Part shown: positions 1 to 64,000 of the stretch, piece after piece | Position numbering within the stretch: the stretch's first letter is position 1 | How the letters are laid out: each line of letters begins with the position of its first letter | Assembly: GCA_963782055.1 (NCBI GenBank) | Contig: CAWAIF010000003.1 | Location: 6,624,001 to 6,688,000, forward strand | Length of the DNA: 64,000 nucleotides | Origin: an uncultured delta proteobacterium | GTDB lineage: Bacteria; Myxococcota_A; Polyangia; Polyangiales; Polyangiaceae | Reading direction: 5' to 3' | The notes under the pieces: generated by a model | Told to the model about the DNA's origin: nothing | Seen by the model: only the letters and a program-made list of their open reading frames with translations | Database searches by the model: none | Made by a program: the position numbers and the translations under genes

Positions 1-14381: not shown

Positions 14382-15214
14382 GTCACCGGCTCGCGGAGCA
14401 GACGCGAGGGCGGGAGCGTCGCCGGCTCCCCCTCCGTGGCGGCGGCGAGCCCCAGACGCTTCCACAGGTCGCGATCCACCAGGTGGCTGGGCCGCACGTT
14501 CTGGAGGGCGGCGAGCATGATCTGCTTGGTGCCGGGGCGCTCGCGCTCCATGGTGTCGAGCATGCGGCCGACGACCTTGCGCTGCAGGTGGTCCTGCGAG
14601 CCGCAGAGGTCGCACGGAAGGATGGGGAAGGCGAGCGCCTCGGCGAAGGCGCGGATGTCCTCCTCCGCGCAGTAGACGAGCGGACGGATGACCACGTGAC
14701 CGTCCTGCGCGACGAGCTTGGGCGGCATGGCAGCGAGCTGGCCGGCGAACTGCAGGTTGAGCAGGAAGGTCTGCAGCACATCGTCGCGGTGGTGGCCGAG
14801 GGCGATCTTGGTGCAGCCGAGCTCGGTCGCGGCGCGATAGAGGATCCCGCGGCGGAGGCGCGAGCAGAGCGAGCAGTAGGTCTTGCCCGCGGGGATCTTC
14901 TCCTGGACGATCGAGTAAGTGTCCTCCTCGATCATGGTGAAGTCGTGGCCCTCGCCGGCCATGTAGTCGCGGAGGACCTGCGCGGGGTAACCGGGGTGGC
15001 CCTGGTCGACGTTGACGACCTTGATGTCGAAGCGCACCGGCGCGCGGCGGCGCAGGTCGGCGAGCAGGCGCAGCAGGGTGTAGCTGTCCTTGCCGCCGCT
15101 CACCGCGACCATCACGCGGTCACCCTCGGCGAGCATCTCGAAGTCGGTGACGGCGCGGGCGAAGGCGCGCGTGAGGCGCCGGGAGAGCGCCACGTCGACG
15201 GGGCCGGTGTCCAT
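14378..15214 (-). CDS. ttcA: tRNA 2-thiocytidine(32) synthetase
   Basis: SGGKDS PP-loop, CSLCSRLRRG, LGHHRDD and IRPL...PCDLCG motifs. Confidence 0.93.
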   Translation of the reverse strand: MDTGPVDVALSRRLTRAFARAVTDFEMLAEGDRVMVAVSGGKDSYTLLRLLADLRRRAPVRFDIKVVNVDQGHPGYPAQVLRDYMAGEGHDFTMIEEDTYSIVQEKIPAGKTYCSLCSRLRRGILYRAATELGCTKIALGHHRDDVLQTFLLNLQFAGQLAAMPPKLVAQDGHVVIRPLVYCAEEDIRAFAEALAFPILPCDLCGSQDHLQRKVVGRMLDTMERERPGTKQIMLAALQNVRPSHLVDRDLWKRLGLAAATEGEPATLPPSRLLREPVT

Positions 15215-15225
15215 CGTGAGCAGGT

Positions 15226-18200
15226 CTAGCAGAGGCCCCACTCCCGGACGAGCCGCAAGGTCTCGGCGTGCTCGGGGATGCGCTCGAGGAAGTCGGTGCG
15301 GTAGGGCTCCTCGGCCACCCTCCCCGCGCGCACGTCCAGCTCCTCGCGCGCGCGGGCGAGACTCGCCTTCGCCTCGTCGGCGCGACCGGCGGCGTGCAGG
15401 ACGCGCGCGCGCGTGAGGTGGACCAGGACGCCGCCTTCCTCCACGGCGCCCACCCGCTCCAGCAGCTCGCTCGCCTGGCCGGAGCGGCCGAGCGCCGGGT
15501 CGAGCTCTCCGCGCGCGAGGTGCGCGGCCGCCATCAGCGCGAGCGCGAGCGGGCGCGCGGGCTCGCTGGACACCTCGAACGAGGCCGCCGCCTCGCGCAG
15601 CGCCTCGGCGGGCGCGCCCGCCTCCAGGTGCAGCATGGCGAGGTAAGCACGCACGCCGGACACGATGCGGCGGTCCTGCTGCTCCAGCGCCTCGGCCAGG
15701 GCCTCGGTCTGCAGGCGCAGGCCCTCCTCCAGACGGCCGGTGCGCGAGAGCACGACGCTCAGGTTGCTCTTGGCGAGGGCGATCTGCGTGGGGAGGCCCA
15801 TCCGGACGGCCATCGCCAGCGCGTGGCGCAGGTGGGTCTCGGCTTCCTCGTAGCGCCCGAGGGAGAGCAGGGCGAAGCCCACGCTGGAGCCGATCGCGCT
15901 GGCGTTGCGGACGGCGCCCGCGCGATCGAAGTCGCGCGCGGCGGCCTGGCTGCAGCGCAGGTAGGCGAGCGCATCGCCGGCGTAGAGGCCGACGAAGGCG
16001 CGTACGCGGTTGACCCAGGCCGAGACGATCGGGTCGCCCTCGCCCCGGGCGAACGCCGCCTCCACGTGGCCGAGCATCTTGCCGGCGTCGTCCAGGCGCC
16101 CTGTGGTGGTGAGCTGCACGATGAGGGTGCACGCGGCCACGATGAAGCGCCCGGAGACCTCCCCCGCGGTCGCGACCTCCGAGAGGGAGGCGTACGCGCG
16201 CTCCAGCGTCTCGTGGTGACCGAGCCGGCACGCGGCCTGCGCCACCTCTCCGAGCGCGTCGAACCAGCGCGGGCTGCGGCGCGGCAGGTCCTCGAGCGCC
16301 TCCAGCGCGAGCGTCTCGGCGGACGCCTGGTCCGCCCGCCACTTGTGCGCCTCCGCCGCCAGCAGCTTCAGGTGCCCGCGCCGCTCGTCCGCGGCGCCGC
16401 ACGCCAGCGCGCGCTCGACCGCGTCCAGCGCGGTGGTGAAGTCGTTGCCCTCCAGCGACTGCACCGCGAGCGCCTCGTACCAGCGCGCGGCCTGCGCGGG
16501 CTGCTCGCCGCGCTCGTGGTGCTCGGCGAGCACGCGCGGTGCGTCCTCGCCCGCGGCCTCCAGCCACGCCGCGGCGAGGCGGTGGGCGAGCGCGCGGTCG
16601 GAGTCCGGGACCATGGCGTAGACGCCGTCGCGCACCAGCGCGTGTCGGAAGGCGAGCTCGCGCTCTCCGGGGAAGCGCGAGGCGGTCCGCTCGCTCACCA
16701 GCTCGTGCTCCACCAGATCGTCGAGGGCGTCGTCCACGCCGCCCGCGCGCTTCTCGCCGCCGAGCAGCGCCGCCACGCCGCCACGCCAGAAGGCCTGGCC
16801 GAAGACGCTCGCCGCGCGCAGCACGCGCCGGAGCTCCGGGTCGATCTCGGCGAGGCGCGACTGCACCATCGCGACCACTGTGCCGGGCAGCTCGCTCGTC
16901 TGGCCCGCGGCGAGGGCGCGCACCAGCTCCTCCAGGTAAAAGACGTTGCCGCCGGCGAGGTCGACGATGCGCGCGACGTCGGCGTCGGCGGCCTGGTCGC
17001 CGAGCGCCGCGCGCGCGAGCTTCTCGGAGGCCTTGCGCGCGAGCGGCCCGAGCGGCATCTCGTGGACGCCCCGGTCCCGCCAGAGCGCCGGGAAGGCGTC
17101 GCGGACCTCCGGGCGGGCGAGGGCGAGCACGAACAGGGGGCGATCGGCGAGGTTGCGCAGCGCCGCGTCCACCAGCTTCACCGAGGGGAGATCGCCCCAG
17201 TGCAGGTCCTCCAGGATGAGGGCGACGGGGTGCGCGGCGGTCTCGGCGGCGAGCCAGTCCTCGAAGGCACGCCGCTCCTGGTCGCCCATCATCACGGCGT
17301 TGTCGCGGGCGAGGGCGAGCTTCTGGCTGGGCACGTCGTCGACCGGCACGCCGGCCAGCTCGCCCATGAACTCGACGACGCGTGCGCGCTCGCCCTCCGG
17401 GACGTGGCGCCCGACGCGGGCGCGGAGCTTCTGGCGGCGCGTCTCCAGCGGCTCGCCGTCCTTGATGCCCGCGATCTGCCGCACGAGCGGCGCCACCAGC
17501 CCGAAGGGGGCGCGCGAGCGGAGCGGGTCGCCGCGGGCGATCCGAGATCTCGCCGCCGTCGTCGCGGCGGCGGAGCTCGTTGACGAGCTCGTAGCGCAGG
17601 CGCGACTTGCCGCCACCCGCCGGCGCGGTCACGAGCACCGCGCGGGCCTGCGGCTCCTCGACGCAGTCGGCGTAGGTGGCGGCGAGCCACCCGAGCTCCC
17701 GATCGCGCCCGACGCACGGGCTCGGCCGTCCGAGCAGGGTGCGGGTGGGGGCGGCGAGCTCGCGCTCGGCCAGCAGCAGGCGCACGCCGTCCTCCACCGC
17801 GACCTCGAAGCGCGCGTCGAGGAGGTCGGAGGTCATCGGGTCGAGGGCGACAGGGCGCACCCGCCGCGTCCCCGCCAGCGAGGTGCGCTGCGGCGGTGCC
17901 TCGCGCTGGAGCGTCTCGGCGCGGGCGAAGAGGGGGGCGTCGGCCAGCCGCAGCTCGGTGGGGAGCCACCCGGTGACCGAGGCCATCGTCAGCTCCGGCC
18001 AGAAGGCGCGCAGGGCCAGTGCGCAGCGGACGTTCTGCACCGCGAGGTCGGTGGCGCTGCCGCGCCCCCGGAACGAGGCGAGCAGGGTGTCGCCGTCGTG
18101 GTGCTCGACGTGGCCACCATGCGCGGCGACGGTCGCGCGGACCATGCTGGCGAGGGTGAGGTCGGCGCTGTTGCGCTGCACCAGGGTCGGGTCGGATGCG

Positions 18201-19093
18201 TCGGGGAGGTGCACGTCGCCCACAAGCAGCAGGCCGACGAGGCGCTGCTCGGTGCCGGTGATCGCCACGCGGTGGAGGGAGGGGACGGACTGCTCGTCGT
18301 CGGGCACGTCGATGCCGGCGAGCAGGGCGGCCACCTCGCCGGCGTGGGCCGGGCGCGCCTCCGGGTCCTTGTCCAGCATACGCGCGACCAGCGCGTCCAG
18401 CTCCGGCGGCACGTCGGGGCGGCGGGCGCGCAGGCGCGGGGCAGGCTCGAAGAGCAGCTTGGTGAGCACCGCGCGCAGGTCCTCGCCGGCGAAGGGCGTT
18501 TGACCCGTCAAGCACTTGAAGACGAGGCACCCCAGGGCGAAGACGTCGGCGCGGGCGTCGACGTGGCGCGAGCCCTGCGCCTGCTCCGGCGCCATGTAGT
18601 TGGGCGTGCCGAGCATCATGCCCGTCGCGCTGACGTCGGCGCGCTGCTCGAACCGGGCCAGGCCGAAGTCGACCAGCTTCACGCGGTCGCCCTCCAGCAT
18701 GATGTTGGACGGCTTGAGATCGCGGTGGACGATGCCGCGCCGGTGGGCCGCCGCGAGCGCCTCGGCGGCCAGCCGCACGATGCGCACGGTCTCCGCGCTG
18801 GTGACCCCCTGCCGCACCAGCCGCTGCGTGAGGCTCTCCCCCTCCACCCACTCCATCGCCAGGTACAGCTGCCCGGTCTGGTCGGCGCCGTGGTCGACGT
18901 AGCGCACGATGCCCGGGTGGCGCAGCTCGGCGAGGGCGCGCGCCTCGCGCAGGAAGCGCCGCCGCTCGGAGTCGCCGTCGACACGCAGCACCTTCAGGGC
19001 GACCAGGGCGCCGGTGGTGCGGTCGCGCGCGCGGTAGACCGCCCCCATGCCGCCCGTTCCGGCGTGCTCGAGGACCTCGAACCTCTCGATCAT
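15226..19093 (-). CDS. Ser/Thr kinase + cyclase-like region + STAND/AAA ATPase + TPR protein; frameshifted at ~17544 in this sequence
   Basis: GTGGMGAVY, HRDLKPSN, DFG and APE kinase motifs; Walker A APAGGGKS; Walker B LILEDLHW; TPR tail. Removing one base restores ...GGEIWIARGDP... Confidence 0.85.
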
Positions 19094-19208
19094 GGCGGCG
19101 CCCGCCTGCAAGCCCACGCGACTTTCCAGTCCAGGCGCGCGCCAGGGACGGCGCGGGCCATTGAACCGTAGTATGTCGGCGTGGGCCGCCGCGGGTCAAC
19201 GCGCGCGG

Positions 19209-20717
19209 CTACTTCGCTGCGGCGCGCTCCACCAGAGCCAGGAAGGTCAGCACGGCGTGGCCGGTCGCGCCCTTGCCGTTCCAGGCGTAGGGGCGCTCGG
19301 TGGAGGCGGGCCCGGCGATGTCCGCGTGGACCCAGTTCTTGGTCTTCCCGATGAACTCGCGCAGGAAGAGGGCCGCCGTGATCGAGCCGCCCCAGCGCTC
19401 CCCGGTATGCTTGAGGTCGGCGATGTCACTCTTGAGCTGCTCGCGGTACTCCTCGACCAGCGGCATGCGCCACATCGTCTCGCCGGTCTGCTTGAGGGCG
19501 CTGGCGAAGCGCTGGGCGGTGTTCTCGTTGGAGGCGTACCAGCCGGAGTAGTTGTTGCCGAGGGCGACGACGCACGCGCCGGTGAGCGTGGCGTTGTCGA
19601 CGAGCAGGTCGGGTGTCAGCTCCTTGGCGGCGAAGGCGAGCGCGTCGGCCAGGGCGAGGCGGCCCTCTGCGTCGGTGTTGATGATCTCGACCGACTTGCC
19701 GTCGAGCGAGCCCCACACGTCGCCGGGGCGGTACGCGTTGCCGTCGGGCATGTTCTCGGCGCAGGACATGATGCCGTGCACCTCGACGTTGGGCTTGAGG
19801 GCGGCGACGGCGACCATGAGACCGAGGACGTTCGCCGCGCCGGACATGTCGTGCTTCATCTCGCCCATGTTCTGCGCGGGCTTGATGCTGATGCCGCCGG
19901 CATCGAAGGTGATGCCCTTGCCGACGAAGACGTAGCGCTTCTTGGGCTTCTTCGAGGGCACGTACGCCATGTGGACGAAGCGCGGGGGGTGGCTGCTGCC
20001 GCGGCCGACCGCGTGGAGAAGCAACATGCCGCGCTTCTCGATCTCCTTCTCGTCGAAGACGGTGACCTTGAGCTTGTGCTCCTTGCCTGCGCGCACGGCG
20101 GCCTCCGCCATGGCGGCGGGCGGCATCGCGTTGGACGGCTCGTTGGACAGGTCGCGGGAGAGGTTGACGCCCGCGGCGATGCCCTGGCCGAGCGCGATGG
20201 CGCGCTTGGCGTCCGGGAGGAAGCGGCGGTCGCTGGTGAGGGTCACCTCCTCGAGCGAGGCCTTCGGCTTGCGGTCGCCGGTGAGGTACTTGGTGAATCG
20301 GTAGGCGCCGAGCTCCAGGCCCTCGGCGACGACGCGCAGCTTCGTCTCCAGGCCGTCGGGGAGGGCGACGACGAGGGTCTTGGCCTTCTCGGCGTTGGCG
20401 ATGCGCGCGGCCTTCGCCGCGAAGGTGCGCATGTCCCCCAGGCCCGCGGCCTCGCGGTTGCCCAGGCCGAGGATCACCAGCTTCGCGGCCGGCAGCCTGC
20501 CCAGGGTGGGGAGCGAGAGCTGCTGATCCTTCTTGCCGGTGAACTCCTCCTTCGCCACCAGACGCGCGAGCCCGCCGCCGAGCGCGCGGTCGAGCGCGTC
20601 CATCAGCGCCCCCTTGCTGCCCTTCTTGGAAGACGAAAGCGTCCAGGTTCCCAGTACGACGACATCGGCGCTCAGATCGAGAGGGGGAGTGGAGCGCGCT
20701 ACGATTTTCAAGGGCAT
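19209..20717 (-). CDS. pepA: Leucyl aminopeptidase (M17)
   Basis: VGKGITFDAGG, MKHDMSGAA, NTDAEGRL and ATLTGA motifs. Confidence 0.95.
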   Translation of the reverse strand: MPLKIVARSTPPLDLSADVVVLGTWTLSSSKKGSKGALMDALDRALGGGLARLVAKEEFTGKKDQQLSLPTLGRLPAAKLVILGLGNREAAGLGDMRTFAAKAARIANAEKAKTLVVALPDGLETKLRVVAEGLELGAYRFTKYLTGDRKPKASLEEVTLTSDRRFLPDAKRAIALGQGIAAGVNLSRDLSNEPSNAMPPAAMAEAAVRAGKEHKLKVTVFDEKEIEKRGMLLLHAVGRGSSHPPRFVHMAYVPSKKPKKRYVFVGKGITFDAGGISIKPAQNMGEMKHDMSGAANVLGLMVAVAALKPNVEVHGIMSCAENMPDGNAYRPGDVWGSLDGKSVEIINTDAEGRLALADALAFAAKELTPDLLVDNATLTGACVVALGNNYSGWYASNENTAQRFASALKQTGETMWRMPLVEEYREQLKSDIADLKHTGERWGGSITAALFLREFIGKTKNWVHADIAGPASTERPYAWNGKGATGHAVLTFLALVERAAAK

Positions 20718-20906
20718 GCGGGGGGGCTCCTCGGCGTGGGGCGGGGAAAACGGCCCGGAATATCGCAGATGAGCGGCCCTTCGCACAAGGGCCGCAGTTC
20801 GGAGCCGTGAAAAATAGTTGCTCCATCAAGTATCGACACGGCGCCCCACCCGCTGGGGCGCCGGGCCGCCCGCGCGCCCACCCACGCCGGGCCACGCGCG
20901 CCTCAC

Positions 20907-21392
20907 TCAGCCGAAGTAGCGCTCCGACTTGCGCGTGAAGAGCGCCGGCCGCACCGAGGGTTCGCGCACGCTGTCGAAGGTGGAGCGTGTCGGGATGCCG
21001 TCGACGACGAGCGCCATGGAGCAGGGGCTCTCGGTGTGCGTCCACTCGACGACGCACGGGATGGTGTACTCCACGCCGGCGAGGGCGTCGGCCACGCGCA
21101 CGATCACCTGCGCGCCGACGGGCACGGAGGAGGCGCTCGCGACGAGGAGCGCTGCCGCCGTCACCGCGCGGATCTCCACCGAGCGCGACGTGCCGTCCCC
21201 GATGAGCTGCGCCGGGAGCGCCTGGTTGTTGCGCGCGAGCGGGCCCTTCTTGGGGATGCGCAGGTCGCTCGTCACGAGCTGCATGAGGGAGAGAAGCTCC
21301 ATCTGCTCGGGGGGCGCGAGCGGCTCGCCCAGCGTCGCGTGGCGCGCGGTGAGCTCCCAGAATCGGACCAGGAAATCGAGCTTCTCGATCAC
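20907..21392 (-). CDS. Hypothetical protein with a PilZ-like C-terminal domain
   Basis: GTG start with GAGG RBS. PAQL...SVEIRAVTAAALLV...VGAQVIV...CVVEW resembles a degenerate PilZ barrel. Confidence 0.55.
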   Translation of the reverse strand: MIEKLDFLVRFWELTARHATLGEPLAPPEQMELLSLMQLVTSDLRIPKKGPLARNNQALPAQLIGDGTSRSVEIRAVTAAALLVASASSVPVGAQVIVRVADALAGVEYTIPCVVEWTHTESPCSMALVVDGIPTRSTFDSVREPSVRPALFTRKSERYFG

Positions 21393-21827
21393 GTGCGCAC
21401 CTCGTGTGCCCTGGCCGGGACCGGGCGGTTGGAGTTCTACCCAGAGGAGGTGCACCGGCCGTGCCAGCGAGCCTCATCTGGAGAACGCGTGTGGCTGCCC
21501 TTTGCTTACGGCTGGCGGGTGGGGTCGGTCTGCTGCGCCGGGCGTAAAGCAACCTTGCTCCCTCTCCCGCGAGCGCTCGAAGACGCCGGATTTCCGCCCC
21601 GCGCACCGCTGACGCAGCGCGTACAGAGACACCACGACCCACGTGGCTGGCCGCAACCTACGCGGCGATGCGAACGGAGGGCGCCATGGCACGCGAGTCA
21701 TGAGGACGCAAAGACTCCTCGCCGCACGATGCGAGACACAGACAGGTGCACCCCGTGTTGACGCGGCGAGACGAGCACTCGCGCCCACATCAGGCGTTTC
21801 TTCGCTAAGCTACCCCCCCGCACGGCC

Positions 21828-22508
21828 ATGAAGCGCTTCGTCCCCCTCCTCTGCCTCCTCGCCGCCGCCTCCTCCGCGTGCGCGTCGCAGAAGGTCTCGC
21901 TCGCCACCGGCCCGCGAGAATACGTGCCGAGCGACTACCAGCAGGTGCTGGACAAGTGGACGCGCACCCAGCAGCTCATCACCCTCGCCGAGGTGGACGA
22001 CCTGCTCACGGTCACGGCCACCTTCGAGTCGTGGGACTTCCGCTGGGCGTACGTGGTCCGCTACGCGCAGGACTACCGCCTCACCGTCGAGCAGCGGCGC
22101 GACCTGCTCGAGCGCACGCTCGCCGAGTCGCAGACCAGCTACCAGTTCTACGTCGCGCTCTACGGCACCAAGTGGAAGTGGGACGACCTCACCAAGCCGA
22201 ACAGCTCGTGGATCGTTCGACTCATCGACGAGAAGGGCAACGAGACCGCGCCGGCGAAGCTGGAGCTGGTGCGGAAGCCCGGTCCGCTCGAGTACCGCTA
22301 CTTCCCCTACACGTCGCCCTTCCGGCACTGCTTCCGCATCGACTTCCCGCGCGTCGCGGCGGACGGCAAGCCGACGATCGCGCCGGACGCGAAGTGGTTC
22401 GGCCTGCGCTTCGCCGGCGCGCAGGGCAACGAGGAGCTGCACTGGGACGTCGAGTCGCCGGCCGCCAAGGCGCAGGCCCGCGCGCTCACCAGCGCGAGCG
22501 CCGAGTAG
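21828..22508 (+). CDS. Hypothetical lipoprotein
   Basis: Signal peptide with SSAC lipobox; coding-like GC3 pattern. Confidence 0.75.
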   Translation: MKRFVPLLCLLAAASSACASQKVSLATGPREYVPSDYQQVLDKWTRTQQLITLAEVDDLLTVTATFESWDFRWAYVVRYAQDYRLTVEQRRDLLERTLAESQTSYQFYVALYGTKWKWDDLTKPNSSWIVRLIDEKGNETAPAKLELVRKPGPLEYRYFPYTSPFRHCFRIDFPRVAADGKPTIAPDAKWFGLRFAGAQGNEELHWDVESPAAKAQARALTSASAE

Positions 22509-24473
22509 CTACATCCCGGCGAAGATCTCCAGCAGCGGGGGGCAGGTGACCATGAGCTCCTGCGCCACCGCGCGGTTGGCGACCAGCAGCAGCGCGCCGC
22601 CCTTGCCCGCGCGCACCGACGCGCTCGCCTTGCCGGCGCCCAGGATCTCGGAGGGGAAGAGGAACTCGCCGGTGCCCACGCTGGCGACGACCTTGTCGCC
22701 ATGGAGCAGCTCCAGCTCGCCCTGGCCGACGATGCACATCTCCTTCACCGGCTGCCCCATCTCCACGACGGTCTCGCCCTCCGCGAGCTCGCGGACGGCG
22801 AGACGGCTGGTCACCTGCGCGCGGATGGACGCGTCCAGCCTGTCGGCGATGGGGCCGAGCGTGACGCCGACCAGCGCCTGGATGCGGTTGGCCTCCTCGC
22901 GTAGCTCGTCCTCCACCCAGGGGCACGACTTGAACGCGGGCTCGACATGCGCGGTGTCCCAGGTCGCTACGACGGCGGACTCGCTCGCGCAGATGAGACG
23001 CAGCGGGACGGCTTCGGCGACGCCCCCGCGCGCCTTGAGGATCGCCCCCTCCTTCAGGCGCTCGGCGGGCGCGTCGACGATTTGCGCTGCCACATCCACC
23101 TCGCCGCGGATGACGTAGGCGAGGGCGAAGCCCATCACCTCTTCCTCGAAGGAGAGGGAGTGGATGGTGGCGACGCTCTCCAGATCGTGGCGGGCATCGT
23201 CGGGGAGGTCGGCGAGCGCGTCCACCGACGAGAGATCGACGCCGCCCCCCTCCTTCGGCTCCGGCGCAGCTCTCGTCTTCTCGGCTTCGGCCTTGGCCTC
23301 CGCGTCGGCCTTCGCCCTCGCTTCTGCGTCCGCCTTTGCCTTCTCCGCCACCGCGCTCGCGCCCGCTCCGGCGCTCGCCGCGGCCTCCTCCCCTTCCTTC
23401 ACCACCCCCGCCGACACCAGCGTCTGCTCCGGCGGGAACCGCACCGCGCCGGTCACCGGCGCGTGCGCCGCTTCCTGGAGGAGCTGCCGCGCCGCCTGCG
23501 CGCTCTCGCCCAGCTTCATCGTCGGCTCGTCCTCCGGCTCCAGCGCGGAGAGCGATGGCGGCACGAGCTCGGACGACGACACGGTCTGCGTGGAGGACAC
23601 CACGTCCTCGTCCGGCGCCGCGGTCTCCTCCTTCTTCGGCGGCACCGGCGGCGGCTTGCGCGGCACCGGCGGCGGCGACGGGGGCATGACCACCGCGGGC
23701 ACCATCTCGCTCGGGACCGCGGGCACCATCATGCGGGCGCTCGTCACCACCTCGTCCTCGTCATAGTCGTCGCTGGACGCGACCGCGCTCTCGGAGTCGA
23801 CGATGGTGTGCGTCGTCTCCTCCTCCGGAGGCTCGGACCAGGGGTCCAGCATGCCGGCGTGCGCCTCGGCGGCGGAGCGCACGTTCTCGCTCGAGCCTTC
23901 GGCCACGCTCTGGAAGACGACCGGTCGCGCCTCCTGGCCCGAAGCGGGCGGCGGTGGCGTGGCCTGCGGGAGAGCGACCGCCGGGGCGGCCTGGGCTGGC
24001 GGGGGTGTCGCGGGTGGCGCGGCCGGCGGCGGCTCCGGCGCGACAGGCGGCGGCGCCGCTTGCGGGGCGGGCGGCGCGGCGTTGATCACCGGCGGCGCCT
24101 TCACGCTCGGCAAGGTGGACGACTCCTCCGGGGTGAAGGTGTCCTCCACCTGGATGTCGGAGAGGGAGACGCGGATCTCTCCCATGCCGAGCAGATCGTC
24201 CACCCCTGCCGCCTCGTGCGGCGGCGCCGTCGACGGGGCCGTGCCCACCGCCTCGAGGGGGTTGCTCGCGATGTAGTCGCTGAGCTCGGCGGCCTCCCGC
24301 GCCAGGGTGAGCGCGCGGTCGTCTTGCTCGGCCTCGCCAGCCGCCTGGGCGGCGCGCCGCACCCACACGATCGCATCCACGCGTTCGTTGCGCTTCCACA
24401 GGGCCTCGGCCGTCTGGAGTGCCCAGACGACGTCTTCCGCGTCCGCGTCCAGCGCCGGCGGGATACCGACCAT
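22509..24473 (-). CDS. Protein with a Pro/Ala-rich linker and tandem C-terminal cNMP-binding-like domains
   Basis: ELAEGETVVEMGQPVKEMCIVGQGELEL...VGTGEFLF is cNMP-binding-like. Confidence 0.75.
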   Translation of the reverse strand: MVGIPPALDADAEDVVWALQTAEALWKRNERVDAIVWVRRAAQAAGEAEQDDRALTLAREAAELSDYIASNPLEAVGTAPSTAPPHEAAGVDDLLGMGEIRVSLSDIQVEDTFTPEESSTLPSVKAPPVINAAPPAPQAAPPPVAPEPPPAAPPATPPPAQAAPAVALPQATPPPPASGQEARPVVFQSVAEGSSENVRSAAEAHAGMLDPWSEPPEEETTHTIVDSESAVASSDDYDEDEVVTSARMMVPAVPSEMVPAVVMPPSPPPVPRKPPPVPPKKEETAAPDEDVVSSTQTVSSSELVPPSLSALEPEDEPTMKLGESAQAARQLLQEAAHAPVTGAVRFPPEQTLVSAGVVKEGEEAAASAGAGASAVAEKAKADAEARAKADAEAKAEAEKTRAAPEPKEGGGVDLSSVDALADLPDDARHDLESVATIHSLSFEEEVMGFALAYVIRGEVDVAAQIVDAPAERLKEGAILKARGGVAEAVPLRLICASESAVVATWDTAHVEPAFKSCPWVEDELREEANRIQALVGVTLGPIADRLDASIRAQVTSRLAVRELAEGETVVEMGQPVKEMCIVGQGELELLHGDKVVASVGTGEFLFPSEILGAGKASASVRAGKGGALLLVANRAVAQELMVTCPPLLEIFAGM

Positions 24474-24475
24474 GC

Positions 24476-25717
24476 TCAGGGCTCCAGAGTGTACACGGTG
24501 CCGTCGTCCGACCCAACGACGAGGGAACCGTCGGTCAAGACCGTGGCCGGCGCGTCCACGTCACCGCCGGTGTGCAGCGAGAAAAGCGTGCCTCCATCGG
24601 CGCCGACAGCGTACAGCGTGTCGTCCTGCGCGCCGAAGAAAAGAGTGCCCGCGGCGTCCTCCAGCGCGCCGCCATGCACGCCGAACTCGGGCGAACCGGT
24701 GCCCTGCACCCAGAAGCTGCCGCGCAGACGGCCCCCGGACTCGACGCGCACCTCGCGCGGCGTCGGCCCGTAGACGCCCGCGAGCACGTCCCCGTTGCGG
24801 GCGACGGAGAGCGGGCCGCGCACGAAGCCGCCCACCGGCGTGCGCCACACGACCGCGCCGGCAGGGCTCAGCCGGACGACGTCGCCGGCGTCGGTGCCGA
24901 CGAAGATCGCGCCGTCGTCGCCGATGGCCGGCGCGCCGTCGACGTCGGCGCCGAGGTCGGTGGCGAAGACGCGCGCGCCGTCGCGGATGCCGTAGACGTG
25001 GCCGTCCTGCGATCCGATGATCACCGTGCCGTCCGCGGCGATCGCCGGGGCAGCGAAGACCTTGCCGCGCGCGGCGAAGCGCCAGGCGACCTCGCCGTCG
25101 GGGCGCGCCGCGTAGACGATGCGCCCGGCGGCGAACACCACCGTGCCGTCGGGCGCGCGGGCCGCGCCGGTGTCCGCCTCGCCGTCGACGTCGAGCGTCC
25201 AGCGCACCTTGCCCGCCGGGGTCACCGCGAAGAAGTGCTTCGCGTCGCTCCCGACGTAGACGGTGCCGTCCGGCGCGACGCACGGCGTGGAGTAGGCGCG
25301 GTCGCCGAGCGGCACGCGCCAGCGCACCGCCCCCTTGCGGTCCAGCGCGACGAGATCGCCGCCGAGCGTGGCGACGTAGAGGGTGGTCTCGTCGGGCGAG
25401 GCGACGACCTGGGTCTCGATGGGGGCGCCGAGCGCGGTGGTCCAGGCCACGTGGAGCGCGCGAGGCCCCCTTGCGGCGGCGCGGTGCGTGCGACGCGCGT
25501 CGCCGTGCAGGGTGCGCGGCGCTCCCGACGCGACGGGCACGACGGACGAGAACGGCGCCCCCAGACCGGGCGGCGCGGTGGCCGCGGCGGACGCCGCCGG
25601 CACGGCACCCGCGACGGCGCGCGTGCGTGCGTGACGCGCGCGCAGGTGCGTCCAGACACCCACCACGGCCAGCGCCGTCAGCAGGGTGACCGGAATGGTC
25701 TGCAGGATCGCACGCAC
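24476..25717 (-). CDS. PQQ-like beta-propeller (BamB-type repeats) protein
   Basis: Repeated P..DGTVYVGS.D...A...G...W units; N-terminal TM/signal. Confidence 0.85.
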   Translation of the reverse strand: MRAILQTIPVTLLTALAVVGVWTHLRARHARTRAVAGAVPAASAAATAPPGLGAPFSSVVPVASGAPRTLHGDARRTHRAAARGPRALHVAWTTALGAPIETQVVASPDETTLYVATLGGDLVALDRKGAVRWRVPLGDRAYSTPCVAPDGTVYVGSDAKHFFAVTPAGKVRWTLDVDGEADTGAARAPDGTVVFAAGRIVYAARPDGEVAWRFAARGKVFAAPAIAADGTVIIGSQDGHVYGIRDGARVFATDLGADVDGAPAIGDDGAIFVGTDAGDVVRLSPAGAVVWRTPVGGFVRGPLSVARNGDVLAGVYGPTPREVRVESGGRLRGSFWVQGTGSPEFGVHGGALEDAAGTLFFGAQDDTLYAVGADGGTLFSLHTGGDVDAPATVLTDGSLVVGSDDGTVYTLEP

Positions 25718-25754
25718 CGCGCGCCGCAACTCGCCTCGCCTCCGGGCGCGGCCG

Positions 25755-26084
25755 TCAGCGCGCCCGGCGCCGCGCGCGCACCGGGTCGGCCTCCGGCTCC
25801 TTGTCCGGCGCGCCGAAGCCGTGCGCGGCCTCCCCGGGGAAACGACGGGCCAGCCAGCCGATGAGCTCCAGCGCGGCGGTGCGCGCGGGCTCCGGCACCA
25901 GCGGCTCGCGGACGATGCGGGAGATGTCGGCGATGAGCCGCGCGCGCTGCTCCTCGTCGCCGAATGGACAGCGCTCGGCCGCCGCCGCGGGCCAGCGCGG
26001 GTTCGCGCAGCACGCGGGGCCCGAGCTCTCGGTGGCGTCCACGCGCTCATCGCGCGTGCAATCGGCCTGCACGACCTTGCCCAT
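25755..26084 (-). CDS. Hypothetical protein
   Basis: ORF between ftsK and the propeller gene, same strand; helical core RLIADISRIVREP...ALELIGWLARR. Confidence 0.5.
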   Translation of the reverse strand: MGKVVQADCTRDERVDATESSGPACCANPRWPAAAAERCPFGDEEQRARLIADISRIVREPLVPEPARTAALELIGWLARRFPGEAAHGFGAPDKEPEADPVRARRRAR

Positions 26085-26227
26085 GAACCTTGGAAATCTA
26101 TCGCGTTTCGCCTTCACGTCGAGCGCTCTTTTGGTGAAAAACCCGGCCGGGATTCCAGCATCTTGGAACTATTTCAGGCGGCGCGCACTGCCCCTCCCAC
26201 GCAGAGGTGAGCTGCGGTCACATCCTC

Positions 26228-28876
26228 TCAGAGCGCGGAGACGAGCACCTCGCGATCCTTGGCGCCGCTGGGCGGGCCCACCACCCCCTGCTTCTCCATC
26301 ATCTCCACGATGCGCGCGGCGCGGTTGTAGCCGAGGCCCAGCTTGCGCTGCAGCCACGAGGTGGAGCAGCGACGCGTCTCGGCCACGAGGCGCACGGCCT
26401 CGTCGTACATGGAGTCCTTGTCCATCTCGGCTTCATCGCTCGCGCCGCCGTCCTCGTCGCGCGGGCGCAGGATGTTCTCGTCGTAGATGGGGTCGCCCTG
26501 CGTGCGCAGGTGATCGACCACCGACTGCACCTCTTCCTCGGTGATCATCGGGCACTGCACGCGCCGGGTGTCGTTGGTGCCGTTCAGCTTGATGAGCATG
26601 TCGCCGCGGCCGAGCAGGTGCTCGGCGCCCTGCTCGTCCAGGATGGTGCGGCTGTCCACCTTCTGCGAGACGCGGAAGGCGGCGCGCGTCGGGAAGTTCG
26701 CCTTGATCATGCCGGTGATGACGTCGACGCTCGGGCGCTGCGTGGCGAGGATGACGTGCATGCCGGCGGCGCGGGCCTTCTGCGCGAGCCGCGCCACCGC
26801 CGCCTCCACCTCCTTGCCCTGCTGCATCATCAGGTCGGCGAACTCGTCGACGACCAGCACGATGAAGGGGATCTTCTCCGGGAGCGGCACCTCACCCTCG
26901 TCCGACCCGCTCTCCGGCTTGATCGCCTCCGGCAGGCCGTTGTGGTCCTTCGCCAGGACCACCTTGGCGAAGGGGTTCTTCGCCTCGCCGCGGCACACGC
27001 GCCCAACCCAGTTGTTGTAGGTGGTGATGTTCTTGGTGCCCGCGTCGGCGAAGAGCTGGTAGCGGCGCTCCATCTCGTCGACGGCCCACTTGAGCGCCGT
27101 CGCGGCCTGCTTCATGTCGGTGACGACCGGCAGCAGCATGTGCGGGATGCGGTCGAAGGGGGCGAGCTCGACGACCTTCGGGTCGATCATGAGCAGGCGC
27201 AGCTCCTCCGGCGAGCGCCGGTAGAGCAGCGAGGTGAGCATGACGTTGAGGCCGACGCTCTTGCCGGCGCCGGTCGCGCCCGCGACGATGACGTGCGGCA
27301 TGCTCGCGAGATCGGCGTAGACGGGATGGCCCTGGATGTCGCGGCCGAGCACCACCGGCAGCGGCGCGGCGAGCGTCTGGAAGCGGCGGTCCTCGATGAG
27401 ATCCCGCAGGTTGACCGGCACGCGCCGGTCGTTCTGCACCTCGAAGCCGATGCGGTTCTTGCCCGGGATGGGCGCGACGATGCGCACCTTCTTGGCGAGG
27501 GCGAGCGCCAGGTCGTCGGCGAGACCGGCGACCTTGGACACCTTGGTCCCCGGGGCGGTGGTGACCTCGAAGGTGGTGACCGTCGGGCCGGGGAGCACCT
27601 CCTCGACCTTGCCCGTGACGCCGTAGTCGGAGAGGGTCTTTTCCAGCAGCTCGGCGCTGCGGTACAGCTGCTCCTTGTCGATGGCGAGGCTGGCCTCCGG
27701 TCCCGCGGGCACCAGGAAGTCGATCGGCGGTAGCACGTAGGTGTCGCGCGACTGCTCGCGGGCGGCCGGCCTGGCAGGCTCCTTCTCCAGCGCCGCCGAG
27801 GTGTCGACGATGGTCATCGCGTTCGGCTTCGCCTTCGGGGCGCGCCTGCGCTTCGGTGTCGCCTCTTCCGCCGGCGCCGCCTCTTCGGCCGGCGACTCCT
27901 CTTCCGCCGGCGACTCCTCGACGGCGGTCGGCTCCTCCTCAGCCTGCAGGGCCGCCGGCGCGGCCTTCTTGCGGGCGCGCTTCGGCCTGGGGGACGCGGT
28001 CTCCACCTCCGCCGCCGCGGGTGAGGTGCTGACCGAGAGGGCCTCCGCGCACGCCTCGGAGAGCTCCACCTCCGGCGGGCCGTCGGTGGGGTCGTCGTCC
28101 TCCTCCGCCGGGGGCAGCACCGCGATGGTGGCCTCGTCGCTCGGGGCCTCCAGCCGCGGCAGCTTGCGCAGGCGCTCCTGCTCCGCCTTCTCCCGCTCCA
28201 GGTCGCGCGCCGTCTTCCACGCCTCCGCGACGCTCCGCGCGCCCTTCGCCGTGCCCTCGGCGCTGCGCACGCTGAAGCGTCCGAGCAGCCGCATGAGCGC
28301 GATGAAGGAGAAGGACGCGCGGCCGATGAGCACCAGCCCGAGGCACGCGAAGCCGACGAGGAAGGAGCCCACCGTCGAGAAGAGGGATCGCATCACCTCG
28401 CCGAAGAGCTCGCCCACCACGCCGGACGCGGAGTGCACGCCGAACGCGGCGCGTCCCGGCCAGCCGACCTGCACCAGCGCCGCCGACAGCACGACGATGA
28501 GGAGATCGCCGCCGACGCGGGCGGGCGTGATCAGGCTGTCCTTGCCCCGCACGAAGGGAATGCCGAGCAGCAGCAGCTCCAGCGGCACCGCCCAGGCCAC
28601 GATCCCGACCGTGCCGACCAGCACGTGCGCGCAGGCCGCGCCGACAGGACCCACCCAGTCCGCCCCGTGCGTCCCCGCGGAGGGATCGCCGCCGTACGAC
28701 GCGAGCGCGAGCGAGAGGAAGATCGTGCCCATCCAGAGGAGGAGCGCGGCCACCTCCCTGCCCCGGGCGTGGGAGGCCCCCGGCCCGAGCACGCGGGCCT
28801 TCTTGATGTTGGGTGCGCCCTCTAGCGAGCGAACCCCCTCCACCTGACGGCGGGGAGCGAAGAGCGGGAACGCCAT
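26228..28876 (-). CDS. ftsK: DNA translocase FtsK
   Basis: N-terminal 4TM region, MPHVIVAGATGAGKSV, DEFADLM, ATQRPSVDVITG, gamma domain LQRKLGLGYNRAARI. Confidence 0.97.
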   Translation of the reverse strand: MAFPLFAPRRQVEGVRSLEGAPNIKKARVLGPGASHARGREVAALLLWMGTIFLSLALASYGGDPSAGTHGADWVGPVGAACAHVLVGTVGIVAWAVPLELLLLGIPFVRGKDSLITPARVGGDLLIVVLSAALVQVGWPGRAAFGVHSASGVVGELFGEVMRSLFSTVGSFLVGFACLGLVLIGRASFSFIALMRLLGRFSVRSAEGTAKGARSVAEAWKTARDLEREKAEQERLRKLPRLEAPSDEATIAVLPPAEEDDDPTDGPPEVELSEACAEALSVSTSPAAAEVETASPRPKRARKKAAPAALQAEEEPTAVEESPAEEESPAEEAAPAEEATPKRRRAPKAKPNAMTIVDTSAALEKEPARPAAREQSRDTYVLPPIDFLVPAGPEASLAIDKEQLYRSAELLEKTLSDYGVTGKVEEVLPGPTVTTFEVTTAPGTKVSKVAGLADDLALALAKKVRIVAPIPGKNRIGFEVQNDRRVPVNLRDLIEDRRFQTLAAPLPVVLGRDIQGHPVYADLASMPHVIVAGATGAGKSVGLNVMLTSLLYRRSPEELRLLMIDPKVVELAPFDRIPHMLLPVVTDMKQAATALKWAVDEMERRYQLFADAGTKNITTYNNWVGRVCRGEAKNPFAKVVLAKDHNGLPEAIKPESGSDEGEVPLPEKIPFIVLVVDEFADLMMQQGKEVEAAVARLAQKARAAGMHVILATQRPSVDVITGMIKANFPTRAAFRVSQKVDSRTILDEQGAEHLLGRGDMLIKLNGTNDTRRVQCPMITEEEVQSVVDHLRTQGDPIYDENILRPRDEDGGASDEAEMDKDSMYDEAVRLVAETRRCSTSWLQRKLGLGYNRAARIVEMMEKQGVVGPPSGAKDREVLVSAL

Positions 28877-29131
28877 CCGTACCTTATCCTACATCGGAAC
28901 CTAGGGCGGGCGCGCCCAAGTGGCCAACTTCCTTGCGGTTGCGAAGGGCTTGGGCTCAGGCGAAGAGTTGCGTAGCATGGGGTCCCTCCCGGCCGGTTTC
29001 CGTTGCTGGCCATCTTTCGGCGTAGCGTCATGACCCACCGCGCACCGCCGCGTGCCGGTCGTGGCTGGGTTTTTCCTCTCGCCTTGCGAGCAGACTTCGG
29101 CGCAGGCGGATTTCCAAAGAAGGCATACGAG

Positions 29132-30751
29132 ATGGGCGACGAGTCGAGGAAGTCGACGTGGTTGCGTCTTGGACGGGCGTCAGCACTGGTCGGTGAGGTC
29201 GTGGTCGTCACGGCGCTGGCAGTGGGGATGCTCGCCCCGGCGCTCTCGGGCTGCGCCGTCAGCAGCGACGACGTGCACCGATGGGAGCGGACGGAGCGCG
29301 GACCGGACAAGCTGGTCGCGGTCCTCACCCACGACAAGTACTCCCTGCCGCTGCGGACCGAGGCGGCCATGTCGCTCATCCGCATGAAGCCGCGGGCCGG
29401 CAAGCGCATCGGCATCGACCTCCTGGTGAGCGCGCTCGCCTCGCTGGACGACGCGTCACGGCAGAAGATCGTCATCGGCATGACGCCCGAGCTCGTCAAG
29501 GAGATCGAGGCGCCCCCGCCGGAGAAGAAGCCCGACGGCACGGTGAGCGAGGCCGACCCGTCCATCCCCTACAAGGACGCGACCTTCGCCATGCTCTCGC
29601 ACGACCCGCCGCTCGTGAGCGACGAGAAGAGCAAGGCGGACCTCACCGCCGCGCTCATCCACTGGGGCGAGACGGACTTCGAGGACCGCATCGACAACAA
29701 CGCGCAGGCCTACGGCGTCGAGCAGATGATGCGTTTCCTGGGCGCCCCGGCCGTCAAGAACCTGCCGCCGCTCATGAACGAGCAGTCCACCAAGGTGGAC
29801 CGCATCGCCGCGCTCGTCGCCGACCTGGGGGATCCCGCCACCAAGCTCAAGGCCTCCGAGCAGCTCGTGACGCTCGCCAAGACGATCGACTCGACGGCCT
29901 GGATCGACAAGCAGCGCCCCCTGGTCGAGGACGCCAACAAGCGCGCCGGCAACAACAAGGTGACGCCCGAGCAGCTCCAGAAGCAGCTCGTCACCTACCA
30001 GGACCAGGAGATGACGAAGATCTTCTCCGCCATGAAGAAGGTCGGCGGTCGGCCGGTCATCGACTACTGCCTCGCCTACGCCGGGGACAAGGCCCACAGC
30101 GAGGACCGCCGCAAGGCGGCGCTGGCCGCGCTCGAGGGCCGCATCGACAAGGGCAACACCGCGGACATCGACAAGATCTTCGCCATCGCCAAGGAGGACG
30201 AGACCCCCGACTCCATCCGCGACCTCGCCTTCAGCCGGCTGGGCGAGCTCCCGAAGGAGCAGGTCGTCCCGAAGCTCTACACGCTGTTCGCGCCCCACAA
30301 CTGGAAGGTGCGCTGGGTGGCGGCGTCGCTCGTGCTCAAGACGATGACGACCAAGGGCATCCCGGAGTTCATGAAGCACCTGCCGGCCACGCCCTCGACG
30401 AAGATGGGCATGGGCGAGCCGATGGCCTACGCCGACCTCATCCACAAGATGAAGGCCGCCAAGGGCGAGCCGGAGCCGAAGCAGGCCATCACGCCCTACC
30501 TCGCCTCCCGCGAAACGGGGCCCAAGCTGACCGCCCTGGCCTTCTTCTATGGCGGCAAGAAGTCGGACGTTTCCGTGGTACAATCGTACGAGAACGACAA
30601 GGCATCGGTGCCGAAGTGCGACAAGGAGGACCAGTGCAACTGGCTCTGCGAGGTCCCCAAGGCACCCGGCTCTCAGGAGACGGTCCAGAAGCCCATCACG
30701 ACAGTGGGCGAGTTCGTGCAGTTCTGCATCGAACCGTCGATGACGAACTGA
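29132..30751 (+). CDS. Large alpha-helical (HEAT-like) lipoprotein
   Basis: LSGC lipobox, helical repeats and strong codon bias; divergent from ftsK. Start uncertain. Confidence 0.75.
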   Translation: MGDESRKSTWLRLGRASALVGEVVVVTALAVGMLAPALSGCAVSSDDVHRWERTERGPDKLVAVLTHDKYSLPLRTEAAMSLIRMKPRAGKRIGIDLLVSALASLDDASRQKIVIGMTPELVKEIEAPPPEKKPDGTVSEADPSIPYKDATFAMLSHDPPLVSDEKSKADLTAALIHWGETDFEDRIDNNAQAYGVEQMMRFLGAPAVKNLPPLMNEQSTKVDRIAALVADLGDPATKLKASEQLVTLAKTIDSTAWIDKQRPLVEDANKRAGNNKVTPEQLQKQLVTYQDQEMTKIFSAMKKVGGRPVIDYCLAYAGDKAHSEDRRKAALAALEGRIDKGNTADIDKIFAIAKEDETPDSIRDLAFSRLGELPKEQVVPKLYTLFAPHNWKVRWVAASLVLKTMTTKGIPEFMKHLPATPSTKMGMGEPMAYADLIHKMKAAKGEPEPKQAITPYLASRETGPKLTALAFFYGGKKSDVSVVQSYENDKASVPKCDKEDQCNWLCEVPKAPGSQETVQKPITTVGEFVQFCIEPSMTN

Positions 30752-30778
30752 TTCTACTCAGGCGGTGTGCAGGTTGAG

Positions 30779-31630
30779 ATGAGCTCCGATCCGAACAAGA
30801 AGAGCGCACGATCGTTCCAGTGCCGGGACGTGCTCTGGGAGACGTTCGAGCAGATGGCCCGGGAGCTCGAGTGCAGCGTCGACTACCTCATCAACGAAGC
30901 GATGAAGCAGTACGCGCGGCAGCGTAGCTACGGACCCGGCGCGACCAAGACGCCGTACCCCGGCCAGCAGCCGATGGCGCAGGCCAGCGGCTACAGCGGG
31001 TCGCTCACGGGGGGCGGCGCGCTGCCGTCCAACGTGCCGACGCCGGCCGTGCCCGGGCCGCCGCAGATGCGCTCCCCCGGGCCGCTGCCGCCGCCTCCCG
31101 GTCGCCTCCCCCCACCACCGGCGCGCCCCTCCAACAGCGGCATGCCGATGCCCCCGCCACCGCGCGGGTTCGCGCCGCCGCCCATCTCGCCGGCGCTCAC
31201 ACCCCCGCCCCGCGCGCCGAGCTACGGGGGCTCGCCCTCGCGGCCGCCCCCGCCGCCGATGAGCTCGCCGCGCAGCGTTCCGCCGCCCATCCCGCGCGGA
31301 GGCCCGCCGCAGTACAACGGCTACCCCCAGCAGCAGCACGCCGTCCACGCGCCGATGCTGAGCGTCGTCTACAACAGCGAGAAGCTGCCCATCAACAAGG
31401 AGCGCTTCGTCATCGGCCGCGGCAAGCAGTCGAGCGACCTCACGCTCAAGGACCCGAACGTCTCGCGCCAGCACGCGATGATCGAGTTCCAGAACGGGGT
31501 CTACTTCATGGTGGACATGGGCTCGACCAACGGCGTCGAGTACAACGGCCAGCGCATCGCGCGGAAGCAGATCGCAGAGGGCGACATCTTCCGCATCTGC
31601 GACCACGAAGTACGCTTCACGTTCCGCTGA
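30779..31630 (+). CDS. RHH-like N-terminus + Pro-rich linker + FHA-domain protein
   Basis: FHA motifs IGRG...SDL...NVSRQHA...DMGSTNG; N-terminus RSFQCRDVLWETFEQMARELECSVDYLINEAMKQY. Confidence 0.85.
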   Translation: MSSDPNKKSARSFQCRDVLWETFEQMARELECSVDYLINEAMKQYARQRSYGPGATKTPYPGQQPMAQASGYSGSLTGGGALPSNVPTPAVPGPPQMRSPGPLPPPPGRLPPPPARPSNSGMPMPPPPRGFAPPPISPALTPPPRAPSYGGSPSRPPPPPMSSPRSVPPPIPRGGPPQYNGYPQQQHAVHAPMLSVVYNSEKLPINKERFVIGRGKQSSDLTLKDPNVSRQHAMIEFQNGVYFMVDMGSTNGVEYNGQRIARKQIAEGDIFRICDHEVRFTFR

Positions 31631-31641
31631 GTCGCCAGCCG

Positions 31642-32721
31642 ATGCCCGCGCCGCGGCCCATGCGCCGGTTGCCCGTGCTCGAGGCGCGGCGGCGCGAGAT
31701 GGAGCTGTGCGTCTACTGCCCGAAGCTCTGTCGCTCGGCGTGCCCCGTCTCCAACGCCGAGCCGCGCGAGACGATCATCCCCTGGGGGAAGATGTCGATG
31801 GCGTTCTTCGCGGCGAGGGGGGACGTGCCGGTCGATCCGTCGCACGCGGCGCCGGCGTGGGCGTGCACCGGGTGCATGGCGTGCCGCGAGGCGTGCGACC
31901 ACCGCAACGACGTGGCCGGCACGCTCTTCGACGCGCGCGGGGCGCTCGGCTCGGCGGGCGCGGCGCCGCCGGCGGCGACCCGGGCCCTCGCGGGGTTCGC
32001 GGCGCACCGCCAGGACACCGCGCGCGCCGCGAGCGAGATCACGGCGGGCGGCGCGGGCGCGACGCTCCTCGTGGGGTGCGCGTATCTGCGGCGCCTTCCG
32101 GACGTGGCGCGCGACGCGGTGCGGGTCGCCGAGGCACTGCTCGGCCCGGTGCGGGTGGCGAGCGACTGCTGCGGCCTGCCGCTCCTGTACGCCGGCAACG
32201 CGGAGGCGTTTCGCGATCACGCGCGACGCTTCGCGCGGTCGCTCGAGGGCGGCGCGGTCGTCGTCGATCCCGGCTGCGCGATGGCGCTGCGCGCACACTA
32301 CCCCGCGCACGGCGTGAGCGTCCCCGGCCCCGTGCGGCTGCTCGTGGAGGAGGCGGCCGCGCGCGTGACGACGATCCGCACCGAGGCTCACCACACGCCC
32401 GTGCGCTACCACGACCCTTGCCAGCTCGGTCGCGGGCTGGGCGTCTACGACGCGCCGCGCGCGGCGCTCACGCGTGCGCTCGGCGCTCCACCGGGCGAGC
32501 TGCGGGACCGGCGGGAGCGCGCGCCCTGCTCCGGCGCGGGCGGCCTGCTGCCCCTGACGATGCCCGACACGTCGCGGGCGATCGCCGAGGAGCGGTTGCG
32601 CGCGCACGAGGCCGCCGGCGGCGGCGAGGTGGTGACCGCGTGCGCCTCGAGCGTGGTGCGTCTGCGCTCCCTGGGCGCGGCGGTGACCAATCTCTGGACG
32701 ATCCTCGCCCGGCGCGTGTGA
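31642..32721 (+). CDS. Fe-S-binding oxidoreductase (4Fe-4S dicluster + CCG domains)
   Basis: CVYCPKLCRSACP, CTGCMACREAC, CCG, YHDPCQLGR and CSGAGG motifs. Confidence 0.85.
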   Translation: MPAPRPMRRLPVLEARRREMELCVYCPKLCRSACPVSNAEPRETIIPWGKMSMAFFAARGDVPVDPSHAAPAWACTGCMACREACDHRNDVAGTLFDARGALGSAGAAPPAATRALAGFAAHRQDTARAASEITAGGAGATLLVGCAYLRRLPDVARDAVRVAEALLGPVRVASDCCGLPLLYAGNAEAFRDHARRFARSLEGGAVVVDPGCAMALRAHYPAHGVSVPGPVRLLVEEAAARVTTIRTEAHHTPVRYHDPCQLGRGLGVYDAPRAALTRALGAPPGELRDRRERAPCSGAGGLLPLTMPDTSRAIAEERLRAHEAAGGGEVVTACASSVVRLRSLGAAVTNLWTILARRV

Positions 32722-32746
32722 ACGCGGCCGGCGGCGCACCCTCACC

Positions 32747-33778
32747 TCAGAAGGAGCCGCCGACCGAGACGCCGGCGAGCCCGGGGCCCAGCAGCGGGTC
32801 CACGCGCGCGGTGACGCCCCCGGTCTCCGTCTTCTTCGCGTGCGGCGCGACGAAGAACATGACGAGCCCGCCGGCGAGGGCGACGCCCCCGGCGACGAAG
32901 GCGATGGTGGAGATGGTCGCCGCGTCGTTGGCGTCCTGGCGGAGCTGCAGGCCGACGGGGTCGCACGCGTTTTGCGCGTCGCAGTGGTTGTTGGCGTTGG
33001 AGTCGTTCAGCTTTCCCGAGGCGACCAGGCCGAAGACGCTGCCCAGGGTGATCCCCACCACGCCCGCGCCCGCCACGCCGAGCCCCGCGATGCGCAGGAC
33101 GGTGCCCGAGCTCTTCGGCGGGGGAGGCGGCGGCGGGGTCGTCGCGACGGCCTCCGGCTCGAGCGTCACCTGCACCTCGACGCTGGGGCCCTTGCAGTCG
33201 GAGCGCTCCTTGTCCGGGTCCTTGAGGACCGGGCAGCCGGGGACCTCCACGCTCTTCTCGAAGGGCTTGTGGTGCGGCGCGGTGGCGGAGATGACGTGCG
33301 TGCCGGGGTCGATCGGGATGGGCGAGCCGATGTCGACGTCGGCGAGAGTGTCGTGGTCCCGCATGATGCGCAGCCCGTCCGGCCTGGGGCCGGCGAGGGT
33401 GATGGTGATGCGGGAGAGCCTGGGCTGGAGCTCGTTCATGCGACGCCGCGCCACCTCGGCGCGCTTGTCGTGGTCCTGCTCGGCCAGCTTCATCGCCTGG
33501 CGGAACTGGACCCACGAGCTGGCGGTCTGGCCGTCGCGCTCGTAGCAGTCGGCGAGCCAGAGCATCACGCCCAGGCCGGGGTCGAGCACCATGCTCTGCG
33601 CGAACTTGGGGCACGCCTCGGAGAAGCGGCGCTGGTCCATCAGGCGTGTGCCCTCGTCGAAGAGCTTGTCCGCCTCGGTCTTGGGCCTGGCCTGCGCCGG
33701 GGCCGTCACCGCGCCGGCGGCCGCGACGCAGAGCGCGCCGACGACGAGCTTGTAGATTCCACGTACCCGCTCGCTCAT
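32747..33778 (-). CDS. TPR/PEGA-type exported membrane protein
   Basis: Signal peptide; ADKLFDEG...EACPKFAQS..LDPG..LADCYE TPR typical of myxobacteria; C-terminal hydrophobic helices; coupled to the kinase stop. Confidence 0.8.
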   Translation of the reverse strand: MSERVRGIYKLVVGALCVAAAGAVTAPAQARPKTEADKLFDEGTRLMDQRRFSEACPKFAQSMVLDPGLGVMLWLADCYERDGQTASSWVQFRQAMKLAEQDHDKRAEVARRRMNELQPRLSRITITLAGPRPDGLRIMRDHDTLADVDIGSPIPIDPGTHVISATAPHHKPFEKSVEVPGCPVLKDPDKERSDCKGPSVEVQVTLEPEAVATTPPPPPPPKSSGTVLRIAGLGVAGAGVVGITLGSVFGLVASGKLNDSNANNHCDAQNACDPVGLQLRQDANDAATISTIAFVAGGVALAGGLVMFFVAPHAKKTETGGVTARVDPLLGPGLAGVSVGGSF

Positions 33779-35832
33779 TTCCGACCGCCGAATGCCTTGT
33801 TCTCCTGGGAGATCTTGCCTGAAGGCCTGTGATAGACGGGCGTGCTGGTGTGGGTGGCCGTCGGCTTGGGGGAGGCCGTCGCCTTCGCGGTGGCCGTGGT
33901 CGCGGTCGCGGTGGCCGTCGTCGCCGTGATGGCGGCCGTCGCGGTGGTCCCGGCCGTCGCAGTCACGGTGGCCGTGGCGGTGGGCGTCGTCTCGGTCGCG
34001 GTCGGTGTGGGCGTCGTCTCGGTCGCGGTCGGCGTGGCCGTCGTCGTGTCGACCGCCGACGTCGTGGCGGAGGTGGCGGGCGAGGACGAGGAGCCGGAGC
34101 CGAGGGTCACGGCGAGCACCACCACCGCGCCGAGGAGCAGCACGGCGGGGATGATGATCATCCACGGCAGCTTCCTGCGGAACTGGGGCACCTCTCCGGT
34201 CTGCGGGGGAGCCCACTGCGCGTTCCACCCTCCGGAGGCGGCGGCGCCCTCGGGCAGGGGGCCGGAGGTGGGCGCGCCTGTCGCCATCACGGCGGCCACC
34301 GGGCCGCTCGCCACGGCGGGGCTCGCGGCCGGTACGGGACCGCTCGCGGCCGCCGCGCTCGCGGGCGGCGCGCTCGCGGTCGCGGGCGGCGCAAGATCGG
34401 CGAAGGCGCCGAGCGGACGGAACTCCTGCGAGGTGTCCATGCTCATGCTCACCGGCGCCTGCTCTTCCAGCGGCACGTCGATGCGGGTGGGCATGTCGAA
34501 GTCGTCGTCGGAGAGCGACTCGGTGCCGGGGTGCGACTCCACCGGCGGGGGAATCGCCGCTGCGCCCGAGCCGGGCGGCGCGGGGATCGGCCCCGTGGCG
34601 AGCCGCGGCGGAGGAAGCGGAACGGACGCGGGCGGCGGCGGGGGAAGCGGACCCGAAGCAGGCGGCGGCGGAAGCGGACCCGAAGCAGGCGGCGGCGGAA
34701 GCGGGACCGACGCGTCAGGCGGCGGTGGAAGCGGCATCGACGCGGGCGGCGGCGGAACGGGATGATCCGGAGACGCGCCGGCCGGGCGGAGGCCGGAGCC
34801 GGTCACGGGGTCGGCCCGCGCGACGCCGCTCTTGGAGATGTCCCCGCGGGCGAGGAGCGCACGGACGACCTCGCGCTGGGCACCGATGTCGATGCCAATC
34901 ATCTGGTTCACGAACGCCGAGGTCTCACGGACGTTGGGCACCATCCCGTGCGCGCGGGCGGCGCGCTCGAGCGCGTCGGCGAAATCGGCGGCGGTCTGGA
35001 AGCAATCCTTCGGCTCGCGCGAGAGCCCGCGGCGGAGCACCGCGTCCACCTCCGCCGGGATCGTCGGGTCGACGGGGGAGAGCGGGGGCACCTCCGCCGC
35101 GACCACGCGGAAGAGGGTCTCGGCGTCGGCGTCGGCCTTGAAGAGGCGCTGGCCGGCCAGCATCTCCCAGAGGACCGTGCCCGCGGCGAAGACATCGGCG
35201 CGTCGGTCGACCGTGCCGCCCTTCACCTGCTCGGGCGACATGTACGCGAGCTTGCCCTTGAGCTGCCCCGCCTGGGTGTTGGTGAGGCGGGCGCTGGCCT
35301 TGGCCACGCCGAAGTCGGTGATGCGCGACACGCCGTCCACGCCGACCAGGATGTTCTGCGGGGAGACGTCGCGGTGCACGACGTTGAGCAGGTTGCCGTT
35401 CTCGTCGGCGAGCTCGTGCGCGGCGTGCAGGCCCGTCAGCGTGTCCAGCATGATGCGGATGCTGATGCTGGGCGGAAAGCGGATCCCGGCGTTGTACGCG
35501 CGCACCTGCAGGTACCCGGCGGTGTCCCCCTCGATGTACTCCATCACCAGGTAGTAGTGGTTGTCGCTGACCCCAATCTCCAGGATGGGCACCACGTTGG
35601 GGTGGTGGAGGCGCGCGGCGAGCCGGGCCTCGTCCATGAACATCTGGATGAACTCCTGCTCCTTCGCGAGGTGCGGGTGCAGGCGCTTGATGGCGACGAA
35701 GCGCTTGAACCCACCCATGCCGGTGAGTCGCGCGAGATACACTGTAGCCATCCCGCCGCTCGCGATCTCCGCGAGGAGTTCGAAACGATCGAGGCGTTCG
35801 CCGTCGCCGGGGAGTGGAAGGATCTTCGACAG
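33775..35832 (-). CDS. Membrane Ser/Thr kinase (probable CTG start)
   Basis: RFELLAEIASGGMATVY, HRDVSPQN, DFG and GKLAYMSPE motifs; Pro-rich repeats, TM helix, Thr-rich tail. Confidence 0.9.
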   Translation of the reverse strand: MSKILPLPGDGERLDRFELLAEIASGGMATVYLARLTGMGGFKRFVAIKRLHPHLAKEQEFIQMFMDEARLAARLHHPNVVPILEIGVSDNHYYLVMEYIEGDTAGYLQVRAYNAGIRFPPSISIRIMLDTLTGLHAAHELADENGNLLNVVHRDVSPQNILVGVDGVSRITDFGVAKASARLTNTQAGQLKGKLAYMSPEQVKGGTVDRRADVFAAGTVLWEMLAGQRLFKADADAETLFRVVAAEVPPLSPVDPTIPAEVDAVLRRGLSREPKDCFQTAADFADALERAARAHGMVPNVRETSAFVNQMIGIDIGAQREVVRALLARGDISKSGVARADPVTGSGLRPAGASPDHPVPPPPASMPLPPPPDASVPLPPPPASGPLPPPPASGPLPPPPPASVPLPPPRLATGPIPAPPGSGAAAIPPPVESHPGTESLSDDDFDMPTRIDVPLEEQAPVSMSMDTSQEFRPLGAFADLAPPATASAPPASAAAASGPVPAASPAVASGPVAAVMATGAPTSGPLPEGAAASGGWNAQWAPPQTGEVPQFRRKLPWMIIIPAVLLLGAVVVLAVTLGSGSSSSPATSATTSAVDTTTATPTATETTPTPTATETTPTATATVTATAGTTATAAITATTATATATTATAKATASPKPTATHTSTPVYHRPSGKISQENKAFGGRK

Positions 35833-36009
35833 GGGAGGGTCCTCTCCGAGGAATGGGCCAAGGTGCAGTATACCCAGGTCACGCGCTCGTGGTCAGATCC
35901 GTTGCGGCGCGGCTCCCTCGAGGGGCTGAACGTTCGTTCCGGCTCGGCCGCATTGCCGCCGGACCCGCGTTTTTTCGGCCCGAACGGCCGCGTGCGCTAG
36001 CCTCCAGCG

Positions 36010-37632
36010 GTGCGCGCCATCGACGAGCTCGACGCCGGGGTGGGCCCGGCCGCCACCGCGCGCCGGGACGAGGATCGCTCGAGCGTCCGGCCGCGGGACG
36101 CGCGGCCGCGGCGGACGATCGCCACGCGGGTGCTCGCCTCCTTCGCCGTCACGGTGGTCGCCTTCGCGGTGACCGTGGGGTGGAGCTTCGCGGCGCAGCA
36201 GCGCACCGCCGCCGACAGCGAGGAGCTCGCCAAGGGCTACGTCCCGGTGGTGCTGAAGCTCGCGCAGCTCCGCGCGACGCAGGCCACGCTCTCCACGCTC
36301 GTCGACGGCATCCCCGACGAGCGCGACCCCGTCTCGGCGCGCCTGCTGCTCAAGCCGCTCGTCAGCGCGCGGCGCGCGAAGATGCTGGAGACCAAGGCGG
36401 CGCTCGCCGAGCTCTCGCAGGTGGGGAGCCCCGACACGCGCCGGCTCGCAGACGACCTGCAGGCAGACCTCGCGTCCATCGACACGTCGCTCGACGCCGA
36501 CAAGCCGAGCTTCGAGCGCCTGTTCGCCGCGATGTCGGAGGGCGACAAGGACGGCATCAACCGGGAGCTCGTGACGCTCGGCGCGATCGAGCACGACAGC
36601 GACAAGCGCCTGCACACGCTCTCCGACAGGGTGCAGAGCTCGATGGACGCGCTCACCGCCGCCGCCAAGGAGCGCGACGTGAGGTCGATCTACGCGCTCG
36701 TCGCGCTGGCCATCATCACGCTGGGCGTGGGCGCGCTCGTCTCGCTGCACGTGCGCAAGCTGCTCGCGCCGCTCGCCCGGGTGACGCTCCGCGCGCAGGC
36801 CGTCGCGCGGGGCGATCTCACGCCCCGGGAGGTGCCGCAGGGCGGCGACGAGATCGGCGAGCTGGCGGCCACCTTCGAGAGCATGGTGGGCGCCGTCGGC
36901 AGGGCGCAGCGCGCCGCCCTCTCCAACGAGCGGCTCGCGGCGATCGGCAAGATGGCCGCGCACGTCACGCACGAGATCCGCAACCCGCTCTCCTCGATCG
37001 GCCTCAACGTGGAGCTGCTGGAGGAGGAGCTCGCCCTCTCCGGGGGCCGGGAGGAGCCCAAGGCGCTCGTCGCCGCCATCGCCCGGGAGGTCGGCCGGCT
37101 GGAGCTGCTGAGCGAAGAGTACCTGCGCGTCGCGCGCCTGCCCTCGCCGCGCATGGAGGCGGAGGACGTGGCCGCGGCGGTACGCGACGTGGTGCAGTTC
37201 TCCCGCAAGGAGATGGAGCGCTCCGGCTCCGAGGTGAAGCTCGAGGTGCAGGGCGAGGGCGGGCGCGTGCCACCGGCGCTCTTCGACGAGGCCCAGCTCC
37301 GGCAGGCGCTGCTCAACCTGCTGCGCAACGCGCGCGAGGCGATGCCCGACGGCGGCGTGATCGACGTGGGCGTGCGTGCCGAGGGCATGGGCGTCGTGGT
37401 CACGATCGAGGACCGCGGCTCGGGCATCTCGGAGGAGATCCGCTCGCGCGTCTTCGATCCCTTCTTCTCCACCAAGGGTGAGGGGACCGGCCTCGGCCTC
37501 GCCATCACGCGGCAGATCGTGGAAGCGCACGGCGGCAGCATCACCTGCGACCCGCGGGAGGGCGGCGGCACCACCTTCCGCATCGTGCTGCCGATCGCGC
37601 CCGCCCGCTCTTCCCTTCCCCTCTCCACCTGA
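36010..37632 (+). CDS. HAMP-domain sensor histidine kinase
   Basis: Two TM helices, HAMP DEIGELA, HEIRNPL, NLLRNA, DRGSG and GTGLGL motifs. Confidence 0.93.
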   Translation: MRAIDELDAGVGPAATARRDEDRSSVRPRDARPRRTIATRVLASFAVTVVAFAVTVGWSFAAQQRTAADSEELAKGYVPVVLKLAQLRATQATLSTLVDGIPDERDPVSARLLLKPLVSARRAKMLETKAALAELSQVGSPDTRRLADDLQADLASIDTSLDADKPSFERLFAAMSEGDKDGINRELVTLGAIEHDSDKRLHTLSDRVQSSMDALTAAAKERDVRSIYALVALAIITLGVGALVSLHVRKLLAPLARVTLRAQAVARGDLTPREVPQGGDEIGELAATFESMVGAVGRAQRAALSNERLAAIGKMAAHVTHEIRNPLSSIGLNVELLEEELALSGGREEPKALVAAIAREVGRLELLSEEYLRVARLPSPRMEAEDVAAAVRDVVQFSRKEMERSGSEVKLEVQGEGGRVPPALFDEAQLRQALLNLLRNAREAMPDGGVIDVGVRAEGMGVVVTIEDRGSGISEEIRSRVFDPFFSTKGEGTGLGLAITRQIVEAHGGSITCDPREGGGTTFRIVLPIAPARSSLPLST

Positions 37633-37686
37633 GAGGACGTGCGCTTCGTTCACATCCCTCTCGGGCGCGTGCTAAACCCTCCCGCC

Positions 37687-38445
37687 ATGCGACCCGATGG
37701 ACGCGCGCTGGACGCGCATCGCCCCGTGGAGATGGTCTGCGGCTTCCACCACTTCTCGGAGGGCTCGGTGCTCTACCGCGCCGGCAAGACGGTGGTGCTC
37801 TGCACCGCCTCCATCGACGAGAAGGTCCCGCCCTTCCTGGAGGGCAAGGGCAAGGGCTGGCTCACCGCCGAGTACCAGATGCACCCGCGCGCCAACCCGC
37901 AGCGGCGGGAGCAGCGCGACGGCCGCGGCAAGGCGCCGAGCGGCCGCACGCAGGAGATCCAGCGGCTCATCGGGCGCGCGCTGCGCGCCGCCGTCGCGCT
38001 GGAGAAGCTGGGCGAACGCACCGTCGCCATCGACTGCGACGTGCTGGAGGCCGACGGCGGCACGCGCACCGCCTCGGTGACCGGCGGCTTCGTGGCGCTG
38101 GCCCTCGCGGTGCAGAAGCTCACCCGGAAGGGCGTGCTCAAGCAGAAGGTGCTGCGCGACTCGGTCGCGGCGATCAGCGTCGGGTGCCTGGGCGTGGACG
38201 ACCTGGCGCTCGACCTCGTCTACACCGAGGACTCCACCGCCCGCGTCGACCTGAACGTCGTCGCCACCGGGCGGGCGGGCATCGTGGAGGTGCAGGGCAC
38301 CGCGGAGGGCGAGGCCGTCCCCCGCAAGACCGTCGACTCCATGATCGACCTGGCGCTCGCCGGGATCGACAGCCTGGGCAAGCTGCAGCGCGCCGCGCTC
38401 GAGGGCGCGGGGCTGAAGCTCGACGACCTGCTGATCCAGGGCTGA
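37687..38445 (+). CDS. rph: Ribonuclease PH
   Basis: MRPDGR, GWLTAEY, GRTQEIQRLIGRALR and ADGGTRTAS motifs. Confidence 0.96.
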   Translation: MRPDGRALDAHRPVEMVCGFHHFSEGSVLYRAGKTVVLCTASIDEKVPPFLEGKGKGWLTAEYQMHPRANPQRREQRDGRGKAPSGRTQEIQRLIGRALRAAVALEKLGERTVAIDCDVLEADGGTRTASVTGGFVALALAVQKLTRKGVLKQKVLRDSVAAISVGCLGVDDLALDLVYTEDSTARVDLNVVATGRAGIVEVQGTAEGEAVPRKTVDSMIDLALAGIDSLGKLQRAALEGAGLKLDDLLIQG

Positions 38446-38489
38446 TCCCCGCTTCTCGCTGGCGCGGTTCTGTTCGATACTCCCGGGCG

Positions 38490-39173
38490 GTGAGCGACGA
38501 ACGCACAGGCCGCGCGGTGATCTCGCTCGTGGTCGCGTCGACCAACCGCGGCAAGCTGGAAGAGCTGCGCGCGATGCTCTCCGGACTGCCGGTGCAGGTG
38601 CTCTCCCTCGCCGACGTCGGGGCGGAGGGGATCACGGTCGTGGAGGACGGGGCGACCTTCGAGGCGAACGCGTCGAAGAAGGCGCTCGCCATCGCCGCCG
38701 CCACCACCATGCTCACCCTGGCCGACGACTCCGGGCTGGAGGTGGACGCGCTCGGCGGCGAGCCGGGGGTCCGCTCCGCCCGCTTCGCTCACGAGCGCGC
38801 CACCGACGCGGAGAACAACGCAGCGCTGCTCGCGGCGCTCGGGGCGCTGAGCGAGGCCGGCGCGACGCCCGAGACGCTGGACGCACGCTTCCGGTGCGTG
38901 CTGGCGCTGGTGGACCCGTACGGCGCGAAGAAGGAGCCCTTCCTGGTGGAGGGCCGCTGCGAGGGCGCCATCGTGCGCGCCCCGCGCGGGCAGGGCGGCT
39001 TCGGCTACGACCCGCTCTTCCTGGTCGCCGGGACCGACAAGACCATGGCGGAGCTCTCGGCGGAGGAGAAGAACGAGCGCTCCCACCGCGCCCAGGCCTT
39101 CCGCAAGCTGCGGCCCGTGCTGGAGAAGGTGCTCCTGGCGCGGGAAGAGCGGGTGCGGAAGGTGCTGGAATAG
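38490..39173 (+). CDS. rdgB: dITP/XTP pyrophosphatase
   Basis: ASTNRGK, ADDSGLEVDAL, GFGYDPLF and SHR motifs; follows rph. Confidence 0.95.
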   Translation: MSDERTGRAVISLVVASTNRGKLEELRAMLSGLPVQVLSLADVGAEGITVVEDGATFEANASKKALAIAAATTMLTLADDSGLEVDALGGEPGVRSARFAHERATDAENNAALLAALGALSEAGATPETLDARFRCVLALVDPYGAKKEPFLVEGRCEGAIVRAPRGQGGFGYDPLFLVAGTDKTMAELSAEEKNERSHRAQAFRKLRPVLEKVLLAREERVRKVLE

Positions 39174-39237
39174 ACGTTTCGCCGGCCGGGGCTCGGGGGT
39201 GTGGCGAGCCGGACGGGGCGATGGTAGGGGGACGCTC

Positions 39238-39600
39238 GTGGCCTCCGACTGGAAGGCCGTCGGGCGCTACGGGACCGTCGGCTTCGATCTCATCCTCTCC
39301 ATCATCCTCGGCTACCTCCTCGGCCGCTGGGTGGACAGGCACGTGGGTGGCCACGGCTACGTGACGGTGGCGGGCGTCATCGTCGGGACGTACGCCGGCT
39401 TCCGGTCCATCTACGTGGCCGCCAAGAAGATGGAGAAGGAGGCGGAGCGCGACGAGCGGGCCCAGCGGCGCGCCGCGGAGCAGAGCTCCAAGCTGGAGCG
39501 CTTCCGGCGGGACGCGGACGCCGAGGCGGCCGCCAGCCCCCGGGACGCGGCCGGCCCCCCCGCCGCCGGCGAGGACACGACGGACCCAAAGGATGGCTGA
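39238..39600 (+). CDS. AtpZ/AtpI-family protein
   Basis: Two TM helices, ILGYLLGRWVD motif; first gene of the Fo cluster. Confidence 0.8.
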   Translation: MASDWKAVGRYGTVGFDLILSIILGYLLGRWVDRHVGGHGYVTVAGVIVGTYAGFRSIYVAAKKMEKEAERDERAQRRAAEQSSKLERFRRDADAEAAASPRDAAGPPAAGEDTTDPKDG

Positions 39601-39985
39601 GCCGCTCGACCCGCGTCTGGCCACCGCGATGAAGAGCGTCGCCGCCATGGGCCTGCTCGTCGCCCTGGTGGGCGGCACCCTGTACGGCCCGCGGACGGGC
39701 CTGGGGGTCGCCCTGGGCGCGGGCATCGCCGTGTCCAACCTCTACGCCCTCGCGCGCATCGTCCGGGCGCTCGCCCGGCCCGGCGCCTCTCGTAGCGTGG
39801 CCGGCTGGACTTTCGCCTTCCTGGCGAAGCTGCTCTTCCTCTTCGGGGGCGCCTGGCTCCTGCTCACATGGCACGTGGTCGGCGTGATGGCCTTGGCGGC
39901 AGGCTACGGGACCCTACCGATTGGGATTGCCATCGGCTCGCTCGTGAGCGACAAAGCGTCCCCGGAAGACGCGGGAAGCGCCTAG
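39593..39985 (+). CDS. atpI: ATP synthase subunit I-like membrane protein
   Basis: Four TM helices; directly upstream of atpB. Confidence 0.7.
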   Translation: MAEPLDPRLATAMKSVAAMGLLVALVGGTLYGPRTGLGVALGAGIAVSNLYALARIVRALARPGASRSVAGWTFAFLAKLLFLFGGAWLLLTWHVVGVMALAAGYGTLPIGIAIGSLVSDKASPEDAGSA

Positions 39986-39992
39986 GTCAGCC

Positions 39993-40808
39993 ATGCCGGA
40001 GCACACCTCCTTCATCCATTACCTCCTCAACTGGCTCTTCGGGCACACCGCGCTCGAGGAGAACATGCACCGCTTCGGGCACACGATGTTCGGCAAGACG
40101 GTGGGCGCGCACGAGGCCGAGCCTCTCGCCGCGAGCCTCCTCGTCGCCATCGTGCTGATCCTGCTCGCCTGGCGCGTGAGCGATCAGGTCAAGAACCAGG
40201 ACAAGGCCGTCATCCCGGACGAGAAGCTCTCGCTGCGGACCTTCTTCGAGATCTTCATCGGCTACTTCTACGGGATGATGAAGGACATGATGGGGGCCAA
40301 GCGCGCCAAGCGCTACTTCCCCATCGTCGGCACGGCGGCGTGCTTCGTCTTCTTCGGCAACGCGCTCGGCCTCATCCCCGGGCTCATCCCCCCCACCTCC
40401 GCGTGGGACATCACCTGGGGCTGCGCGATCGTCGTCTTTTTCGCCTTCAACTACTACGGCATCAAGGAGAACGGCTCCGCCTACTTCCGGCACCTCGCCG
40501 GGCCGTGGCTCGGGTGGCTGGGGCTGCCGATCAACATCCTGGTGTTCGTGATCGAGCTGTTCGCCCTCTTCCTGCGACCGCTCACCCTCTCCATCCGTCT
40601 CATGGTCAACATGGCGGTGGACCACCTGCTCGTCTCGGTCACCCTGGCGCTGGTGGCGCTGCTGGTGCCCATCCCGATGATCCTCCTGAGCACCCTGGTG
40701 GTCGTCATCCAGGTGCTCGTCTTCTGCTTGCTGACGGCGATCTACATCGCGCTGGCCACCGAGCACGAGGAGCACGACGAGCACGGCCACGCGGAGGCCC
40801 ACGCCTGA
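39993..40808 (+). CDS. atpB: ATP synthase Fo subunit a
   Basis: [24 protein letters not shown] and [13 protein letters not shown] motifs. Confidence 0.96.
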
Positions 40809-40915
40809 GAGGCGCAAGAAAGCCTCTAGCCAGGCGGGCCGAAAAGCACTATCAACCGGGCGCCCACGACGGGGCCCAAAGTCCCCCCTCACCTTCCACG
40901 CAGGAGTCCTGGACG

Positions 40916-41242
40916 ATGTCGCTCACGAAGAAGCTCGCCGCCACCGGCACCGGTTTGGCCACGTTCCTGGTGCCTCTCGCCGCGATGGCGCAGGGTGCAG
41001 CCGGCGGAAATGACTCCGGGCCGAAGGTCGGCGCGTACATCGGCGCGGGCCTGGCCATCGGCCTCGCGGTGCTCGGCGGCGCGATGGGTCAGGGGCGCGC
41101 GGCGGCCTCCGCGCTGGAGGGCATCGCCCGCAACCCGGGCGCGGCGTCCAAGATCCAGACGCCGATGATCCTCGCGCTCGCCCTCGTCGAGTCGCTCGTC
41201 CTGCTCGCCTTCCTCATCGCGTTCTTCCTGCAGTCCAAGTAG
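40916..41242 (+). CDS. atpE: ATP synthase Fo subunit c
   Basis: [20 protein letters not shown] and ALVES motifs; AGGAG RBS. Confidence 0.95.
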
Positions 41243-41276
41243 GGACGGCGCCCCTCGCGGGGCCCACGCGTGATCG

Positions 41277-41315
41277 CAAGGCCTCCGCGCCCGCCGGGCG
41301 TGGGGGCCTTGTTTT
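41277..41315 (+). terminator. Terminator after atpE
   Basis: CAAGGCCTCCGCGCCC/GGGCGTGGGGGCCTTG stem followed by TTTT. Confidence 0.75.
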
Positions 41316-41321
41316 GCGTCC

Positions 41322-42380
41322 TCAGCGCCCGCTCCCCGCGTTGGCGCAGCGGACGAGCGCATCGGCGGCGGCCAGGGCGGAGCGGGCCGGGAGGCCGGCC
41401 GAGCGGACCTTGCGCAGGGCCTGACAGGCGCTGCGCAGCTCGCGGACGTTGGAGCTGGGGGTGTCCAGCGCGTCCACGGCGAGCGCGCGCTGGGTGACGT
41501 TGGCCTCCAGCGCGCCGGCCAGGGTCTCGTCGAGGGCCTTGCCACATCGCTCGACCGCGGCCTCCAGCGGGACGGCGAGGGCGGCGTACTGCGCCTTCGG
41601 CCGGGTCTTGAGGGCGAGGTCCCAGGCCCGCCGCAGACGAGCGCAGGGGAGCGTCTCGCTCTTGCTGGCGCCGCCCAGCAGCCCCGTCTCCGCCGAGGAC
41701 CCCAGCCAGGACAGCACGTCGTCGTCGATGGCGGCCATCTGCGCGGCGGCGCCGAGGCACCGCTGGTCGTCCCGGGAGGCCACCGGCACGGTGGTGAAGG
41801 TCATCCGCACCTCGTGGGTCGCATCGACCGAGGCGAGGCCCTGACACATGGCGCCGCGCGTGGCGGCGTCGGCGAGGCGGCGCTCCACCGCGGGCGACGC
41901 GGTGGCGCCGGCGCTGGCGAGCACGCCGGTGCACTCGGAGCACCCGGCCTTCACCGCGCCCTCCAGGTCGCCGACGAAGGACGTCAGCTTGGGGCTCTTG
42001 CGGGTCATCGCCCTGGAGGCGACCGAGGCCGTTGACGCGTCGGAGAGGCCGCGTCGGATGAGCCGCGGTCCCCACGCCGCGCCGCGCTCCACCGCAGCCC
42101 ACGCCGCCAGGTAGACGTTGAGATCGTTCTTGGGCTTGGCCTCCAGCGCGGCCTGGGCCTTCGGGTTCTTGTCGGCGAGGCGGCCGAGGGCGCCGGTCGC
42201 CTCCGGCGCGGTCTGCTGATCCAGCCACGCCACGTTGCCCTTGGCCTCGGCGTCGGAGACGCCCGCCGGCTTGCAGCCGGAGAGCATGCCGAACACGACC
42301 CACGCGGCCGCGGCCGCCAGGGCGCGGGGCCGACGGCCGGCCGACGGCCCGGAGGGCGCGTGGACTCTCGCGTGGGCCAT
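41322..42380 (-). CDS. Hypothetical helical lipoprotein
   Basis: LSGC lipobox; Ala-rich helical body with several Cys. Confidence 0.7.
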   Translation of the reverse strand: MAHARVHAPSGPSAGRRPRALAAAAAWVVFGMLSGCKPAGVSDAEAKGNVAWLDQQTAPEATGALGRLADKNPKAQAALEAKPKNDLNVYLAAWAAVERGAAWGPRLIRRGLSDASTASVASRAMTRKSPKLTSFVGDLEGAVKAGCSECTGVLASAGATASPAVERRLADAATRGAMCQGLASVDATHEVRMTFTTVPVASRDDQRCLGAAAQMAAIDDDVLSWLGSSAETGLLGGASKSETLPCARLRRAWDLALKTRPKAQYAALAVPLEAAVERCGKALDETLAGALEANVTQRALAVDALDTPSSNVRELRSACQALRKVRSAGLPARSALAAADALVRCANAGSGR

Positions 42381-42517
42381 CGAGGGGGATGATACCCAAT
42401 TTCACTGCCCTTCCCGGCGTTCTTCGGCCGAGCCTCCCGCTCGGACCCCATTCGCGGCGGGGCCCGCGCCAAACGCCGCGACACGCAGGGACGCCCCGCA
42501 GCGTCTAAGATGACGGC

Positions 42518-43426
42518 ATGCTCGTCGTCATCGCCGGGGGGACCGGCTTCATCGGCCGGAAGCTGGCGCGCGCGCTCGTGGACCGCGGGGACGAGGTGAC
42601 GCTCCTCTCGCGGACGGCGGCCCCGCCGGCGGAGGGGGTGCGCACGGTGGCGTGGGACCCGCGGCCGGGCGGCGACCTCGCGTGGACCCGGACCATCGAC
42701 GGCGCCGGCGCCGTGGTGAACCTCGCGGGGGCCGGCGTGGTGGACGAGCGCTGGACCGACGCGCGCCTCGCGCTGATCCGCTCCAGCCGCGTGGACTCCA
42801 CCGACGCGCTGGTGCGCGCCATCGACAGAGCGGAGCGGCGGCCGCGTGTGCTCGTCAGCGCGTCGGGCGTGGGCATCTACGGCATGCGCAAGGACGACAC
42901 CATCCTGGGCGAGGACGGCGACCACGGCACCGACGTGCTCGCCTCCCTGTGCGAGGACTGGGAGGCCGCCGCCCTGCGCGCGGAGGAGAGCTGCCGGGTG
43001 GCGGTGTCGCGCTTCGGCGTGGTGCTCGGCGCCGACGGCGGCGCGCTCGCCCGGATGGTCCCGCTCTTCCGGCGCTTCCTCGGCGGGCCCATCGGCGACG
43101 GGCAACAGTGGTGGAGCTGGATCCACTGGCGGGACGCCGTGCGCGCCCTCCTCTTCGCGATCGACGAGGACGCCCTTCGCGGCCCCTTCAACGTCACCGC
43201 GCCGGAGCCCGTCACCATGAACGAGGTGGCGCGCGCGCTGGGCGAGGTGCTGCACCGGCCGGCGGTGTGGCGCGTGCCCGCCTTCTCCCTGCGCCTGGCG
43301 CTCGGCGACGCCGCCGAGGTCATCCTCACCGGGCAGCGCGTCGTGCCGCGGCGGCTGCAGGAGCTGGGCTTCCGCTTCGAGCACCCGGACTTCACCGCGG
43401 CGCTGCGCGACGCCGTGCGTTCATAG
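42518..43426 (+). CDS. TIGR01777/YfcH-family NAD-dependent epimerase
   Basis: GGTGFIG, VVNLAG, SSRVDST, GPIGDGQQWWSWIH and GPFNVTAP motifs. Confidence 0.92.
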   Translation: MLVVIAGGTGFIGRKLARALVDRGDEVTLLSRTAAPPAEGVRTVAWDPRPGGDLAWTRTIDGAGAVVNLAGAGVVDERWTDARLALIRSSRVDSTDALVRAIDRAERRPRVLVSASGVGIYGMRKDDTILGEDGDHGTDVLASLCEDWEAAALRAEESCRVAVSRFGVVLGADGGALARMVPLFRRFLGGPIGDGQQWWSWIHWRDAVRALLFAIDEDALRGPFNVTAPEPVTMNEVARALGEVLHRPAVWRVPAFSLRLALGDAAEVILTGQRVVPRRLQELGFRFEHPDFTAALRDAVRS

Positions 43427-45349
43427 CTCGATCTGCGAGCCGAACTCCACGACCCGCCCGGGCGGGATGTTGAAGAAGGCGGTGGCCGGGCGCGCGTTGC
43501 GCGACAGGAAGGAGAAGAGGACCTTGCGCCAGCGCGCCATGCCCTTCTTGTCGGTGATCACCAGGGTCTCGCGGCCCAGGAAGAAGCTGGTGTCGTCCTG
43601 GCGCGTGACCAGGCCCTTGGCGGCGCAGCGCTGCAGGATCTCCAGAGCGTCGGGCGATTGCATGAAGCCGACGGCCGCGCGCACCTGCCAGATGCCGCTG
43701 CCCAGGTCGACCATGCGCTCGATGCGCTCGGAGGGCGGCACCTCCGGCACGTGCTGGGTCGCAATGGAGAGGCACACCACCTGCTTGTGCAGCATCTTGT
43801 TGTGCTTGAAGTGGTGCAGGAGCACCGGCGGCGTCGCGTCGGGGTTGGAGGTCATGAAGATGGCCGTCCCTTCCACCCGCGGCGGCTTCGCGCGCGCCAG
43901 GTCCTCGATGAAGGCGCTGAGCGGCAGGCGGGAGGCGAAGATGGCCCTGGCGAGCTCGGCGCGGCCGCGCTTCCACGTCACCATGATGGTGAAGACGAGC
44001 GCGCCGATGCCCAGCGGCACCCACCCGCCGTCCTCGATCTTCACCGTGTTCGCCGTGAAGAAGCCGATGTCCACGGTGAGGAAGACGGCGCAGAGCGAGC
44101 CGGCCTTGAGGATGCCCCAGCCCCAGCGGCTGCGCGCCACCGCGTAAAAGAGCACGGTGGTGATGATCATCGTGCCGGTCACCGCGATGCCGTACGCCGC
44201 GGCGAGGTCGGTGGAGTGCTTGAAGCCGAGCACCAGGGCGACGCACGCGACCATGAGCGCCCAGTTGACCTCCGGGATGTAGATCTGCCCCTCGGCCTCG
44301 CCGGAGGTGTGGAGGATGGCGACGCGCGGCCAGTAGCCGAGCTGCACCGCCTGCTGCGTGAGGGAGTAGGCTCCGGTGATGAGGGCCTGCGAGGCGATGA
44401 CCGTGGCCGCGGTGGCGATGCCGACGAGCGGGTAGAGGAACCAGCTCGGCGCGAGGGCGTAGAAGGGGTTGGCGAGCGCCGCCTTGCCGTGGGACGACAG
44501 CAGCAGCGCGCCCTGGCCGAAGTAGTTGAGCAAGAGGCACGGGAAGACGAGGCCGTACCAGGCGATCTTGATGGGCTTCGGGCCGAAGTGGCCCATGTCG
44601 GCGTAGAGCGCCTCGCCGCCGGTGATGCACAGGACGACCGAGCCGAGCACGAAGAAGCCCGCCTCCCCGTGGTGGGCGAGGAACTGCACCGCGAGCACCG
44701 GGTTGACCGCGAGCAGCACGTGCGGGTGCTTCACGATCGCGACGACGCCGATCGACGCGATGCTGCCGAACCAGAGGACCATCGCCGGGCCGAAGACGGC
44801 GCCGACGCGATGCGTGCCGCGCTGCTGTACCCAGAAGAGGCCCACCAGGATGACCACGGTGATGGGCACGACGAGGTGATGGAGCACCGGCGAGGGCTGC
44901 ACCTCGAGGCCCTCCACCGCCGAGAGCACCGAGATGGCGGGCGTGATCACGCCGTCGCCGTAGAGCAGCGCCGCGCCGAACAGGCCCAGGAACACGAGTA
45001 TCAGTATGCGCTTGCGCTTCGTGTCGCCATCGTCGCCGGTGACGACGGCGAGCAGGGCGAGGATGCCGCCCTCGCCGCGGTTGTCCGCGCGCATGATGAA
45101 GGTCATGTACTTGACCACGATCACCAGCACGAGCGACCAGAAGAAGAGCGAGAGGATGCCGAGCACGTTGGCGTGCGTCAGCGTGAGCTTCGTCACCTTC
45201 CCGGCGAAGTCGGTGTGGTCGCTGAAGCACTCCTTCACCGCGTACAGCGGCGAGGTCCCGATGTCCCCGTAGACGACGCCGAGGGCGGCCAGGGAGAGCT
45301 TCGCCAGGTCTCTGGGCGACCGAGCGCCGGAGTGCGCCTGGGATTCCAT
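43421..45349 (-). CDS. kup: K+ uptake permease
   Basis: GVVYGDIGTSPLY, ADNRGEGG, GDGVITPAIS and GGEALYADMGHF motifs. Confidence 0.97.
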   Translation of the reverse strand: MESQAHSGARSPRDLAKLSLAALGVVYGDIGTSPLYAVKECFSDHTDFAGKVTKLTLTHANVLGILSLFFWSLVLVIVVKYMTFIMRADNRGEGGILALLAVVTGDDGDTKRKRILILVFLGLFGAALLYGDGVITPAISVLSAVEGLEVQPSPVLHHLVVPITVVILVGLFWVQQRGTHRVGAVFGPAMVLWFGSIASIGVVAIVKHPHVLLAVNPVLAVQFLAHHGEAGFFVLGSVVLCITGGEALYADMGHFGPKPIKIAWYGLVFPCLLLNYFGQGALLLSSHGKAALANPFYALAPSWFLYPLVGIATAATVIASQALITGAYSLTQQAVQLGYWPRVAILHTSGEAEGQIYIPEVNWALMVACVALVLGFKHSTDLAAAYGIAVTGTMIITTVLFYAVARSRWGWGILKAGSLCAVFLTVDIGFFTANTVKIEDGGWVPLGIGALVFTIMVTWKRGRAELARAIFASRLPLSAFIEDLARAKPPRVEGTAIFMTSNPDATPPVLLHHFKHNKMLHKQVVCLSIATQHVPEVPPSERIERMVDLGSGIWQVRAAVGFMQSPDALEILQRCAAKGLVTRQDDTSFFLGRETLVITDKKGMARWRKVLFSFLSRNARPATAFFNIPPGRVVEFGSQIEL

Positions 45350-45411
45350 GAGTCGGCGCTCCACAGGTACGCCGCGCAGGCCTCCTCTGTCCAGTGGTAC
45401 TCTCGCGGCGC

Positions 45412-46452
45412 ATGCCGAACGTGTCGCTCCGGCGCCTGTGGTACGCCGCCGCGCTGCTCACGCTGCTGGTGCTCGGAGGAAGCGCGGGGTACTTCGTCCT
45501 GGGCGCGGGGCGGTGGACGTTCGGCGAGTGCGTGTACATGACCGTCATCACCCTCTCGACGGTCGGCTTCGCCGAGCTGGGCGGGATGGACACCGTGCCG
45601 GGCACCCGCGGCCTCACCATGGTGCTCATCGCCGGCGGCATCGGCACGCTGGCGTACGTGCAGGCCAACGTGACCGCCATCCTCGTCGAGGGGGTGATCG
45701 GCCAGGCGCTCCGGAGGAATCGCATGCGCAAGAAGATCGAGTCCCTCGCCGGGCACATCGTCGTGGCGGGGTCGGGGTCCACCGGCAAGCACATCATCGA
45801 GGAGCTCGTCGCCACGCAGACGCCCTTCGTCGTCATCGACCGCAACCACGAGCACCTGCAGCGGCTCGCGCAGTCGGTCACGGCCACCGAGCTGCTCTAC
45901 GTGCACGGCGACGCGACGGAGGACGGCGTGCTGCTGGAGGCCGGGGTGGACCGCGCCGCCGGCGTCGTCGCCGCGCTGACGCACGACAAGGACAACCTGT
46001 ACGTGACCCTGAGCGCGCGCAGCCTCAACTCCGGCGCGCGCATCGTCTCCAAGGTGACCGAGGACGAGGCGGCGCCCAAGATGCTCAAGGCCGGCGCGAG
46101 CAGCGTGGTGAGCCCGACGCAGATCGGCGGGCGGCGCATGGCGAGCGAGGTGCTGCGCCCGGAGGTCAACGAGTTCCTCGACCAGATGCTCCGCGACAAG
46201 GACAAGACGCTGCGGCTGGAGGAGGTGCTCGTCCCGGAGACCTCGCCGTACGTGGGGCGCGCGCTCAAGGACGCGCCCATCCGCAAGGAGACGCGGCTGC
46301 TCGTCGTCGCCGTGCGCCGCAAGACGCGCGACTTCGTCTACAACCCGGAGCCGGACTTCGTCCTGGAGGCCGGCGCGACCCTCGTCGTCATGGGCCCCTC
46401 CGAGGGCGTCCGCAAGCTCCGCGCGATGATGAACGAGAAGAAGGGGACCTGA
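45412..46452 (+). CDS. Potassium channel with TrkA-N/TrkA-C (RCK) domains
   Basis: Two TM helices with pore loop TLSTVGFAE, GSGSTG, VHGDAT, DNL and RCK_C. Confidence 0.9.
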   Translation: MPNVSLRRLWYAAALLTLLVLGGSAGYFVLGAGRWTFGECVYMTVITLSTVGFAELGGMDTVPGTRGLTMVLIAGGIGTLAYVQANVTAILVEGVIGQALRRNRMRKKIESLAGHIVVAGSGSTGKHIIEELVATQTPFVVIDRNHEHLQRLAQSVTATELLYVHGDATEDGVLLEAGVDRAAGVVAALTHDKDNLYVTLSARSLNSGARIVSKVTEDEAAPKMLKAGASSVVSPTQIGGRRMASEVLRPEVNEFLDQMLRDKDKTLRLEEVLVPETSPYVGRALKDAPIRKETRLLVVAVRRKTRDFVYNPEPDFVLEAGATLVVMGPSEGVRKLRAMMNEKKGT

Positions 46453-46476
46453 CCGGGCCAGGGGCCCGACGCGAGC

Positions 46477-48306
46477 TCACGCGGCGATGCCGCGGGCGCG
46501 CAGGACGTCGCGCAGCAGGGGTTTCAGCTCGGGGGAGGCGGAGGGCATGCTCTGCTTGGCGAGCTCGACGAACCGACCGGCGCGCGAGACCTTCAGCCCG
46601 GAGAGCGCGGCCTGACGCTCCTGCGGCGCGCCGTGCTCCAGCACGCCGAGCAAGAACTCGGCGGCCTCGACGGTGTCCACCTTCGCCAGGGCGTGCAGCG
46701 CCGACGCACGCACCGACATCTGCGCGGACTCGCGGACGATGCGCGAGAGCGGGTCGAAGGCGTGCGCGAAGTGGAGCGACTGGACCGCCTTCGCCGCCTG
46801 GTCGACGACGGCGGAGTCGCTGTCCCGCAGGGCCGCGCGCAAGGTGATGAAGCTGCGCTTGAAGAAGAGGGTCTGCAGGGAGGTGAGGACGGCGAGCCTC
46901 ACCGGGCGCTCCGGCCGGGCGAAGAGCTTCTCCAGCGGCGAGAGGACGGCGTAGAGCTGGAGCTGCGCCAGCTGCTCGGCGAGCCGCACGCGACCCGAGA
47001 CGGCTGCCTTGGAGGAGTCCTCCGGCCGGCCCTCCACCGCGAAGGCGGTGAGCCGCGCGAGCATCGCCTTGCGGCGGGTGAGGTCGGGCCACTGCTTGTT
47101 GAGCAGGACGTCGGCGCACGCCTCCGCGGCGCTCCCCTGCTGCTCCCACTCGATGAGGTCGACGTGCCACACGTCGGGGAACTGGTTGTCCTGCTTCAGG
47201 TGCGCGGGCAGCGGGGCCGCGTCGATCGCCTCGTCCTTCACGCCCTCGTAGCGCCTGGCCGCGCGCGCGTAGTGCTTCTTGCGCGCCGGCTCGAGGTCCA
47301 TCATCGCCAGCTCCTCGTAGACCTTGCCGACGCGCCAGTACTGGCCCACCTCGCCGAAGGCGAGCACCGCGGCGAGCATGGCGTTCTCGGCGATCTCCGG
47401 CGGGGCGCCGCGCTCCAGGTGCTGGCGGGCGACCTGCTGCCAGAGCTCGGCCTGCGCGAGGACGTAGTGCGCGCCCGTCGCCGCCATGCCGAGCGCGCGC
47501 GCGTACTCGCTCATCTCCCGGGCGATCGTCGCGGCGGCGGAGAACTCGCCCTTCTCCTTGGCCGCGGAGAGGGCATCCTCGAAGTACTGCAGGGCGAAGT
47601 ACTTGAGGTGGTCCTCGCGCAGGATGCGGATGCAGTTGACGTAGCCCTCCAGCACGTCCTCGAACATGCCGCCCTCGCGGCCGATCTGCACGAGCACCTG
47701 GAAGCAGTCGAAGGCGCGCTCGCGCTGGCCCACCGACTCGAAGTGGTCGGCCGCCTCCTCCAGGAGGCGGACGCTGGCGACGATGGCGTCGTGCGCCTGC
47801 CGCGCGTCGTCGCACTGCTTCGCGCACCGCGCCAGGTTGAACTGCACCAGCGCGGCGTTGTAGGCGTCGGCGCCGCCGCCCGTCACCTGCGTGAGGCGCG
47901 ACCAGAGAGCGCGCGCGCCCGCCCAGTCCGCCGCCTTCTCGCGATAGATCGCCGCGGCCGCCACCAGACCGGCGTTCTCCATCTCCCGCGCGGCCTGCGC
48001 CATGTCGCCGGCGGCAGCGAAGGTCCGCGCGCGGTCCACCGGCGGCACGGCCGCCAGCTTCGGCCCGGCGCGGCGGATGGCGTCGCGGTCGCTGTAGATC
48101 ATGTACCAGAGCACGGTGAGCGCGCTGCGGTGGTCCCCTCGACGGCTGAGCACGTCCTCCAGCGGCTTGAGGATGGCGAGGTAATCGTTCTCGGCGATGT
48201 GCGTCTGCTGCGCGGCGGTGACGAGCGAGTTTGCGGCGTCGTCCAGATCGCCGCGGGCCATCGACTGGCGAGCGCGATCGCGCAGGTAATACAGGTCGTC
48301 GAGCAT
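46477..48306 (-). CDS. TPR/SNAP-like + HEAT-repeat protein
   Basis: Long helical-repeat ORF with HEAT-like C-terminus (ALRDSDSAVVDQAAKA, VRASALHALA). Confidence 0.75.
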   Translation of the reverse strand: MLDDLYYLRDRARQSMARGDLDDAANSLVTAAQQTHIAENDYLAILKPLEDVLSRRGDHRSALTVLWYMIYSDRDAIRRAGPKLAAVPPVDRARTFAAAGDMAQAAREMENAGLVAAAAIYREKAADWAGARALWSRLTQVTGGGADAYNAALVQFNLARCAKQCDDARQAHDAIVASVRLLEEAADHFESVGQRERAFDCFQVLVQIGREGGMFEDVLEGYVNCIRILREDHLKYFALQYFEDALSAAKEKGEFSAAATIAREMSEYARALGMAATGAHYVLAQAELWQQVARQHLERGAPPEIAENAMLAAVLAFGEVGQYWRVGKVYEELAMMDLEPARKKHYARAARRYEGVKDEAIDAAPLPAHLKQDNQFPDVWHVDLIEWEQQGSAAEACADVLLNKQWPDLTRRKAMLARLTAFAVEGRPEDSSKAAVSGRVRLAEQLAQLQLYAVLSPLEKLFARPERPVRLAVLTSLQTLFFKRSFITLRAALRDSDSAVVDQAAKAVQSLHFAHAFDPLSRIVRESAQMSVRASALHALAKVDTVEAAEFLLGVLEHGAPQERQAALSGLKVSRAGRFVELAKQSMPSASPELKPLLRDVLRARGIAA

Positions 48307-48440
48307 GGTGGTGGAGTCGCGCTTACAGTAGCATCGCCCGAGCGCACCCGGACCCCCGCGACGCCGCGGATGCGCGGCGCATCCAACTACACCCGCTACG
48401 GGCCGTCGGCCGGCCCGCGGCCGGACCTCAGTGGCACACC

Positions 48441-49124
48441 ATGATCGAGCTCTTTGCCTGGCCCACCCCCAACGGACACAAGATCTCCATCTTCCTGGAA
48501 GAGGCGGAGACCCCCTACCGCGTCACCCCGGTGAACATCGGCAAGGGCGAGCAGTTCGCGCCGGAGTTCTTGAAGATCAGCCCCAACAACCGGATGCCCG
48601 CCATCGTCGACCCCGACGGCCCCGGCGGCGAGCCCATCAGCGTCTTCGAATCGGGCGCCATCCTGATGTACCTGGGCGACAAGACCGGGCGCTTCTTCCC
48701 GAAGGAGACGCGCGCCCGCTCCAGGGTGACGGAGTGGCTCATGTGGCAGATGGGCGGCGTCGGGCCGATGTTCGGGCAGATGACGCACTTCACCCGCTAC
48801 GCGCCGGAGAAGCTCCCCTACGCCGTCGATCGCTACACCAAGGAGTCGCACCGGCTGACCGGCGTGCTGGACCGCCGCCTGGCGGAGGCGGAGTTCGTCG
48901 CGGGTGAGTACTCGATCGCCGACATGGCCATCTTCCCGTGGGTCCACGGCCTGGCCGATCACCTCGGCCTGGAGGAGCGGCCCAACGTCCGCCGCTGGCT
49001 GGAGGTGCTGCGCGCGCGCCCCGGCGTGCAGCGCGGCCTCGAGCTCCTGAAGGAGGTCCGCCGCAAGGGCCCGATGACCGACGAGGAGAAGGAGGTCCTC
49101 TTCGGCAAGAAGCAATTCAGGTGA
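48441..49124 (+). CDS. Glutathione S-transferase (YfcG/YghU-like)
   Basis: TPNGHKI, SPNNRMPAI, FESGAIL, WQMGGVGPMFGQ and YSIADMA motifs. Confidence 0.93.
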   Translation: MIELFAWPTPNGHKISIFLEEAETPYRVTPVNIGKGEQFAPEFLKISPNNRMPAIVDPDGPGGEPISVFESGAILMYLGDKTGRFFPKETRARSRVTEWLMWQMGGVGPMFGQMTHFTRYAPEKLPYAVDRYTKESHRLTGVLDRRLAEAEFVAGEYSIADMAIFPWVHGLADHLGLEERPNVRRWLEVLRARPGVQRGLELLKEVRRKGPMTDEEKEVLFGKKQFR

Positions 49125-49127
49125 GGG

Positions 49128-49952
49128 TCACGCCGACGGTGGCTGGGGGGGAGCGCTCGTCCGGTTCGCCGCCGCGCGCTCGCGGCGCGCGCGCGGGATG
49201 CCGATGATCAGCTCCACCAGGCCGAGAGCGATGTAGCAGGCCAGCAGCCACACCAGCACGAAGGCCGGCCGCGTCTGCAGCGAGATGATCGCGCTCGAGC
49301 CGATGACGAAGAAGACCAGCGCCACCGAGCGCGCGTTGAAGCGCAGGTCCTTGAAGGACCGGAAGCGGATGGTGGAGACCATCAAAAAGCTCAGGAAGAC
49401 GGTGAGCAGGCAGAGCGGCCAGACGTACTGCGGCCCGCTCAAATCCCCGCCGATGGCGTGGTTCGCCAGCACGAGCGAGACCAGGATGCCCGCGGCGCCC
49501 GGGATGACGAGCCCGATGACGTACTTGCCCGGCTTGGTGGGCGCCCCGCCCTCCCCCATGCTCAGGACGTTGAAGCGCGCCAGGCGCACCGCGCCCGCGC
49601 CGACGAAGAGGAAGGCGCACACCAGACCGATGACGCCCGCCTGGTGCAGCGACCACTGGAAGACGAGCAGCGCCGGGGCCACCCCGAAGGAGACCAGGTC
49701 CGCCAGCGAGTCGATCTGCAGGCCGAAGGCGCTCTGCGTCTTGGTGAGTCGCGCCACGCGCCCATCGAGCATGTCGAAGAGCAGGGCGAAGACGAGCAGG
49801 ATGGAGGCGCGGTAGAAGTCGTCGTCGCTCTGCCCGCGCGCGGCGAGGCGGATGGAGTCGAATCCGCAGAAGATGGACGAGAGGGTGATGAGGTTCGGCA
49901 GCAAGAAGAGCGTCTTCTTGAGGTCGAGCTTCTTCCGGCGTTCTCTCGGCAC
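49128..49952 (-). CDS. pssA: CDP-diacylglycerol--serine O-phosphatidyltransferase
   Basis: LPNLIT, DMLDGRVAR...FGLQIDSLADLVSFGVAP and RLARFN motifs. Confidence 0.93.
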   Translation of the reverse strand: MPRERRKKLDLKKTLFLLPNLITLSSIFCGFDSIRLAARGQSDDDFYRASILLVFALLFDMLDGRVARLTKTQSAFGLQIDSLADLVSFGVAPALLVFQWSLHQAGVIGLVCAFLFVGAGAVRLARFNVLSMGEGGAPTKPGKYVIGLVIPGAAGILVSLVLANHAIGGDLSGPQYVWPLCLLTVFLSFLMVSTIRFRSFKDLRFNARSVALVFFVIGSSAIISLQTRPAFVLVWLLACYIALGLVELIIGIPRARRERAAANRTSAPPQPPSA

Positions 49953-50166
49953 GAATGTCCTCTCGTCGCGAAATGAAGACCATGACGCAAACGCCGCGGC
50001 GCGTAAAGAGAAGCACCCTATGCGCCCCCGACACCGGTGCGTAGCGCGTTACCCGCCCACCTCATCCTCGTTGCTTCCCACCATCCGTCGCCGGGTGGTG
50101 TGCGCCGGGGCCGCGGGAGGGCCGGAAATTGGCCTCGGGGCGGGGAGCGGCCTACGCTTGGAGCGC

Positions 50167-51012
50167 ATGTGCCGAACCTACGGACTCTGCGCGCTCGTCC
50201 TTCCCCTGCTCGTGGCCTGCGCCCACGGACAGAGCGCCGAGGACCGCCAGCTCGCCCAGATGCGCGACGAGCTGAGCCAGGTCCAGCACGACAGCGACCG
50301 CTTCGACCAGCGCCTCTCCTCGCTGGAGGTGCAGGCCGCCGACGAGACGCACCGTCCCGCGCGGCCCACCGACACCTCCCCCACCCCGCGGCTACGGGTG
50401 GTGCGCCTCTCGCCCGACGGCTCGGAGATCTCCCAGTCCTCCAGCGAGACCGCGGGGGCCAGCACCGAGGACGACTCCCCCCGGCCGGTCATCCGCGTCC
50501 GCGGCACCCGCGGCCGGAAGGCCGACGTCATCGAGGAGACGCTCCCCGACGAGACGGCGAACATCGGCCACACCCCGCACTCGGGGCGCCCCTCCGCGCT
50601 CGACCCGGCGGCCAAGCGCGCCTACGACGCGGCGCTCGCCCTGGTGAACTCCAAGCACTACACCGAGGCGCTCGACGCCTTCGCCGCCTTCCTCATCCGC
50701 TACCCCGACCACCCTTACGCCGCCAACGCCACCTACTGGCGAGGCGAGTGCTACTACGCGCAAGGCGACTACGTCCGGGCGAAGGAGCAGTTCGAGGGGG
50801 TCATCGCCCGCTTCCCGCTGGGCAACAAGACGCCCGACGCGCTCCTGAAGCTCGGCCTCTGCCAGCAGAAGCTCGGGAACCCGGCGCGGGCGCGCACCTA
50901 CTTCGACAAGCTGCTGCAACAGTATCCGAAGAGCGACGCGGCGCGACGCATCCCGCGTGACGCATCCGACCGAAGCGGCGCGGCCGGTCCAGGCGTCAAG
51001 GAGTCTCCATGA
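50167..51012 (+). CDS. cpoB: Tol-Pal-associated CpoB/YbgF-like lipoprotein
   Basis: LVAC lipobox, coiled coil, TPRs FLIRYP..YAANATYWRGE and KTPDALLKLG. Confidence 0.85.
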   Translation: MCRTYGLCALVLPLLVACAHGQSAEDRQLAQMRDELSQVQHDSDRFDQRLSSLEVQAADETHRPARPTDTSPTPRLRVVRLSPDGSEISQSSSETAGASTEDDSPRPVIRVRGTRGRKADVIEETLPDETANIGHTPHSGRPSALDPAAKRAYDAALALVNSKHYTEALDAFAAFLIRYPDHPYAANATYWRGECYYAQGDYVRAKEQFEGVIARFPLGNKTPDALLKLGLCQQKLGNPARARTYFDKLLQQYPKSDAARRIPRDASDRSGAAGPGVKESP

Positions 51013-52412
51013 GAGCGTATCGGTTCGCAGACCACCACACTCGCAGGGTGCTCGCCTTTGGAGCGGCGGCGCTCGTGCTCCCCTTCTCGGCGGTCTCGGT
51101 CGCCTTCGCGCAGGACCAGGGCGGCGGCGGCAGCGCGCAGGGCTCGGCCGCCGGCGGCGGCGGCGCGGAGCAAGGCGCCCCGACGGTGACGACGCAGACG
51201 CAGTACTTCCCCGGCGGCGTGCTCCCCCCGCCCGCCGGCGTCCCCCTCGGCGGCGGCAACAACACCAACTCCTCCTCGCAGACCTACAGCGGCAACAAGG
51301 AGGACACCTTCGACAGCGACCCCAACGCCAGCACCGGTGCGGGGACCATCTACGGCAACCCCAACGGCGGCGCCGACTTCGGGACGCAATCCTCCGGGTC
51401 CATCACCGTTGGTGGAGGCCCCGTGCCGAACGTCTACGTCGTCAAGCGCGGCGACACGCTGTGGGCGATCTGCGACACCTTCCTCCACAACCCGTACCAG
51501 TGGCCCCGCGTCTGGTCCTACAACCCGCAGATCCAGAACCCGCACTGGATCTACCCGGGCGACCAGGTGAAGCTCCACTCCGGCGGGATCACCGGCGCCA
51601 CCGGCCCCAGCGCGAAGCAAGGCGGGACCATGCCGCCGGGCAACGGCAGCTTCATCGACCGGCGCCGCCGCGTGGTGCCGCAGACCGTCTTCCTGCGCGA
51701 CACCGGCTTCATCGCCGACGACGAGAAGGACAACTGGGGGGAGATCTCCGGCGCCGCCGTCGACAAGATGTTCCTGACCGACACCGACCAGGTCTACCTG
51801 CGCATCGGCCCGGAGCACGACGTGAAGCTCGGCCAGGAGCTCACCGTCTTCCGCCCGGTGCGCAAGGTGGGCGGCGGGCAGCTCGTGCAGATCCAGGGCA
51901 CGGTGCGCGTGGACCGCTGGGACCCCAAGCAGCGCGTCGCGCGGGCGCAGGTGGTCGAGTCGCTGGACGTCATCGAGCGGGGCGCGCGCATCGGCCCGGT
52001 CGGTCGCAAGTTCGACGTCGTCGCGCCCGTCCGCAACCAGAAGGACGTGCAGGCGCAGGTGCTCGCGAGCGTCTACCCGCACAACTTCTACGGGCAGAAC
52101 CAGGTGGTCTTCATCGACAAGGGCGAGAAGGACGGCCTGCAGGTCGGCAACCGCCTCTTCGTCGTGCGCCGCGGCGATGCCTGGGAGAAGAGCCTCGCCA
52201 GCAAGGTGGCGGGCCTGCGCATCGCGCTGGAGAGCAACTCCCCCGCGGAGGTGGAGAAGCCGCCGACCATCGCCGAGTCGAAGGCCCCGCCGGAGGTGGT
52301 GGGCGAGCTGCGGGTGCTCTCGGTGCGCGATCACACGTCGGCGGCGCTGGTGACGCAGTCGACGCGGGAGATCGAGCTGGGCGACGACGCGGTGGCGCGC
52401 AAGGGGTACTGA
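51009..52412 (+). CDS. LysM peptidoglycan-binding secreted protein
   Basis: YVVKRGDTLWAIC...WPRVWSYNPQIQNPHWIYPGD; ATGA-coupled to cpoB. Confidence 0.9.
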   Translation: MRAYRFADHHTRRVLAFGAAALVLPFSAVSVAFAQDQGGGGSAQGSAAGGGGAEQGAPTVTTQTQYFPGGVLPPPAGVPLGGGNNTNSSSQTYSGNKEDTFDSDPNASTGAGTIYGNPNGGADFGTQSSGSITVGGGPVPNVYVVKRGDTLWAICDTFLHNPYQWPRVWSYNPQIQNPHWIYPGDQVKLHSGGITGATGPSAKQGGTMPPGNGSFIDRRRRVVPQTVFLRDTGFIADDEKDNWGEISGAAVDKMFLTDTDQVYLRIGPEHDVKLGQELTVFRPVRKVGGGQLVQIQGTVRVDRWDPKQRVARAQVVESLDVIERGARIGPVGRKFDVVAPVRNQKDVQAQVLASVYPHNFYGQNQVVFIDKGEKDGLQVGNRLFVVRRGDAWEKSLASKVAGLRIALESNSPAEVEKPPTIAESKAPPEVVGELRVLSVRDHTSAALVTQSTREIELGDDAVARKGY

Positions 52413-52430
52413 AGAGAGAGAGAGAGAGAG
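52413..52430. repeat. (AG)9 microsatellite
   Basis: Immediately after the LysM gene stop. Confidence 0.9.
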
Positions 52431-52437
52431 GAGGGAT

Positions 52438-52626
52438 GCCCCTCCTCGCGTGTGCTCGGGCCCATGCTCGCTCGCACGCGCGCCGATCGATGGGTGCAGA
52501 GTGCACGCGCTCCGGCACGCGCGCGAGCTTGCGCGTGGGCCCTGCGCGCACGCGTCCTCCCCACGGTGTCGCGCTCCGCGCGCCACACGGGGAGGAGGGT
52601 GCGCCGCGCGGGGCGGACCTCGGCGC
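52438..52626 (+). repeat. Left ~190-bp imperfect inverted repeat (pairs with 60171-60359)
   Basis: Collinear blocks shared with the reverse complement of the right copy: GCCCCTCC, TGCTCGGG, CTCCGGCACGC, GCTTGCGCG, CCCTGCGCG, TGTCGCGCTCCGCGCGCCA, GGGGAGG, GGTGCGCCGC, CGGACCTCGGCGC. Confidence 0.88.
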
Positions 52627-52676
52627 AGGGAACCGGGCGCGAGCGCGAAGCGCGGGCGCGAGGGCGGGCGGCTGGC

Positions 52677-52716
52677 GATCGGCGACGTTGCCGAAAGATC
52701 GGCGACGTCGCCGATC
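52677..52716. repeat. Double palindrome, copy 1
   Basis: GATCGGCGACGTTGCCGA-AAGA-TCGGCGACGTCGCCGATC, 4 nt past the stop of 52721-53407. Confidence 0.85.
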
Positions 52717-52720
52717 GGCG

Positions 52721-53407
52721 TCACTCGACGGGGACGCGCGCCTTGGCCAGCGAGCGCAGCACGTCACCGAAGAGGCGCACGGGGATGCGGCCGATCGTGA
52801 CGTGGCCACCGGCGTAGTGAACGGTAACCTCCTTCGCCGACGCAGGGACGTGCTTGACGATCTCCGTCACGACAGGGCTGCGCTTCGCCCCGGTCGCGCC
52901 CGCCTTGCGCACCTTCTTCGTCGCGTCCCGGAGCTGCGCCACGGTCGCGTCGGCGAAGGGCACCGTCCCGGCGCCCCTTGGGATCCGGAGCTTGCCGAAG
53001 TCCACGGGGATGCGGCCGCTGGCCGGCTTGCCGTGCTTCGCCTCGAGGTAGTCGACGACCGCGTCGATCTTGCTGGCGCCGTAGCGCTTCTCCTCGTCGG
53101 GCGAGGCGTACCTCGCCACGCGCGCGCTCCGCAGCACGTTGCGCACCGTCTCGTTCGGGAGGTACTTCCTCACGAAGTCGCCGACGGTGGAGACCCCGCC
53201 GGCGAGGTAGAGCGGCGGGTTGTGGTCCAGGATCTCGCCGACGGCCTCGTACTTGCGGTCGAAGGCGAACGCGTCCTCGCGGTCGGCGCGCCGGAGGGCC
53301 GAGAGGGACGCAGCCCAGGCCTTCTTGAGGGACTGGTCCACCTTCACGGCGACGGTGCGCTGGACAGGGCGTCGGGGCTTCGCGGCCCTCCTCTTCGTGG
53401 TCGTCAT
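52721..53407 (-). CDS. Basic putative DNA-binding protein (DUF3102/ParB-HTH-like, tentative)
   Basis: Lys/Arg-rich. LYLAGGVSTVGDFVRKYL..ETVRNVLRSARVARY resembles the F..F....L...R.A...M.VA HTH pattern. Confidence 0.65.
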   Translation of the reverse strand: MTTTKRRAAKPRRPVQRTVAVKVDQSLKKAWAASLSALRRADREDAFAFDRKYEAVGEILDHNPPLYLAGGVSTVGDFVRKYLPNETVRNVLRSARVARYASPDEEKRYGASKIDAVVDYLEAKHGKPASGRIPVDFGKLRIPRGAGTVPFADATVAQLRDATKKVRKAGATGAKRSPVVTEIVKHVPASAKEVTVHYAGGHVTIGRIPVRLFGDVLRSLAKARVPVE

Positions 53408-53449
53408 GCGGCGGAGTGTCGCGAGAAGCGCCGCTCGGGGCAAGCCCCC

Positions 53450-53493
53450 GATCGCGCTCACGCCAGCGCTCGCATTCGCTGATCGCGATCAGC
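53450..53493. promoter_or_regulatory. Putative enhancer (UAS) pair 1
   Basis: GATCGCGCTC at 53450 and GATCGCGATC at 53481 (inside the perfect palindrome GCTGATCGCGATCAGC); 31-bp spacing. Confidence 0.65.
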
Positions 53494-53555
53494 CCGCCGC
53501 CGCACCCGGCGACGACAAGCCCGCGAGAACACTGGGCGCCGGAGGCAAGCGCGGC

Positions 53556-53570
53556 TGGCGCCCAGGTTGC
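53556..53570 (+). promoter_or_regulatory. sigma54 promoter P1 (DUF2130-kinase-activator genes)
   Basis: CTGGCGCCCAGGTTGCA; exact GG-N10-GC with TTGC. Confidence 0.7.
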
Positions 53571-53664
53571 AACCGGTGCTTGCGGCGCCCTCGCGCCGGC
53601 CCCCCCCCGTGGGGGGGGCAGCCAACCACGCGGCCGATGTCCGCGTGCTTCCCAGGAGCTTGCC

Positions 53665-55030
53665 ATGAAGAACGAACACCAAGCAATGACGACGCCGATT
53701 CGATGCCCGAAGTGTGGAGCCGAGCTCGGGCTCGACGCCGTGATCCGCGCTCGAGATCGCCCGCGACATGGAAGGGCAGCTCGCCGAGCAGCGGAAGGCG
53801 GCCGCAGCCACGGAGGCCGAGCTCCTCCGCCGCCGACGTACGATGGAGGAGAGGGAACAGGAGATGCTCCTCGACATGGAGCGACGTCTCCACGAGAAGA
53901 CCGAGGCGATCCGCGCGCAGGAGGCGAAGGTCGCCGTCGAGCGGGCGCGACGCGACGCGGAACAAGGGATGCAGGAGAAGAACCGCGAGCTGGCCGAGAT
54001 GCAGGCTCGTCTTCGTGGCGCCAATGCCAAGGAGGCCGACCTGCTCCGGCGTGAGCGGCTCGTCATCCAGCGTGAGGAGCAGAACACGCTGGAGGTGGAA
54101 CGCCGGATCGCAGAGGAGATGCAGCGGGTTCGCAAAGAGCAGGCGGAGGCGGCGGAGCAGCGTCAGGCGCGGGAGCGCGACGAGCGCGCGCTCCGTGAGG
54201 AGGAGGACCGGCAGCAGAAGGCGCTCCTCGAGAAGAAGATCGTCGAGCTGGAGCACCAGCTGCGCAACGGCCCGAACCACGTGCATGGGGAAGCGCAGGA
54301 GGTACTGCTCCAGTCCGCACTCGCGCAAGAGTGGCCCCACGACGCCGTGCGCGACGTGCCGAAGGGTGTCGCCGGCGCCGACGTCCTGCATACGGTCCGC
54401 GGTCCCCATGGTGAGGACAGCGGCACGATCGTCTGGGAGAGCAAGCGGACGAAGGAATGGTCCAGGGCGTGGATCAGCAAGGTGCGACGCGATCAGACCG
54501 CGGCTGGCGCGTCGCTCGCCGTCATCGTCACCCGTGCGCTGCCGGCTGGCATCCGTGGCTTCGGGTCCCACGAGGGCGTGTGGGTGTGCGAGTGGCCGTA
54601 CGCGGTGGCGCTCGGTGCGGCGTTGCGCGCGGGCCTCGTGGAGCTGTCTAGTGCCAGGCGCGCGGCGGAAGGTCGGGGAGAGAAGACCCAGGTGATGTAC
54701 GAGTACCTCACCGGGCCTGAGTTCAAGAACAGGGTGGAGGGATTGCTCGATGCGTTCAGGGAGTTGAAACACGACCTCGAGTCGGAACGACAAGCCACCG
54801 AGAGGCGCTGGGCGCGTCAGGATCGCCTGCTCCAGCGCGCCAGCACCAACGTCGTCACGTTCTGTGGGGACATCGACGGCATCTTGGGGGCACGCCTTGT
54901 CGGCAAGCACCGGGACGCGCTCGCCAGCGGTGATGAGGGAACCCCGCGTACCCCGTCGGCGAAGCTCCTCCCCCGCTCGAGCGCAGCGCTCGTGGCACGG
55001 CCGCCGCGACGCCGGAAGCTCGCCCGCTGA
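53665..55030 (+). CDS. DUF2130-like protein (CxxC, coiled coil, restriction-endonuclease-like C-terminus); frameshifted at ~53752 in this sequence
   Basis: AGGAG RBS; IRCPKCG; GEAQEV.LQ..L...WPHD.V.DV.KG..GADV; GTIVWESKRTKEWS..WI.K; MYEYLTGPEF. Removing one base gives ...VIRAEIARDMEGQL... Confidence 0.82.
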
Positions 55031-55172
55031 TCGATGACGACGCCCTCGTGAGCCATCATGCCGAGTGACGAACGCGGCCAGCCCAGCCACTCGACGCTGG
55101 AGCTGGCCGCGTGGGCTCGTCTTTGGAGCCGTGGATGTGCATTGCACGCTATCCTTCCCGGTCGTGGATCGC

Positions 55173-56714
55173 ATGGGTTGGGTCGGCGCGACCCTCGAGG
55201 GCAAGTACCGGATCGACGCCCTCGTCGGCGAGGGCGGCTTCGGTTGCGTCTACCGCGCAGTGCACCTGCGGCTCGGCACGCCGGTCGCGGTGAAGTTCCT
55301 GCGGCCGGAGCTCGCGCTCGGCTCCGGCGACGCGGCGAAGTTCCTTCGTCGCTTCGAACGCGAGGCGCGAACGCTCCAGAACCTCTCGCGTGCCACGACG
55401 GGCGTGGTGCAGGCGCACGACTTCGGCGTGGCCACGTCGCCCCGCGGCGAGGAGACGGCATACCTCGTGATGGAATGGCTGGAGGGACACACGCTGTCGG
55501 ACGAGCTCGCCGCGAGACCGCGGCGCTCGCTGACAGACGCCCTCGAGCTGCTGTCACCGGTGCTCGACGCGCTCGCGGTGGCGCACGACATGGGCATCGC
55601 ACACCGCGATCTGAAGCCCGCCAACCTGATGGTGTGCCGTGTCGGCGGCCGCCCCACGGTGAAGGTGCTGGACTTCGGCATCGCGCAGGTCCTGGGGCCG
55701 GAGCACGAGGCCACGTGGATCGGCGTCGGCGGCAACAACACGCGAGTCTTCTCCCTGGCGCACGGCGCGCCGGAGCAGTTCGATCCCGGCCTCGGTCCCA
55801 CGGGCCCGTGGACCGATGTCTACGCGGTGGGCCTCCTGATCCTCCAGCTCGTCGACGGTGAGCACCCCTACGCCGGCGACACGTACGCGGAGCTGCGCGC
55901 CCAGGCGCTCGACCTGGAGCGACGCCCGGCCCTTCGATCCGACCGGAGCATCGACGACGTGATGCGGCGAGTGCTCGCCGTCGACTGGCGGAATCGGCCG
56001 AGGACTGCCGGGGAGCTGCGCGTCGAGCTGACGCGGGGCGAGGGCGAGGACGACCTGGGCCCGCCCACCTCCAGGATGCCGTCCGCGCCGGTCGCCCCGA
56101 CCCCGGCCGCGCCCGTCCCGCCTGCGCTCCTCGTACCTGCTCGCACCTCATCGAGTCACCCGCTCTGGACAATCGTCGCCGTCGGCGCCGGTATTGTTTT
56201 CCTCCTCCTCGCCGTCGGTGGCGCGATGGCCGCCAGGCTGCTCCTTCAAGGTGGGCGAACGACCAGCTCGGCTCGCGATGCCGCGCCGACGAGGGAGACG
56301 CAGGCTCGCGACGTGCTGAAGCAATGGAACGACGCCGAGGACAGGCACGACATCCCCGAACTTGAGTCCATGTACGCGGACCGCGTCCACTTCTACCATG
56401 CAGATCTCACCCCCCAGCAGTGCGGCGACAAGCTGCGAGGCCTGTATCGTGCCTACCCCGGCTTTATTCAGCAGGTCCATTGGGACACGGTCACGGTCGA
56501 GTCGCTGGAGAGCTCCGCCGGGGCGCGCGTGTCGTTCGACAAGACCTACCCGACGAAGACCGGCGTCAGCACCGTGCGCGGGTACCTCGTCCTGGACGGC
56601 GAGATGAGGATCGTCGAGGAGAGCGACGCGAGGACGGATTCTGGTGCTCGATCCGACGGGCTCGAGGGACCACCGTCGGTAGAAGCCGGCGCCACGCAGG
56701 CGGCCATGCGCTAG
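55173..56714 (+). CDS. Membrane Ser/Thr kinase with an extracytoplasmic NTF2/SnoaL-like domain
   Basis: GEGGFGCVY, VAVK, HRDLKPAN, DFG and GAPEQ motifs; TM IVAVGAGIVFLLLAV; C-terminal VLKQWNDA...YADRVHFY (fold tentative). Confidence 0.88.
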   Translation: MGWVGATLEGKYRIDALVGEGGFGCVYRAVHLRLGTPVAVKFLRPELALGSGDAAKFLRRFEREARTLQNLSRATTGVVQAHDFGVATSPRGEETAYLVMEWLEGHTLSDELAARPRRSLTDALELLSPVLDALAVAHDMGIAHRDLKPANLMVCRVGGRPTVKVLDFGIAQVLGPEHEATWIGVGGNNTRVFSLAHGAPEQFDPGLGPTGPWTDVYAVGLLILQLVDGEHPYAGDTYAELRAQALDLERRPALRSDRSIDDVMRRVLAVDWRNRPRTAGELRVELTRGEGEDDLGPPTSRMPSAPVAPTPAAPVPPALLVPARTSSSHPLWTIVAVGAGIVFLLLAVGGAMAARLLLQGGRTTSSARDAAPTRETQARDVLKQWNDAEDRHDIPELESMYADRVHFYHADLTPQQCGDKLRGLYRAYPGFIQQVHWDTVTVESLESSAGARVSFDKTYPTKTGVSTVRGYLVLDGEMRIVEESDARTDSGARSDGLEGPPSVEAGATQAAMR

Positions 56715-56723
56715 CATGGCCGG

Positions 56724-58070
56724 ATGGGGACCGAGAAGCCTACGGAGGAGCTCACGGGGCCCGCGAAGGGCCCCGCCGGCGCCGGACCTCCGGGACTGAT
56801 CATGGTGTATCCGGAGAAGCGCGCACTCCGGGTGCCCATCGACGAGCCGTGCGGCCGCGACTGGCTCGGTGCCGAGGGCACCAAGGCTTCTCGGCGCCAC
56901 ATCGTCTTCACCAAGGCGGGCAGCCGGCTGACCGTCGAGGATGTCGGCTCGCGTAATGGTACGTGGGTCGACGGAGAGCGGCTCCTCGAGGGGCAACCCG
57001 TTGACCTGGAGAATGGTTCGATCCTGCGCATCGGCGCCGCAGTGCTCGTGTACCGAAGCTCCTTCGGCCTCCCTTACGAACCCGACGCGCCGCTTCAGGT
57101 CCGCGAGGGCCCTTTCCGCGAGCTGATGAGCCCTTTCGGAATGCGTCGCGCCAGAACCGAGATCGATGCCATCGTGTCTCAGTCTCCGACTCCCAGGAGC
57201 ATCCTCATCGAGGGCGAATCGGGCACCGGCAAGGAGTTCATCGCGCGGTATCTCGCCGAGCGCTTGCACCCCGGGTGCCCCTACCTCCCAGTCAACGTCG
57301 CCGCCATCTCGAAGGAGCTGTTCGAAGCGGAGCTGTTCGGGTACGTCCCGGGAGCGTTCTCCGGCGCGCGCGCCGGAGGAAGGAAGGGATACGTCGAGGA
57401 GTGCAACGGCGGCACCCTGTTCCTGGATGAGATCGGAGAGCTTCCCGTCCAGGCGCAGGCGAAGCTGCTCCGCTTCCTCGACAGCGGCGCGTTCCTTCGC
57501 GTGGGCGAGACCAAGGTCCAGACGGCGAACGTGCTCGTCATGGCGGCGACGAATCGAACCCTCGACGACGAGGTCCGCGAGAAGAGGTTCAAGCACGACG
57601 TGCGCGCGCGCTTCCAAGCGTATCTGAGGCTCCCGCCGCTTCGCGACCGACCGGAGGACATCTGGGACATCGCCCGCACCGCGATGCCTGAAACGCCCGC
57701 GGAGGCCCAGGCCGTCGAACGGCTCCTGCTCGAGAGGTGGGGGAAGGGCAACATCCGGGAGCTCCTCAGCACAGTCTCGCGGAGCGTGGCGTCGCAACGG
57801 GCGTCCTTCCCGGGTGTGCCGCCCGCTCTTGCACATTGGGCCGTCGAGCAGACCCTCGCTCTGGCACACGGAGCTGTGGAGCAGACCGCCGATCCAGCAA
57901 GACGCGCGTCCCTGCTCACCCCCGACCGGATCCGACAGGCGCTCGCAGACGCGGGCCAGAACATCACCCACGCCGCCCAACGGCTCTCCACGCCGGGGCA
58001 CACTGTCACCATTGGGACGCTCCGCAGGCGAATGAAAGAGTTCGGGATCAAGCGGGAGAGCTCGGGCTGA
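56724..58070 (+). CDS. FHA-domain sigma54 enhancer-binding protein
   Basis: FHA GR..ASRRH..DVGSRNGTWV; Walker A GESGTGKE; ELFG..PGAFSGA; LFLDEIGEL; GNIREL; Fis-type HTH. Confidence 0.92.
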   Translation: MGTEKPTEELTGPAKGPAGAGPPGLIMVYPEKRALRVPIDEPCGRDWLGAEGTKASRRHIVFTKAGSRLTVEDVGSRNGTWVDGERLLEGQPVDLENGSILRIGAAVLVYRSSFGLPYEPDAPLQVREGPFRELMSPFGMRRARTEIDAIVSQSPTPRSILIEGESGTGKEFIARYLAERLHPGCPYLPVNVAAISKELFEAELFGYVPGAFSGARAGGRKGYVEECNGGTLFLDEIGELPVQAQAKLLRFLDSGAFLRVGETKVQTANVLVMAATNRTLDDEVREKRFKHDVRARFQAYLRLPPLRDRPEDIWDIARTAMPETPAEAQAVERLLLERWGKGNIRELLSTVSRSVASQRASFPGVPPALAHWAVEQTLALAHGAVEQTADPARRASLLTPDRIRQALADAGQNITHAAQRLSTPGHTVTIGTLRRRMKEFGIKRESSG

Positions 58071-58111
58071 TCGCGATCGCCAACGCGGGCGGTCTAGCTG
58101 ATCGCGATCGG
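58066..58111. promoter_or_regulatory. Putative enhancer (UAS) pair 2
   Basis: GCTGATCGCGATCG twice, with GATCGCGATC starting at 58069 and 58100; 31-bp spacing. Confidence 0.7.
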
Positions 58112-58175
58112 TGACCACGACCCCGCCCATGACGCAACCTGTCGGAACTCCTCGTCATCGTCCCGTCCGGTCGCG

Positions 58176-58190
58176 TGGCACGCGCCGTGT
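58176..58190 (+). promoter_or_regulatory. sigma54 promoter P2 (TPR-HicA-peptide operon)
   Basis: TGGCACGCGCCGTGT: consensus -24 TGGCACG, variant -12 (TGT instead of TGC). Confidence 0.5.
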
Positions 58191-58203
58191 ACTGGGTCGC
58201 GGC

Positions 58204-58500
58204 ATGACCTCGTCAGCCGCTTCCCGTCGCCTCACTCTTCACGACCAGATCCTGCTGGCCCTCCGCGCCGACGACCACGACGCGGCGCGCGTCCTCCTGC
58301 GCCGCATGCTGCTCCTGCTACCGCTCGAGGACTGCCGCGCGCGGGCCGACGTGCTCGTCACGCTCGCCTATGTCGCCATCGAGGGAGGGCGCGCGCAGGA
58401 AGGCCGCGCCATAGCGAACCTTGCCCTCGCGCTCGTTCCCGGCCACGCCCTGGCCGAACGCGAGCTGGAGCGCGCCACCCGCGGCGTGGGCATCCGATGA
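58204..58500 (+). CDS. Small TPR-like helical protein
   Basis: ADVLVTLAYVAIEGGRAQEGRAIANLALALVPGHALA is TPR-like; ATGA-coupled to the next ORF. Confidence 0.6.
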   Translation: MTSSAASRRLTLHDQILLALRADDHDAARVLLRRMLLLLPLEDCRARADVLVTLAYVAIEGGRAQEGRAIANLALALVPGHALAERELERATRGVGIR

Positions 58501-58973
58501 GCGGCCACGGAGATCCGAGAAGTTGGCGCGAGCTGCGCACCGAGCTCCGGAGCCTGGGCGCGCGCAGCGTGCGAACGAAGGGCTCTCACCAGGCCTGGAG
58601 GTTCGCGGACGGGGAGGTGTTCGTCCTGGTCGTCAACCACCTCTCCGACCCCGTACCCGGAGGCATCCTCGCGGAGTTTCGTCGCCTCAGGCGACGCCGC
58701 CTCGGACCTGCCCGCGAAGAGCCACCACCAGCCAGACACGCGAGAGCACAGTGCTCGGGCGGTCGATCCGGCAAGAAAGGAGAAGTGATCATGAGCAAGG
58801 GAAGCAGCGGCGGCAGAGGAGGTCGCGGTGGGCCGAAGGGCGCCGGTGGCCCGAAGGGCGCCGGTGGCCCGAAGGGCGGCAGCGGTCCCAAGGGCGGCCA
58901 GGCCCACGGCGGCAACTACCCGAGCACCACGGGAAACGCCTCCGGAGGCGGGCGAGGAAACACGCCGAGGTAG
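58497..58973 (+). CDS. HicA/YcfA-like toxin domain, in frame with the downstream Gly-rich peptide
   Basis: RELRTELRSLG...VRTKGSH..W......V....H....VP.GIL matches the HicA pattern including the GSH histidine. Confidence 0.65.
   Translation: MSGHGDPRSWRELRTELRSLGARSVRTKGSHQAWRFADGEVFVLVVNHLSDPVPGGILAEFRRLRRRRLGPAREEPPPARHARAQCSGGRSGKKGEVIMSKGSSGGRGGRGGPKGAGGPKGAGGPKGGSGPKGGQAHGGNYPSTTGNASGGGRGNTPR
58791..58973 (+). CDS. 60-aa Gly/Lys-rich microprotein with its own RBS
   Basis: AAAGGAG-N8-ATG; four 18-bp repeats (58827-58898, GGPKGA/G); ends GNYPSTTGNASGGGRGNTPR. Confidence 0.6.
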   Translation: MSKGSSGGRGGRGGPKGAGGPKGAGGPKGGSGPKGGQAHGGNYPSTTGNASGGGRGNTPR

Positions 58974-59016
58974 CGGCAGGCACGGCGGCATCCGGACTGG
59001 CGATGTCACCGTCCGC

Positions 59017-59066
59017 ACCGGGATCGGCAACGTCGCCGATTTTTCGGCAACGTTGCCGATCCCGGT
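59017..59066. repeat. Double palindrome, copy 2 (inverted relative to copy 1)
   Basis: ACCGGGATCGGCAACGTCGCCGA-TTTT-TCGGCAACGTTGCCGATCCCGGT. Confidence 0.85.
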
Positions 59067-59169
59067 ACGCCGTCTCCGTCTCGGATGCCGGGCGCGGCGC
59101 CCGCGTGCCAAACCATGAGGCGCCGTCGAACGCATTTCCGTCGTGGCGGGGACGCCCCATACTGAAAGC

Positions 59170-59480
59170 ATGACTGCCTAGGCGGTCCAGGCGCGAGCAG
59201 AGCCGATCGTCGTCTTCCGCAGCGTCAATCGTGACGGCGAGACGTACGCGCTCGAGCCGCGCTCGTTGGATCGGCTTCGGAAGGAGCTCGGCGCTGCCGT
59301 CCACGCTCGGCCTCGCATCTTCATCGCGCACGAGACGCGCGCAGACTACGAGCACATCCATGCCGCCATCGTCGAGCAGATCATCCAGTTGCTGACCGGC
59401 GTCACGGAGGAGCGGCTCCGCCCTCTCGGGGGCGTCATTTTCGGGATCCTGTGACCGAGCGGGATCTCCCACGGGCGTAG
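59170..59480 (+). pseudogene. ~100-aa hypothetical protein with TAG at codon 4 and a 1-nt deletion at ~59442 (pseudogene or read errors)
   Basis: MTA*AVQARAEPIVVFRSVNRDGETYALEPRSLDRL...LGGVIF, then RDPVTERDLPRA* in the shifted frame. Confidence 0.5.
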
Positions 59481-60058
59481 CTGGTGCTGCCGGTGGCGCC
59501 GCACCGAAGCCTCGATCGGCTTGTCCAACCGCACCCGGACCGCCGGCGATGGAGGGCAGCTGGTCGGGCCATTGATCCAGGTAGGCCGTGAGCGATGCCT
59601 CCCAGCCCGTGGCCTCGTGTTCGTTCAGGACCACCTCGAGTCCAAGGGCGTCGGTCTTCGCAGCATCGTCGGCGACCGGCCGCCTGCCCGGTCCCTCACG
59701 CGTCTTGCCGGCTTCGACGTAGGCATCGCGAAGCTTCGAGAGCTCCACCCGCGGCACGATCAAGAAGCGCCACTTCTCCCCGTGGCGCACGACCAGCATG
59801 AAGAAGAGCTCAATCGGCTGCGGTGCAGCGTAGCTGAGCCCGTGAAAGCGTGAACTTCGCCTTCACGCTGCCGCCGTTCGCCTCGCCTTCGGCAGTCTTC
59901 ACCTGCAGGCGCCAGGTCGTCTTGTCGTTGTCATCGATCACGAAGACGTCGTCGCCGACGTCGACCACGGGGACGGCGACATTCCACCCGCGGAGAAGGA
60001 GCTCCGACATCGCAAAGTACTCGCCTGCTCGTCCGAAGTGCGTCTTCTTGTCCGCCAT
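59435..60058 (-). pseudogene. PD-(D/E)XK-type nuclease-like protein; frameshifted at ~59827
   Basis: GRAGEYFAMSELLLRGWNV..P.VDVGDD...LQVKT; continues APQPIELFFMLVVR...FLIVPR after the shift. Confidence 0.65.
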
Positions 60059-60170
60059 CCCCGGCCGCATCCTCGCACGCGGGGGAGGCTGCGTGCACGA
60101 CATTGCGCGTGCGCGGTCACCGCCGGCAGCACCCGCGCTCCCTCACGCGCCCGTGCTCGCGCTCCCTCGC

Positions 60171-60359
60171 GCGCCGAGGTCCGTCCCCGTGCGGCGCACC
60201 AGCCTCCCCGATGGCGCGCGGAGCGCGACATCCGGGGGAGGGGCGCCACGCGCAGGGCTCGCGCGCAAGCCTTCGTGCGTGCCGGAGGCCTTGCATCATG
60301 CACACATCGACGGCACGCGCGAAGGCGAGCACGAGCCCGAGCATGGCGCCCGGAGGGGC
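60171..60359 (-). repeat. Right ~190-bp imperfect inverted repeat (pairs with 52438-52626)
   Basis: Begins at the stop codon of the ABC1-kinase gene; reverse complement aligns collinearly with the left copy. Confidence 0.88.
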
Positions 60360-62083
60360 TACCCCTTCGGTCTGCTCTTCAGGGCGTCGGTCAACCAGTG
60401 CACCAGCCACACGACGGCGCCCACCACGACGAACGCGCCCCCGAGCACGTCGTGGACCTTGCCGTCGAGCAGCATGGCGCCGGAGACGAACAGGCCGGCC
60501 ACCACGATGGCCGTGAAGATGCGACGGCCGATGCGATCCCCCACCTCCGGCATGAGCGGGTCGGGCGTGCGCAGCGCGAGGCGACCCAGGCGCAGGTCGT
60601 CCAGCACCTCGCGAAGCTGCAGGGGCATGTCGTAGCCCACGCGCGACAGCTGCTCCACGCCGCGCCACAGCTCGTTGCCCAGACGCTCCGGCGAGTAGCG
60701 CGCCTTGAGGAGGTCCATGAAGTAGGGCGAGGCCTCGCCGAAGACGTCCAGCTCGGGGTCGAGCTGCTTGCCGATGCCCTCGATGGTCATCAGCGCCTTG
60801 CCCACCAGCATGAAGTCGGTGGGGATCTCCAGGCCGTACTTCATCGCGCCCTGGACGAGATCGCGGATCATCGCGGAGAGATCGATGTCCTTGAGCGGCT
60901 TGCCCAGGTACTTCTCCGCCAGCATGGCGACCTCCGCGCGGTACTCGCGCATGTCCACCTTCTTCGTCGGCCGGCCGATGGCGTACAGCGCGTCGGCCAC
61001 GGCGTAGGGATCCTTGCGGGCGGCGGCGACCATGAGGTCGACGGTGCGGTCGCGCAGCTCCGGGCTGAGCCTGCCCACCATCCCCGTGTCGATCAGGCCG
61101 ACGATCGGATCGTCCTTCGGCCCGATGATGATGATGTTGCCGGGGTGAGGGTCGGCGTGGAAGAAGCCGTCCTCGAAGATCATCTTGATGACCACCGCGA
61201 CGGAGCGCTTGGCGATCTTCTTGCCGTCGGCGCCCTCCTCCACCGCCCTCGTCACCTTGGTGCCGTCGAAGAACTCCTGCGTCAGGACGTACTTGCCGGA
61301 GGCCTGCCGGTAGATCTTCGGGAAGCGGATGTGCGGGTTCGCCTCGAAGCTCTGGGCGAAGCGCTCGCAGTTGTCGGCCTCCACCGTGAAGTCCAGCTCG
61401 CTGGTGATGGAGCGGTCGAACTGCTGCACCAGCCCCACCGGCGAGTAGATCTTCGTCTCCGGCACGGTGCGCTCGAGCGCCGCGGCCATCCAGTGGAGCA
61501 GCTCCAGGTCGCGCGCGACCATCTGCCCGACAGCGGGGCGCTGCACCTTCACCACCACCTCCACCTCGCCCTCCGGCGCCTGGAGCACCGCGCGGTGGAC
61601 CTGGCCGATGGAGGCCGTCGCCAGCGGCTTCTCGTCGAAGCGGACGAAGAGCTCGGAGATGGGCGCGCCCAGGGTCTGCTCCACCTGCTGCTTGATCTCG
61701 GCGAAGGCGACGGGCGGGACCTCGTCCTGGAGCTTCTGCAGCTCGGTGATGATGTCCGCCGGGATGACGTCGGGGCGGGTGGAGACGATCTGCCCGAGCT
61801 TGATGAAGGAGGGGCCGAGCTCCTGCGCCACCATCCGGATGCGCACCGGCGTGGAGACGGTCTTCTTCTCCTTCTCGCCGGCCTGCAGCTCGCCCTCGGC
61901 GAGCTCGGGGACCGCGGGGCCTTCGCCGGAGGGCGGCGGCTCGCTCGCGCCCGGGGAGCGCTCCTTCTTCTTGCGCCCCAGGCCGGCGCGCGTCACCAGC
62001 TCGCCGAAGCCGTGGCGCACCAGGACAGCGGTGATCTCGCGCAGGCGCGCAAGGTCACGGACCGCGGTGAGGACGGAGACCAT
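60359..62083 (-). CDS. AarF/UbiB/ABC1-family atypical kinase
   Basis: LGPSFIKLGQ..STRPD, ATASIGQVH, VKVQRP, ELDF, FFHADPHPGN; C-terminal TM helices. Confidence 0.93.
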   Translation of the reverse strand: MVSVLTAVRDLARLREITAVLVRHGFGELVTRAGLGRKKKERSPGASEPPPSGEGPAVPELAEGELQAGEKEKKTVSTPVRIRMVAQELGPSFIKLGQIVSTRPDVIPADIITELQKLQDEVPPVAFAEIKQQVEQTLGAPISELFVRFDEKPLATASIGQVHRAVLQAPEGEVEVVVKVQRPAVGQMVARDLELLHWMAAALERTVPETKIYSPVGLVQQFDRSITSELDFTVEADNCERFAQSFEANPHIRFPKIYRQASGKYVLTQEFFDGTKVTRAVEEGADGKKIAKRSVAVVIKMIFEDGFFHADPHPGNIIIIGPKDDPIVGLIDTGMVGRLSPELRDRTVDLMVAAARKDPYAVADALYAIGRPTKKVDMREYRAEVAMLAEKYLGKPLKDIDLSAMIRDLVQGAMKYGLEIPTDFMLVGKALMTIEGIGKQLDPELDVFGEASPYFMDLLKARYSPERLGNELWRGVEQLSRVGYDMPLQLREVLDDLRLGRLALRTPDPLMPEVGDRIGRRIFTAIVVAGLFVSGAMLLDGKVHDVLGGAFVVVGAVVWLVHWLTDALKSRPKG

Positions 62084-62115
62084 CGTCGTCGCTCGCCGCG
62101 GGGCTGCTCAGCAGC

Positions 62116-62652
62116 TCACGGGCAGATGTCGGTCTCGCAGCTGAAGGTCAGGCCGGCGTCGGTGCCGCTTCCCTTGCACACGCACACGTCGGTCTTGGTG
62201 CCGCTGACGCACTTGACGCCGGTGTAGAAGCACTGCTGCCCCGAGTTCTTGCAGGGGAGGTCCTTCGCCGTCTTCTCGTCGGTGGGGCAGGCGTCGGGGG
62301 TGACGACCGCCGACTTGCAGTACGGCGTGAAGTCGGTGGTGTCCGGCGCCATCACGTTGGGGCTGCCCTGCGGGTCTGCCGAGTTGTTGCACTCGTACAC
62401 GCCGCCGTGGCAGTAGCAGTTGGCCTGCTCGGGGACGATGCCGCACTTGAAGCTGATCGCGCAGAGGTAGCCCTCGGTCGAGCACTTGCCCGTGTCCCCC
62501 GAGGACAGCGCGGCGACGAGGGTGGCCGGGCACGTGACGCCCGCGTCCGGCGCGGGGGGCGTGCCGGGGCTGTCCGAGCTGCAGGCCGCCAGCACGATGG
62601 TGCCGGTGAGGGTGGCGAGTCCAACGAGTGCAGCGCGGGAGAACGAAAGCAT
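62116..62652 (-). CDS. Cys-rich lipoprotein
   Basis: LAAC lipobox and many Cys in repeated C-P...C...C-x-C units typical of myxobacteria. Confidence 0.75.
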   Translation of the reverse strand: MLSFSRAALVGLATLTGTIVLAACSSDSPGTPPAPDAGVTCPATLVAALSSGDTGKCSTEGYLCAISFKCGIVPEQANCYCHGGVYECNNSADPQGSPNVMAPDTTDFTPYCKSAVVTPDACPTDEKTAKDLPCKNSGQQCFYTGVKCVSGTKTDVCVCKGSGTDAGLTFSCETDICP

Positions 62653-62823
62653 CGGCGTGTTTCCTTTGGCGTCGACTTGGGAAAGCTTGCGTGACGGGCC
62701 TGTTTAGCGCCTCGCCGCCAAAATCTCAACGCCTTCGATCGCAGCCGTTGCGCGCCTGGGCGTCATGACGCACTGCGCCCAGCAGCGGGGTCCAGGTTGC
62801 CGAAATGACGGAAGGATCCGCCG

Positions 62824-64000
62824 TCACCGGACGCGCGCCGAGGGGCCGCGGACCCGCACCACGGTGCCCGGCTCGCCGGGATAAGGCAGGACGGCGCTCC
62901 ACCCCGCCGGCAGGTGAGGTGCGGTGAAGCCGAAGAGCCAGCTCGCGTCGGCGGGGGCGAGGTTGACGCAGCCGTGGCTCTTCTTGCGACCGAAGGCGTC
63001 GTGCCAGAAGACGCCGTGCAGGGCGATGTCCTTGTCGAAGAACTGCACGTACGGCACGTCCTCGAGCGAGTAGCGATGGTCGGGGTCGTCCTCGTCCGTG
63101 GTGTCGGCGTCGGAGCTGGAGCCCAGGTTGTCCATCGTGCTGGCGGTGAGCTTGACCCAGATGCGGAAGACGCCCGGGCGCGTCGCGCTGGCCGTGCCGG
63201 GGGCGCCTCGGCCCGTCGAGACGAGGGTGGCGTAGACGGGGGTCTTGCCCTCGTAGGCCACGAGCGTCTGACGCGCGATGTCCACGTCCACCCACCGCTC
63301 GTGCGGGCCGGTCACCTCCGCGGGCGGCGCGGTGAGCTCGGGGTGCGCCAGATCGCGCGCCGCCATCCACAGTGTGGGCGTCACGCCGTCGTCGGAGATG
63401 CGCACCATGACGCCGCCGCGTGTCGCGCGCTCCTCCCGCCAGGGCACCACCTCGCGACGCACCTTGGAGTCCTGCGGCTTGCTGCGGTTCATCGACGCCC
63501 AGACGCGGGCGCGCTCCGGGATGACCCACGCGAAGTCCAGGTCGCCTCGCTGCTCGCCGCGGAAGGCGGACGGGCGCGCGGCGCCCAGCTCGCGCAGCGC
63601 GACCCACGGGCCGTGGTGCGTGTGCCCCCACACCTCGCCGAAGGCGGCGCGCTCCTGATCGACCGCGACGGCGAAGCCGGGGTCGAGCTGCTCGTCCGGC
63701 GCGTCGTCCTGCGCGCGGGCGAGGTCCAAGAAACCGTCCGCGCCGTTCTTGCCCACGAAGAAATAGCGGTAGGGGAGCGTGCCGGCGGGCACGCCGGACG
63801 ACGCGGGCATCGGCTCCTCCGGGCTCAGGTCCGCCGCCGCGCCGCAGACCCAGGCCGACGGGCCGACCTCCAGCCAGCGTCCGGCGCACGAAGGCCCGCG
63901 CCGCGCGGCGAAGAGCGGCAGGCGGACGCCGCGCAGGGTGGTCCCGCGCTTGGCGTCCGGCTTGCCGGGCGCGGCGACGATGGGCGTCTCGCCGTGCTTC
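62824..64000 (-). CDS. L,D-transpeptidase (YkuD) family; 5' end outside the window
   Basis: WVDVDIARQTLVAYEG, VSTG and ALHGVFWHDAFGRKKSHGCVNL motifs; frame stays open to the window edge. Confidence 0.9.
   Translation of the reverse strand, partial: KHGETPIVAAPGKPDAKRGTTLRGVRLPLFAARRGPSCAGRWLEVGPSAWVCGAAADLSPEEPMPASSGVPAGTLPYRYFFVGKNGADGFLDLARAQDDAPDEQLDPGFAVAVDQERAAFGEVWGHTHHGPWVALRELGAARPSAFRGEQRGDLDFAWVIPERARVWASMNRSKPQDSKVRREVVPWREERATRGGVMVRISDDGVTPTLWMAARDLAHPELTAPPAEVTGPHERWVDVDIARQTLVAYEGKTPVYATLVSTGRGAPGTASATRPGVFRIWVKLTASTMDNLGSSSDADTTDEDDPDHRYSLEDVPYVQFFDKDIALHGVFWHDAFGRKKSHGCVNLAPADASWLFGFTAPHLPAGWSAVLPYPGEPGTVVRVRGPSARVR

Follow-up and report, generated by a model that had tools for sequence, protein, structure and literature searches.

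The 64,000-nucleotide stretch of DNA analyzed here (hereinafter the window), which belongs to a 7.58-Mb, 97% complete genome, appears to carry one copy of a Polyangiaceae signaling module that combines a fixed core with a swappable output and has captured nuclease and defense cargo; we put the probability of this reading at roughly 0.6. The core would combine a pair of GATCGCGATC palindromes, located three helical turns apart and followed by a phased -24/-12 promoter, with a membrane Ser/Thr kinase and with a sigma54 activator that carries an FHA domain and comes from a single clade. Comparison of the related loci shows that the site pair, the promoter and the activator clade are linked, with the kinase as a neighbor.

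A previous sequence-only reading of this region proposed a kinase-gated sigma54 circuit with the gene order UAS-P1-DUF2130-kinase-activator-UAS-P2-TPR-HicA-Gly-rich peptide. All these parts are present as placed on the + strand, and their Pfam identities are confirmed (Table 1). The regulatory core of the proposed circuit, namely the site pair, the phased sigma54 box, one clade of enhancer-binding proteins (bEBPs) and a nearby kinase, is supported by comparative footprinting, whereas DUF2130 and HicA as fixed outputs are not. Judging from these comparisons, the core switch looks real and the pairing of DUF2130 with HicA looks local and partly broken.

Table 1. Regulatory elements and genes of the kinase-activator locus, in window coordinates
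Feature	Position	Strand	Details
UAS pair 1	53450..53493	+	weak site GATCGCGCTC (53450-53459) and perfect palindrome GCTGATCGCGATCAGC (53478-53493), 31 bp apart
P1, sigma54 -24/-12 box TGGCGC-N5-TTGCA	53556..53571	+	offset 64 from site pair; score 18.4 of 19.2
DUF2130, N-terminal CPxCG part	53665..53745	+	cut by frameshift; frame continues to 54054
DUF2130, coiled-coil and PD-(D/E)xK-type nuclease domain	53768..55030	+	Pfam E 3e-44; E..D..ExK residues present (alignment)
Hanks-type membrane Ser/Thr kinase	55164..56714	+	Pkinase 1e-32 (Pfam); start estimated from homologs
-10-like hexamer TAGCAT	56712..56717	+	6 nt before activator ATG, overlaps kinase stop; putative own leaderless promoter
FHA-AAA+-HTH enhancer-binding protein	56724..58070	+	FHA 9e-13, Sigma54_activat 1e-46 (Pfam E)
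UAS pair 2	58068..58109	+	TGATCGCGATC twice (58068-58078, 58099-58109), 31 bp apart
P2, sigma54 box TGGCAC-N5-GTGTA	58176..58191	+	offset 65; score 12.6; non-canonical -12
TPR-like protein, 98 aa	58204..58500	+	five helices; leader gene, in related loci coupled to the nuclease-type gene that follows
HicA-fold putative RNase, GSH motif	58497..58750	+	Pfam 28.1 bits, cut-off 27; no adjoining HicB
Gly-rich peptide, 60 aa	58791..58973	+	own SD/ATG at 58791; ends in conserved PSTTGN.SGGGRGN motif

Paired palindromes and phased sigma54 promoters

The two upstream palindromic elements described previously are both real and share a common design, in which two GATCGCGATC-type palindromes spaced by 31 bp are followed, at a distance of 64 or 65 bp, by a sigma54 box. 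The first site of the second pair overlaps the stop codon of the activator gene. When one mismatch is allowed in one of the sites, GATCGCGATC pairs are found at only three places in the 7.58 Mb of the genome, namely upstream of P1, upstream of P2 and at C3:4.71 Mb, where the third pair precedes paralogs of the kinase (49%) and of the activator (44%). Among the 45 bEBP loci of this genome, a pair is present within 4 kb only for the two activators of the clade, and all others are more than 47 kb away from one. The exact pair is found in 39 of the 383 genomes of the family (about one in ten), representing 23 of the 89 genera, with no occurrences of the reversed control, and in 5 of the 210 genomes outside the family, one of these being the unpublished G489, which bears on no other result.

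Selection by the site alone yielded 40 loci (one GATC repeat run and four short contigs were omitted, and G000 and G001 were handled separately), 23 of which encode a full-length protein related to the activator of the window. Five genomes that contain the site but no nearby activator were tested; four of these hold a single clade activator elsewhere (372-406 bits, with the next best match at 203 or less), and none was found in the fifth. Among the congeners that lack the pair, the clade activator is absent in 4 of 4 (best match 188-197 bits). In one locus (L165), an integrase gene abuts the pair; the possibility that the palindromes represent a recombination site was rejected because the promoter is phased to the pair.

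The promoter analysis included 47 sites, that is, those of the fetched loci, L001, L015 and the window, with P1 added by hand, and the sigma54 box scores employ our own weights, derived from the sigma54 consensus. A box scoring at least 13 and facing away from the pair is present at 37 of the 47 sites. The corresponding numbers are 2 for the wrong strand, 4 for a search shifted by 400 bp and, over 200 shuffles, 2.4 on average with a maximum of 8. Among the 46 box matches scoring at least 11, 37 are located at offsets of 33, 43-44, 53-55, 64-66 or 73-75, i.e., one helical turn apart. P1 is one of 17 strict-consensus boxes in the genome. P2 lacks the C of the -12 element; non-canonical -12 elements are also found at the TPR promoters of L015 and L204, and the mutationally characterized nla6 promoter of Myxococcus xanthus has GTGTT in this position (PMC9765219). 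The predicted +1 of P2 is located about 2 nt upstream of the ATG of the TPR gene, a spacing similar to that of the first genes in several other loci. The rpoN gene is present in the genome.

The activator clade and the associated kinase

The 29 activators, which were chosen by similarity to the activator of the window and in several cases come from closely related loci, form one clade with a support of 0.99 to the exclusion of 54 others, although selection of this kind favors a single-clade result. A search for related loci that used the activator as the query retrieved mostly generic bEBPs, with 1 of the 80 loci (L024) belonging to the clade. The phosphothreonine-binding residues of the FHA domain (G-R, S..H, N-G) are invariant in all 29 proteins, which also all retain the Walker K and DE residues, and an N-terminal Thr occupies the same position in 28 of the 29 (Thr7 in the window, in the context TEELTGP). 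The GAFTGA-type loop contains GAFS in 25 and GAFT in 4 of the clade members, so that the Ser found in the window protein (GAFSGA) is the clade norm. The HTH domain of the window's activator shows a weak match to HTH_8 (E 0.02), and its recognition helix has diverged from the clade consensus LGVSRGKL to STPGHTVTIGTL, with a 4-residue insertion.

A TAnnnT hexamer is found 3-11 nt before the start codon in 12 of the 29 clade activators, including that of the window, against a background of 0.9%. Given the location of the -10-like hexamer just before the activator start, we infer that basal expression of the activator does not have to depend on P1. A search of the + strand from P1 to the peptide gene detected no terminator-like site and, accordingly, read-through from P1 to the activator is possible. 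Thus, self-amplification of the activator, which had been suggested previously, could occur through read-through but would not be needed, given the putative element of its own. Many, although not all, site-bearing loci have promoter, cargo and activator in the same orientation.

The kinase retains all catalytic motifs (GxGxxG, VAVK, HRDLKPAN and DFG), contains one transmembrane helix (residues 331-363) and ends in a SnoaL/NTF2-like region recognized through a weak match below the cut-off. A kinase gene is located within 5 kb of 24 of the 29 clade activators, in contrast to 11 of the 43 other bEBPs of the window's genome, for which tblastn matches give 45 sigma54 activators and 158 Ser/Thr kinase genes. 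Myxobacteria in general encode dozens of such activators and more than a hundred such kinases. This adjacency suggests that the kinase acts on the activator. A predicted complex of the TPR protein with the kinase domain received a score of 0.00, which is neither support nor counter-evidence.

These features are compatible with the following mechanism. A signal perceived by the outer domain of the kinase would result in phosphorylation of the conserved N-terminal Thr of the activator; the phospho-Thr would be bound by the FHA domain, freeing the AAA+ domain by analogy with GarA and OdhI, and the freed activator could then open P1 and P2. In accessory copies of the module, the promoters would have captured nuclease or defense genes that are made only upon signal, in the window DUF2130 at P1 and TPR-HicA-peptide at P2. 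In the family, the output is usually a membrane coiled-coil protein or lipoproteins, which points to damage of the envelope as the cue.

Diversity of the cargo genes

The most common first gene behind the promoter encodes a 340-aa membrane coiled-coil protein that could be assigned to no known family (17 loci, including two partial ones), lipoprotein-like first genes are found in several more loci, and biosynthetic genes are present in L166, L170 and L172. A clear nuclease or defense gene comes first in 3 of the 40 loci picked by site. These are a PD-(D/E)xK-like nuclease in L139, viperin in L152 (PADLOC E 5e-84, NCBIfam above cut-off), which is located beside its own activator and kinase, and a CBASS operon in L164. 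The viperin and CBASS genes begin 2 and 37 nt past the predicted +1, respectively. The expectation that both effectors of the window co-occur elsewhere is not borne out, given that neither DUF2130 nor HicA is encoded in the 40 other site-bearing loci; there is no TPR gene in the loci picked by site either. A metagenome scan, in which 79 loci were examined, produced mostly background, and the 7 loci with genes of the clade contain no DUF2130, HicA or TPR.

A TPR-alignment search of the 383 genomes gave 15 strong short matches. Among the 12 new matches that were fetched, two are accompanied by an activator of the clade and 7 of the 10 others are located beside a kinase; several are found behind a different palindrome. 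In all 5 loci that combine TPR with a clade activator, the TPR gene overlaps the next gene. The overlapped gene encodes HicA in the window and an L139-type PD-(D/E)xK-like nuclease in L024, L204 and L209, whereas in L015 it encodes a HATPase, with two Endonuc_Holl genes and a retron-type reverse transcriptase coming next. The L209 locus continues with an NYN RNase and with the Gly-rich peptide that is also present in the window.

The HicA-like protein is modeled as alpha-beta-beta-beta-alpha, in agreement with the dsRBD-like HicA fold, and retains the conserved His, with a Pfam score above the cut-off. Structural matches at ranks 2-6 are HicA or other toxin-antitoxin structures (probability 0.91-1.0, at E >0.001), and the first-ranked match is a hypothetical protein of T. 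thermophilus which we take to be HicA-like. No match to PF15919 (HicB) was detected in the genome, and the neighbors of HicA are the TPR and peptide genes; HicA and the peptide share one open frame (58497-58973). Within the family, HicA has 10 matches including 8 close homologs (49-68%), and all 8 are directly followed by a low-complexity peptide of 48-70 residues that is of either of two kinds, PSTTGNPSGGGRGN or NVKNPNNP-like. In L167, L138 and L015, peptides of these two kinds immediately follow the promoter. No activator or site pair was detected near the 8 homologs in the 5.8-19 kb fetched. Since the peptide accompanies 8 of 8 homologs and the regulator none, HicA with the peptide is, on this comparative evidence, a separate mobile cassette that is placed behind TPR in the window.

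Database comparisons gave no PADLOC 2.0 match for DUF2130, TPR or HicA, and for the kinase and the activator, matches to generic kinase and AAA models only; the RtcR/CARF-AAA-HTH models of PADLOC were matched through the AAA domain. There is no NCBIfam model for the DUF2130, TPR, HicA or peptide of the window, and the only ESM Atlas matches of the peptide and of the coiled-coil protein are clusters of hypothetical proteins.

The earlier claim of a signal-gated toxic or defense output agrees with the presence of viperin, CBASS, TPR-nuclease operons and a retron-type reverse transcriptase behind the same type of promoter, but these are a minority of the outputs. The resulting suggestion of a defense role of the regulon is plausible. 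It can be tentatively proposed, as a possibility well short of our main reading, that the module functions as a trans-envelope immunity alarm whereby a receptor kinase would sense envelope attack and, through the N-terminal phosphothreonine/FHA switch, the activator would induce a defense module behind the pair, locally or megabases away. The modules that come to mind in this context are viperin, CBASS, the nuclease operons and the antitoxin-free HicA with its small peptide.

Conversely, the regulon could respond to envelope stress only, with the nuclease, HicA and defense genes being mere passengers whose control by the kinase is not under selection. This explanation is in line with the prevalence of the membrane coiled-coil and lipoprotein-like genes, with the biosynthetic genes among the cargo and with the failure of DUF2130 and HicA to recur with the sites. 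However, there are 5 loci in which TPR overlaps a nuclease-type gene, the starts of the viperin and CBASS genes closely follow the predicted +1, and the same small peptides are found behind the promoter and behind HicA, so that we consider the envelope-only explanation unlikely.

State of the island

The description of the region as an accessory island holds with respect to codon usage, which is in the lowest 2-3% among 362 sampled genes, and synteny, which was absent in the 5 congeners compared, but not with respect to GC content (0.68-0.70), which equals that of the flanks; accessory status is therefore based on the first two features, and GC content is no marker. Flanking 200-bp inverted repeats were rejected as ends of the element (they are members of a dispersed repeat family with about 45 copies), as were 40-bp palindromes as its boundaries (they are found again beside small helical-protein genes elsewhere). 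The LysM and ABC1 orthologs have different neighbors in the congeners, which leaves no position recognizable as an empty site.

DUF2130 has been placed in the PD-(D/E)xK superfamily, with its function unknown (PMC3424549). The identification of a DUF2130-like nuclease in the window stands as far as the family and the predicted active-site residues are concerned, but the gene is not a single intact ORF: a frameshift near 53745 interrupts it and leaves the CxxC start (53665-) in the other frame. The N-terminal part shows 52% identity to the start of an intact paralog, and CxxC is in the same ORF as the rest of the protein in 19 of the 25 homologous ORFs. A PD-(D/E)xK gene at 60058-59480 is frameshifted as well, and a small ORF at 59170 contains an in-frame stop. 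Altogether, there are two frameshifts and one in-frame stop within 7.5 kb, compared to no frameshifts in the 45 conserved core genes tested elsewhere. Near-identical pieces of the island are present in two public runs (X1 and X2). The X1 pieces are identical to the window except for one extra base in a T run at 59437, and one X2 contig (depth 2.7) contains two extra bases at the DUF2130 break and is in frame. These lesions are more simply explained by decay of the island, with local assembly error as the alternative. Given the frameshift in DUF2130, P2 is more likely to be the live output of the window copy. The palindrome is absent from the 1.5-kb flanks of the 28 other DUF2130 loci, which did not always reach the promoter.

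Decay might also have affected the switch. In that case, the local activator would no longer read the sites, and any activity of P1 and P2 would depend in trans on the paralogous activator, which is encoded 2 Mb away and keeps the clade-consensus HTH in contrast to the diverged local one. The frameshift in DUF2130, the broken neighbor genes and the non-canonical -12 element of P2 are consistent with this scenario, and sites remote from their activator are common. Nevertheless, the catalytic motifs of both kinase and activator are all intact, and in G179 (87% complete) the sole clade activator also has a diverged HTH and yet the sites adjoin it. Together with the near-identical pieces in two public runs, including the contig that is in frame at the break, these observations render loss of the local switch rather improbable.

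The original proposal, a dedicated and conserved kinase-activator control of DUF2130 and HicA that would act as a self-amplifying abortive-infection switch, draws on the co-orientation of all genes behind matched promoters, the HicA fold in a genome without HicB by PF15919, and the + strand free of terminator-like sites from P1 to the peptide gene, but is very doubtful because the combination is found in 0 of 40 loci, 0 of 79 metagenome loci, 0 of 28 DUF2130 loci and 0 of 8 HicA loci, DUF2130 is broken, and DUF2130, TPR and HicA have no PADLOC match.

Comparison with known systems

The module with a fixed core and swappable cargo, our preferred reading, is an undescribed regulon of a known design, FHA-type sigma54 activators being already known in myxobacteria. 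A literature search that left subscription journals mostly outside its scope found no paper on the GATCGCGATC pair, the peptide motif or the function of DUF2130 and, among listings and abstracts, none on a kinase-FHA-sigma54 route to defense genes. In the literature so searched, the proposed kinase-FHA-activator route is so far without a defined site and regulon. With its exact palindrome pair, its promoter, the candidate phospho-acceptor Thr and the neighboring kinase, the module makes this route directly testable.

In M. xanthus, Jelsbak, Givskov and Kaiser reportedly described in 2005 FHA-domain sigma54 activators in which FHA-AAA+-HTH proteins are encoded beside Ser/Thr kinase genes, and proposed a link from phosphothreonine to sigma54. 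The domain architecture and the adjoining kinase genes are common to both systems. The present module differs in that the site, phasing, clade and outputs are defined by comparison, the N-terminal Thr is conserved in the clade, and the outputs are envelope or nuclease/defense genes rather than development genes.

In GarA and OdhI, the FHA domain takes part in an intramolecular switch with an N-terminal phosphothreonine. The likeness to the clade activators consists in the short N-terminal tail with a conserved Thr before the FHA domain and in being encoded with kinases. In the clade, however, the FHA domain is fused to a sigma54 activator, and phosphorylation of the Thr is a prediction; in OdhI, Thr14 is phosphorylated (PMC2784874). 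Regulons of Nla28 and other M. xanthus EBPs (PMC9765219) include autoregulated operons and resemble the present one in the tandem sites upstream of -24/-12 boxes and the tolerance of a non-canonical -12 element. The difference is that Nla28 is under the control of a histidine kinase and recognizes degenerate 8-bp repeats, whereas the present clade is associated with a strict palindrome pair and a Hanks-type kinase.

The cargo of the window resembles type II HicAB toxin-antitoxin systems in the HicA fold and the GSH motif but differs from these in the lack of HicB and in the low-complexity peptide that follows 8 of the 8 homologs. Finally, RtcR and CARF-AAA-HTH proteins are sigma54 activators of conflict and RNA-repair loci whose input is a nucleotide-binding CARF domain. 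The module shares with these a sigma54 activator that would gate conflict-related genes, whereas its predicted input is a membrane kinase with an FHA domain. If the defense cargo is indeed induced in this manner, the trigger for anti-phage genes would be a receptor kinase and not a sensor inside the cell.

Targets behind the site pair

The commonest target of the candidate kinase/FHA-bEBP regulon, marked by two palindromes 31 bp apart upstream of a sigma54 promoter, is a single-pass membrane protein containing a coiled coil. Its N-terminal motif is ETSVxxSLAEL and its C-terminal one CxxxDPxC, and a family search returned no match for it. Defence genes are also found behind this site pair, namely a viperin gene and a CBASS operon that, in locus L164, encodes two cyclases and a CHAT-SAVED effector. 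In the L159 array, the sites are mostly spaced 29 bp, and both flanking promoters serve lipoprotein genes, one of them for a C1 peptidase.

Relatives of the 98-aa TPR-like protein encoded behind P2 are preceded by a different, TGACA-N5-TGTCA type palindrome in seven loci from the TPR search (L205-L207, L210, L213-L215), often with a degenerate kinase containing HEAT repeats encoded divergently; these genes probably form a second regulon.

Coordinates of features in the window and in related loci
Feature	Position	Strand	Context
228-aa gene	window 52721-53407	-	divergent from P1 (predicted sigma54 promoter before DUF2130)
40-bp palindrome	window 52677-52716 and 59022-59061		recurs elsewhere on C3, the window's contig
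200-bp dispersed repeat, about 45 copies	window 52430-52630 and 60170-60360		
Coiled-coil membrane protein	L136:3389-4411		plus 16 other loci
Array of seven GATCGCGATC sites	L159:1963-2145		between two divergent sigma54 promoters
CBASS operon	L164; G333:C1 near 6.571 Mb		directly behind site pair and sigma54 box
Viperin gene	L152; G133:C157		directly behind site pair and sigma54 box

Surroundings of the window locus

The 228-aa gene belongs to no known family, has a paralogue at C3:0.889 Mb and was not found at the other site-bearing loci. The 40-bp palindromes (further positions C3:1820546, 2486381, 3737515 and 6183842) adjoin genes for small helical proteins and are arranged as inverted pairs. 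Two broken genes follow the Gly-rich peptide gene (window 59170-60058). One is a small ORF interrupted by an in-frame stop; the other, a PD-(D/E)xK gene (PDDEXK_5) on the minus strand, carries a frameshift. Elsewhere in the window, GC content falls to 0.55-0.59 at about 5000-11000; as a foreign island, this stretch is clearer than the kinase-sigma54 one.

The HicA-fold gene and its peptide

The HicA-fold gene (window 58497-58973, peptide gene included) and its homologues in eight loci (L220-L227) lack HicB and are always directly followed by a gene for a small low-complexity peptide of either of two interchangeable kinds. Usually, an overlapping gene of 440-490 aa, without a match in Pfam, lies 5', and integrases, OLD/UvrD and restriction genes occur nearby. 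The HicA-fold gene and the peptide gene might constitute a cassette that has not been described previously.

Follow-up and report, generated by a model that had tools for sequence, protein, structure and literature searches.

Paired palindromes in phase with predicted sigma54 promoters as the probable enhancer of an FHA-domain activator subfamily in Polyangiaceae

The window, the 64-kb stretch of DNA that was analysed (C3:6624001-6688000), belongs to a genome of 7.58 Mb (72% GC) whose homologs, by their names, indicate Polyangiaceae/Myxococcota, and carries two predicted sigma54 promoters, each preceded by a pair of short palindromes (Table 1). The first promoter faces a DUF2130 gene, of a family listed as PD-(D/E)XK in excerpts of PMC3424549, followed by genes for a membrane Ser/Thr kinase and an FHA-AAA+-HTH sigma54 activator (P0001); the second faces a 98-aa ORF and a HicA-like ORF. 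For the divergent ORF upstream of enhancer 1 no family was found in scans of its first 186 codons, and no sigma54 site faces it. The kinase domain is 61.5% identical to that of a paralogous kinase at C3:4.71 Mb, and the 98-aa ORF is 40% identical to a 97-aa gene that follows this enhancer in G457, a genome of the same genus. The Gly-rich peptide at the end of the HicA-like ORF (58791-58973) terminates in the motif PSTTGNxSGGGRxN. In L168 the first gene after the enhancer encodes a similar peptide (L168:4853-4990), and short Asn/Pro-rich peptides lie behind it in L286, L298 and L302. Further along, two near-identical palindromes, TCGGCAACGT(T/C)GCCGA, lie at a distance of 20 bp within a longer inverted repeat (59024-59059) and are a candidate second operator or hairpin. 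An ORF at 59170-59453 has an in-frame TAG at codon 4, representing a pseudogene or an assembly error, and a small PD-(D/E)XK nuclease gene (PDDEXK_5-like, below cut-off; 59810-60058, minus strand) lies at the right edge of the island. Several activator genes of this assembly look split, which makes indel errors plausible, the frame shift in the DUF2130 gene among them. PADLOC matches of the window kinase (PD-T4-6, mad6) and of the activator (RtcR) were discarded as generic domain matches that do not constitute defence evidence.

Table 1. Features around the two enhancers, in window coordinates.
Feature	Position	Strand	Remarks
Divergent 229-aa ORF upstream of enhancer 1	52721..53407	-	No family match
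Enhancer 1, distal site GATCGCGCTC	53450..53459	.	1 mismatch; imperfect palindrome
Enhancer 1, proximal site GATCGCGATC	53481..53490	.	Within perfect 16-bp palindrome 53478-53493
Predicted sigma54 promoter 1, TGGCGCCCAGGTTGCA	53556..53571	+	GG 53557, GG-N10-GC; start predicted ~53582
C-run/G-run hairpin in predicted 5' leader	53599..53619	+	RNA fold without shuffle control
DUF2130 gene, first of operon 1	53665..55030	+	Pfam; frame shifts near 53745-53750
Membrane Ser/Thr kinase	55173..56714	+	Pkinase, TM ~334-352, C-terminal SnoaL-like domain
FHA-AAA+-HTH sigma54 activator P0001	56724..58070	+	Divergent subfamily member; GAFSGA; HTH with 5-residue insertion
Enhancer 2, distal site GATCGCGATC	58069..58078	.	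Overlaps activator's TGA stop
Enhancer 2, proximal site GATCGCGATC	58100..58109	.	From sequence
Predicted sigma54 promoter 2, TGGCACGCGCCGTGTA	58176..58191	+	GG 58177, GG-N10-GT; start predicted ~58202
98-aa ORF, no known family	58204..58500	+	First gene behind promoter 2
HicA-like ORF (domain aa 10-60)	58497..58973	+	Runs in frame into Gly-rich peptide, own ATG at 58791

Promoter 1 has a GG-N10-GC element, and the −12 dinucleotide of promoter 2 is the non-consensus GT, a point absent from the initial annotation. The homologous promoter in G457 also deviates at −12 (TTGGA), at an in-phase position, and L338 shares GTGTA. As the predicted start of promoter 2 falls just before the ORF at 58204, a near-leaderless mRNA is predicted. 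The genome encodes rpoN, and a scan of 53200-59600 returned no sigma70 sites.

The initial annotation had placed both pairs and both GG elements correctly: the sites are 31 bp apart in each pair, and the proximal site lies 76 bp (promoter 1) or 77 bp (promoter 2) from the GG, as it claimed. Comparison of the flanks by blastn-short yielded matches of motif size only, with 21/65 positions identical in the site-to-promoter stretches and 10/21 in the inter-site spacers; such unrelated flanks support the earlier view that motif and spacing are independent of a recent duplication. The count of two GATC per full site was right for perfect pairs, which have four, but not for the site at 53450, which has one. 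The overlap of the distal site of enhancer 2 with the activator stop codon is also seen in L163. When the whole 7.6-Mb genome was scanned for GATCGCGATC pairs, allowing ≤1 mismatch in total and all 46 spacings of 15-60 bp, three were found, all at 31 bp, compared with 48 single 10-mers. Each of the three is followed by a −24/−12 element scoring 10/12 against the consensus, a score reached at 0.85% of 4000 random positions, so that the scan proposed earlier turned up no pair lacking a promoter (3/3). REP/HIP1-like dispersed repeats are present in many copies genome-wide, and an origin of this kind was rejected with only 48 single 10-mers and 3 pairs in 7.6 Mb. The third pair (C3:4709184; GG 66 bp away) precedes two lipoprotein-like genes, a kinase and the closest paralogous FHA activator.

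Among 401 genomes of the order, the exact pair with a gap of 19-23 occurred in 29, including this one, and a reversed-pattern control gave 0. Scoring of 29 loci showed a −24/−12 element (≥9/12) at 18/20 loci with pairs at 31/32 bp and at 0/9 with pairs at 30/33 bp. The subfamily activator was present at 11/20 motif-picked extended loci and was encoded in 17/19 other genomes with a 31/32-bp pair, compared with 0/9 genomes having 30/33-bp pairs only (one of which is the unpublished G123) and a base rate of 52/401; two of the 19 gave no subfamily match with four candidates scored per genome. In a held-out later set of 40 loci, taken from a longer list of pair positions, a promoter followed 20/22 perfect pairs and 7/18 one-mismatch pairs. 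The subfamily is nearly confined to one family of the order (50/190 genomes vs 1/210 in other families), and because the genomes are kin all of these counts overstate independence. A GTDB-wide wide-gap scan was uninformative, the matches listed being coding repeats and cyanobacterial words. One genome (G216:C140:1962-2088) has a tandem array of the 10-mer with a 29-bp period, and in 7 kb of sequence around it a subfamily activator was not found.

Loci were also chosen by the activator protein, and at 49 of these, pairs (≤2 mismatches) peaked at 31 bp (17) and 32 bp (4). A pair with a promoter was found at 19/49, or 26/49 at ≤3 mismatches, as against 0/79 generic activator loci (79 of the 80 loci from a metagenome scan with the alignment), a control lower in GC (54% vs 68%, with 18/79 above 65%). 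Among other activator loci of this genome, 1/40 has a pair at ≤3 mismatches. At 23/49 activator-picked loci no pair with a promoter was found within 7 kb, even at 3 mismatches, several of the contigs being short. A kinase adjoins the activator at 25/49 loci, a modest excess over the 24% of random 15-kb windows of this genome. G457 reproduces the window layout of kinase, activator and pair before the 97-aa gene, with a pair-to-promoter distance of 56 bp, two turns shorter than the window's 77, and again an odd −12 and almost no leader. Behind its homologous second promoter (L302:12484-14843) are genes for a GHKL/HSP90-like ATPase and a Holliday-resolvase-like endonuclease, a candidate defence operon, with an integrase-core transposase nearby.

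Pair-to-promoter distances for 45 promoters (46 minus one overlapping duplicate) cluster at 44-45, 54-57, 65-67 and 76-78 and then at 90-113 bp; 43/45 lie ≤2 bp from 45+10.8k, i.e. whole helical turns (45/55/66/77). The phasing was also seen when each target family was represented by a single promoter (n=21, R 0.75) and in the later set (R 0.79). Helical phasing is described as affecting the output of sigma54 promoters in the text available from PMC13682980. In the natural series of whole-turn spacers found here, evolution has left a clean trace of short-range dependence on the face of the helix. In the spacers, A/T content peaks at 17-18 and 27-30 bp ahead of the −24 element with a period of 10.25-10.5 bp, a signal matched in 0/1000 rotations; strong sigma54 sites elsewhere in this genome have a weaker A/T peak at 16-19, so the spacer signal may in part be general. 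The exact IHF consensus was found in 0/46 spacers, and IHF/HU genes are present in the genome.

The family consensus of the sites is GATCGCGATC, with T/A flanks in about half of them, and does not contain a 5' GCT. By sequence comparison the operator core is this 10-bp palindrome, with T/A favoured on either side, and not GCTGATCGCGATC; the initial proposal that the palindrome pair is the activator's operator gained support from the relatives, but its operator sequence was wrong. Most of the 63 subfamily members have [VI][STD]RGxLxR as their recognition helix. In G449, a canonical paralog adjoins a canonical GATCGCGATC pair, and a second paralog with an altered recognition helix (VDRNKIYR) adjoins a compensated pair of two GCTCGCGAGC sites with promoters at 53-54 and 78; in G432, a protein with IDRSKLQR that falls below the subfamily score cut goes with one single GCTCGCGAGC site. 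When 29 loci were searched de novo for pairs of variant palindromes centred on CGCG, one clear variant emerged (L342). This covariation of operator and HTH, from one full pair and one single site, is suggestive at this small n. It bears on the idea that the pair is bound by some other factor, or is a repeat or mobile end travelling with islands. Among the matches listed, coding repeats and cyanobacterial genomes often contain similar words, and the tandem array in G216 would also fit, but pairs at other spacings are not enriched, the reversed pattern is absent, and the pair is strictly in phase with −24/−12, linked to the subfamily and covaries with its HTH, so that we consider such an origin very unlikely. 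The pair is very probably the enhancer of a subfamily of FHA-domain sigma54 activators of Polyangiaceae, likely bound by two dimers.

Whether P0001 itself is the reader, as the initial annotation assumed for the HTH of 56724-58070, is a separate matter. The protein has FHA and sigma54 AAA+ domains (Pfam), and a structure search matched the fold of NtrC1/FleQ/PspF, an identification that went no further than sigma54 AAA+. Pfam HTH_8 is matched in the paralog and was not matched in P0001. It departs from the subfamily consensus at 16/108 conserved columns (median 4), and among 63 aligned members it alone has R430I (the recognition-helix Arg), R290K (arginine-finger region) and a 5-residue insertion in the HTH; consequently, it may fail to bind even though the motif is the family operator, and the intact paralog at C3:4712197-4713531, its closest paralog (44% identical), may be the reader. 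On this account the enhancer is real, P0001 is decaying and both window promoters are driven in trans. The paralog departs at only 4 of the conserved columns, the kinase domains of the two loci are more alike than the activators (61.5% vs 44%), and pairs with no activator adjoining them are found in genomes whose activator is encoded elsewhere. Nevertheless, the P0001 ORF is intact, Walker A/B, GAFSGA, sensor II, the FHA motifs (GR/SxxH/GSRNGT) and the Gly of the recognition helix are kept, the structure model retains the three-helix HTH (block pLDDT 81-95), and L294, which has L in place of the same recognition-helix Arg, still has a degenerate pair and a promoter beside its activator. We therefore regard decay of P0001 with control wholly in trans as possible but somewhat doubtful, and binding of the pair by P0001 itself as moderately probable; the intact paralog, which is under the same enhancer, probably also reads the window sites. 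The likely reader is a member of the subfamily, and P0001, being degenerate, need not be that member.

The genome also encodes an orphan Dam-family methyltransferase (C3:622758-623669, L300:8759-9670; DpnM E 1e-62, TIGR00571 above cut-off), with no nuclease found among 18 ORFs scanned at its locus. The gene, mostly in single copy, is present in 353/401 genomes of the order (a tally including four unpublished genomes), in 183/190 of the family and in only 1/31 of family f17, and has apparently been kept vertically, outside the gammaproteobacteria. Given its presence here and across the order, the operator sites are probably methylated, with GATC specificity assigned by homology. pap and agn43 exemplify Dam-controlled switches, and an enhancer in which GATC methylation gates activator binding, through hemimethylation or unmethylated incoming DNA, would suit both the order-wide enzyme and the four GATC of a perfect pair. 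It sits poorly with the GATC-free variant pair GCTCGCGAGC, with changes in distal sites that often break a GATC, with G185, which has activator and pair and no Dam match to this query, and with a genomic GATC observed/expected ratio of 0.88, i.e. no special enrichment; moreover, the near-universal presence of Dam leaves no correlation to test. Such a switch seems improbable, and a regulatory role of methylation at the operator is unsupported.

From the arrangement of motif, promoters and genes we infer a pathway in which the membrane Ser/Thr kinase adjoining the activator would sense an outside signal and present a phosphothreonine that the activator's FHA domain would engage. A pair of activator dimers, bound to one face of the DNA at a distance of three turns, would then nucleate the AAA+ ring, and the short, intrinsically bent spacer, with its phased A/T and whole-turn length, would bring the ring to sigma54-RNA polymerase. 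The DUF2130-kinase-activator operon would be under promoter 1, giving positive feedback, and promoter 2 would drive the 98-aa and HicA-like genes.

Multiple enhancers are common, and two suffice for assembly of the NtrC oligomer, according to the portion of PMC2831303 consulted. Promoters of the NtrC/NorR/DmpR type likewise have tandem palindromic sites upstream of −24/−12; what differs here is a new operator sequence, phased A/T in place of the exact IHF consensus, and a shorter distance, often only 45-66 bp, between the proximal site and the GG. Enhancer distances are given as 80-150 bp in a passage of PMC7910581 and as 100-250 bp in one of PMC6615313. FHA-domain EBPs of Myxococcus xanthus share the FHA-AAA+-HTH architecture next to Ser/Thr kinases, and differ from the present subfamily in that the latter is nearly confined to one family and now has a predicted operator and regulon. 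Their linkage to kinases was reportedly described by Jelsbak in 2005. The Nla28 regulon of M. xanthus is alike in having a myxobacterial EBP, tandem sites and a small regulon, while the Nla28 input domain differs from that of the FHA subfamily. Its half-site, CT(C/G)CG(C/G)AG in an excerpt of PMC7910581, does not match GATCGCGATC.

The gene content behind the pair is varied. Of the 45 promoters, 15 stand before the gene of a conserved coiled-coil protein that precedes the activator; other targets are lipoproteins, epimerases, short low-complexity peptides and candidate defence genes, PADLOC having been run on 61 of 102 listed downstream ORFs. Seven viperins lie behind the pair (L272, L273, L279, L286, L297, L311 and L320), and a CBASS operon, in which a CHAT-SAVED effector lies between two cyclase genes, directly follows the enhancer in G299 (L166:5383-9740). 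When viperins were picked independently, 19 genes were found in 17/251 genomes, 18 with upstream DNA, and 9/18 family viperin genes had a pair and promoter (8 canonical at ≤3 mismatches, 1 variant), four of them from one genus. No viperin was found in this genome. In G435 (L312:4031-6901), vWA-like gene pieces without a family match at the thresholds used lie behind the enhancer; by eye we take them to resemble TerY.

CapH and RtcR are among the regulators of anti-phage systems, as are WYL/BrxR/CapW proteins in the part of PMC9122601 that was available. The system described here resembles these in that defence genes such as CBASS have their own transcription factor next to them, but the known regulators are mostly ligand- or damage-sensing repressors, whereas here a kinase/FHA-type sigma54 activator would be involved, with its predicted operator in front of viperin and CBASS genes, in trans as well. 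Neither sigma54 control of viperin or CBASS nor this operator was found in the literature searched, which left subscription journals largely outside. As the window targets are uncharacterised (nuclease-like DUF2130, HicA-like), the defence claim rests on the relatives. We would give even chances to the proposal that the pair serves an inducible immune regulon of Polyangiaceae as its cis-element, with signalling from membrane kinase to FHA-sigma54 activator to viperin, CBASS and other island genes. No published binding site for FHA-bEBPs was found in the literature searched, and operator, promoter geometry and regulon are now testable for this class. The pair in front of viperin and CBASS suggests that anti-phage defence is induced by a kinase signal in a sigma54-dependent manner, which, if true, would be a bacterial analogue of the receptor-kinase induction of interferon-stimulated genes.
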